Under the pieces are notes generated by a model. The model made no database searches. It saw nothing but the letters and a program-made list of their open reading frames with translations, and was not told the origin of the DNA. The position numbers and the translations under genes are program-made. Positions 1-64,000 of a stretch of 64,000 bases of DNA are shown here, one piece after another; within the stretch, counting starts at the first letter, position 1; the number at the start of each line of letters is the position of its first letter. The DNA lies in contig OX597828.1 in assembly GCA_951406725.2 (NCBI GenBank), forward strand, positions 22,506,001-22,570,000, written 5' to 3'. This stretch comes from Octopus vulgaris (Eukaryota).

Positions 1-614
1 CCAGGCTACCAAAACTCTGAGGAATGCCGTCACTTGTTGCTTGAGAAAAATAACAGCTAATCAACAGCTTCATTTCCTTAGACACTACATTTAACTGAAG
101 GTTCATCCGAAAAAGATTTAGAAAACGGTCCAAGTATTAAACCTAAAGAAAGGACAAGCGTCGAGTCTAAAATGTATTGTAATGACAAATCTGAAATCCA
201 TTTTATATATAACAAAAGCATTTTCAAATCTAGGCAGGACAAGCGTTTTGGGACCTGGGCAATGATTTGAACTCAAAAAGTAAGAAATACCGCATTACAT
301 TGTGTCCTACGCTCTAACGAAACTGCCATCTCACTGCCATATATTGAAGGCGACCTCAGTTTTGGGTGCAAGGTTTGAGATTTTGAGAAAAAACGGTGAG
401 GCGATACCATTTACTTACTCTTCGACTGGTACCTTATTTTATTAAACCCGTTACACGAGAGGTTCACTATGTTATCGGCCCCGAATGGGAAGGAAGGGAT
501 GATGACAGCTGACCAAATTGAACGCAGTACCTAGATGACCGAAAGAAATACTACGAACATATCTTCCAGACACTGATGACTGTGCAAACTCACCGCCGTA
601 TACCAATAGCAAAA

Positions 615-666
615 ATGATGATGATGATAACGATGGTGTTGATGATGATGATGATGATGATGGTGT

Positions 667-744
<78 letters not shown>

Positions 745-840
745 CGACGACGACGACGGTGATGATGATGAGGAGGAGGATGGTGAAAATGATGATGACG
801 AAGATGATGGCTATGATAGTGATGATGATGATGATGATGA
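615..840. repeat. (GAT)n trinucleotide microsatellite, followed by (CA)n at ~918-1017
   Basis: Direct reading; explains the poly-Met/poly-Ile ORFs 576..1043 and 590..1054. Confidence 0.95.
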
Positions 841-914
841 ATATTTCTTTTTTTTTCATAAATTCAGAAAAAGGTTCTCTCACATTCATTTCACGCACGC
901 ACATGCAAACACAA

Positions 915-1018
<104 letters not shown>

Positions 1019-1840
1019 TAAAATCATGTCTGCTTTAATGTAAATATATTTCATACAACTATCTGATGTACCTATAAGTTATTTTCATTTGCAAAAAATA
1101 AATATATATATATATAAAATAAACATAGTTGAATGTTTACAGATATATTTTTTATATTTATATATTTATATACCAATACATATTCTTTATATATGTGTAT
1201 TTGAATGTGTTTCTCATGAAAGATTTTTTATAAATACTTTGCATACGCTAATATTACATAAATCCGGTTCCCGTAATTGAGCAGAGCTGAATGCTTAAAT
1301 TAATGTAGGCTTCGGAAGAGAAAAAAAAAATGACTAAACCATGTAACCGACATTTTAATACGTTTAAAATATGAACACTGTCTGAAATATACTGGAAGTT
1401 AAAACATCAATTAGCGAGTTATTTCCTAATCTGTTTTATGTTTGTACAAGTCATGTTTAGAAACATTCTTATCGCCGCTTCATGTATTTACTTTAGAAAC
1501 TAGAACGTTACAAATGTATATTAATGAAAAACATTAATGGGATGTGCCGATAGGCAACCATTATACGAGTCCTCTGGTCTGTAGTTCGTATAAAGTTTCC
1601 GTCCAAAGAACTTTATCTATGTACAAGTAAGTATAAAAATAAATGAGTCACGTTAGATGAAAATAGACGCTGTTTTGTATTAGTGGTGATGATGTTTCGA
1701 CCCAAGTTATGTTGGTGGGGAAGATATCTCGTCAATGGCTTTCATACTGCAACGCTCTGTCATTTTGTAGGTAGCGTGCAACGAAGCCCGTTTCAACTAA
1801 TACGCCAAAAAGCATTCGTTTTAGTGGTACCAAGGCCTTT

Positions 1841-2250
1841 AAGGCGGCGAGCTGGAAGAAACGTTAGCACGCCGGGCGACGTGCGTAGCCGTATTTCGTC
1901 AACGTTATGAGTTCAAATTCCACCGAGGTCGACTTTGCCTTTTATCCTTTCAGGGTCGATTAAATAAGTACCAGTTACGCACTGTGGTCGATATAATCGA
2001 CTTAATCCGTTTGTCTGTCCTTGTTTGGCCGCTTGTGGGTAGTAAAGAAATAGGTATTTCGTCTGCCGTTACGTTCTGAGTTCCAATTCCGCCGAGGTCG
2101 ACTTTGCCTTTCATCTTTTCGGGGTCATTAAATTAAGTAGCAGTTACGCACTGGAGTCGATGTAATCGACTTAACCCCTTTTCCTGTCCTTTGCGTGTCC
2201 TTTGCCTGTCCCTCTGTGTGTAGCCCCTTGTGGGCAGTAAAGAAATAGGT
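1841..2250 (+). mobile_element. tRNA-derived SINE, family A, with internally duplicated body
   Basis: Head GGCGGCGAGCTGG..GAA.CGTTAGCACGCCGGGCGA, B-box-like GAGTTCAAATTCC, and core GAGGTCGACTTTGCCTTTCATCCTTTCGGGGTC present twice. The family recurs many times in the window. Confidence 0.85.
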
Positions 2251-2487
2251 ATCAATGCTTTTATTTCTTCCAACGAAATTTATAAAAGTGTTAGATTTTA
2301 AGATTTCATAGCTAATTCTACAACGCTGCAAAAACCTTCTAAAGATCCAAATATGGACTCGAGAGTTACATAATTTGTGAATTACGTGAAAATGAAACTT
2401 CCTCTGTTACTATTTATCGTTTATTTCATGATATAATAGGTGATGCATTGTTTCACGTTTTTCCCATGTGTGCTCGTTAGAAAATAA

Positions 2488-2544
<57 letters not shown>

Positions 2545-2760
2545 AGGGAGTGGGGAATGAATGAGTAAAATTAATAGATATTAATATATTGAGGAAAAAA
2601 CATCAGTGCTTACTAGTCCCACGCTCATAGAACAAGTATGATTTCGTGATTAAATTGACTCTTCCTAGATATTGTTAATATAATTAAGAAGTCATAATGC
2701 CGTTTTAGCGTATTAAAAATTTGTTTATACCATTAAATTGTGGTAAAACCACACACTTGC

Positions 2761-2885
<125 letters not shown>

Positions 2886-2909
2886 ATATATATATATATA
2901 TATGCATAC

Positions 2910-2962
<53 letters not shown>

Positions 2963-3021
2963 CACACATATATGCGTGTGTATCTGTAAGTGTGTGTGTG
3001 TGTGTGTGTGTGTATACATAT

Positions 3022-3865
3022 GATTGGCAACCGTTAGTCTCGAAAAACTATGGGTTTGCGGCATGGATTGGATTAGTCTTGCAGTATTGCTTGTGGCTGG
3101 TCGGTTGGTTGTCGTTTGTTTGTGGTTCGGTCTTTTTGCGTCTCCGTCTGTCCTCCGCTGCCCGATGTATGTGATCTCATTCCCTCAGGGCCGTACACAG
3201 CGTCTGACATACAGTAGGAACGGTCTTTCGTCATGTTCTCGAAGGTTTTAGTATTCATATTCATGACCTTCATGTCACGTTTGCACACATCCTTGAAACG
3301 GAGATGTGGTCGTCCCCGAGCAAGTCTGCAGGAGGCTAGCTCCCCATACAGTATATCTTTCGGCAACCTCCCATCAGGCAACCGGTGCACGTGTCCTAAC
3401 CATCGGAGACAGTGCTGCCGAAGTAGTGTGAAAGTAGTTAATGGCTGGGAACGGATATCTAGTTGTTGGTGTACAGACGTTCCACTTGACCCCGTGAATA
3501 CTCCCGAGTTTTGATCAGATGGAAAGCATTCTGGTAACGCTCTTGTCTGGCGTAAAGGCACGAGGTCTGGCGCCGCCATATAGTAAGTTGCTGAGGGCAT
3601 ATATTTTATAGACTGTGAATTTGGTGGATCTCGTCAGCTTGCCGTTTAACCACACTTTTTGAGCTAGTTTGGCGAAGGTCGAACCTGCTAATCCGATTCT
3701 CCTGTTCAGCTCCTGATCGAGTATGAGGCCATCAGTAATTGTTGAGCCAAGGTACGTAAAGTTACGGACCACATCGAGTGGTTATCGATGGAGGGGGTGT
3801 CCGAGACGCCTTGGCCCATTACCTTAGTCTTCTGTTGGCTGATTGTTATGCTCTGGTTGATCAGG
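3022..3865 (-). mobile_element. 5'-truncated, frameshifted RTE-clade LINE (RT C-terminus and 3' end)
   Basis: Across frames: KTKVM, FTYLGSTIT, ELNRRIGLAGSTF, LLYG, LRWLGHVHRLPDGRLPKDILYGEL, RGRPHLRFKDVCKRDMK, all typical of the RTE/BovB-like C-terminal region. Confidence 0.9.
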
Positions 3866-4329
3866 GCGAGTTGACTTGGCTTCCTTCCTCTCTCTGATAA
3901 ACTGAACAATTTTCTATTAACTGTAGAAAGCGGGATCCCGAGTTTTTCTGCGATTTTATGCTAACTGTGTACACCTTCAGAATGACCCACAATACGGCCT
4001 CTTTGAAATCCAAACAGTTCCGATGCCTCATCTGTGCATCGCATGAATAAACAGTCACATCTAGAAGCTGTAACATAAAAATGTCAATTGATAAAAAATA
4101 ATATAATCCATTACAAGTTAGAATAAACATAAAACGATGTTTTATGGGGTGTCTATTTAATTGTGTCATGTCTCTGTATATGTGCTAAAATATATATGGC
4201 ATCAATAAAGACTTGCAAACATTTATCTTTTTTAACAGGTGCGTATGCGTCAACTAAATCCATATACGTATATACAGCCATGCTGTTATCTCAATGATTT
4301 AACTGATTGATATATACTATATACAGATA

Positions 4330-4332
<3 letters not shown>

Positions 4333-4383
<51 letters not shown>

Positions 4384-4433
4384 TATACATATATTTATAT
4401 ATAAGTATATGTATATATATGTATATATATATG

Positions 4434-4468
<35 letters not shown>

Positions 4469-4472
4469 TATG

Positions 4473-4514
<42 letters not shown>

Positions 4515-4584
4515 CATACATATGTATATGTATATATATTATGTATATATATGTATATGTATATATATGTATATATATATGTAA

Positions 4585-4623
<39 letters not shown>

Positions 4624-4651
4624 CATACATATGTATATGTATATTATTATG

Positions 4652-4682
<31 letters not shown>

Positions 4683-4711
4683 GTATATATATATATGTAT
4701 ATATATATATG

Positions 4712-4786
<75 letters not shown>

Positions 4787-4787
4787 G

Positions 4788-4840
<53 letters not shown>

Positions 4841-5070
4841 GTACATACATATATATATATTATATATATATATTTATATATGTATACATAAGTATACGTC
4901 ATATGTATGCGTTAGAAAAATGTGTGTGAATTTGAGTGCATACGTCTTTGTGTGTGTATGTGTGTGTGCTTATGTTTCAAAGTTAATTCCTTTGATCTAC
5001 GTTATATTTCCAATATATATGGACATACATACACACATGTATATGTATATATTTCTATATGTTATATATA

Positions 5071-5106
<36 letters not shown>

Positions 5107-5128
5107 CACATACACACACACATACATA

Positions 5129-5170
<42 letters not shown>
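4333..5170. repeat. Compound (TA)n/(TATG)n microsatellite field
   Basis: Direct reading. Similar fields lie at 2760-3020, 10260-11260, 11820-12055, 39590-39730, 40470-40755, 46330-46890, 54285-55170, 55925-56400 and 57835-58160. Confidence 0.95.
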
Positions 5171-5172
<2 letters not shown>

Positions 5173-5425
5173 GGAGTGCATATGGAGCCGGCATTAATGC
5201 ATAAAAAATCATACGCATAAATAATCAAAAATACACATTTCCATGCATAGAGACAATCACACAACGACAAGGAGCATACACACACACACACACACACACG
5301 AGTGCGCGGGGGGAATACACTCATACACTTACATACATATACACACGTACATGCGTGTGCGTGCTTATGATTATATATACGTACATATATGTGTGTGTGC
5401 ACGTGTGTGATTTTTGAGGTAAAGG

Positions 5426-5484
<59 letters not shown>

Positions 5485-5832
5485 TCCTTCTTTTATTTTA
5501 TATATCATATATATATATATATATATATATACACTTAGAGATGTAATGCCAGAGAGAAGGCGTGGGAACTGATCTGCAATGTGCTGTAATTTTCAACAGG
5601 AAGTACATTCCTTCATATGTTGAATGTAAGCTAAACTCGCTATCAGATCCTCGCTTCTCTTTTTCACGACTGAGATAGTTATTGTCCCCAGTGATTTGCC
5701 TTCACACTTCACATCTTCAGTCCAAAACCCAATTTTACTGAACTCGAAACCAAATTTAGACTTGGTCTAGACACATCTTCCCCATATTCTTCAGCCTCAC
5801 CACACACACACACACGTGCATACATATATATA

Positions 5833-6163
<331 letters not shown>

Positions 6164-6189
6164 TGCATGTATGTGTGTATGTATGTATG

Positions 6190-6408
6190 TATATGTCTGT
6201 GTGTCTGTGTCTGTCCCCCAACATCGCTTGACAACCGATGCTGGTGTGTTTATGTGCCCGTAACTTAGCGGTTCGGTAAAAGAGACCGATAGAATAAGTA
6301 CTACGCTTATAAAGAATAAGTCCTGGGGTCAATTTGCTCGACTAAAAGGCGCTGCTCCAGTATGGCCATAGTCAAATTACTGAAGCAAGTAAAAAGAGTA
6401 AAAGAATA
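6190..6408 (+). mobile_element. SINE family B, 3' half
   Basis: Matches the 3' parts of 16458-16856, 57332-57738 and 62326-62717 (CAACCGATGCTGGTGTGTTTA...GAGACCGATAGAATAAGTAC...CAAGTAAAAAGAG). Confidence 0.85.
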
Positions 6409-6912
6409 TATATATTTGGAGGTAAACAAACATCTGTTTATGTATTGATATGCAGATTTCACAAACAAATTGACAAACCTACCAATATACGTAAATATTT
6501 AATTAGTAAATGGCTAAATTCTATAAATCCAACTTTTTGGAATACAGATTTTAAAAAGCTTAAAGACAACATACAAGTTTCGTCAGCTGCAACTCTCCTT
6601 GATTACGTTTTGGAATCTACATTCATTGAGCTGCTTCTGTGTTGGTATGGCATAATCGAAGTGTCTGGTAGGCGCATACGAATATCGCGATTGTTGGATT
6701 CGGGTTACATGGTAACACCTCTGCAAGAATATTTCATATTGACGTCACTCTTTTTTTTTTGTGCCCTTATATTTACTATTTGGTATGAAAATACCTTGTA
6801 ACAACAACAGCATCGTTATTAACAATGATAGTAATAAGCTCTAAGTTGCATCTAATTTGAGGAGACTTGTCAGTGAACCGGAGGACAAAATAATAGAGCG
6901 AGTCATAGCTGT

Positions 6913-6930
6913 AACTACTACTACTACTGT

Positions 6931-6974
<44 letters not shown>

Positions 6975-6975
6975 T

Positions 6976-7016
<41 letters not shown>

Positions 7017-7143
7017 ATGTTGCTTCTGCTGCTGCTGCTGTTGCTACTACTACTACTACTACTACTACTAATACTACTACTACTAATACTACTACAGCTA
7101 CTACTACTAATACTATTATTAATATTCAGTACTACTACTGCTA

Positions 7144-7178
<35 letters not shown>

Positions 7179-7250
7179 ACTACTACTACTACTACTAATA
7201 ATAATAATAATGATAACAATGATGATGGTGATGACGACGACAACGATGAT
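6913..7250. repeat. Compound (ACT)n/(GCT)n/(AAT)n/(GAT)n trinucleotide microsatellite
   Basis: Direct reading. Confidence 0.95.
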
Positions 7251-7494
7251 AATTTCAAATTCTGACACAAGGCCAGCAATTTCAGAGGGTGGAGTATAAT
7301 GGACTACTTTCACCCCACTGCTCAACTGGTAATTTATTTATCGATACAGAAAGAAAATCAAAGTTGAACTCGGCGAAATTTCAAAGCAGAACCTAAACAA
7401 ATTACACAGTAAGAAATATAATTAATAAGCAACATGGTTTTGAAAATACAACCTTAAATTATACACTAAACCGGATTTTGGCTCGTTTTTACGG

Positions 7495-8745
7495 ATATAA
7501 TCGACTTAATCCGTTTGTCTGTCCTTGTTTGTCCCATTTGTGTGTAAAGAAATAGGTATTTCATCTGTCGCTATGTTCTGAGTTCAAATTCCGCCGAGGT
7601 CGACTTTGCCTTTCATCCTTTCGGGGTCGATTAAATAAGTACCAGTTACGCACTGGGGTCGATATAATCGACTTAATCCCTTTGTCTGTCCTTGTTTGTC
7701 CTCTCTGTGTTTAGCCCCTTGTAGGTAGTAAAGAAATATGTATTTCGTCTGTCTTTACGTTCTGAGTTCGACTTCCGCCGAGGTCGACTTTGCCGTTCGT
7801 CATTTCGAGGTGGATAAATTAAGTACCAGTTACGCACTGAGGTCGATCTAATCGACTGGCCGCCCCCCACCCCCCACCAAAAGAAAAAAAACTTCGGGCC
7901 TTGTGCCTAAAGTAGAAAAGACTATTAAATGTGCGGTCTGCCAAAATAGTTAGCAAGCCAGGCAAAATCCTTATTTCGTGTCTTTACGTTCTGAGTTCAA
8001 ATTCTTCCGGGCTTGACTTTACCTTTCAACCTGTCGGGGTCGATAAAATAAGTACCGGTTGGACATTGGGATCGATGTAATCGGCTTACTCCTCCTCCGA
8101 ATTTGCAGGCCTTGCGCCAAAATTTGATGGTGATATTTAGACTATTAACTGAGGCAGCGAGCTGATAGAATCATTAAGCATTTTAAGTACAAATTCCGCT
8201 GGATTCGATCTTGCTTTCATCCTTTCGGAGTCGATAGCTTGAGTACCAGTTGACCACTGCGGTCAGTGTAGTCAACGTAGCTCGTTCCATCAAATTGCTG
8301 GATTTGTGTCAAAGTTTGAAACAAATATTTAAAATACTAAAGTCGGCGATCTGGTGGAATCGTAAGCACGCTATACAAAATTCTCAGCTGTATTTCCTCC
8401 GGCTTTACGTTCCGAGTTCAAATACAACCGAGGTCGACTTCGCCTTTCATCATTTCAGAGTTGATAAATTAAATACAGCTGAAAACTGGGATCGATTTAC
8501 ACCTTGTCCGAAATTACATGCCTGGTGCCAAAATTTGTAGCCAATATTTCTGGTCTTAAATTTGGTGAGCTGGCAGCATCGTTAGCATGCTGGGCAAAAT
8601 AATTACCACCATTTTCCCGGAATTTTTCCGTTCTCATTTCAGTCTCTGCCGGGGTCGACTTAGCCTTTCATTCTTTCGAGGTCAAAAAGAGTAAATACCA
8701 GTAAAAGATTGGGTCGATGTAATCGACTTAGCCCTTTTCCCGAAA
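7495..8745 (+). mobile_element. Cluster of about 5-6 tandem, increasingly diverged family A SINE copies
   Basis: The GAGTTCAAATTCCGCCGAGGTCGACTTTGCCTTTCATCC-type core recurs near 7580, 7765, 7995, 8195, 8415 and 8650. Confidence 0.8.
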
Positions 8746-9190
8746 TGCTCCCTTCAAAATCGATGATGCTATAACTTTTCTTTAGTGATGAAGTATTCTT
8801 TCTAAGTATTTGCTGCTACATTACTTAAAAACGGATTAAACACAAGCTGGGCACGTTTATTTTTAAATCAATGCTTCGAGATATCATGACACTAAACAAC
8901 ATACATTTAACGGTGCGTTTTTAGGTTCTTTAAATATTGATTTTGAAAAGTGCCAGCCATATTAAGCAGTTATCCAAACTAAATTTCCTAGCTGGGTTTT
9001 CAATAAAGTGATTAAGTACTTGTTTTTAATTTAATTTTTTTTTTTTTTTTAATTTTGGTTCTGCTCACACTCTACCAAGGTTCTCTTATCAATTATGGAA
9101 ATTTAATTCCAAAATGGTATAAGGAATTCATTTTCGTACCATGTATGCATCTGTGTGTATGTGCGTATGTGTGTGTGTTTGTGTTTGTGT

Positions 9191-9240
<50 letters not shown>

Positions 9241-9724
9241 CTAAAATTGGTATTCCTCTTTTCATTAGGGATTTTCTTGGTTCTATTCCGACGCGAAACG
9301 TATGTCATATGAGAACTCTATCTACACAATCCCAAGCATCTACGGATGGTTTTATAAACAAGAAACTAAGATGCTACTCAAAGCTATTAACGACGTAACC
9401 GAAATTAAATTATTTTCACGAAGGATATAAACGGCATTGCTACATTGGTTCATGGGAACCTAAATTTGCTTTCGTAGCTCTTATGTCATTAATAACAAAA
9501 TTAAATATGCTGACGGGGCAGGTTTCTGTACAAGCGAGAGCATATGCCGCCTAAATAGTTCAGCGCAAATTTAAGTGAATACAGGATTTATTAATTTGTT
9601 TTCATTTCATTTTATAATATTTGTAAAAAGGATTAGATCATGCTCTCATGAAAACATTTCCCTTGGTTTCTGTGTCATGAACCTGTATGTATGCATGCGG
9701 GTACTCGTGTGTGCGTGTGCGTGC

Positions 9725-9758
<34 letters not shown>

Positions 9759-9936
9759 TAATAATAACAAGAATGTTCTTGGTACAGTATTATATGTTTC
9801 ATAAAATGAGTAGAAATGGCCTTTTTTGGATAATTTATATTTTAATAATAATGTTCATTGTAAACATCGTTTTACAAATAAAAATCATACTCAAAAAACC
9901 ATCTCTAGACAAATATATATATACACACAAACACTT

Positions 9937-9980
<44 letters not shown>

Positions 9981-10264
9981 ATTGACTGTATGTATGTGTG
10001 TATGCATGTATGTTAGTGGTGAGTGTACGTATTGGTGAAAGAGAAGCTTCAACGAATGGATAGAGGGATATTTATACACCGTATATATTCCTTTCTGTCT
10101 GTATATATGTGTTTTTTTATGTAAGTGCTAATGAACTTGAATATGCCTATACATAACACCTTATTTTTTATAAAAAAATATAAACATACATGTGTATATT
10201 TAAACGCATATAAACATATACACAACTGCTGATTTGCATCTTTCCATCTTTGTGTGTATGTACA

Positions 10265-10332
<68 letters not shown>

Positions 10333-10333
10333 C

Positions 10334-10365
<32 letters not shown>

Positions 10366-10916
10366 TTATATATATACATACGTATATATGTATATGTATG
10401 CATATATATACACGAATATGCATACATATACTCATATATATGCACTAGATGTATGTGCGTATATATGTAACAATGTGTCTTTATACGGATATATCTATAT
10501 TTCTCTTTCACTTTGAGCATGTGTTCTTGTTTCTATGTGTATGTATTTGTGTGTGTGTAGCCATGTGCGCGTGTGCGTATATGTGTATGTATGTGTGTGT
10601 GTGCGCGCGCGCGTGTATCTGGGGGTAAACATTGCGATGTGAACGAAGGAGTAGGTCAAAGTGTTACAAGGAATATAGATGTACTTGTTTCACTTGAAGT
10701 CAAAATGTGTTTGCAAGCATTTGCGTACCCAGATACACATACCCAACCTTATATATGCTGAAACTGTATACATAAACGTATACACATAAGCGCATATTTG
10801 AGCGCATATATACATATATATATCATTGTGTGTTTATGTATATATATATATGTATATATCTACATATACACACCTATATATATTTCATATATATATATAT
10901 ATGTATATATGTATGC

Positions 10917-10951
<35 letters not shown>

Positions 10952-11104
10952 CGTATATATGTATATATATATATATGCATACATACATTCCTGTGCGTGT
11001 GTATTCGTCTATGTATTCGTATGTGTATATATATGTACATATACACATACACACATTAACATTTATATAAATATATATACATATGTATATATATATGTAT
11101 ATAA

Positions 11105-11144
<40 letters not shown>

Positions 11145-11191
11145 GTATGTATATATATATATATAAATGTATATATATATGTATATACATA

Positions 11192-11266
<75 letters not shown>

Positions 11267-11461
11267 CACACACATAACTACCAAAGTTGATGAGTCTGTA
11301 TGTAGCTATAACTTCCAGTGTATCATGACATCAACGTTTTGGTGCGCATATCCACTTAAACTCACATATGCGAAATTCATACGCACGCTTACACTCACAA
11401 TATCACAAACTGACACATCAATATTTGAATATTTACATATACAAATGCGTGTGTCAGTACG

Positions 11462-11508
<47 letters not shown>

Positions 11509-11771
11509 GCATATATACGTACGTGCTTAGTTACGAAGTCAATTGTGGAATTCCACATCCTAGAATATATATTTCGCTAAATGAAAATAAACTACGGTCG
11601 TAAAATCAACGGTCTGAAAAAAAAGCCTCAAAAGCTAAGGAGCCAGTTATTACTTCCCGAGTTGTGTGTTATATATGTTACATGCCATCGTGGCTCATAT
11701 ATACAACATAAAAGCCATTTTTTTTCTTACTCCACGTTTTCTTTAAGACACACAAACACACATACACATAG

Positions 11772-11802
<31 letters not shown>

Positions 11803-11915
11803 CTTACACACGCACACATATATATGTATGTATGTGTTTATATACATACATACATACATACACATATATATATATATATGTATACATATATATATATATA
11901 TACATATATATATAC

Positions 11916-12059
<144 letters not shown>

Positions 12060-12067
12060 ATATATAA

Positions 12068-12690
12068 AAGTGGGCTTCTTTCAGTTTCCGTCTAGCAAAT
12101 TCACTCACAAAGCTTTGGCCGTCCCTAGCCTATAGTGGACGGCACTTGCCTAAGATATCTCGTGGTGGGGCTGAAATAGCATACATGCTGTACAGAAGCA
12201 AAATGTTACTACACATCCACACTCATACATAAACATATGCACACACATATACTTACTGACACATGTGTGTGTAAGAGAGGGTGTATGCGTGTGGGTGTGT
12301 ATGTGAGTGCATGTATATATATATTCATATACACGCACAAATACACACACACGCGCGCGTGCGCGCACATCTTTGGTCTTTCACCCTTTACTTGTTTCAC
12401 TCATTAGACTACGACCACGCTGGGCCACCGTCTTAGGGAATTCTTAGTCGAATGAATCAAATTCACTACTTGATTTCTAATAAGGCCCTGTTTGATGTAA
12501 ACGCACCAACACCGGTTCTTAAGTGGCAATAAGCCACAAACATGGACACAAAGACATATACCATATACACACACACATATACCAGACGAGCTTCTTCCAG
12601 TTTCCCTCCACAAAAACCACTCTGAAAGCTTTAGTCGTTTCCAAGCTAGAGTTGAAGACATGACCACAAATTACCACGCATTGGGATAAA
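12068..12690 (-). mobile_element. Two degenerate family B SINE pieces (12068-12180, 12385-12690)
   Basis: Reverse-complement similarity to family B (GGGCTTCTTTCAGTTTCCGTCT..CAAAT.CACTCACAA.GCTTTGG; TTTACTTGTTTCA.TCATT.GACT.CG.CCA.GCTGG). Confidence 0.7.
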
Positions 12691-12799
12691 ATCCATCTAA
12701 AGAGAATTTCCTAGCAACGTGTCAGCTGATCTGCATTCAGTGGTAACTTTTGCTTTTAAGCTACACACATGCTTGCACATGTGCATCAATATGTGACCG

Positions 12800-12992
12800 C
12801 GTGTGTATCGTTGGTGATTTTCTTTCTCTGTCTTCCCTTCCTTAGACTCTTCTTTTTTTCTATATTTCTGAGGACGAGCTCCGCTCGAAACGTCAAATCT
12901 GCCTTCTTTCTTTCTTTTCCTCAGCGACCAATAACATTATACTTGTTCCATGTCCTCGCGTTGTTGTGTTTTCTCGTTGTTCATGTTTGGAT

Positions 12993-13052
<60 letters not shown>

Positions 13053-13264
13053 TATGTAAAAAGAGTTAATTTCCTAATTTGAGCTTTCATCATAAATCTT
13101 TCTCTTTGTCTCCGGTTCCACCCTAGCACTTCTTAAGCAGTTCCGTATATTTCGAAAGAAATAATTATTATATTCTATATATATATATATATATAAAGTT
13201 AATCCAAACAAGAAAACACAAAAAAAACACAAAAAGCACAATAACGCGAGGACGTGGAACAAAT
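12800..13264 (+). mobile_element. Penelope-like fold-back relic (HHR-bearing end plus inverted partial copy, with TA runs)
   Basis: 12940-13000 is an imperfect inverted repeat of 13195-13264 (CTTGTTCCATGTCCTCGCGTTGTTGTG...GTTTGGATTAAC versus GTTAATCCAAAC...CACAATAACGCGAGGACGTGGAACAA). An HHR lies upstream in the left arm. Confidence 0.6.
12864..12898 (+). ncRNA. Minimal type I hammerhead ribozyme motif (PLE type)
   Basis: ATTT-CTGAGGA-C-GAGC-TCC-GCTC-GAAA-CG-TC-AAAT: stem I ATTT/AAAT, core CUGANGA, stem II GAGC/GCTC, GAAA, palindromic ACGT stem III, GUC cleavage triplet. Confidence 0.7.
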
Positions 13265-13348
13265 AACCTAGACTAAGAGATAAAACGGATGAATGCATGT
13301 GGATGCGTGCGTGAATATAGATGTATATGCGTTTCCAATGTCTTCATT

Positions 13349-14610
13349 TAGGAGGTTGTGTCAAAAAGTTTCCGAACTAATTATGTTTTTAAAAATAATT
13401 ATTCACTTTAATTTTGACATCATCTCCTCCGGAATAGTCAGCTTTTGCAGCGGAATAGTCACTGGTTACAGCGATCCTGTCACTTTGGGAATCCGGCCTG
13501 AAAGTCGTTTTTCGTGAGCGAGTTGAAGACCTTCAATCATTCGCTCTGAAATTTCGACCACGGAATTAAAAAGGGCGACTGTTGAGCTGTATTTTCATCT
13601 TGGGAAAAATTGAAGTCAGCAGGTGGTAAATCTGGCGAAGAGAGTGGTTGCGGAAGAGATTCCATGCTGCTTTGGGCAAGAAATTCACGCACGAGGAAAT
13701 TTCGGTTACTGGGTGCACCATCGTCGTGAAGAATCCAATTCTTGGCCCTCCACAATTCCGATCGCTTTCCGCCAATGTCCACTCTCAAACGCTTCAAAAC
13801 ATGGCAATAGAATTCTCCATTGACGGTCCAGTCCTGGATGTCGAAGTCTCGATGCACAATAGCACGGATTTCGGAAAAAAAAAGCAAAAAAAAGCAATGT
13901 GCATGCTCTTCAATGAGCATTAAGGCGGCGAGCTGGCAGAATGTATAGCAGCACGCCGGGCGAAATGCTTAGCAGTATTTCGTCTGTCTTTACGTTCTAA
14001 GTTCAAATTCCGCTAAGGTAGACTTTGCTTTTCATCCTTTCGGGGTCGATAAATTAAGTACCAGTTGCATACTGGGGTCGATCTAATCCACTGGCCCGCT
14101 CCCCAAAAATTTCGGGCCTTGTGCCTAGAGTGAAAAGAATGCTCTTCAATAAGCTGTGACTGTGTTGTGCCTTCTTCGGTCGAGGAGATGAAGCCCTCTC
14201 CCACTGAAAAAACAACTGCTTTATCTCAGGGTCGCCAACGAAAACCCAACTCTCGTCACCGGTGATGATCTTCGACATGAAAGATGGGTCATGAGCGGCA
14301 CGCTGATCGAGATCTTGACAGACTTCGAAGCGATGTTCTTTCTTCTCAGTTGTCAGCATGTGTGGGACAAACTTGGCAGAGACACCTCCGCATGTTCAAT
14401 TCAGACGTTATTACTGCCTCCACGGACCCATACGACAGATCAACAACATTAGCAATGTGTTTCATTGTCCTCCGATAATCCTCATTCTCAAGCTGATGAA
14501 TTTACTCCACATTTCAGGGGTGACGGTCGTGGCAGGACTTCCAGATCGCCCATCGCCTTCCAGGGACGCTCTTCCGCTTTTGTCCGGGAATGTTTTGACA
14601 CCACTTCGTA
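13349..14610 (-). mobile_element. Degenerate mariner (Tc1/mariner) DNA transposon with 5' internal deletion, interrupted by a SINE
   Basis: Imperfect ~28-bp TIRs bounded by TA (TAGGAGGTTGTGTCAAAAAGTTTCCGAACT versus rc TACGAAGTGGTGTCAAAACATTCCCGGACA). Transposase motifs IITGDESWV, WILHDDGAP and SPDLPPADF. Confidence 0.9.
13919..14138 (+). mobile_element. Full-length family A SINE inside the mariner ORF, with 16-bp TSD
   Basis: TSD ATGCTCTTCAAT(G/A)AGC at 13903-13918 and 14139-14154. Confidence 0.9.
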
Positions 14611-15397
14611 TATACCAATATTAATTATATACACATTTATATTTATATGTATACATATATTTACATATATGTCCCAATATAATATATATGTATGTATAAA
14701 AGTGTGTGTGCATTTGTGTGCATTACCACCCCTATAGACACGTACACAAGCATATACGCATGCGCAAAACATATCCATATTTTATCAAACTTTATTTTTC
14801 GCAGGGCTGATATTAAATATTACGTAAGTTGAATAGTGTCACTCTTGGATGAAAACTTTTTTTTTTTCTGCATGAGGCTTTCGGAATCATTAGTGTTTCT
14901 TTACTTGAAGATTCGAAAGCTACATCATATGAAATATAATAGGAACGGAGTAGGAATAACGAAATATTCTGGGGTACGAATATTTTGGACCTGCTTGCTA
15001 TTTGAACCGATGTCAAATATAGTTTGGTTATAAAGTTTCTTGATGAAAATTTATATTGATAGCATATCCGTATTAAGTCAAACGAATCGCAATGGTCTTT
15101 TGCAATAAACTGATATTAAATCATCATTTTTATCTATTTATTTTGTATGTAGGTTTATTTCCACTACATATACATCGGCAATGAATAGCAGCTATTGTCG
15201 TAGTTTGGCACTTGCTAAATCGATGTATTTAGTGTTTGGTCTGTAGAAGATAGCTTCACATTTCTGCGTCACACATCTACAAATATTGAATTTGAAAATG
15301 TCAGCTTGATCCTGTTCTCTCCCAAAGAACACATTACTTCATTGCTTTTAACATCGATGTCATGATATTCATGTTTGATGAGTGTAGGTGTCATAAG

Positions 15398-15630
15398 TGG
15401 AGGCGCGTAGCTTAGTGGTTAAGGTGTTGGACGCACGATCGTTAGATTGTAGGTTCAATTTCTGGATCGGGTAACAGATTCTGTTCTTGAGCAAAAAACT
15501 TCATTTCAAGTTCCGCCGTTCTACTCCGGAGGCAAACATGACTAATCCTGCAACTGACCGTCTATGTGAGGAATATATACGATATGCAAACCGGAAAACC
15601 GGCCCTTATGAATCGGAATGATTCAAAAAG
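15398..15630 (+). mobile_element. tRNA-derived SINE, family C-type
   Basis: A box TAGCTTAGTGG, B-box-like GGTTCAATTTC; similar to 43728-43975. Confidence 0.75.
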
Positions 15631-16050
15631 GTAACCTTACACTTCTTTTTTTTTTCATAGGTGCCATACTCTATCTGTAATGCAATGGTAAATTTGTTGC
15701 TGTTATCCAGATAAACCTTGAACAGGATATTCATGTTATAACGACGAAATGACTGCTGATGGAAATGTTTTTTGGAAAGTCATTCAACGAATATAAAAGA
15801 TCATGGTTTGCAAGGCATTATATTTTCGTGCGAATGTTGCTATCGTTTTTTTTTTTGTGTGTGTATGTGAGTGTGTGCGCACAGCTATGTGGATGATCGA
15901 GTGAACAGAGCTCTGGAGAGAGATGGTGTGAAAAATAATTCCCGGCTATCGAAAGGTATAACCGAGAAGAAGGAGGATCTTCTTGGGTTATATGGAAAGT
16001 AATGAAAGGAGAGCAAAGTAAAAACTGCCTTAAATCGAACCGTAGTTGAA

Positions 16051-16381
16051 TGGAATGCTTTTGGTGTGCGAAATGCCAATCCGTTAATCGTGATTCAAGT
16101 TTTCGATGAAGCAATAAACCCGACATCCCTGTTATAGGTGTGTCGGATATAAAACTGCACCGTTTTAAGGTATATGTATACGCGGTATTTTCCCGTGTCC
16201 CCTACAGGTCGTAGTACGTAATGCTAATCTATGTACGCTGTAGTTGTGTATTTGAGGACACCAGCGTAATCTTAACCATAATACTGATATACACTGAAAT
16301 GAATTTTTATACACCACACATCCTGTCTATTTAGAGATGATTAGCTTAGTTTCTTGGAAGTTAAGCATCCTGACTACGGAA
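16051..16381 (+). repeat. ~330-bp unclassified repeat, copy 1
   Basis: Colinear with 20651-20972 along its whole length, with scattered substitutions and a small indel. Confidence 0.85.
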
Positions 16382-16457
16382 TGACTACGGATAATGTGAC
16401 ACAGGTAATAAGTGGGGAAATATGTGCAATGAAGACATCAGAAATATTGTTATTCTA

Positions 16458-16856
16458 GGCGCAGGTGTGGCTGTGTGGTTTGTAGCTTGCTTACCAACAA
16501 CATCGTTCCGGGTTCAGTCCCCCTGCGTTGCAGCTTGTGTGCCTTCTACTATAGCTTCGAGCCGACCAAAGCCTTGTGAGTGGTTTTGGTAGACGGAAAC
16601 TCGAAGCCCGTCGCATATATATATGTGTGTGTGTGTCTATATGTGAGGATATGTTTGCGTGTCTGTGTTTGTTTCCCCACCATCGATTGACAATGTTGGT
16701 GTGCACACGTCCCAGTAAGCTAGTGTTTTGGCAAAAGAGACCGATAGAATAAGTACCAGACTTACAAAGAATATGTCCTGGGGTCCATTTGTTCGGCTAA
16801 AGGCGGTGCTCCAGCATGGCCGCATTCAAATGACTGAAACAAGTAAAAGAATAAAT
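16458..16856 (+). mobile_element. Family B tRNA-derived SINE with internal (TA)n(TG)n tract
   Basis: Head GGCGCAGG.GTGGCTGTGTGGT, B-box-like GGTTCAGTCCC, central microsatellite, tail GAAACAAGTAAAAGA. Confidence 0.85.
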
Positions 16857-16884
16857 AAACCATTACAACAGAGCATAAAAGACA

Positions 16885-17150
16885 GGTGGCTCATTGCTTA
16901 GGGTATTCGGCTTACGGTCATAAAGTCGTGAGTTCGATTCTCTGAGGTGCGTTTTGTCTTTGGGAAAAGTATTTTGTTTTACATTGCTCCATTCAACTCA
17001 GCTGGCGAAAATGAGTCGTACCTGTATTTCAAAGGACCAAACATATCGCATTTTGTGTCACGCTGAATCACCCTCAGAATTACGTTAAGTGTACGGATGT
17101 CTGGGGAGTGGTCAGCTACTGTCTGTTCCTTTGATCGGATCAACTAAAAG
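16885..17150 (+). mobile_element. Family C SINE (degenerate)
   Basis: B-box-like GAGTTCGATTC; body matches 51913-52237. Confidence 0.75.
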
Positions 17151-17575
17151 CGTTGGAGTTCCTCCCCACTTTTTATAACAGAACAAGTTATTATTATAAA
17201 AGCGCAAGCGACTAGCTTTCACAATTACAACATTGCTATAGAATGTTCCCATCTTACAATCCTCATATGGCTCTCAACATCATAAATTAGATGCTACACC
17301 TGTTTATTTTTAGTCATGAATGCAACGCGAGATTTGGCTTCTCATAAGTGATATTCACAATAAATCTAAAAAAAAACGCAAAGAATTTGCACATCAAAGC
17401 TGGAGAAACCGCTTATGGTGAAAATGATTCTCAATAATATATTTTTGAGTTTTAAATCCATATAAGGAAGGATTATACAAGAAAGGAGCGGATCCGTGAA
17501 GTGACTCAATTTTTTAATGTATTTACGAGGAGGAAAATTATAAACGACAACGTTGGACTGATAGCAACTTATGTA

Positions 17576-18876
17576 GGGGAGATCGGGTCTAGTTATTACA
17601 TCAGTAAGTTGTTGCAAGCCCATTGTTTCCAACTTCAATAAATAGGTGAAACTCGGGTCTCTACCTCGTGAAGGCCAACTCCAAAGCATCATGACTGCAC
17701 ATGTGTATTGCACTGGCGGGCTGACACCAGGAAAGATATGGCTCAAAATACGATCTTTTACTCCAAAGATGAAATTTTGCCACAAAATTTCCTTAACTAC
17801 TAAAGCACAAGTAGTTTGTGGCTCATTAGGAAGTGTTGGAAGTTGCCTTCGATACATGAAGATGTGTTCCGGATGCCAGGCATTGCTAGAGCAATGTACG
17901 AGGTAATTCCCAGAGACCCATGGTCGGGGCTAATTGTTTCAGTGTATCAACACTTACCCCAGGCATGTAACATCTTACCCCTTCTATTTCAGTTTATCAC
18001 GCCATGCCTAGAAATTATAAAAGGAAAGCTACAAGGGGGGATACCCCTCCTGATGTCAGGGAAAGAGCCGCCAGAAAAGTTGTGGATGAAAAGAAATCAT
18101 TACGGGATGTTGCCGTACAACAGCGCATAGGGAAGGAAATAAACGAACGGAAATCCAAACTAAAGAAGGCAACTGGTACAGAAAAGGCAACAAAGGGGAA
18201 GGGAAAATCAACTGAAATCGATAAAGGCAAAGGGAAGCAGCCTCGCAACAACCAAGTCGCCAATTGGAAAATAGCCTGTCTGCTCAGATTGGTATTCCAA
18301 CTCCGTTCCAGGGGAATAATGGGTGCAATGCATGATCTGTAAAGACTGGGCACACATTGACTATAGCGATGGACAACAGGACTTACTGTGTGATCTGTGT
18401 GGCGAGAAGTTAATGGAGGACAATTCTGACTGAATGGCATATGTAACAATGGGAAAATTGGCTGATGAGGACTCTCAGTATTACAGTTAAGATATGAGGT
18501 GGTTCAAGCACAGGTAGTTAATTAAAATAATACTTCCTAGATGCAAAAAGCAGGAGACGTATTCATTTTAAACTTGTTTGTTAACATAATTCCGAGTTAT
18601 CAACAGTTGTTATAAAGTACCCCAGTAAGTGTCACAACGTACCCCGCACTCGGGGGAAATTGTTACGGCTGACATCACCTCTTTAATTAGAGCCTGTCTA
18701 ATTAATGTTATGTAATTCTGTTTTTTGCTGGTGATAACAATAAATAGAGATTTTTTTACTAATCAAAAATGAATACAGCTAATTAAATATGAATAAATAA
18801 ACACAGCTGTGTTGATTTATGCGGGTGCCAAGGCAAAAAAAAATATTAAAAATATAACAACTAGACCCGTCTCCCC
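17576..18876 (+). mobile_element. Pogo/Tigger-like DNA transposon deletion derivative (HTH start and PHD-like remnant, no DDE domain)
   Basis: TIRs GGGGAGATCGGGTCTAGTTATTACA versus rc GGGGAGACGGGTCTAGTTGTTATA, with TA on both sides (17574-75, 18877-78). ORF 18004 MPRNYKRKATRG..ERAARKVVDEKKSLRDVA resembles a psq-type HTH. Out-of-frame W-V-Q-C-M-I-C-K-D-W-A-H and C-D-L-C near 18320-18400. Confidence 0.8.
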
Positions 18877-19224
18877 TACCTTATTCAACTTAAGCATCTT
18901 ACTTAATGTACGTATATAGACTGTTGATAAGGTACATACTGCAGTATTTGACCTGACTTAACATGTTTTATGGGCGAAATATGTTAAAAAGCAATATAAA
19001 TATCGGAGGGAAACGAAAATCGGTCCCAGCAGTCGTTAGATGCAGTCCTATCGTTTGGAGTCTTTTTTAATGGTGAGTATTCGAAGCCAGCCATCTGCTT
19101 GGAAGAGAATTCGCTGCCTACGATATGAGAAAGAGTGGTCGAAATAATGACTGGCAATGCGTGTGGCCATCTGGCTCAGTATAAATAACGTATTTATATA
19201 ATTCATATTCTATCTCTGTATCAT

Positions 19225-19299
<75 letters not shown>

Positions 19300-19301
<2 letters not shown>

Positions 19302-19610
19302 TGTTATCAAAAAAGGGGGGTCGAATTTATTAATAATTAATTAATTATTAATAAATTCGACCAAGCAGTATTCGGTATGTAAAGACCATTTACGGTATAT
19401 TTGAAGTATTAATTTATAAAAATATGGTAAAGTAAAAGAATTCACTTTACCACACACCGAACTTTTCAGAAATAGCAGCCAAAAATTTGGCTATTTCTTC
19501 AACTGCAAATAAAAGTCTCCAGACAATGCATACTCAGAAAAATAACTCACATAGGTATAAGGGAAAAACAATGAAAGATCACATCCATATACGATACCCG
19601 AGGACAGTCT
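19300..19610. repeat. Unclassified repeat starting at a TA run, with a perfect 44-bp palindrome (19319-19362)
   Basis: GGTCGAATTTATTAATAATTAA|TTAATTATTAATAAATTCGACC; 19449-19520 resembles the reverse complement of 22716-22786. Confidence 0.6.
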
Positions 19611-20650
19611 GTTTCTATATTGTTGTTATAGTAGTTACAGTAGCATTTCTCCTGAGATAAAATATATTATAAATGTGCTGTATGAGAAGCTTAATAAATA
19701 TCAGTCGAAGACGAAGATTCGTCCCACCAGCGACTTGAATCCACTACACTATAGATAGATGTACCACTAAATATTCTTCTATTAGCAAGTTGGTGTGTGT
19801 GGGCGGTAGCTTTTTATAATGCAATATGCCAGGAATCATGCATACCATTAATTCTTCACAAGAGCAGGAAATATGTATGTTCAAGAGTAACTGTTTTACA
19901 CAGAAGAAAATTGTATCCCCGATATCAAATTTATTGACTATGTTCTGATTAAAGTCGAAGTAGGATTTAGATAGATTTGAAACCTAAACTAAAGGTGACG
20001 TTGTCCTCTTAGCAGTTAAATTACGTTGTTCAATTTGTCTCACTCTCTACTTGTATGAGACAAACTAATTACTGCGAGAATATATTCAATACTTTCTCAT
20101 AATTACACGAAAACACAGACTGGAAGGTTTGTGATGCGGCCATTGAAAGAATTCAGCTCCATGGCTAACATTTGGTTTATCGATCCCTCAGTGATGAATG
20201 GTAATATCGACCTTGTAATAGAATGCTTTTAATGTCAGAAGCTAGAAGGATTGAGAAAAAAATATATATAAACAAAAACAAAACTTGTAATGCATTTAGA
20301 ACGCCGTTCTAATGTTTCTGTCTCAGCACCATGTTCAAAATATTAATTTAGATAACGGAATTTATTTTTTTTACCTGCAGAAAATGAATTTAGATTTTGT
20401 TATTTAAGCATTTTCCTAAATTTAGTATGAAATCATATTAAAATGCGTTTAAGTGACATATATGCGATCAAGATTTAACCAATCAAAGGGAAGCTTTGAC
20501 ATCAGATTAATTTTTTTTCGCCTGTCATTTATGGCTTACCGCATTTATTAACTTATTTCCGAATCCCAAAGCTTCAGAGCACAGCAGCTGATCTCCACAT
20601 TCGTCTCTTACATTAGAGTTAAGTGAATGAGTAATAAACCTCTCTCTGGA

Positions 20651-20972
20651 TGGAATGCTTTTTGTACGCGAAAAGCGAATCCGTTAATCGTGATTCAAGT
20701 TTTCGATGAAGCAATAAACCAGACAGTACTGTTATAGGCGTGTCGGATATAAAACTGTACCGTTTTAAGGCCTATGCATACGCGGTTTTTGCCCATGTCC
20801 CCTACGGATCGTAGTGGATAATGCTAATCCATGTAAGCTGTGGTTGTGTATTTAAGGACACCAGCGTAATCTTAGCTGATATATACAGAAACGAATTTTT
20901 ATACACCACACACCCTGTCTATTTAGAGATGATTGGCTTAGTTTGTTGAAAGTTAAGCATCCTGACTACGGA
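20651..20972 (+). repeat. ~330-bp unclassified repeat, copy 2
   Basis: Direct repeat of 16051-16381. Confidence 0.85.
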
Positions 20973-21016
20973 AAGACACTACAGCAGTGCCTGGTAATAA
21001 ATTCTTGACATCTCAC

Positions 21017-21228
21017 CTGATCATCCGGGATAATATAAATTCTGCCAGGCATGAATTCTCTTCATAGAGTTCGATGTCGTCGCAGAAATCAATGGATGTT
21101 TCTATTATCGCCATCGGAGCAAAGACGGTAGAAGCGACGTTTGAAGTGATCTCCATTTCATGGTTGTGGAAGCGAATTGGTTTTGCAATCGATCTTTGCA
21201 ATGTATTCCATGTCAATGTGATGCTTTA
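21017..21228 (-). other. Candidate spliced exon, possibly containing a start codon (MEITSNVASTVFAPMAIIETSIDFCDDIELYEENSCLAEFILSRMI)
   Basis: Strong polypyrimidine acceptor CTTTCTTTTTTAATTCTTTATTCTTCTTCTCAG, donor CAG|GTGAGA, non-repetitive sequence, and an open frame from GAAATGG to the donor. No homology recognised. Confidence 0.4.
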
Positions 21229-22628
21229 CTGAGAAGAAGAATAAAGAATTAAAAAAGAAAGCCATAAATAAACTAATCTGAATTAAAAGCTTACATATTT
21301 ACAAATACTGTTCACACATAGATAAGAACGCTGATGAAATATGTTTAGCATTTTCTAATTTATGGAAGGCTACAAAGACTTATAAAGATATACGTGTAGC
21401 TTTTTCAAGGCACTAAGGCAGCGGTTCCATTTCAGGGTAATGAAACAGCCATAGTCTTTAACGTTGTAGCTGATGAAAGCCACATTTTCGGTTGTTCTGT
21501 ATTTTAAGTATTTTTACTGTTTGTGACACTTTCTTACATTCATGGTTTCCGATAAACACAGCAAAAATTTCTTGCATGTTCAAGTTCGCTTACTCTAACT
21601 GCTATGACTTACATCTGCTTCCTGTCTGTCACCGGTTTTCTCCCCCACCCACAATTATCTTTTCTTATTATCTGACGTTCCAAACTAACCACTTCCGACT
21701 CCTGTTGTAGTCCCATGTGATTTTACCTTTAACAAAGGTGCAGCTGTATCCCCATCCATACCATTATTTGCTTAAGACTATCGTTCAAAGATTATATTAA
21801 GTTTACTCACGTTCACGTTGTATTTCCTATTTTATTTCTTGTATTACTATATCCCTTTTCATAATCATTATGATTTTCTCTTTTATTTTATCGAGAAACC
21901 TAACGTTTTATTAAATTCTAAAGTTACAATTTTAGTAACGGCATCAGAGTGCCTGCAGATATTAGATCGAGGAACACCTCGAGTCAGACATTCACTAGTG
22001 GGAAACTCATTGGATCTCAACTTGAGACAAGCCAAATATCTTGCCTCATACATGCCACCTGGCCGTGGTATCCAGCAGTTTTCAGTTGAATTACAACAGA
22101 AAAAATTCCGTACATGTCCCGCTTAACGGGATTACGCATATTTCAGAATGTCTCGGACGGAAATCCGGCGATGTACGTCGCCAAGCAGTATTTCATTTTT
22201 TCTGCAGCATTCACAGAGAATATTTTAGTTTTATTTTGTCTTTAAGTTAGCGTTCTGTGGATCAATCATTGAACAACCGTTCCGAATGAGTATTTGGCGT
22301 TAAACTACAAAAGTCCTTTGTGACACAGCGATTGACGGCCACATTTAAGTACCAATTTTCCATTACGCTTTTCATTTAAAGTCTGAGCTCATTTCTTAGA
22401 CACGCACACACCACACACACGCACGAACACAAACACCCACACACACACTCACACACACATACACATACACACTAACGTATGTGGTTATTGCAGTTGCTAC
22501 ATAATTTATGATTATTCAAATCGCATGATCCCGTTCATCGGATTAGATAAACATCCTGCCGGATTATTGGGAATGTGATTTAAAATAACCAGTCTTGAGA
22601 CGAGCGCTCTGTGTACATACATGCATAC

Positions 22629-22680
<52 letters not shown>

Positions 22681-22761
22681 GCGTCGTTTGCTTTTTAAGT
22701 GCATTGGTTTTACTGAGATCTCCCTTTTAAGTAGAAAGAATAGCCAAAACTTTTTGATTGC

Positions 22762-22818
22762 TATTTCTAAATTCGTTGTGTGGTGAGGCAAATCGTTGCT
22801 AAACCCTTAATTACTTAG

Positions 22819-22849
<31 letters not shown>

Positions 22850-22933
22850 TAATATATAAATATATATATATATATACTAAGTAATTAAGGGTTTAGCAAC
22901 GATTTGCCTCACCACACACCGAATTTAGAAATA
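22762..22933. repeat. Fold-back: 59-bp inverted arms around a (TA)n spacer
   Basis: 22762-22820 versus 22875-22933, one mismatch seen. Confidence 0.9.
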
Positions 22934-23875
22934 TACATATATACATATATATTTATATATATATATATATATATATACATAATGAAGGACACTATCTTTA
23001 TCAGTTCTCAGTTTTCTTAACATGATTTTGCAATCTCCCTACAGAATCATTCTCGCTTGTCGTGCCGAACAACTTTTATGCAACCGTTAAATATCTGCAT
23101 ACTTTGGGTTCACACTTCAGGTGTTTCCCCCATTAACCACGCGGATAATATATCGAAATAGCTCAACTGTAACCATATATCAACCATTGTGTTAAGCAAC
23201 TTATTAACAATTTGCTCTTTCTTTACCCTCGGCTTTGTTGTATCTGCGACATTGCTTTACCAACTACGCGAGCAAATCTACTTTCTTCTTTTCAATTCCT
23301 TTTCATTGCTCTGTTAAGTTCAGTTCCAACATTGCAGATCTAGCTACAAATCCCCAGCATACCGCTTCATAGGATTTCATATATTAACACCCTTGAAATT
23401 TTAAGCCCTACATTTTCGTGTTTCCGCTCGATATTGCGCTTTCAAAGAATGCTAAATTAAGAATCGGGTTATTTGTTCTGTACGTTCTCGCTCTTATTTC
23501 ATTATTTCTCTGTAGCTCGGGATCACAAACTCTACCTTCAAATTCACCAGCTATTTGCTTTTATATTAAGCGCCATCCAAACCTCTGTATCTTTATTCAC
23601 GCTCCCCACCCCTAACATTTCTGGTCCTCCATATATTTTCTTATATGCTTTGGGCAAGATGTCAAGTATCGTAAATGAAGCTTTACGGGGTTTCTGAGAC
23701 TGACGGTAGTAAGAAATAAATATATCTTTTAACCGAAAACCTAGGTCGAATATGTTTTTCCAAGGGCACACATGGTACTGTGCAGCTGTTTTAAAACTGG
23801 TATCGGATTATGTCAACATCCAGATAGACTACAGCGTGATGTGAGCTCAGAGTACAATGACCATGAAGAAATATA

Positions 23876-24300
23876 GGCACAAGGCCATCAGTTTCGGGAG
23901 TGAGGATTAAGTCGATTAGATAGACCCTGGTATTCAACTGGTATGTTATGAACCCCGAAAGGATTACATGCCAACTCGAGGAATTTGAACTCAGAATGTA
24001 AATAGGAGTGAAACGCCGCTAAGCATTTTGCCTGGCGTGCTAACAATTCTGTCAGAACGGTGCCTTAATCTTGAAGAAATATTGGATTCAAATTTTGGCA
24101 CGGGGCAAGTAATATTGTGGAAGTGAGTAAGTCATTTCCATCGACCCCGGGACTCAGCTGGTACTTATTTTATCGACCACAAAAGGGTTTAAAAGCAAAG
24201 TCGATCTCGGCGAAATTTGAACTCAGAACGTTAAGAGAGACAAAATTTCGCTAAGCATTTCGCCCGGCGTGCTAACGATTCTACCAAGCACGCCGCCTTA
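23876..24300 (-). mobile_element. Two tandem family A SINE copies
   Basis: Reverse-complement matches ending ...GCCTTAA at ~24068 and ~24300. Confidence 0.8.
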
Positions 24301-24814
24301 ACTTCAAAGAAATATTCCAATGAATTTTGCTCTAGCATCTTATAATTTTCCACCAATCCAAATTTGTGACAGGATATATTTTAGCAAACCCACAAATGAG
24401 TAAAATCAGAATTTACCTCGGCAATATTTGAACTTATAACCAGAACAAGCATTTAAGGGGATTCTATCCCCCAATACTCCACCCAGAAGAAGTTGTTAAT
24501 TCACAGACTTAAAATTAACAGAGCGCAAAATTGTGCTCATACGAGTCGCGCCGACGAGGCTGCAGTATTATTCTCCTCTACAAGCAAAGAGTATTAAAGA
24601 GAAGAGATGCCGCCAGACATAGTCAGAAGTGATGAATTACAAGCTACCACTGCATGCTTCCTATTAACATGTGTTAATAGTGCAGCAATATGTTTGTAGT
24701 TTTTCCGTATTGAAAATTAACCATTTGGTTAGTGAGAGCAAGTCAACAATATCAAACGTTGGCGACTCTCATATCCAGTATTTATTGCGTCTATCTTCAC
24801 CACCGGTATCTATA

Positions 24815-25633
24815 TCATCGTGATCGTCATCATCATCATCATCATTATCGTCATCATCACCACCATCACCATCATCATCATTATCGTCATCATCATCACC
24901 ATCACCATCATCGTCATCATCATCATCATCGTCATCATCATCATCATCATCATCATCATCACCATCATCGGCATTATCGTCATCATCATCATCATCATCA
25001 TTATCGTCATCATCATCACCATCACCATCACCATCAACGGCATTATCGTCGTCGTCATCATCATCATCATCATCATCATCCTTGTTTTCATCCTCAACAT
25101 TATTACCAATATTTACGATTATCTTCGTCATCGTCGTAGTCGGCGGCCTCCCCCTCCTCATTCTCCTACTCATCATCATCATCATCATTATTATCACCAT
25201 TAGCATCATCATCACCGTCGTCGTTATCCTCCTTATTTTGCTCAGCCGTATTTCATCTGCCGTTACGTTCTGAGTTCAAATTCCACCGAGGTCAACTTTG
25301 CCTCCTTATCCTATCGGGGTCGATTAAATAAGTACCAGTGAAACGTTGGGGTCGATGGAATCGACGCCCCCCCTACACAAAATTCCTAGCCTTGTGCCTA
25401 TAGTAGAAAGGATTATCATCCTTATTTTAATACTGAAAAATATTACCGTTATTCACGATTTTCGTCGTCATCGTCATAGTCGGTGTCATCGTCTTCGTCT
25501 ATCGTCGTCGTCGTCATCATCGTCATCATCGTCATCCTCCTCCTCCTCCTCATGATCATCATCATCGTTATCATCGTCGTCGTCGTCGCCATTACGGTCT
25601 TCTTGCTCATCACTGCCACCACCACCACCATCG

Positions 25634-25670
<37 letters not shown>

Positions 25671-25792
25671 TATCGTCGTCGTCGTCATCATCATCGTTGT
25701 CATCATGATCATCATCATCATCGTCGTCATCGTCATCACCATCATCATCATCATCATCATCATCACCACCATTGTCAGTAACATCGTCGTCA

Positions 25793-25824
<32 letters not shown>

Positions 25825-25880
25825 GTGGTGGTGTGCGTTGTACTTGTCTTCCTTGCCATCCTTGCCATCCTTGCCATCCT
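24815..25880. repeat. (CAT)n/(CGT)n microsatellite field, with a family A SINE fragment at 25245-25412
   Basis: Direct reading. Similar fields at 34670-34935, 36120-36260 and, as (ATT)n, 37425-37685. Confidence 0.9.
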
Positions 25881-26108
25881 CATTAAAGTTTAGCACAGGT
25901 CGAGGTAAATATAAATAAATACGAAAGCTAACATCGTTTAAAAATGCAACAGTCATTAATCGCAAGAGAAATTAAGACAGATGTGATTATATCATTCCAA
26001 AGTATTTGCAACGACAACATCAATAACTCAGTATTGTTTTATACTCTAATCTCTCTCTCTCTTCCTCTCTCCCTCTCTCTGTTTCTTTCTATCTATCTAC
26101 CTACCTAC

Positions 26109-26160
<52 letters not shown>

Positions 26161-26195
26161 ATATATATATATATATTAAATATGTATATATATAA

Positions 26196-26233
<38 letters not shown>

Positions 26234-26234
26234 A

Positions 26235-26281
<47 letters not shown>

Positions 26282-26371
26282 TTCGCTCTTTCAGTCTGTC
26301 TGTCTGTTTCTCTCTTTCTCTCTCTCTTTCTCTCTCTTTCGTTCTTCTTTTCTTTCATCTATCTATCTATC

Positions 26372-26461
<90 letters not shown>

Positions 26462-26743
26462 CTTTTTATTGTAGCCACACAGGGCTAAACACAGAATAAA
26501 AATGGACGAAATACAATGTAGAATTTTTTTCTTTTCGAGGTGGGATGGGTGGGGAAAAAAACGTTTGATCAATAGGGATCTGTGGGTTGTGTGGTGTATA
26601 AAAAAGCAATATATATATATATGTGGTTCACAGTTTAGGTGTAGCCTTGGAAAGAAAAACCTACAAAAAAGACCAAGGTCACCTCAGACAATTCGAAAAA
26701 GAACACATGAGTAAATCGCCTTACTTCTCGTTGTCTCTTTTGG

Positions 26744-29700
26744 TTACAGATTTATGCTTAAAATAGTGTCGTCTTTCATACTGACCATTTTTGCCACTTT
26801 TACCCACTTTTTATTAAAACATTCGTTCGACAAAGCCTTCCTCTCTATTCTCATCCTCCTTTTCAAGTGGTACTTGAAAAAGTTGACGAGAGACTGACCA
26901 GAGAGGAAGGTGTTTGTTTGCAGTCCTTTCAAACGCGTCCACCACACACATTCTTTCGCCATAGCCATCAGCGTAACGAAAACCGTTTTCCCTTCCCTTT
27001 TAAAGGAAGGTGGTGGAACAATATTCACGACAGACTCGGCCGATAGGCGAGCCTGACCTACACGTGACAACAGCTGTTCGACGAAGGACCACAGCTCTGA
27101 AATATCTGGACACTGCACGAGTGCGTGCAGAACGGTTTCGTCGCTCTGACCGCATCTCGGGCAGGTCGGTCCGGTGATGGTTTTCGAACCGTGTCTGTAG
27201 CTCTTCTCTCGAACAGGTAGTGCGTCTCGATAGCACTGCCAAGCCAGGGATTTCTGGAAGTTATCCATAGGCCCCGGCCCGAACGTCGTCCTGAACAGGC
27301 GGGTTAGGAATTCCTCGTCGACGCCCAGGTTTGCCCCGAGTGTGTCGTCGGACCTCCCCTCCACTACTCCTCTATAGAACGCTTTAGTCGTTTGTAAGTT
27401 GGACAAGTTTGACCCCGGTCGGCAGAGCTGCTGTGAGAGCTTGGCGACACTCTCGGTGCCAATCGCCCAGTTTCGGTCTCTTCTTGATCCACGTTTGCAG
27501 TTCGGTCAGTGAGACGAGCTGCGGGAAGTCGCGCCTCACAAACGGCGCCCACACCTGTTCACCGTCGTCGATGAATTTCCAGAGATGTCGCAGTCTCAGC
27601 GCATGCCTGCGCACCATCAACCACGGCATGCCCAGTCCTCCATTCAACGGATGTTGACAGCAAATGGACTTGCTCACCATCGGAACGCCACCCTTCCACA
27701 GGAAGCGGAAGAGTATGCGTTCCAGTTTGGTGATGGTGGCGTCGGGACAAGGTACGACGGTCAGGCGGTAATCGATGACGGATGCGATGTACGCGTTCGC
27801 CACCTCCGCCCGGCCTTTTAGAGACAGCTTTCTCTCGGCCCATGTTTGGCTGAGAGCGACCACTCTACTCGTGATCTCGTCCCAGTTCTTATCCATTTGG
27901 AGGTCCGGACTGAACCAGACCCCGAGCAATTTAACCGGTCCGTCCGTCCAGCGTCCCACTACTGAGCCGCAGTCGGACGGCATGGGCTTGCTTCTCCAGG
28001 TGCCGAGTAGCAAACCCACTGACTTTTCCGGGTTAATCTTTGCTCCCGTCACCGTTTCATATTTTCTTAGTGTCTCGCCTATCATCTTGATGTGTTTGTC
28101 GCTCGACACTATGACGGTGACATCGTCCGCATATGCCGACACGCTCGTCCCGCAACACAGTTCCCGTGGGATGCCCCTCAGTGTCGCCAGCTTCCGCAGT
28201 AGCGGCTCGCGAGTCAATACATACAGAAGCGCCGACAGGGGACACCCCTGACGGACCGAACGCGTGATGTCAAACGGTTTCGACATGTGACCGTTCACCC
28301 GAATCACCGATCGGATGCCGCTATACAAGGCAGCGATCCAACCGCGGAAGACGGGACCGAAGCCAGCCGCCCTGAGGACGGCCGCCAAGTACCGATGGTC
28401 GACCCTATCGAAGGCTTTTGACTGATCCAAATTTATCAGCGCCCCACCCATGCCAAGATCCTTAACTACCCTGTCCACAATGTAGCGCATCAGATGGAGG
28501 TTGTCATGTATGGTTCTGCCCGGCACGGCGCATGTTTGCGCCCTGTCGACCAGTTTACCAATGACAAGCGCCAACCTCTCGGCTATTACTTTGGCCAAAA
28601 TTTTCAAATCTGCGTTGAGCAGAGTGATGGGCCTGAAATTATCTATAAAATTCCCCTTGTTTGAGTCTTTCTTCAGCAACGTCAATGCACCTCGGCTCAC
28701 GAAACCGGGGATTCTCCCGTTTTGTTGCCAGTTGCAGTAGACTGATGCCAAGAGGTCGCCAAACAAGTCTGGCATTCGACAATACAGCTCGTAGGGTAAA
28801 CCATCCAATCCAGGCGTCTTATCTCTCGCGCAGCCCGCCATCGCATCCCACACGTCAGCGGCTGTGATGGGACTTTCACAACACTCCGCTTCTCTTGCCG
28901 AGAGCCGCGGCAGGTCGGTCAGGTAGGCACTGAAATCCATCCCGCGTTCCGACCGACCACTCGCACCAAACAGTCGAGCAAAGTGCTGTTGAAAGGCCTC
29001 ACACATCCTTTCGGGTTCGAGTAAACTGCATCCCTGTTGATCTATTAGAGACCGAATGGTTGATCTGTTGCCACGCTGCGCCTCCGCTACCCGGGCCTCT
29101 CGCGCAGCTTCAATCCCTTCGTTCCTTAAGGCACGCATTTTAGCTCTGACGACGCAACCTTCGTGCTTGGCGTTGAGGTGTTGGTCGAGGGCCATCCTCG
29201 CAGCCAGCACGTTGGTTGCGCTGCCAGTGGTAAGTGCCTCTTCTAGTTTCTTAACTAAGTCTGCCTCTACTCTATTTCGTTCTATCGCTAATTCCTTGCT
29301 AAACCTAATTGATTCCGATTTTATTGCCATTTTCAGGGCGTACCACCAGCGGTTGTTAACGACCGCTCCCGTCAGCGCCCTCTTAAGTAACTCGCTAATC
29401 CGGTTCCTGTAAACCTGTCGCGCTAACAGCGACGTGTTCAGTTTCCAGTAACCGGGACCCTGCCTATGTGTTTTATCTAAGTCGAGCGTACACGTAACAA
29501 ATTTGTAATCTGTGTAGCTGACTATTTTAAATTGTGGACATCCTACACTATCCCAATCCGCTGTCCTGCATAGAATTCTATCTAGATAAGATCTCGACGA
29601 TCCGACGCGGTTTGTCCAAGTTCACGTTGGCACGTTCGGATGGTCGAGTCGGAACCTGTCAGACAAATGGAAACGTCTGAGCAGGTCTTTGAGGCTCTTA

Positions 29701-30194
29701 CACCCCCTTCTATTCCTATCCCTTCCCACATAATCTAGATGCGTGTCCAAGGTAGCGTTCCAATCCCCTACTAACAGTAAAGGTCTAGACGTACCCAGGA
29801 AAACCTCTAGACGTCTGAAGAAATCCGCCCGACCCGTTAAGGACGGTGCATAAACTGCCATCAGACGGAATGCACACCCATTTCTGCCATCCACGTCCAA
29901 GACAACCAGCCTACCCTCCGTGTCTAGGAATATTGCTCTTACTTTTACCTTTAGACTCTTTCAAAAAAGCACCGCAGTACCTCCACCACCCATGTTCGGC
30001 AGACAGGGAGAAAAATAAATGTCAAATTGATTGCCAAACATGGACTCGAGGGCCCGCGGCTTACTGAGTCTGGTTTCACTGATAGCTACTATATCCACGT
30101 CCAGTGACTTGATGTCGTTTAGAAGGTAACCTTGCTTCCAAGCCGACGCCAAGCCACGCGCATTCACACAACCTAATTTAAGCATACTTGACAT
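26744..30194 (-). pseudogene. Tx1-like ORF2: AP endonuclease, reverse transcriptase and C-terminal zinc finger (two in-frame stops, one frameshift)
   Basis: APE motifs CVNARGL, ISETR, VYAP, VGDWNA, YLDRI, PGYWKLN. RT motifs PGLDGLP, FRPITLLNADLKI, DQSKAFDRVDH, RQGCPLS, YADD. Zinc finger CPRCGQSDETVLHALVQC. TGA at 29961-63 and 29622-24, frameshift near 27430. Confidence 0.93.
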
Positions 30195-30251
30195 TTACGA
30201 AAATTGTGTTTTACACACTATATTAGAAGAGACAAGAGGCAAGAAGTGAGG

Positions 30252-32132
30252 TCACTTACTCATTTTAAAAGTTTCATTTTTTTCTTCTTCTTCTTTTGTA
30301 TTGTTTTTGATGAGGTGTTTGTATAGTTTTTTCGACAGGTATCGTTGATACCCGCCTACCGCATTCGGAAATATTGTTTTCAGTATGTGGTGTTGTGCTT
30401 GTGTTATGTGTAAAATTCTGATGTGTTTCGGTGGTGTGGTGTGCGGATGATTGTTTGTCTTAAAGTCATCTTCACAGATGACCATGTTAGATTTGATGTA
30501 GTCCATTAATTCTTTATTGTCTGTGTCTATTGCAGTTAGTTGTGTGTGTGGTTTTACGGGTTCATTACTTTTTTGATTGTCTAGGGGGATGTTGTCCTGA
30601 GTTAGATATCTCCCTGCTTTACTTCCTTGTTTGGTGGATTTTTTGGATCTTTTTCTTTTACCCCCTGTGGCTACTTGCCATTCCGTCGAACTTTCGTCGT
30701 CCGACGTATCAGTATGGGGTAGAGGCAAAACATTTGCATTACTATGCATGCTTGTATAAATTGTTGATGTTTTGTGCGGTGTTTGTGTTGTTGTGGTGTT
30801 ATGGGTAGCATTTGTCTTCTCGTCAATGTTTTCTGTCTTTTTAATTGTCGTCCTGGGTGTGGGTGTGGATCTATTTTTTGTTAATTCAACAGGTTTAATT
30901 GGTTGTGAAGTCAACGGTGATTGTGTTGTTACTGTTTCTTTTCTTGGTGATATTGGGGTTTGTTTGCTGGTTTGTTGTTTTTCTTGGCATTGTTCCATAA
31001 TTGAGTGTGTTGGTGTTGGCAACAAAGGGATTTTATTTGTTTTCTGATTTGTTTTCTTGTTTTTTCTGTATCAGATCGCACTTGGCAATCAAATGTTCGG
31101 GGCTGCCACATTTGTAGCATCTAGGCTTTTGCCTTCTGCCATAACATATAGGCATTGCCCATTCTCCAAGTATATCTTGTCGGGTAGGCTCTCGATAGAG
31201 GCCCCCTCAATCTGGATGGTCACTACTACTGTTTTTCCACCCCAATTGTCGTTTAGGTACACGGCTGTTTCTAAAATATAGATATTTTTCAAGTGGTAAC
31301 AGATTGCCCCTGTTATCCATTTGTTCGGCATATCGGGGTGTACATTTCTGATAGTAATTCTACTCACTCTCTGGTTTTTATAATAAGGGACCATGATGAT
31401 TTCATCATTTCCCAGAGACTCAGTAGAGTGAGCTTTTGCCACTTCCTGGTTAGGGAAGCAGACCACTACTGTGTTAAACTGGGGACCCCAGTTTATATAC
31501 TCTTTTTCTTTCATTATGTTTTTTAAACATTTTTCCACATCAGTTTTTGTAATCTGTTCATTTGGTTTTTTGGTTTTTCTAATAATTTTATATACAATTG
31601 TCTTATTTTCTATTTCTTGTTTTATATGTTGAGGTGTATGCAGCACTAAATCTTGTCCACGGGTTGTAAAGAGAGCTCTTGTCTCTATGAGCTCTTCATT
31701 TGTGAATGTTACTATTTCTTTCTTTTGGCGAAGAATGTCTGCGAAATTTACTGATGTTGTTGATTTTTTTGTATTAACATCTTCACTATTAGATAGTTCA
31801 TTTTTATTGTTGTTCTTGTTGTTGCTGTTGTTTTTGTCAATAGTTTTCGTTTCAGTTTTATTTTTATCATTTATGTTGGTCGTGGTAGTGGTGGTGGTGG
31901 TGGTGGAGGTGGTGGTGGTAGCAGTTGTAGTCTCGTGGTTGCTGTTGTTAGTGGTGGTGGTGGCGGTGGTGACAGGGCTGATACCGCACGTGGTTGCAGC
32001 GTTCATTTCACCGATTTTTATGTTTGCATTTTCCGTGCGTACGTTCTTTTTTTTCTCTATCGTTTCCAGACTAGGAAAATGTTGTTCCATAAAAGAACGC
32101 GACCAGCGCTCTACAATAAAATTTCTAGACAT
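30252..32132 (-). pseudogene. Tx1-like ORF1 (gag-like nucleic-acid-binding protein with CCHC knuckle), disrupted by compensating indels
   Basis: ORFs 31089..32132 and 30252..31025 share a frame. Between them an alternative frame reads RCYKCGSPEHLIAKC (CX2CX4HX4C) at ~31078-31122. Confidence 0.85.
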
Positions 32133-32338
32133 TTTCTAATGTCGAGAATAAAATTACAGAAATGAAATGGGGTCGAAACTGCCCCTAGGGGCGAATTCCT
32201 CCCTTGGAAAAGCACTCAAACGAAAGTTGGTTGCCTTACACACCTTATTTGCAAAAATTTACACATTGGGCTATAAATAGTCAAAATAAACAATTACCTT
32301 CGGAGCTGAACTGACATCACATCCGTCAATAGATAGAC

Positions 32339-32500
<162 letters not shown>

Positions 32501-32704
32501 TCTCCTTCCAGAGCAGAAGGGCAAATTATACGGAAGGACAAATTGTTCCGGACTAGTATAACAAATCTTAGTCAGGCGACGAAAGAAATAGAAATAGTAT
32601 GCTACTCTCCAGCCTAATCTTTCTCATAACAATACATGGATAGGCTAGTTAAAGAAAATAAGGAACGCAGGGCTGCTGACGTCGTTGTAGTACGGTTTGG
32701 AAGT

Positions 32705-33092
32705 GGAGTGGAAGCACTCCGTCGGTCACGACGACGAGGGTTCCGGTTGATCCGATCAACGGAACAGCCCGCTCGTGAAATTAACGTGTAAGTGACTGAG
32801 CACTCCACAGACACGTGTAACCTTAACGTAATTCTCGGGGATATTCAGCGTGACACAGAGAGTGACAAGGCCGGCCCTTTGAAATACAGGTACAACAGAA
32901 ACAGGAAGTAAGAGTGAGAAAAAGTTGTGGTGAAAGAATACAGCTGGGATCACCACCATTCCTGCCGGAGCCTCGTGGAGCTTTTTAGGTGTTTTCGCTC
33001 AATAAACACTCACAACGCTCGGTCTGGGAATCGAAACCGCGATCCTACGACCGCGAGTCCGTTGCCCTAACCACTGTGCCATTGCGCCGCCG
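32705..33092 (-). mobile_element. Family C-type SINE with 12-bp TSD
   Basis: TSD CGGTTTGGAAGT at 32693-32704 and 33093-33104; tRNA-like head on the minus strand; same family as 40075-40468. Confidence 0.88.
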
Positions 33093-33330
33093 CGGTTTGG
33101 AAGTAATAAGCACGACGGACAAGACAAGTGATGCGTTGTAGAAAGAGAGCTGCTGTGGTTTGTAAGACCTTATGACCTTTCTACATTACAATGCCATTCT
33201 GTAGGTTTGCTTCCTCGACAGAGTAGAAACAAAACCAGTTCGACCAGCTGTGTACAGTAATAAATCATCATAAGTCCCATAAATAAGTGCAAGTTGAGCA
33301 CTAGATCGATGTGTTGTTACTATTATTATT

Positions 33331-33760
33331 TTAGTTTGGCTCAGGTTCGTTCTTATTCCTGGTAGAATTTATATGGGTGGCGGGTTACTACCTGTAACCT
33401 TAGGTATCCACAAGTTTTCAGAAGTCTTTCAAGTACTTAGGACCCTCCTTATAATTCTTGCTCTCCCTAAATGACAAACTTTCTGCAGGAGCTCTACCAG
33501 GTATTCTATTTCAGTCTCCTTCAGCCATTTGTCTATATATCTGCTTACTGTTCCCAACGCACCAATTATTAGTGACACGAAGTTTACTGTTTGCTTGCTC
33601 CAAATTCTTCCTATTTCAAATTTCAAGGTCTTGTAAATATATGTATATTTTTTCTCTTCCTTTTTCTTTACGATCCTTCAATCAATCAGTCATGTTGGGT
33701 CGATAATTAAGCAACTTCACACTTTATCATTATGACCCGTCTAATATTTTCTGACTTTCG
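33331..33760 (-). mobile_element. R4/Dong-type (restriction-like endonuclease) LINE 3' fragment
   Basis: RPNM..., LKFEIGRIW..., SLIIGALGTV..., LLQKVCHLGRARIIRRVL, typical of the RLE-domain C-terminus. Flanked by degenerate (TAA)/(TAG) triplet repeats. Confidence 0.75.
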
Positions 33761-36700
33761 TCCGTCATTAGAGTACTAGTCGTGTTAGTAGTTGTGATAG
33801 TAATAATAGTAATACTAGTAGCAGTAATAAAAATAGAAGTAGCGTTGTTAATTTTGTTATTAATATTTTTTGCGACTGTTTTGAAGGAAGCATGTAGCAC
33901 ACGCTGACCTAGAATATTTAGTTACAACTTCTTATATTCTCTGCTCAAATGTCGCTGACATCTATTTTACGTTTTTATCTTTCTTTTCGTTGGATAAAGT
34001 AAACAAATCGAATACTAAAAAATTTATATAATCGAGTATTATTTTCTCTTCTAGCAATAACTTACGCGCATGACGAGGAAAAATATGCATGAAAAATATT
34101 CAAGGTCAACAAACGCTTGATGTTAATGTTCCAAGGATGTAATAGTATTTAAACATACTAAAACCAATATTTTCCTAGGACAGGTTATTATAGAACTAGT
34201 TGCATGTGGTTTGGTTCCTACGAAGTTTAAACCAATAACTGGACAGAAAATTTTTTTCAGTGTCGTAATGCCAATAATTCTATAACTGAGTGGAAGTATG
34301 CCCGCGGCTTTTATTCTGTTTTGAGAAAGGTTATTATAATCATTTGGTGGAATTGTTATAGGAACAAGAAACTAATTCCAGGTTTATTAAGCACTTAAGT
34401 GTCTGTCTGTCTGTCTGCTTCTCTATTCTTATTTGTTTGTTTGTCTGCATGTTAAAGATCCATGTTAACTGCTGCCGTTTTCTTCTCCCCCATCCGCCCA
34501 CCCCACCATTATTAATGTATTGCATTGTTGCTGTCATCGTTATCGCTGTTGTCCGCCTCCTCCTCCTCCTTCTCTTCCACTTCCGCAAAATGTTCGATCA
34601 TTATTGCCACTTACGCCAGCGTCGCCACTGCTAAACCGAAAACTACCATTACCATGAATAACATTATCGCAATCATCGTCGTCGTCGTCGTCATCAGCAT
34701 GATCATCATGATCCTCATGATCGTCCTGATCCTCATCATCATCATCATCATCATCATCAACATCATTATCATCAACATCATCATCATCATTATCACCATC
34801 ATCAACATCAACACCATCAACATCATCATCATCAACATTATCATCATCATCAACATCAATATCATCAACATCAACACCATCATCAACATCAACATCAACA
34901 TCATCATCATCATCATCATCATCATCAACATCACCTCCGCCGCCTTCTTTTTCTTCTTATCACTGTTATCAATATCATCGTCGCCATCATCCTCCCCACA
35001 ATCATTATAACTATCACCATCATCACATTTGTTATTGATAGAATAATTTATTCAGTATTTCTTAATATAAATATATATATATATATTAATGTTTCTAGAA
35101 AAGCTACGTAGGTGGTCATTACTGCAAAGATTTATTCATGATAATAAGGTCAATTTCCTATTTGTCTCTGCATATCATCAAAAACAATATTCGCTTACGA
35201 CAATAACTGAGACCTATGTGGATCTTACTGGATTATGACTGACAATTTAGATACATACCGTTTTGACACACTTCCTGTCAGTCACTACATCATTATCAGT
35301 AACCTAAAATAACGTCACACTTTAGATGGTGTCGAAATTGTGATGATATTTGGTTGACAATTAATGATGGGTTTCGCTTGTGCAATTTTCCCACCTTTTT
35401 TTCATGTTTATTTATTGTAAAATACTTTGCTATACCTAATTACCACTTTCTATCATTATATTAACTTCACTAAATTATTTATAACACACAATTGTATGCG
35501 ATGCAGAGAAGGCATCCAAATTATGATGGTATTTGTTCGACAACTGATGATGGGTGATGTTGGTCTGCATCCAGCGAGTTGGTTTTCTTAAAAATTCTTT
35601 CCGCCTTAACTTTTATACTATCTTCCTATTATTCTTGATAATTATTTTTGATCCTAGATTTTGATTTCTCTTGGTGATATAGGTTTTGCAGTTTATATTT
35701 TAGATTCCTATTTTTAATACTTCTTGCTGCTTATAGTGTTGTCGTTGTTGCTCCTGTTGTTCATAATCTGTTTTGGTCTGATGAAGCGGATATCAGAAGA
35801 AAAGCGTTTCAACTATGAGGCTCTTATATTTTATATTTTCAGACTCAGGGTATCTAGGAAGTACATTTTCCAATGTGTCCAGAAACAAACTGAAGAACAG
35901 GAAGTAGGAAGAGGTCACTCTTTCCACTTTCATAATGTATCGCACTGCGATGTTGAACAATGAGTCAGGTATGAGAAAAAGTGGCTTAACAGAAAAAAGG
36001 AACCAAAAAAATGAAGTAAAATTATGCCAAGCGAATTGCATCCACGTCCTATCTAGAAGGGCCTACGTTTGTCAATATCTCTCCCTGTCTGTCAGTCACT
36101 CTATCGTTATCTTTCTATCTGTATCATTATCATCATCAACATCCTCATCATCATCATCCTCATCATCATCAACATCAATATCATCAATATCAACATCATC
36201 ACCATCATCAACATCAACATCATCATCATGATGATGATCATCATCATCATCAACATCACCTCCGCCGTCTACGTTTTCTATCTGTCTAGCTATCCCCCTC
36301 TCCTTTCTTTCGTAGAGAGCAAGTAATACACGAGTGTTACTCATAGCGAGGTACCAGATGGATATATTGGACAAGTAGGTATTTCTGGTAATTGCCTAGC
36401 TTTAGTAATCCTAGCGATCGGAAGGCGTTCTGAGGCGTTGAGTGTTGCGATTCGTGGGTGGATCAATCACAAAATTTCTTTTTCAAACTTTCTGGTTTCG
36501 TAAGTTTCGACTTCAGATCTGGCTCAGATCAATTTGCCTTTCATTACTTCTTGTATTTTGGGGTAATGTACGAAATAACACATCGGTTATACTAGCGGCT
36601 TTGATGGCGTCCTCCGAAAAGCTTTTGAAATAACATTACTGTTTAGAGTGCATGACTCGGATATCAGAGGCGCTACTTCTCCGCATTGAGAGATCAGAGC

Positions 36701-37427
36701 TGCTATATGTGATAAAAATGTTATGAGAAAGAATCACTGAACATGTTTTGCGGGGAAAATCAAACGGCAGTATATAAGTGTGTGTGTCTACGTATGTATA
36801 CATCTATATATATATATATATATATACATATATAAATGCATGTGTATGTGTATGCGTATGTACGTGAGTGTATTTGTGTGTACGTGTGCGTGTATAAATA
36901 TATACATATGCATAATATACAGGGTAACTTTTATATTGGTTGGATAAATATCCATAACCTCGTTTGGTCACACTTGCGGATTCAGCCGGATCAATAGGAA
37001 ATAGTTAATTCTAACAGCATCCGATTGATGGCGTGCATGAGGTCTCCGCCATCACGAAGCACCCAGGATTAAATAGAAGATAAGATGAAATGGGATGAGA
37101 TTATATCTTGTATACAGGTCAATTTAATCGATGATGCCCCATCCGACAAATCTCAGGCTGTGCATCTATATTAGAAGGAATTATATAATTTTTTTCATTA
37201 TTTATTCTGCGATTTTATGTAATCATATTTATTCGGGGCTTTTAATTTGTATCCAATTTTTTATTATGTTGATTCTAAAATATTTTTAACATTCATTTTG
37301 TTTTTATTATCACTTCGCTTTCGCCATCCACCCTCACGCAATGTTCTTTCATTAAGTCCATCAATAATGATATATTTCTATGTAAGTAATAGCCCATGTG
37401 GCTACTAAAGAAATTACTTTTATCGTA

Positions 37428-37501
<74 letters not shown>

Positions 37502-37639
37502 CATTATTATTATTATTATCATTATTATTATTGTTATAATTATTAACATCATCAGCAGCAGCGTCACCACCACCACCACCACCACCACTACCACCATCAC
37601 TATCATCATCATCATGAACATCATCATCAATTTTCATTA

Positions 37640-37681
<42 letters not shown>

Positions 37682-38655
37682 TTATTTTTCAATATTAGTA
37701 AGTATCCAGCATGTTTCTGCAAAGCTTAAGAAGTGTATATATAGTTGTAAGTTTTGGAGTATGAGTGCACGTATGTGTGTGTGTGTGTATTTACGTATGT
37801 GTGTGTTTGTGTGTATGTGTGTGTGTGTGTGGATGTACTTGGTGGAGGAAATTATATGTATAAGTGCCTGTTTGTGTACGTGATTGTGACGTGGTCGTGT
37901 ACGTTTTTATGAAGCATACGTAATCAAGTTGTTTGTCTATAGGAAATTTAATTCACATTTGTACACACGTAAATTTTGTTATACAAACACACACACACAC
38001 GCACACACATACACACACACACGCACACACATACACACACACACGCACACACATACACACACACACGCACACACATACACACACACAAGCAAAAAGAAAG
38101 GAAACGTGAAAGGGAAAGAGAATCGGGAAAAGAGAGTGGAAGAATGAGAGAAGACAAAATGAAACTGGCAGACAGGAATAAAGATGCATAGAGAGAAAGG
38201 ATGGAGAGAGAGAGAGAGAGAGAGAGAGAATTAGAAATATATAGACATATGTATATATAGAGAGGAACAGAAATAGATATGCTGAGATATAGTGAGATAC
38301 ATAGAGAATTTTAAAAAAACATAGTAAACGATACAAAGATGGCGACGGGGAACAAATAAAAATAAATTTGCTGAATTCACAGTAAGAGCTTATCTTTGAA
38401 CTGTTCTATCAAGAGATGGCAGTTGACAGATAGTTCATATTACATTAATGGAGATTTAGCTATAATATACACCCACATAAACATTTACCTCTGGAGATTA
38501 ATATTGTTTAACTGTACACAACGTTTTGTATTTTCTATATCATCTATTAGCATTAATCTATGCTGGAAATATTGTACATTAAGTGTTTGTTTTGTTTTGC
38601 TTTCCTAACCAGTATACACATGCAAGTACATACGTATATGAATAAATATTCATGT

Positions 38656-38687
<32 letters not shown>

Positions 38688-38741
38688 CTAGACATACAGA
38701 CGCGCACGCGAACATACACACATATAAATGAACATATATAT

Positions 38742-38807
<66 letters not shown>

Positions 38808-38922
38808 TACATAAATATAAATAGATATGTAAATATACACCACTATATACATAAATGTATCTATCTATCTAGCCATATATATGTGTTTGTATATATGTAT
38901 CAATGCATATATACAAATGTTT

Positions 38923-38968
<46 letters not shown>

Positions 38969-39590
38969 TTATATAAACGCACGAGTGTGCGTTTGCATAT
39001 GTGCGTGAGTGTATTTGTGTGTACGTGTGTGTAAATATTTACATATGCATAATATAGAGGATAATTTTTTTTATTTATTAAAATTATCTTCGCTCCTGAG
39101 AGGTACGCACGTTACTCAATGGCAACTGGTACTAACTCTGAATGTGAAGAGCACATACTGTCAAACTTGAAGAGTTCTCTAAAATTAACATACAATTAAC
39201 GATCACCTGATAGTCTGCAATCAAGCAACATCTCTGCACATGGGCTTCTACCACAATAGGCGTCATCAACACAGCAACTCCCATTCAGCTGACGAAACGC
39301 ATAGGCAAATCTGACTACTTGACTACTGATGGTTAACTATATTTTTTTTCTGAATGACATTTTGGTTTTGAAAACATGCTTTTCATGATTATCAACATAA
39401 TAACAATTCCGAGTTGAAAACAAAGGGTAGATAACCGCTACAAATAATTGTTCTTACATGTGCGAGGCCGAAAACAATTTAAATAAATCAAATTCTAAAC
39501 TTGTACCCATATTCATTATATCTTTTGCTGAACTACATGACATTGGCAACATTAACTTATTTCACTTAGGTCATATTCGTTGTATAATAC

Positions 39591-40468
<878 letters not shown>

Positions 40469-40471
40469 ATA

Positions 40472-40513
<42 letters not shown>

Positions 40514-40548
40514 GTATATATATATGTATATATATATATATATATATT

Positions 40549-40587
<39 letters not shown>

Positions 40588-40588
40588 G

Positions 40589-40620
<32 letters not shown>

Positions 40621-40649
40621 GATATATATGTATATATATATATACATAT

Positions 40650-40704
<55 letters not shown>

Positions 40705-41283
40705 TATACATATATACATATAGATATATACATGCATATATATATATATATATATGTGGGGGGGTTATTCGTTTATTGAGGTATATATATATAAATTAAA
40801 TGCGTTCTTGAGGGTTGTGGGCATATGCATATATAAGTGTGAGTGTGTATGTGCTTGCGTGTGTGTGTGTGTGTGTGTGTTTGTGTGTGTGTGTGCTGAT
40901 TTGCTTTCTGCGTGTCGCTGGAATTTGTTATTTTTTGTTAAAATTTACGCTTTCGTTTACATAAATTATATTTTAGAAACATCAGTCTATTTTTCTATTT
41001 AAAAAAATTACTAATACATGCAAATTAATATTACCCTGTGTATACAAGTCTATAAGATTTGCATGTCTATATAACTTCAGAGATAGGCATGTACATAAAT
41101 AATAAACTCATTTTAGATAAAAAAATATGTAATACTCCCGCACATGCATAATTGTACACATATGCCAAAAAAGTATATCTTCAAAGAACTGCAGTTTGGA
41201 CAAACACACACACGTACACACGCACGTGTACATACATAAATCTACATGCATACACACATACACACACATATATATATATTTAA

Positions 41284-41316
<33 letters not shown>

Positions 41317-41372
41317 GATATATATATACATATATATACACATACATATAGGTAAAAACATGTGTACATGAG

Positions 41373-41403
<31 letters not shown>

Positions 41404-41613
41404 ATACAATATAAATATATAGATATATTTTTATATATATATATATGTGTGTGTGTGTGTTAATGCTTTATTTAAATTTATAGCCATACATCTATAGCTA
41501 TACGTACCTATCTATATATCCATCTTTTTATCTTTCTACCTCTCTATCGATCTACCTACACATCGATCGGCTGTACCCCCTGTCGACATATGTTTGTGTT
41601 CGTGCGTGTGTGG

Positions 41614-41650
<37 letters not shown>

Positions 41651-42047
41651 TGTGCGCGTGTGTGTGTGTGTCTGTGCGTGTGTTTTGTGGAACGAATAAG
41701 AGTGGAGTAGTAAAAATATGTCTGAGACGTTATAGAATTGTATGAAAACTAAAGCCGTGTCACTGTCTCGAATCTCGAAGTTCACAGCCCTGCGGTATAT
41801 TATTGCGTGGAAGCGAAAGAATTTTGCATTCAAAATATTTGTTCGGAGCTAAAATGTTGAGATATCTGATGAAATGAATGGCCCATTATTATAATCTTCG
41901 TAACATCGTTGACCCTAATGACCCCTCATCCTCATTTGAACACCTAAGGTTATCGACTCATTCTACATGCCCTTATTACTTCATGTAGAGTTGAGTCACA
42001 ATGCGTTCATACAATGCATTCATCCATCAACTCATACATTCATACAT

Positions 42048-42090
<43 letters not shown>

Positions 42091-42478
42091 TACACACAGA
42101 TAAAAGATGGAGGTGAAATAGCACAGGAGTAAATCTAAGACATTTCAGTTTTAAAAGAATTTAATAAAATGATCTTAAAATTATATGAAGGATATATAGG
42201 ATATTACGTGTTTTGATGATGAATCTTATCTTAGTAAGATATTAGTAAAAATTTATAAAAATTTGAAGTGAAAACAGTTTATCTCCTGTCTGAGGGTCAA
42301 AAATATGTGTGGAGTGTTTTCATTGAAATCTTCTTGGAATATCGTTTGGTAAAGAGTTCAAAGTGTTAAGGAGTAAGAGAAGGGGTGTCTAAAAGAAATC
42401 TCTCTCGTTTCCTGTCATGCGGGTGTCTTAAAAGCATTTATTGAATGTGTTTAAGTCCACCTGTGTGTGTGTGTGTTT

Positions 42479-42561
<83 letters not shown>

Positions 42562-42653
42562 CGTGCGTTTGTGTATTGTGATGAATGTCTTTTCAATATG
42601 GTTGGATTGTGGCCAGCAGTGTGTTGATGGGCGTGTATGTTCTTTGCTATTCC

Positions 42654-43975
42654 AGGCACAAGGTCAAGAAATTTTAGATCGCCTCCAGTACGCAACTGGT
42701 ACTCAATTTATCGACTTCGAAAGGACGGAAGGCAAAGTCGACCTCGGTGGAATTTGGACTCAGAACACAAAGACAGACAAAATGCAGCTATAAGCAATTC
42801 TCCCGGCGTGCTAATGTTTATGTGTATGTTGAGATAAATGTCTTGTCGGAGAAGAAATTAAGATTTTCCTTTGGGTTTGATGTTTGCTTTTGAGTATTTC
42901 CACCTGTGTGTGAGTATGTATGTGTGAAAAAATGAGGATTGGTTTATAAAGAATAATTTCATAATTTCCAACAAAATTTTGGAGTTAGTTGTATAGTTTC
43001 CCATCCACAAGGGAGAGGGGCAGGACGTATCGAAACGATCGTGGTGATAAATAAAATTCCAGTATATTCTATATTCCGTATCATTTCTTTGTATTGCAAG
43101 CAACGGAACAACTTGCCCGTCAAATTAACATGCAAGTGGCTGAGGACACCGCAGACACGCGTACTCTTAACATGGTTCTCAGAAAGATTTAGCGTCACAC
43201 AGAGTGTGACAAAGCTGGCCTTGATAGAGGTACTACTAATATTTGCTAGCTGAGTGTGCTGGAGCAACATGAAATAAAGAGTCTTGCTCTAGGATAGAGC
43301 ACGTCACTGGGAATTGAACTCCCAACCATAAGATCGTGAGTGGAATGCCCTAACCACTATGCCACGCGCCTTCACATTTGGGGTGAGGGTGTACATATAT
43401 ATGCGTGTATGTATGTGCGCGTGTATGTGTGTGTGTTTGTGTGCATGTCTGTGTGCGCGCGCGTCTATATTAATATATACATGCTTGTATCACGTAAAAT
43501 GAACCGATGGCATGGATTATGGTAAAACTCACCAACTTAAACAAGCAGACCGTCCAGAAGAGTTGCAGGAGATTCCGAAGTCGTCTAGAGGCTCTGGTTG
43601 AAACCAATGGCGATCTTACTGAATAAATTTTCGCTTCAGTATTTCAAGATAATTTTATGTAACTTTTGTAAATATATCTGCTAAAATGAGATATCAGTGT
43701 TATTTTCGTTTTTGCATAACTTAGACGGTGGAGGTGCGTGACTTAGTGGTTAGGATGTCAGAACCATGATCGTAAGATTGTAATTTCGATTCCTAGACGG
43801 GCGACGCATTCTGTTCTCGAACAAATCAATTCATTTCACATTGCTCCAGTCTACTCAGCTGGCAAAAATGTATAACGCTGCGATGGACTGGCGTCCCGTA
43901 CAGGTGGGGAACACATACGTCACAGAAACCGGGAAAACGGGCCCATGAGCCTGGCTAGGCTCTGAAAGAGCGTAT
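42654..43975. mobile_element. SINE copies: family A (42654-42815, -), family C (43100-43375, -), family C-type (43728-43975, +)
   Basis: Similarity to other in-window copies. Confidence 0.75.
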
Positions 43976-44738
43976 TTATTATTTATTTATAACTTACACG
44001 ACTGTTTATTCACCGCACCCTGTACATACACACATACACACACACACACATACATATATATATTGAGTGAAATAAGTTACGTAATATTCCGCTTTAATTG
44101 GTGAACGAATATGTATAACATTATTTCTGCTTTGAAATGTAATTCCACCAGATCGAATGTGGTTTATTTTTTTTTATCTTTCATGGGTCTCATAATATCA
44201 TTTTGTATAACAGTATATAGGAACGTTGTCTATTAGTTTAGGCAGTGTCTTGCGTCAAACTTTCAAACTATAATTCGCATTAAGTATGCAGAAAGGAAGG
44301 CAAATGTTACTAAGTAAATGGTATAACTACAACAATGATGATGTGGATGCTGATGATGAGGACGACGACGACGATGACGACGATGATGATAATGATGATG
44401 ATAATGAATATCAAGGCGAGACACGACTTTAATGAAACATTCTTTCCCGCGAAAAGCAAGTTAAATAAAATTTGAGATTTTTTGGCAGAGGATATTCGAA
44501 ACGCGGAGTAGATGAAACAAAGGCGACTGAAGAAGGGGAATTTTCCTTGTTTTGTATGTCCTGTACTCTATTTTTTCGTTGTTTAAGAAAAATGTCCATT
44601 TCCTTGGTTTTGTGTTTATGTTTTCGTTTCTCATTGTGTTCGACGTTTTTTGGTGTCCTGTACCCATATATGCATGTATATATACATGTAGAGGTAGGTA
44701 CGTATATATATGCATGTGTTTTATTTTATTTATTAATT

Positions 44739-44781
<43 letters not shown>

Positions 44782-44893
44782 CAGTGTGTGTGTATTTATG
44801 TATATATGTTTATGTATATATGAATGTGTGTGTATGCATATATACACACAAACACACAAACACTCACAGACACAGACACACACACACACACAG

Positions 44894-44950
<57 letters not shown>

Positions 44951-45322
44951 TGTAACAAATTGAGAAAAAGTCATCCTACAAAAGATGTGTGTTAAACGTC
45001 CAATTCCCTGGAACGTCAGTTGAGTACCATATAAATAAGGGTATGATGCACTTACAAAGAGAGATTAGAGAGATACTATTGACAATCCAATAATTTATTA
45101 TATTATGATATTACATGACATACGATTAATATAATATGACATAATTTTATCTATCATAAAGAAAAAGGCCAACAAATTGTTTCGACTTATATACATGTGA
45201 ATTAATTTTTACAATCAACCCGTCATCTCATTCGGAATTTCGGCTATCTTTAAAATATGACTGTTAAATGACTAATATATATAAGGGTACTGTTATTGTG
45301 TACATATATATATCACCAAAAA

Positions 45323-45710
45323 GGGGTGGCGAGCTGGCACAAATCATTTGCACGCGGGGCGAAATATTTAGCGGTATTTCGTCTGCCGCTACGTTCTGAG
45401 TTCATCCTTTCGGGGTCGATTAAATAAGTACCAGTTACGCACTGGGGTCGATGCAATAGACTTAATTCGTTTGTCTGTCCTTGTTTGTCCCTTCTGTGTG
45501 TAGCCTCTTGCCTGTAGTAAAGAAATAGGTATTTCGTCTGCTGTTACTTTCTGAGTTCAAATTCAGCCGAGGTCAACTTTGCCTTTCATCCTTTCGGGGT
45601 CGATTAAATAAGTACCAGTTACGCACTGGTGTCGATTTAATCGACTTAATTCCTTTTTTCTGTCCTTGTTTGTCCCCTCTATGTTTAGCACCCTGTGGGC
45701 AATAAAGAAA
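45323..45710 (+). mobile_element. Family A SINE with duplicated body
   Basis: Same architecture as 1841-2250. Confidence 0.85.
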
Positions 45711-46687
45711 TATATATATCACAAAATGCATATAAGTCCAAGCAATTTCTTGGCCTTTTTGTTTTTTTTTAATAATTGTTTGTTATATAATATTTTGTTG
45801 TATTATATTCATAGCATATTATGTAATATAATAATGATGTAACATAATAAATTATTGGATTTTCATTTGTAACTCTATATTCAATTTATCTATATATACA
45901 CATGTATATATATTTTATATACACATGAATACTTATATATATATATAGTATTTCAGGTTCAACTGTGTAATAGTGTATGTTTGTATTTGCATATCTACTT
46001 CGTATATGTGTATATAAATTTTCGTATGTATCTGTGTATGTGTGTATGCTTGTGAGTCTATTTGTGTGTGTCTGTGTGTTTGTACGTGTGTGCGTGTTAT
46101 ACATACATGGTTCTATATATTGGCATCCGTATAAACATTGAACCGTCTAATAGTGACGAGTGTCAGACTTCAAAGTATTGGCGAGAGACCGGGAAGACGA
46201 GAGCGTTGGTATTTTGAAAACATACAACAGGAAAGGTATATTAACAAATGAGGGAACAGGGGCGTCAAATATGTTAGGAATCGGTCGTAATTGTAAATAT
46301 TGCAAATGTCAAATGTCATATGGCACAGCAGCCAAACACTAAACACATACATAAGTATGTGTGTGTGTGCATGTGTATACACACACGCTCGCGCATATGT
46401 ATACGCACACATGTATATATATGTATATATAGATATGTATATGTATGCATATATATATATATATACACATGTATGTATGTATATATGCATGAATATACAT
46501 ATATGTATATATGCATGTATGTATATATATATGTATATATATATATGTATAAATATATATATAAACATACATATATTGATATATATATATATATATATTT
46601 ATGTATATATAAATATAAATACGTATACATACATAAATTTATCATATACTTACATATGTATGTCTATATATATGTATGCCTGTATAC

Positions 46688-46720
<33 letters not shown>

Positions 46721-46851
46721 TATATATATGTGTGTGTGTTTATATACATATGTATATATATATATGTATGTACATACACACACACATATATATATATATG
46801 CATAAACATATATATATATAAACATACATATATAGATAGATATATTTATAC

Positions 46852-46895
<44 letters not shown>

Positions 46896-47434
46896 TTATA
46901 TTAACGTATAGCATATATTGATAAACATTGCAGGTACATGTTGCATTTAGAGATAAATGTCTGGTGGTAGCTTTTGATAATGTTGGTTATTTCATGTTTG
47001 GCGGGATGAAGAATGGTGTCGATCACATTTTTTTCGTTCTTTTGTTCTTGTTTCTGTGGCCGGAAGCGGATGTTAGCTTTGAAATGCAGACTGGTTACCA
47101 GCTGTTTGTTTCTGGTTTATCGATGGATTGAAGGCGATTGTCTGCAAAAAGGAAAAGCGATGGCATGATATTTGTTGTTGTTCCTGGTGATGATGATGTT
47201 GATTATGATGATGAGGATGGTGATGATGATGATGATGATGATGATGGAAACGACTATGATGAAGATGATGAGGAGGGTGGTGATGGTGGTAATGAATTTT
47301 ACGTCGGTTGTGGTTATGCCCGTATTGTTAATGTAAGGGGTGGTGACAGTCGTACTGTTGCTGATAATAATGAGGAGGATGACGGTGACGAAGCGACGTG
47401 ATGGTGAGGCTGGCGAAAGAGATGAGAAGACATA

Positions 47435-47593
47435 GAAGAAGAAGAAGAAGAAGAAGAAGAAGAACAAAAAGAAGAGGGAGTACAAAAGGAGGAAGTAAAA
47501 GATGAACAAGATAAAGCAGAAGAAGAAAAGAACAAAAGAGGAGGAAAGAGGAGAGAAGAACTAAATATGAAGACGAAGAAGAAGAAGAAGAAG

Positions 47594-47624
<31 letters not shown>

Positions 47625-47669
47625 GGAGAAAAAGAAGAAGAAAAAATAATAGAGGAACAAGTTGAAAAA

Positions 47670-47716
<47 letters not shown>

Positions 47717-47925
47717 AGAAGCTGAGGAAAGAGAGGAGAGCAAAAGAAGAAGAAGAATAAAAAGAAGAGGGAGAACAAAAAGATGAAGTAAAAGAAGAAC
47801 AAGATAAAGCAGAAGAAGAAGAAAAAAACAAAAGAGGAAGAAAGAGGAGAGAAGAACAAAATATGAAGAAGAAGAAGAAGAAGAAGAAGAAGAAGAAGAA
47901 GGAGGAGGGGGAGGAGGAGGAGGCG
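47435..47925. repeat. (GAA)n purine tract containing a ~120-bp higher-order duplication
   Basis: 47455-47580 is repeated at ~47750-47870. Confidence 0.85.
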
Positions 47926-48095
47926 AAGACATTGCTGTTGGTACAACATTCTGAGGAGCCTCTGGTTGATGGTTATGATGTAAGTATATTGCACCTGCTA
48001 ACGTTGATGATGATGATGATGGGCTTGCGATTACGATGGTGATTATTCTTATGAGTTTCTTTGCGGCAAGACGTTGATGACGATGATAAAGATGG

Positions 48096-48128
<33 letters not shown>

Positions 48129-49132
48129 CGACGACGGCGTAGTCAAAGATGTTGATTGATGATGAGGATTATGATGACTGTAAAGCTGATGAGAAATAAG
48201 GAATCTGGGAGATTAGACGGAAAGGAGGACTGTTGTACTGAACGGTGTTGCTGATAAGGATGGTTGTGGTTTGGTGTCTAGGATGATACATCCAATTACC
48301 AGATGCTGAGGGATAAGGGGTACGCAAATGATCACTGATGCCACTAATACTACATCTACTGCTCCTGCTGCTGCCCTGCTACGACTACTACTATTTTCAT
48401 TGCTATTACAGAAGAAAAAAATTGAAGATGAATGATAATAAACGTTTCTTGTTCCGGTGACTAGCAGAAATTTAAAAGGGGGCTAGTCTATAAATTGTAC
48501 TCTAGTCGATGACAAATAATTATTTTATCGACCAGGAAATGATGGAAGGCAAAGTCGACCTCGGTGGAATTTGAAATCAGAATTTAAATCAGATGGAATT
48601 AAGCTAACCATTTTGCCCAGCGTACTAATGATTCTGCCAATGCGGCTATCGGCTTTTTATCTTAACTGATCGAAAGTGTTATCGTTTATATGTCTAGGCA
48701 TAAAAGATGGGCTACAGTAAATAACACAAATTTGCTTGTTAATTGTTTGACCTTAACTAGTTGAGCATGTTCCTTAGAGTCTGACGATATATGCATCTCT
48801 GATCACGAGCAGAAGCAGAGAGCATCATCACTCATGTGCTGAGAGTGAGTTTTGGGAGTTTGAATAATTCCCTTCTGAAAACACGAGTCTTTCGTTCAAC
48901 ATCCTCAAACAACCCTTATTCAAAAATTTCTGAGCAGGAGCCTTATCTGCAAGGTCATGCACTCTTTCCATTGATATAACGTCACCATGTTGCGCACATA
49001 TGGTTGTGATGCATGTACATGCTGTAACTTTAGCAGACGAGTAGTCGTGATGGGTACATTGCGCTTCGTATATTTGTACCCCAGTTTCACTTTGATGGCA
49101 TGCACTGCTCTCTCACTCAATAATAATAATAA

Positions 49133-49750
49133 CCATTGCTTATATCACGAACAAATGCCCTAGACTTTCCCAAAACCACTACAAGTTCTGGCGAAATTAT
49201 CACGTAGCGAAAAAGCTACATTGGAAGCTGTGCGAAAAGTGGGAGCTAAAGAGGGGCAATACGTGGAATGAGCACAAACTGTAAAGAGTAGTAGAGTCGG
49301 AGACAAGCTAAATCCTTTGGGATTTCCCAATCCAGACAGATCAGGTCATAACAGACCAGACCTGGTGGTGGTAGACAAGACACACCACATATGCTATATA
49401 GTTGATGTTGCATGCTCCTTTGACCCACAAATACTCAAGATGGATAAATACAAACCTCTTAAGTACGAAATAAACCGGCTATGCAAAATAAAAAAGGTGA
49501 AGATAGTGCCAATTATTTTTCTGCCCTTGGGAACATTATCAGAAGCCATCAAAGGGCATATAAAGGAAAGTAGAATTGTGTGTCCAGTAGAACTGTTACA
49601 AATGTTTTGGCCATTGGCACAGCTAGAATGATCAAGAAAGTATTAGATAGTTGAAAAGAATGGATAGCATGGCTCCATAGGCTGCAGGTAGCAAGCCCGA
49701 TGCACATGTAAGACCCCAGGAGTTCCAACAAAGCCGGTGATACAGAGAAA
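49133..49750 (+). mobile_element. 5'-truncated R4/Dong-type LINE (RLE domain) flanked by (AAT)n
   Basis: VAKKLHWKLCEKW, ILWDFPIQTD, HNRPDLVVVDK..CYIVDVAC, KYKPLKYEINRL, IVPII..LGT. (AAT)n immediately 5' (49119-49132) and AATAAT-like sequence 3'. Confidence 0.85.
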
Positions 49751-49778
49751 GAATAATAAATATAATAATCCTTCCTAC

Positions 49779-49815
<37 letters not shown>

Positions 49816-50326
49816 CAGAAGAAGAAGAAGAAGAAGAAGCGCAAGAAGAAGTGCCAACCAAAAGAACAAGAAGACGGACAACCATGAGAGCAGAAATATA
49901 TGAATATGGAAATAAATACAAGAGAGAAAAATGTGTAATGATGCGGATGATGTGGTTGGGAGAAAGAAGCAAATAATAGCGAAAGAAGTAGGCTGAAAGA
50001 AAAAGGAATGAGATTGCGAAGAATGATATCGACTCGAGAAAACAGGGAGACGAACAGATGAAGAGGAAATCTTACATAGAAAAAAATGAACAAAATACAA
50101 AGAATGACAAGGCAAAGATGATCACAAGTGCAATATGGCGTGTACCCGGTGCGAGATAAAGAATATTATCTTGGAAAATAATAAGGGTTTTGATAAAACA
50201 ATTGAAGGTTCATGATGGGAACTAGTCATGTGGTTCCCTAATTTCCGTTTATAGAGGAAACTTCTTTATAATTACATCATATTTTTGATCCAAAAATTAT
50301 GGCTGCGTCTATTGTTATTTTGGGGT

Positions 50327-50889
50327 ATCGTAGTTAATGGTGTTGCTGTTCCAGTTGATGTTCGTGATGGGGATTTTGTCTTTTGCCGGCGTTGATGTTA
50401 CTGTCACTGCGCCGCCCTTTTTTTGTTTTTTTTAGTTGCTATGGTAAATATTTAGGAGGTGCGTGATGCTGGTGGTGAAAATGATACTGGTGTCGCTGCT
50501 GCGGTTAGTGATATGCTGCTGTTGCTGTATATGATGATGATGATGATGAGGAGGAGGAGGAGGAGGTGGAGGAGCATGGTGTCTATGACGACGATAATGT
50601 TGTTGACGATGTTGATGTTGATGATGATGATGATGCAGATGATAATGATGATGGCGACGTTGATGATGATGATGATGATGATGATAACTACGATGATGAT
50701 GATGTCGGCGACGATGGTTGTTGATGAAGAAGATGCAGATGATGACGGAGAGAGTGGTGGTGGTGGTGGTGGTGGTGGTGGTGGTAGTGGTGGTGGTGGT
50801 GATGATGGTGGTAGTGGCGTTGAAGTTAATGCGAGTGTTGGCACAGGCGGTGATATTTTGTGGTTGGGAGGGCGCAGCTAATGGTGAAG
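50327..50889. repeat. Left arm of a local inverted duplication
   Basis: Unique parts are reverse-complementary to 52428-53118. Confidence 0.85.
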
Positions 50890-51832
50890 ATGAATGTGTC
50901 GGCAGTGGCGAGGATGGCTCCCTCACTGAATCCATAACGACTACGACAACGATGACAACAACGTCCACGACGACGACGACGATGGTAGTGGTGGTGGTGG
51001 TGGTGGTGGTGGTGGTAACTATTTCCTTTTGTTTCTGTCTGTTTAATCAAGCAGACATTTAATCACTGATATATCAATGCGCCAACGCATTTCGTTAAGT
51101 GCAGCCTCATTACATTGTATGAAATGTAGTCCTACACAGATGTGATTACTTTTACTATGATGTTTACTGTAAATCGGTACTGCATGATAATACATACACA
51201 CACACACACACACACATACATACATACATATATACATATGCTTATGTGTCTGTTTATCTGTATCGTAATATCTGGTTTACTAGTGGGTGTATACTATTTA
51301 AATGTTTATTCTTACGCTCACTATTAAAACCATTTTTATTATCTCCGCCTCCATAAACCTGTCCTGATATGCATGGCTCTTCAAATGTCGTAATTAAAGA
51401 CTTGATATACCGCACTGATTAACATATCTCTCAGGTCTTGTTTTGAAAGCCTCTTATCGTTTATTGTCTTACTAACAACCTAATCCAATGTCTAATTTCA
51501 TATTATGATGTGTTATATGGTACTACTATGTACTATATATGTACATAAGAAACACTTACTTAAATTTCTGCAAATTCCCTGGATGTGATGGCGTTTCGAA
51601 TTTGAAAACTCCCACTGCTAATTCGGTAATTTGGAAACACGTATATTATAATTTAACAAGTCGTTGTGTATACAATATTCATTGTTTTGGTTTGGTTTGG
51701 TTTGGTTTCAATAAGAATTGGTCATTAATATTGGCGAAAATGCACGCATCAAAACAAAACAAAGTTCTTGCAATATATTTACGATGTGTAAATAATTTGT
51801 GGATATGTTATGCCTCCGATATCCAAGTTGAT

Positions 51833-52380
51833 GAAGGCGGCGTGCTGGCAGAATCGTTAGCACGCCGGGCAAAATCCTCAGCGGTATTTCGTCCGTCTTT
51901 ATATCCTTAGTTGTGAAGGCACGTGGCTTAGTGGTTAGGGCATTCTGCTCACGATTGTAAGGTCGTGAGTTCGATTCCCGGCGACGCGTTGTGTCCTGGA
52001 GGAAGACACTTTATTTCACGTTGCTCCAGTCCACTCAGCTGGCAAAAATGAGTTGTACCTGTATTTCAAAAGGCCGGCCTTGTCACGCTCTGTGTCACAC
52101 TGAATCTCCCTGAGAACTAATTTGGGTGTACGCGTGTCTGTGGCTTGCTCAATCACTTTCACGGTAATTTCACAAGCAGGCTGTTCCGTTGATTGTATCA
52201 GCTGGAACCCTCATCGTCGTAACCGACGGAGTGCTCCTATATCCTTAGTTCACATTCCACCATGGTCGATTTCTTTTATTCCTTGTGGGGTCGATAAAAT
52301 AAGTACCAGTTGAATACTGAGGTCGGTGCAATAGTTTGGCCTCTCCGACGCAGTTACTGACCTTCTGTCAAAGTTTGAAA
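51833..52380 (+). mobile_element. Family A SINE with nested family C SINE (51913-52237) and 13-bp TSD
   Basis: TSD TATATCCTTAGTT at 51900-51912 and 52238-52250. Confidence 0.9.
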
Positions 52381-52427
52381 CCTGAAGGCGGCAAACTGAT
52401 AAAATCGCCAGCACGCCGTGCAAAATG

Positions 52428-52704
52428 CTTCACCATCAGCTGCGCCTCCTTCACAACCCGCTAAACAGCAAAATATCACCGCCTGTGCCAAAAGTCACAT
52501 TAACTTCAACGTCACTACCACCATCATCACCACCAACTTCTCCGTCATCAGCTGCATCTTCTTCATCACCATCATCATCAACGTCGTAGTTATCATCATC
52601 ATCATCATCATTATCATCATCATCATCATCGTCGTCATCAACATCATCCTCATCATTATCATCATGATCGTCATCATCATCATCGCCAAGTCACCATCAT
52701 CATT

Positions 52705-52744
<40 letters not shown>

Positions 52745-52748
52745 ACAG

Positions 52749-52783
<35 letters not shown>

Positions 52784-52886
52784 CCAACATTATTGACGTC
52801 ATAGACATCATCATCCTTATCATCATCCTCATCATCATCATCCTCATCCTCATCCTCATCCTCATCATCATCATCATCCTCATCAT

Positions 52887-52917
<31 letters not shown>

Positions 52918-53118
52918 AGCAGCATATTCAGCAATAGCAGCAGCACTAACCGCAGCAGCTACACCAGTATCATCTTCACCACCAGCATTACGCACATCTG
53001 AAATATTTACCACAGCAACTAAAAAAAAAGGCGGGGCGGCGACAATAACATCAACGCCGGCAACAGACAAAACCCCATCACGAACATCAACTGGAACAAC
53101 AACGGCATTAACCACGAT
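52428..53118. repeat. Right arm of the inverted duplication, splitting a family A SINE (52385-52430 / 53120-53260)
   Basis: SINE head stops at AAAATGCTT and the body resumes at CGAGGTCGAATTTGTCTTTCATCCC. Confidence 0.8.
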
Positions 53119-53503
53119 TTTGTCCGCCTTCCCTCGAGGTCGAATTTGTCTTTCATCCCTTTGGAGGTCCATAAAATATGTACCAGAAGAATACTGAGGG
53201 TCGATATAATCGATTTAGCGCCTCCCGCGAAATTAATGTCCTTGAACCAAAAATTTGAAACTTTAAAGAGGTGAGCTGGCAGAATCGCTTACACGCCGGG
53301 TAAAATGCTCAGTGGTGTTTCGTCCGACTTTACGTCTTGAGTTCAAATTACGCCGAGGTCAGCTTTATCTTTTATCCCTTTCGGGTCGATAAATATATGT
53401 ACCAGTTGAACACTGGGTTCGATGCCGTTCTATATTTAAGAGATGAGGAATTATGTACATTATTTACATTCAACGGATATTTGTCCTCATCTTGTTTGTT
53501 GTT

Positions 53504-53550
53504 AACACAACGTTTCGGCTGATATACCCTCCAAGCCTTCTTCAGGTGTC
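53504..53550 (-). ncRNA. Minimal type I hammerhead ribozyme motif
   Basis: Minus strand GACAC-CTGAAGA-A-GGCT-TGGAGGGTATATC-AGCC-GAAA-CG-TT-GTGTT: stem I GACAC/GTGTT, stem II GGCT/AGCC, palindromic ACGT stem III, GUU triplet. Confidence 0.75.
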
Positions 53551-53571
53551 TTGGGGAAATTTCGAACCCAC

Positions 53572-53644
53572 GGTCATATGGCGTATTGGTTAAGAGCGCG
53601 AGCTACTAACCCTAAGATTCCGAGTTCGATTCCAAGCAGTAACC
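53572..53644 (+). mobile_element. tRNA-derived Pol III head (pseudo-tRNA)
   Basis: A box TGGCGTATTGG (53579-89), B box GTTCGATTCC (53624-33), anticodon-like loop CTACTAA. Stems too degenerate for a functional tRNA. Confidence 0.75.
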
Positions 53645-54284
53645 TGAACAATAACAACAACAATAACAACAATAATAATTATTATTATAATAATTATAAT
53701 AATAATAATTATTATAATAATAATAATAATAATAATAATAGTAATGATAACATCGAATAATACCTGAGGAATCAGAACCCAGGTCCGAAATTTCCCCAAG
53801 ACACCAGAAAAAGGCTGGAGGGTATATTAGCCGAAACGTTGTTTTAACAGCAAACAAGCTGAGGAGAAATATCCGTCTAATGTAAATAATGTAAATAATG
53901 TAAATAACGTTTTAAAATTTTCTATTTCAGGTGAGAATGTTTGTGTTTCACCCGTAGGATCAATCAGCATTGAAATGCTGCTTCGCAATGTCAACAATAA
54001 CGACAAAGACGACAAGAATTTTTAAAGAATTCAACAACGAAACCATAACAGCAACACTGTAGCTAAAACAAAAGCAATCTTAAACAATATATTTGTAATA
54101 GATTTCCGTAGAAATCTCTATAAAAAGAGAATAAAAGGAATTGTAACATATCTATAACATCAGCGACAACAACAAATTCAACAAAGCGACAGTGAGGAAA
54201 TATTTCAAATATGTTCTGTGACATACAAAAAGAATATCTATATAACAAGGAATTACGAAGTGCATCTTAAAATTGTGTAACGGA

Positions 54285-54423
<139 letters not shown>

Positions 54424-54473
54424 ATATATATATATCTGTCTATCCATCTATCAACATATCTATCTATATATCC

Positions 54474-54549
<76 letters not shown>

Positions 54550-54570
54550 ACTATCTATCTATCCATATAT

Positions 54571-54616
<46 letters not shown>

Positions 54617-54900
54617 TATGTATGTATGTATCTATCTGTCTGTATGTCTGTCTAACTATGTGTCTATTGATGTGTATGTTTGTGTGGGTACGCTCATGTG
54701 TGTACGGGGGCGCATCTGTGTGCATATGTGTGTGCGTGTGTGTGTATGTGTGTGCGCATGTGCGTGACTATATTTATGTCTTCTACTCACACAGAAATGT
54801 TTATAAACAGTTCAATCGAAAGATCGATTGAAAATGCACATGAGTATGTAGAAACACAACCACCCGACCATACAACACAACAACCCGTCGCGTGTGTGTA

Positions 54901-54999
<99 letters not shown>

Positions 55000-55031
55000 A
55001 ATATGTATATCTATCTTTGCTTATATATATG

Positions 55032-55078
<47 letters not shown>

Positions 55079-55119
55079 AATGTATGTATATATATATATA
55101 ATATATATATATATATATG

Positions 55120-55176
<57 letters not shown>

Positions 55177-55926
55177 GTTCATGCACGTGTTTCTGAATGT
55201 ACCTCTGAATGTATGTGCGTATACATTCACACATACATACATGTATATGCGCATGTACGCATGGAAGTCACATATTGTTAAACGTAAGACGAGAGCCAAG
55301 ATCTGTATTAGACATTCTGATCAGATAAAGTAGGTTTTCGCCCTTATCCGTACTGGAAAGATCTTAATTTAATTCAAAAGATTATCATTTTTAATCCGCT
55401 TTTTAGATATTCTAACATATTTTATTTGTTTCCGTCATTCGATTAACTAAATTTAAACACATATATGTTTAAATTTAAAAATCGAAAAGCTCCGTACAAA
55501 ATCGAACAAGATGGATGTCGAAGAGATAAACAGAAGTGAGCAGTGTAGCATACACATGTCTGTGTGTGTTTCTCTCTGAGTGTGGTTCTGCTTGTGTGTG
55601 TGTGTGTGTGCGGTTGTGCGTGCACGTGCGCATGTGTATGTGCGTGTGCGTGTGTATGTGTGTGTGTGCGCTTGTGCGTGTGTTCGTGTGTGTATTTCGG
55701 CATGTGATTGTGAGAAAGCGGTTTGTTTTTATATTATTGGTATCATGTTATTTGTTGACTTAATCAGGATATAATGTTTATATGCAGAGGTATGTGATTG
55801 TGTGTGAGTATATATATACATATATATATATGTGTTTGTATACATGCACAAACATTTATATATACATATACATACAAAAACGAGTGCTGATATTCATAAA
55901 TGCATGAACTCAAAAACACACATCTG

Positions 55927-56018
<92 letters not shown>

Positions 56019-56065
56019 ACTATCTATCTATCTATCTATCTATCTGTCTATCTATCCATCTATCC

Positions 56066-56123
<58 letters not shown>

Positions 56124-56302
56124 TTATCTATCTATCTATCTGTTTATCTATCTGTCTATCTATCTATCTTTATACATATATTTATAAATGTACATACATA
56201 TATATATATTTATATATGTATATATATACATACATATATATGCATATATATATATTTACATATATATAAGTATATGTATATATATATTATACACACATTT
56301 AC

Positions 56303-56334
<32 letters not shown>

Positions 56335-56712
56335 GTATGTATATATATATATGTATATATATATACATATATATATATGTGTGTGTGTATATATATATTA
56401 ACATTTATTTGTATGTATATATACGCATACGCACATGCACAAATAGGCTTTTTGTGAGTATGTGTATTTATGTATTTATTTAAGTTGTCTACGTACATAA
56501 TAGCGGAACAGTTCCTTTATTTAAACTAAAGTGTTGGGAGTATAGCGGGACTGGCGCCTGATGAACGTACTCATGCCGGGAAAACAATGAGTAGCACGAT
56601 AAATACACATAGTCGAAATGTTTAGTAATCTTGAACGCTCATTGCATGGATTACTCTTCGTATTGACTTTTACACAGTGAATTTCTTATATATGTATATA
56701 TATGTATGTATA

Positions 56713-57072
56713 CTAGCACTATGACCCGTCAATGCCAGGTCATAGTGCAAGTGCATGCATATACAGCTGCGTGTGTGCACACATACCCGTGAGTACTCTC
56801 AAAATCTCTGACCAATCACATACAGCTAGCTGGCATTCAATTGGCATATCAAGTTTCGGACATTTTGATTGGGTTTTCGATAGAAAATTCACAAAAAAGT
56901 CACTTCTATTGATTTTTTAATGGTTTTACGGGGTGACTGGTGAAATGTAAAGATGTGCACTACTACCCTTGGATTGTTTTAAATGACCATAGAAAGTGCG
57001 AGCCCTCTAATTGGATAATTGTGGATTTGTATAAAGGACACACACGCAGACATTTTGCAGTTTATATATATA
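56713..57072 (-). mobile_element. Small non-autonomous Helitron-like element
   Basis: The minus strand starts in a TATATATAAA run and ends in a hairpin (GCACTATGACC/GGTCATAGTGC, 56716-56748) and CTAG followed by T; no TSD. Confidence 0.65.
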
Positions 57073-57245
57073 TATTATAATAAGAGGTAAATGTATGTGT
57101 ATTTTTTCAATATGTACAAATAACAGTTACCGGAATAGAAAAATTCACATAAGTGCCAAGAATATTACAAACTACTTATAAAGGTAGTAGTTCAAGGGTT
57201 TAGTGAAATGTTTAAATATGACATAGATAAATTGAGAAATGGAGT

Positions 57246-57308
<63 letters not shown>

Positions 57309-57331
57309 TCGCACACACATACACATGTATA

Positions 57332-57738
57332 TAGGTGCAGGAGAGGCTGTGTGGTAACTAGCTTGCTTACCAACCACATTGTTCATTCCCACTGCGTGGC
57401 ACCTTGGGCTTATGGCTTCTACTATAGCCTAGGGCCGACCAAATCCTTCTGAGTGGATTTGGTAGAAGGAAACTGAAAGAAGCCCGTCGTGTATATGTAT
57501 ATCTATATATATATATATGTATGTATATGTTTATGTCCCCCCCCCCCCCACAGTTGCTTGACAACAGATGGTGGTGTGTTTACCTCCACGTAATTAGCGG
57601 TTCAGCAAAAGAGACCGATAGAATAAGTACTTGGTTTACGAAAAAAAACAAAGTCCTGGGGTCGATTTCCTCGACAACAGGTGGTGCTCCAGTATGGCCA
57701 CACTCATATGACTGAAACAAGTAAAAGAGTAAAGAGTA
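57332..57738 (+). mobile_element. Family B SINE
   Basis: Colinear with 16458-16856. Confidence 0.85.
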
Positions 57739-57863
57739 CAGCAATATTTTCCTAAGCATTAGCTGGTCACGGGTAACCTATGTTCCAATAAATTGTGAAT
57801 TCTGGCGGTCATAGGATTACAGAAGTGTGAGTCATATATATATATATATATTATATATATATA

Positions 57864-58039
<176 letters not shown>

Positions 58040-58697
58040 ATTATATATATATATATATATAATATATAATTATATATAATATATATATATATTTATATTC
58101 ATATATATATATCTATATATTCATACGCATATTTGCTTACACACACACATATATATATATATTTAGTTATATAAATACACGCACACACTCATATTTATAT
58201 GTATGTATATACATACATATATACATAGATACACACACACGTATATATATATATATACAGATATATACATGCATGTATCTATGTTTATTTGTGCGCAAGT
58301 GTGCATTCATATATGTCTGGATATATGTACTTCTTGAAAAGCATAATTCGTGAAAACACAATCCATGAAATTGCTGCTGTGTTATAACGTCAAAAGCAGA
58401 GGAAAAAGATCATTATTCCACTTATAGTTTACGGTCTTTATAAATTCTCTACCTTTATGTCATTTAAAGCGTTTCCTGTTTTTCACCGTGGCTTCTGTTC
58501 TGTAACATCTGATAGTATTTTATGAATGACACTCGGTGCATTTGACGCAAAGCTGAAGACCAAAATGCCGGCCGTAGCACTGATGATGTATAAAATCATA
58601 TGATGGAATGGATTGTACAAATATAAAATAGATTCGTGCACGCACGGACGCTAAGGGGCACAGATGTCACAATCAGTCTCAAGATAAAGATATACAT

Positions 58698-58730
<33 letters not shown>

Positions 58731-58941
58731 TATGTCCGACTACCTAGCAGTCCAGCCCTGCCAATATACACATATATATATATATATATATATATCCGTA
58801 AATATTAGAGAGTCAACTTTGAATATGTTAACTCTAGTGCTAGAAATAGGTCCGATCGGTAAAAGTCGCCGACGATAAATCCACATAGGAATAGCACCAC
58901 AATCAACGCTATGAAATTAAATTACTACTAAATAATGGATT

Positions 58942-59018
58942 AATGTTGTACAATTGTTTCTTCATTAACAAAATGCAGATTATACTTACATAATTGTCTA
59001 TGATTCATCAGCAACATT
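58942..59018 (-). ncRNA. Mirror hammerhead ribozyme motif (left arm)
   Basis: Exact reverse complement of 59066-59142. Confidence 0.8.
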
Positions 59019-59065
59019 TGTCAATATAATTGTCGCTTGTAAGGGTCTGATCAATTATATTGACA

Positions 59066-59142
59066 AATGTTGCTGATGAATCATAGACAATTATGTAAGT
59101 ATAATCTGCATTTTGTTAATGAAGAAACAATTGTACAACATT
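59066..59142 (+). ncRNA. Type I hammerhead ribozyme motif (right arm)
   Basis: AATGTTG-CTGATGA-[A-TCAT-AGACAA...TTGTTA-ATGA-A]-GAAA-CAATTG-TA-CAACATT: 7-bp stem I, canonical core, palindromic ACAATTGT stem III, GUA triplet (cut after 59135). The stem II closing pair is an A.A mismatch. Confidence 0.8.
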
Positions 59143-59386
59143 AATCCATTATTTAGTAGTAATTTAATTTCATAGCGTTGATTGTGGTGCTATTCCTATG
59201 TGGATTTATCGTCGGCGACTTTTACCGATCGGACCTATTTCTAGCACTAGAGTTAACATATTCAAAGTTGACTCTCTAATATTTACGGATAAATATGAAT
59301 TTGTGTCCCCGGTTTTTTGTGCTAGGTCGCTTGGTGTTAAAATAAGGGTATTATTGAATTAATATCTATAATTTTATTCACCCTCA

Positions 59387-59434
<48 letters not shown>

Positions 59435-59537
59435 GGCCGACTACCTAGCAGTCCAGCCCTGCCAATATACACACATATATATATATATATATATATATGG
59501 GAGGGGGTGTATGTGTATGTTTATATATAACATATAT

Positions 59538-62060
59538 AGTAACATCCTTATGATGGGAGATTTTAATCTTCTCTCTGTTGATTGGTTTACAAACAATTTG
59601 AAACCAGGCGCTCCCACCTGAATCTCTGACAAAGAAGCAGTAGAATCACTTCTCGTTTCTATGAATTAGTGTTTCCTGTACTAAGATTTAAGAACATTCT
59701 AGATTTAGTGTTTAGTGACCACACTATCACTCTACATAATCTTACAGTGGAAAAAGACCTTACTTTCAGATCATGACATGGTTCTCTGTAACCTAAACGT
59801 CCACCAGCCGAAAGCTCATCCTATTGACCGCACTGTAGCCAACCCATTTGATAATATGGATCTCTATAATGCCAACTGAGATGCAATCATGATCAAGCTT
59901 TCAGATGTTGACTGGTCTTTCACATATTCACACACCATACCCAGCATGAAGACATCTTGGCAGAACTTTGAAAACACTGTTAAAAATGTATGTGCAAAAC
60001 ACACCCCACCAAGACCTGTGAACAAAGTGCAGATTTCTCCAAAATGGAAAAAACTATTATCAGAAAAATAAAAACAATGAACAAGGAAATCAACAAACTA
60101 AAATACTACCAACAGCCACAAATATATTCGATGGCTCTCTCCCTGCACGAATCAAAATTATATAACCTCCAACAATACATGAAGACCGTCATCAATAACC
60201 AAAGAACAACTGAGAAGAAATGTGCCATTGAGAAAAATCAAATTCATTCCTGAAGTGTTCTCTTTTGAAAAGAAACACAAGTTCACTGTCTCCACTGTTG
60301 GCCCTCAAATTGATGAAAATGGCACTTTCCTAGATAATGCCAAAACTATGAATGGGATACTGCAGAAACAATACTGTTCTGTTTTCATCAATCTTGATAT
60401 GGCCGATCTGGGCTGTATAAGTACCATTAATCCCCAACACACTATATCTGACGTAAAGTTTGGCGCCACTGGCGTCTTAGCGTCAATAAACGAAATTAAA
60501 CACAATTCAGCAATAGGCCCTGATAGGTTCCCTCCTTGTATCCTGAAGGTTTGTCGACACCAACTTGCATCTCCTCTTGTTGTAATCTGGGGAGGAACTC
60601 ACTGGATGCTGACTATATTCCTGAAAACTTTCTGCCCCATTCTGTTGTCCTAGTTTTCAAAAAGGGAAACAAGTCCCTTACAGTGTACTACTATCCGATC
60701 TTGGTCACCTCCAATATCATGAAGGTATTTGAAGAGGGTGGTGACATTACTAATAACTCACTTTCTTGAAAGCAACAAATGCTGAATCCCAACCAACATG
60801 GGTTCCGTAACTGAAGTAAATGCCTAATGCAGCTTCTGCATCACTTTGATGACCTTTTGGGAGCTTTGAGAGAGGGCTCCAACACCGATGTCATCTACCA
60901 TGATTCCAGTAAGGCTTTTCACAGGGTTGATCATAAGATTCTCTTGAAAGAAAAACTATCGAACACTAGTGTCTCTGGAAAGTTACTAGAATGGATCAAG
61001 CGTTTCCTGACAGACATTGTAGCTGAAGGAATGAAATCAAGACCAGCCAAATTCAGTACTGGTGTTCCACAAGGCACTATTTTGGCCCCATTTCTTTTCA
61101 TCATCTACACTAATGACATTACTGACATCACCAAGCATGGCAACATAAGAATCTTTGCAGTAGATTCCAAGATCCAGAAGGTCGTCAAGGAAGTAGGTGA
61201 CCGGACATGTCTTCAGCCAAACCTACTGGCTGTCATCCAATGGGCGGAAAGGAACAATATGCTGCTGAAGGACAAATTTGAGTTGATCCGCTCTAAAAAA
61301 GAGGATATCCTGAAAGCCCCATACTCCCTTCTGTCAGGTGAAGCACTCATGGTATGAAACAACATCAGAGACTTGGGAGTATTTGAGGACAAAAACGTAA
61401 GCTGGGCCGTTCATATAAACAACAAAGTTGACATGGCCCGCAGAATGTCTCCCTGGATTCTCAAAACTTTCCAGTCGAGAGATATCCATGCCATTACCCT
61501 TCTCTTCTCCACTTTTGCCCGGCTCAACATTTTATACTGTTCTCCACTCTAGTCTCCCAACACGAAACAGAGTATCATGAAAGTTGAAGCACACATATGG
61601 TCAATTGCCAAAAAGATAGATAGCATGTCAGGCCTTGACTATTGGGGGTCGACTTGAAAAGCTCAAGCCTTATTCTCTCCAACGTCGCCGTGAGCGCTAC
61701 ATCAACTGCATGATGGGGAAAATATTCACTTTTTAAGTTACATCCAAAGCCCGGGCCGCGTGATATCCACCCACTACATAAATCACACTCGCATCTCATA
61801 ACAATAATACGGCACACTTATTTCACCTCAGTTGGCCCCGCTCTCTTTAACATTACACCAAAACACATTAAAGCAGGAACAGATCCCATAAAGTTCAAGA
61901 AGTCTTTGGACAAATTCCTTCAAAAAATCCCAGATAAACCTCCTACACCCGGCTATGTCTCCGTAAACAATAACCCTCTACTTGAGTGGGCCTTATTGTC
62001 CAAATGCTGATTTAATAGCACCACTTCGCCAAGTGGTGCTATTAAGTTCAAACTATTGTG
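59538..62060 (+). mobile_element. Decayed CR1-group LINE ORF2 (endonuclease and RT) with many stops and frameshifts
   Basis: ILMMGDFNL, NILDLVF, SDHDMV, GPDRFPPCILK, PNQHGFR, DVIYHDSSKAFHRVDH, GVPQGTILAPFLFIIYTND, IFAVDSKI, RDLGV. Confidence 0.9.
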
Positions 62061-62325
62061 TCAAACGGATACAATCCGAGGACAAAAGAAAGAAAAGGAA
62101 GCCGAAACTACACGGTACAGAACTATTACACGGTGGGAAGCAGAGAAAACAGCAGCTATTATATACCAGTCAATTTGACTAATGAATGTGCTCGAAGACA
62201 CAGGAAAAACTAAGACTGAAGCTGAATCTTCCATGTAATCCTTAGCGTTTTACTTATAACTTTGAATTTTTGCAGGGCTCAAGCATATTTCCCATTTCAT
62301 AATAAACTTTGACTCTTTTACCATT

Positions 62326-62717
62326 GGCGTAGGAGTGGCTCTGTGGTAAGTAGCTTGCTTACTAACCGCATGGTTTCGGGTTCAGTCCCCCTGGCACCTT
62401 GGGCAAGTGTCTTCTGCTATAGCCTCGGGCCGACCAAAGCTTTATGAATACATTTGACAGACGAAAACTGAAAGAAGCCCATCGTATATATGTATATATA
62501 TTTGTGTGTGTGTATGTGTTTTTGTGCTTGTCCTCCAACATAGCTTGAGAACCGATGGTGGTGTGTTTACGTCTCTGTAACTTAGCGGTTCGGGAAAAGA
62601 GACCGATAGAATAAGTACTAGGCTTGCAAAGAATAAGTCCTGGGGTCGATTTACTCGACTAAAGTCGGTGCTCCAGCATGGTCACAGTCAAAGGACTGAA
62701 ACAAGTAAAGGAGTAAA
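62326..62717 (+). mobile_element. Family B SINE
   Basis: Colinear with the other family B copies. Confidence 0.88.
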
Positions 62718-63121
62718 ATTGTTACCTATGAACTTTTTACAGAGCTCAAGCATATTTCACAATAAGCTTGGACATTTTTACTTAGAAATTCTTCATACCT
62801 ATTTTCCACCGGTTTAGTTATGTATCAGAATAGCTTTCACACTTCTTTAGCTCGGAAGAAGTTTTCTCTGGTCCTCTTATTACAAAATTCTTGCTTCTCA
62901 TGAGTAGCATACAGAACGGTAGACATAATACCAGAGAAGAGCTTTCAATTAACAGTGACAATTTATTCTTCAGCTAAATAAGATTATACAGCGAACCAGA
63001 TTAATACATCACGAAGAATTCATTCATAATTGGCTTTTCAACTCAGTCGAACCTGGTTGCAAATAATGCAACATAACTTCTTGAAAACAAACTCCCCCCT
63101 CGCTGCTCGTCTGTCTGTGTC

Positions 63122-63520
<399 letters not shown>

Positions 63521-63807
63521 TTTTGTTATTTTAATCTAAAATATGCTACTCTTCTGTTATTCTGTTCTTTGTTCTCTTCCTTCTTCAGACAATTCTGTTA
63601 AACCATGGAGACTTCGAATGATTGTTCTGAGAATACTACTAAACAATCAAGCCCTGAGACTGCACTAATATAACTAATCGTACCCAACACAACACCTACT
63701 GAATAATCATATTGATGGCCCCATAATTGCTAGACATATCAGCTAAGGTTTCCTCACTTTCAACACTATTAAATATGTATTTACGTGTTTTTTATTGCCT
63801 AGAAGGA

Positions 63808-64000
63808 GCTAAACACAGAGGGGACAAACAAGGACAGACAAAGGGATTAAGTCGATTATATCGATCCCAGCGCTTAACTGTTACTTATTTGATCGACCCC
63901 GAAAGGAATTTGAACTGAGACAGTAACGGCAGACGAAATACCTATTTCTTTACTACCCACAAGGGGCTAAACACAGAGAGGACAAACAAGGACAGACAAA
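63808..64000 (-). mobile_element. Family A SINE (runs off the window end)
   Basis: Reverse complement of the family A duplicated body. Confidence 0.85.

What the first reader, a model, noticed from the sequence alone, without database searches (positions are those of the whole stretch)
58793..59390. Perfect 240-bp hairpin carrying twin, divergently oriented hammerhead ribozymes
Seen: exact 240-bp arms and a 19-nt loop. Each arm holds a complete type I HHR (7-bp stem I, CUGAUGA, long stem II, GAAA, palindromic ACAATTGT, GUA). The right arm continues ~100 nt to a (TA)n run. Inference: a very recent PLE/retrozyme-like insertion formed by fold-back during reverse transcription. Read-through from either strand would give both a 240-bp dsRNA (a potential ADAR or siRNA substrate) and a competing ribozyme fold.
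Basis: partly seen in the sequence, partly recalled or inferred. Interest (0 to 1): 0.8.

Follow-up and report, generated by a model that had tools for sequence, protein, structure and literature searches.

The report
Head-to-head Penelope-type ribozyme insertion
This perfect DNA hairpin is two back-to-back copies of the end of a multi-copy repeat that carries a hammerhead (self-cutting RNA) motif, likely pasted in at one go by a Penelope-type jumping-gene enzyme; the layout is already known for that class, and the hairpin is predicted to block the ribozyme rather than use it.

Summary
Observation confirmed in the assembly: exact 240-bp arms (58793-59032, 59052-59291), a 19-nt loop, and one type I hammerhead per strand (cut predicted after 59135). 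Additions: a 60/62-bp direct repeat (58736-58795, 59437-59498) brackets the insert like a long target-site duplication, and this copy has an A·A mismatch at the base of stem II. Contigs of two organisms show a multi-copy, indel-rich, probably non-coding family. None of 32 core, stem I and stem III positions varies, against 32 of 190 downstream; the free N7 does vary. The loop is ordinary family sequence. An inverted 5'-truncated copy, a one-sided tail, a (TA)n target and opposite-strand twin hammerheads are published features of Penelope-like elements. An unrelated family shows the same layout about 5 kb away, and this scan noted it before in other genomes. Likely mechanism: both nicked ends primed reverse transcription and the two cDNAs were joined head to head; fold-back is the rival. 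On read-through the hairpin is predicted to beat the ribozyme fold by about 100 kcal/mol, and no transcript holds two sense ribozymes. Untested: fold-back junction in reads, empty site, cleavage, transcription, parent RT. New member of a known kind; low interest.

The parts
58736..58795 (+). Left copy of candidate target-site duplication (36 nt unique plus 24-nt TA tract; last 3 nt shared with the left arm)
   Evidence: Identical to 59437-59498 except one 2-nt AC indel; its first 30 nt occur only twice in the window at up to 8 mismatches; empty site not seen
58793..59032 (-). Inverted, 5'-truncated, tail-less copy of the element end (left arm)
   Evidence: Exact reverse complement of 59052-59291
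58942..59018 (-). Type I hammerhead motif on the minus strand (core starts at 59011)
   Evidence: Descriptor scan; mirror of 59066-59142
59033..59051 (+). 19-nt loop: the extra 5' sequence of the direct copy, ordinary family sequence
   Evidence: Contigs run through it and 53-106 nt further upstream: X2 record 17, X11 record 9, X3 record 25
59052..59291 (+). Direct copy of the element end (right arm)
   Evidence: family contigs in 4 of 4 runs laid
59066..59142 (+). Type I hammerhead motif: 7-bp stem I, CUGAUGA, long stem II with A·A at its base, 2-bp stem III with palindromic AAUU loop, GUA, predicted cut after 59135
   Evidence: 0 of 32 core, stem I and stem III positions vary in family contigs; cleavage untested
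59235..59297 (+). 63-nt stretch invariant in the family, holding a 9-bp stem-loop just inside the outer end of the arm; candidate RT binding or start signal (inference)
   Evidence: No variant at 5% or more in 4 runs; fold
59292..59391 (+). About 100-nt extension present on the right side only (analogue of the PLE tail, longer than the published 30-40 bp)
   Evidence: Sequence; family contigs cover it
59392..59436 (.). 42-nt TA tract plus CGG between element and right duplication; origin unexplained
59437..59498 (+). Right copy of candidate target-site duplication (62 nt)

Best explanation
The hairpin is two head-to-head copies of the hammerhead-bearing end of a multi-copy, probably non-coding repeat, likely laid down in one recent insertion by a Penelope-like (PLE) reverse transcriptase/endonuclease that would have primed from both ends of a staggered break. 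Shown: the two exact arms, the one-sided extension, the flanking 60/62-bp direct repeat, the TA-rich site, a family in two organisms with a conserved hammerhead core, and that the loop is normal family sequence. Inferred: nicks about 57-60 bp apart gave the duplication. One 3' end copied the RNA from its far 3' start (with the 100-nt extension) back to 59033. The other, using 3 nt of TA microhomology, copied the same kind of RNA from an inner start (59288-59291) back to 59052. The two truncated cDNAs were then joined at their 5' ends. The ribozyme is an inherited passenger: in the parent RNA it likely cuts with help from a second sense copy or the PLE protein, while here read-through from either side is predicted to zip into a 240-bp duplex that excludes it. 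No function of this locus is proposed beyond being a possible dsRNA source if transcribed.
For: Layout equals the published PLE layout: inverted 5'-truncated copy at the 5' end, tail on one side, (TA)n bias (PMC8557442 passages); head-to-head inverted pLTR shorter than the direct one, with TSD (PMC3846280 passages); dual hammerheads 100-700 bp apart on opposite strands (PMC4209133). A purified PLE protein cleaves and extends both strands, prefers AT-rich DNA, starts at two internal RNA sites that define the tail, and does not need hammerhead cleavage to insert (PMC11167929). Family: 112, 46, 60 and 13 contigs laid in X1, X2, X3 and X11, spread from 99%+ to under 90% alike. Within the core only N7 varies; 59080 A>T restores the 10.1-11.1 pair; two stem II changes keep G-U pairs; 0 of 32 against 32 of 190, Fisher p=0.006. 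Two other opposite-strand joints with different breakpoints (59044/59231 in X3, 59061/59231 in X11), and TA runs directly behind the arm's outer end in X1 and X2. Seven single-base indels in 59219-59317 and no frame open across the piece argue against coding. A second, unrelated head-to-head hammerhead pair lies at 53450-53899. Read-through energies -168 against -65 kcal/mol with the ribozyme forced.
Against: No RT/GIY-YIG gene was linked to the family: no genome is held, and none of 14 chosen ORFs gave a GIY-YIG match. The extension (100 nt) and duplication (about 60 bp) are longer than the 30-40 bp and 8-10 bp in the passages read. Both arms share 59195 C, which no laid contig of 4 runs shows: easy under fold-back or later conversion, but two-ended priming needs a donor-specific variant. 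Rfam finds no hammerhead. The conservation test uses related, contig-level variants, and a non-ribozyme stretch (59235-59297) is equally invariant. Against all 268 other positions the contrast is weaker (38 variable, p=0.02). Empty site and inner junction were not seen in reads.
Confidence: 0.55

Rival explanations
1. Same PLE-type insertion, but the left arm arose by fold-back: the 3' end of the first cDNA (or an antisense template) looped back over 19 nt and self-primed, copying 240 nt before capture by the left target end through 3 nt of TA microhomology.
For: Arms share a letter (59195 C) absent from all laid contigs; 3-nt microhomology at the outer junction; self-priming proposed for head-to-head Penelope junctions (PMC3846280 Discussion).
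Against: No palindrome at the inner junction, the sign on which that proposal rested. TA runs behind the same outer end in 3 contigs of 2 runs hint at a fixed start, but may be this locus alone. PLE protein extends both strands in vitro.
Confidence: 0.28
2. The hairpin is a unit copied whole (MITE-like or a fold-back master copy), or two separate insertions later homogenised by gene conversion.
For: Perfect arms beside a duplication that has already taken a 2-nt slip; a private shared letter could be conversion.
Against: High-depth contigs leave the loop into sequence that was not reported as the mirror arm, and other inversions have other breakpoints. There are no terminal inverted ends, because the right side has 100 extra nt. 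Two independent copies 1-2% apart would match over 240 nt with probability 0.09-0.008.
Confidence: 0.07
3. The locus is a kept, transcribed dsRNA/ribozyme switch (siRNA source or ADAR decoy) with a host function.
For: A perfect 240-bp duplex would form if transcribed (-412 kcal/mol); A-to-I editing favours young repeats across animals (PMC9989829 passages); Penelope copies give small RNAs in a rotifer.
Against: No host exon or promoter identified; the surroundings are microsatellites and decayed LINE pieces. The ribozyme fold is not competitive. A>G differences occur in DNA runs too, so they are not editing.
Confidence: 0.05
4. Assembly or long-read fold-back chimera.
For: 100% arm identity; inner junction not checked in reads.
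Against: The mirror stops at 240 bp and is followed by different, unmirrored flanks. A direct repeat brackets the insert, which a fold-back read would not create. Contigs with the arm end running into TA exist in a second study (X2). The right flank is present unchanged in X1 and with 2 differences in X3. A decayed pair of the same layout lies about 5 kb away.
Confidence: 0.05

Closest known systems
Complex insertions of endonuclease-positive Penelope-like elements (inverted pLTR plus tail): Adineta vaga Pen2a/Pen3a (PMC3846280, passages and Discussion), general scheme (PMC8557442, passages and Fig. 2 legend; PMC8969392, passages)
   Same: Head-to-head inverted copy that is more 5'-truncated than the direct one, extension on one side only, TA-microsatellite site, flanking duplication, hammerhead inside the repeat, arm length about 200-240 bp
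   Different: No ORF body, only the two ends; extension about 100 nt rather than 30-40; duplication about 60 bp rather than 8-10; 19-nt non-palindromic spacer rather than an overlap or palindrome; parent RT not identified
PLE minimal hammerheads, including opposite-strand pairs in Schistosoma (PMC4209133, parts 1-2 of 4)
   Same: Type I, enlarged stem II, palindromic 15.2-16.2/loop 3, pairs on opposite strands 100-700 bp apart, low activity expected for a monomer
   Different: 7-bp stem I (4-5 there); A·A or U-A at 10.1/11.1 instead of the conserved G-C; no clear extra base between 9 and 10.1; 2-bp stem III with tetraloop
Metazoan non-LTR retrozymes (PMC7229834, passages and section 15; bioRxiv 10.64898/2026.07.22.740005, part 1 of 5 and passages)
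   Same: Non-coding, AT-rich, type I hammerhead with 2-bp stem III and tetraloop; axolotl HHR_Amex2 has a U·U mismatch at the base of stem II and still cleaves 22% in 1 h as a monomer; proposed to be PLE-derived
   Different: No head-to-tail tandem here and no 'go-back' joint in 4 runs; circular RNA untested; any monomer would be longer than the 356 nt laid
Poseidon element of Anolis (PAc) in vitro (PMC11167929, parts 1-2 of 4)
   Same: Gives the biochemistry the best explanation borrows: both strands cut and extended, two RT starts, AT-rich target, protein-assisted hammerhead not needed for insertion
   Different: In PAc the ORF starts inside the hammerhead; here no frame stays open and the family is rich in single-base indels

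Membership tests
Type I hammerhead ribozyme | CUGANGA and GAAA boxes, NUH triplet, three stems with open stem I in the right order | tested here: met
   chance 0.03 per window
Type I hammerhead ribozyme | Paired base of stem II (10.1-11.1) | tested here: inconclusive
   A·A in this copy; other family contigs have U-A (59080 A>T in 4 of 4 runs); U·U precedent cleaves weakly
Type I hammerhead ribozyme | Core conserved and stems kept across family copies | tested here: met
   0 of 32 positions vary, N7 varies, two G-U-keeping changes in stem II; no two-sided compensatory pair proven on one contig; stem I is invariant and so uninformative for covariation
Type I hammerhead ribozyme | Match to an Rfam hammerhead model | tested here: not met
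   probably due to the 44-nt stem II (inference); Rfam match is not a defining biochemical feature
Type I hammerhead ribozyme | Self-cleavage at the predicted site | not testable with these tools
   Needs an assay; contigs cannot show RNA ends
EN+ Penelope-like element insertion | Inverted 5'-truncated copy adjacent to the 5' end (head-to-head) | tested here: met
EN+ Penelope-like element insertion | 30-40-bp tail on one side | tested here: inconclusive
   One-sided extension present but about 100 nt
EN+ Penelope-like element insertion | AT-rich or microsatellite target, TSD optional | tested here: met
   TA tracts at both ends and a 60/62-bp direct repeat; empty site not seen
EN+ Penelope-like element insertion | Telomerase-like RT plus GIY-YIG ORF in full-length family members | not testable with these tools
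   No genome held; 0 hits in two metagenome scans; upstream family sequence not readable
Non-LTR retrozyme | Head-to-tail tandem monomers of 150-450 bp, each with a hammerhead | tested here: inconclusive
   Not tandem at this locus; no go-back joint on the 356-nt piece in 4 runs; a longer monomer is not excluded
Non-LTR retrozyme | Non-coding, low GC | tested here: met
   No frame open across 59033-59388; 7 single-base indels in the family; 31% GC in the 2-kb bin
Non-LTR retrozyme | Expressed as linear and circular RNA | not testable with these tools
   No run on record as RNA was listed
MITE | Terminal inverted repeats at both ends, short fixed TSD, many whole copies | tested here: not met
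   Right end carries 100 extra nt, the duplication is about 60 bp, and family contigs leave the loop into other sequence

The most novel reading that the evidence does not exclude
A non-coding hammerhead RNA family is copied by a PLE dimer that nicks about 60 bp apart and primes from two fixed starts 100 nt apart; each such insertion traps its own ribozyme in a perfect 240-bp duplex and, when read through, becomes a hairpin source of siRNA or edited RNA that silences the family, a built-in brake on its own spread.
Probability: 0.1. Interest if true: 0.55.

Novelty: new member of a known kind. Interest (0 to 1): 0.2.

Why it matters
Mostly as a clean footprint. How PLEs build inverted ends and tails is still open (PMC8557442 and PMC11167929 say so), and a young insertion with readable junctions, a 60-bp duplication and a 100-nt extension is a usable data point for telling two-ended priming from fold-back. 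One locus cannot settle it. The family is also a natural test of a hammerhead with A·A against U-A at the base of a long stem II. It gives no sign of a new system or of a host function.

Tried and rejected
Whole-genome family search: no genome held. Rfam: 0 matches at gathering level; the E-value lists hold only sub-threshold miRNA and snoRNA matches caused by the hairpin and AT content. Metagenome scans with two family patterns: 0 and 0. Viral scan with a generic core pattern: 111 loci, 0 of 111 with hammerhead stems, best BLAST hits 25 nt, treated as chance. Scan look-ups by sequence, near and relatives: nothing. Expression: no RNA holder listed. X11 is only guessed to be RNA and was not used as evidence. 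Contig starts at 59132 near the cut site occur in DNA runs too and lie 30 nt from a common variant, so I rejected them as a cleavage signal. A>G differences are in DNA runs, so I rejected them as editing. Empty-site test: laying the right flank on X1, X2, X3 and X7 gave no cover over the repeat-rich part that holds the duplication, so TSD status and polymorphism stay open. Loop-versus-extension likeness (would imply a 294-nt period): reached by 53 of 2000 shuffles, not corrected for having been spotted by eye, not relied on. Cofold of two sense hammerheads (-32.4 against -22 kcal/mol): structure not inspected, not used. Two loose ends suggest a C-G to U-A change in stem II but lie on different contigs; not counted. 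Copy number: depth is not copy number; exact-match contigs were roughly 10-30 times the flank depth in X1 and X2 and one was about 2 times in X3, a rough inference only. Literature: 'Penelope + head-to-head + twin priming' gave 0 papers; 'octopus + Penelope + hammerhead' listed 4, none by title on this family (listing only); some searches were used as listings.

Full report
Observation. The arms 58793-59032 and 59052-59291 are exact reverse complements (240 bp) around a 19-nt loop. No other inverted repeat with a complex perfect match in the window comes close; the next of 13 diagonals is 56 bp. Each arm holds a type I hammerhead motif: on the + strand, stem I 59066-72/59136-42 (7 bp), CTGATGA, a 44-nt stem II region, GAAA, a 2-bp stem III with palindromic AATT loop, and GUA with the cut predicted after 59135. 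These were the only 2 hits in 64 kb; 30 simulated windows gave a mean of 0.03. The motif numbering is recalled and agrees with PMC4209133. Positions 10.1 and 11.1 are A·A in this copy. The insert is bracketed by a direct repeat, 58736-58795 and 59437-59498, identical over 60 bp but for one AC indel, with equal 24-nt TA tracts; its first 30 nt occur nowhere else in the window at up to 8 mismatches. Rfam shows no hammerhead match.

Setting. The window is rich in microsatellites (124 rows). Of 14 ORFs I chose from 122, three matched Pfam (two RT, one zf-RVT) and none matched GIY-YIG. I found no host exon, but did not run a gene finder. No genome is held. The label 'octopus-like' comes from earlier scan notes and my recall, not from a test.

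Family. The run search listed 24 runs; 6 held half or more of the words, from three organism labels, and none is on record as RNA. I laid 4 of the 24 on 59033-59388 (contigs only, X1 read to about 80%, 32 of 233 pieces and 20 of 36 loose ends shown; X1 may be the source sample). 112, 46, 60 and 13 contigs were laid, from 99%+ to under 90% alike, in organisms A and B. Within the hammerhead, substitutions at 5% or more were 59077 (the free N7), 59080 A>T (restores the 10.1-11.1 pair), 59097 and 59106 (both leave G-U pairs) and 59118 (unpaired), plus a 2-nt insertion in stem II. None of 32 core, stem I and stem III positions varied, against 32 of 190 downstream (p=0.006) or 38 of 268 other positions (p=0.02). 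The variants are related by descent, and a 63-nt non-ribozyme stretch is equally invariant, so this is supportive and not proof. Seven single-base indels and the lack of an open frame point to non-coding sequence. Three listed contigs pass through the loop and run 53-106 nt beyond 59033 with no strand-change joint reported there, so the loop is normal family sequence and the mirror arm is not the usual upstream neighbour (inferred; the upstream letters were not shown). Two other opposite-strand joints with different breakpoints were listed (X3, X11), which I read as further head-to-head copies. Three contigs in X1 and X2 run from the arm's outer end into TA, as at the left junction here. Both arms carry 59195 C, which no laid contig shows; contigs drop rare variants. 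Laying the right flank on 4 runs showed unique flank in X1 (0 differences over 128 nt) and X3 (2 differences) but no cover over the part with the duplication, so the empty site is untested.

Same layout nearby. A relaxed scan found an unrelated minimal hammerhead on the - strand at 53545. Its 119-nt arm has an inverted, decayed partner at 53782-53899, 90% alike and head-to-head. Earlier scan notes hold 51 findings in at least 12 genomes under these words. These are unchecked AI notes and not support, but they show that the scan has met this before on other DNA.

Mechanism. PLE insertions often have an inverted 5'-truncated copy at the 5' end, a 30-40-bp tail on one side and a microsatellite target (PMC8557442, passages; PMC8969392, passages). 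Rotifer Penelopes have shorter inverted pLTRs with 8-10-bp TSDs, and self-priming was proposed from palindromes at the junction (PMC3846280, passages and Discussion). Hammerhead pairs 100-700 bp apart on opposite strands were reported in 2014 (PMC4209133, parts 1-2 of 4). A purified PLE protein cuts and extends both strands, starts at two internal RNA sites that define the tail, and inserts without hammerhead cleavage (PMC11167929, parts 1-2 of 4). I therefore favour two-ended priming: staggered nicks about 57-60 bp apart, one cDNA from the far start with the 100-nt extension, one from an inner start using 3 nt of TA microhomology, joined at their 5' ends (inferred, 0.55). Fold-back is the main rival (0.28): it explains the shared private letter, but the junction has no palindrome. 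The two routes together, both PLE-type, carry about 0.83. Long TSDs are known for other retrotransposons (126 bp for R9, about 900 bp for Dualen; PMC9977147 passage); I did not see one of 60 bp for a PLE in the passages read (listing; supplements and figures not seen). The TA tract plus CGG at the right junction is unexplained: CGG mirrors both the target end and the arm's outer end, each a 1-in-64 coincidence.

What it would do. The two motifs are on opposite strands, so any transcript has one sense ribozyme and its antisense. For + read-through to the end of the motif the best fold is -168 kcal/mol, against -65 with the ribozyme forced; for the whole insert the gap is 109; for an RNA starting in the loop it is 2.4. 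The minus strand follows by symmetry of the arms. So the ribozyme is predicted to be excluded unless transcription starts inside. Even then a 2-bp stem III and the A·A mismatch suggest weak monomer activity: an axolotl motif with a U·U mismatch there cleaved 22% in 1 h, more as a dimer (PMC7229834 section 15). If transcribed, the duplex is a plausible ADAR or Dicer substrate, as for young repeats generally (PMC9989829, passages), but I have no expression evidence either way.

Membership. It works like a PLE end insertion and meets the structural features, with a longer tail and duplication. The RT link could not be tested, so I cannot say whether the parent is an autonomous PLE or a PLE-mobilised retrozyme-like RNA (bioRxiv 10.64898/2026.07.22.740005, part 1 of 5 and passages); the non-coding signs lean to the latter or to a UTR. 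It is not a MITE.

Verdict. Real in the assembly and very likely in the genome; a young and tidy example of a known layout. New member of a known kind, interest 0.2.

Noticed in passing
window 53450-53899: Second, unrelated head-to-head hammerhead pair: intact PLE-type minimal motif on the - strand (core at 53545, extra A, G-C closing pair, palindromic AACGTT) and a decayed inverted copy on + (90% over 119 nt). The spacer holds a tRNA-like stretch with A- and B-box-like words (recalled motifs; ARAGORN found 0 genes) and an (AAT)n run, so it may be a tRNA-headed SINE with a PLE-type hammerhead end.
   Followed up: partly
window 26744-32135 (-): Nearly intact L1/Tx1-like LINE: 745-aa open frame with RVT_1 (E 9e-30), a zf-RVT frame and an upstream ORF1-like frame; clade label recalled. 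No canonical hammerhead beside it in my scans.
   Followed up: partly
window 22760-22935: Inverted repeat with a 56-bp perfect core per arm around a TA-rich spacer of about 60 nt; MITE-like, no hammerhead core seen.
   Followed up: no
window 59434-59439: Right junction reads CGG|CCG, a 6-bp palindrome; the first bases made on both sides of the insert would be CCGTA. Unexplained.
   Followed up: no
window 59032-59049 and 59326-59349: The loop resembles part of the 3' extension (8-nt and 7-nt words in order, offset 294 nt); 53 of 2000 shuffles score as well.
   Followed up: partly
window 53260-53424 and about 20 other places: A dispersed repeat of about 160 nt (70-85% alike) occurs many times in the window, SINE-like.
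   Followed up: no
window 13537-14395 (-), 49272-49631 (+), 59540-61357 (+), 3073-3633 (-): Decayed pieces that look like a Tc1/mariner transposase, a restriction-like endonuclease of a non-LTR element, a CR1/L2-type LINE (RVT_1 E 6e-12 at 60815-61357) and an RTE-type LINE; labels recalled except the Pfam hit.
   Followed up: no
window 19319-19362: 44-bp AT-rich perfect palindrome without spacer.
   Followed up: no
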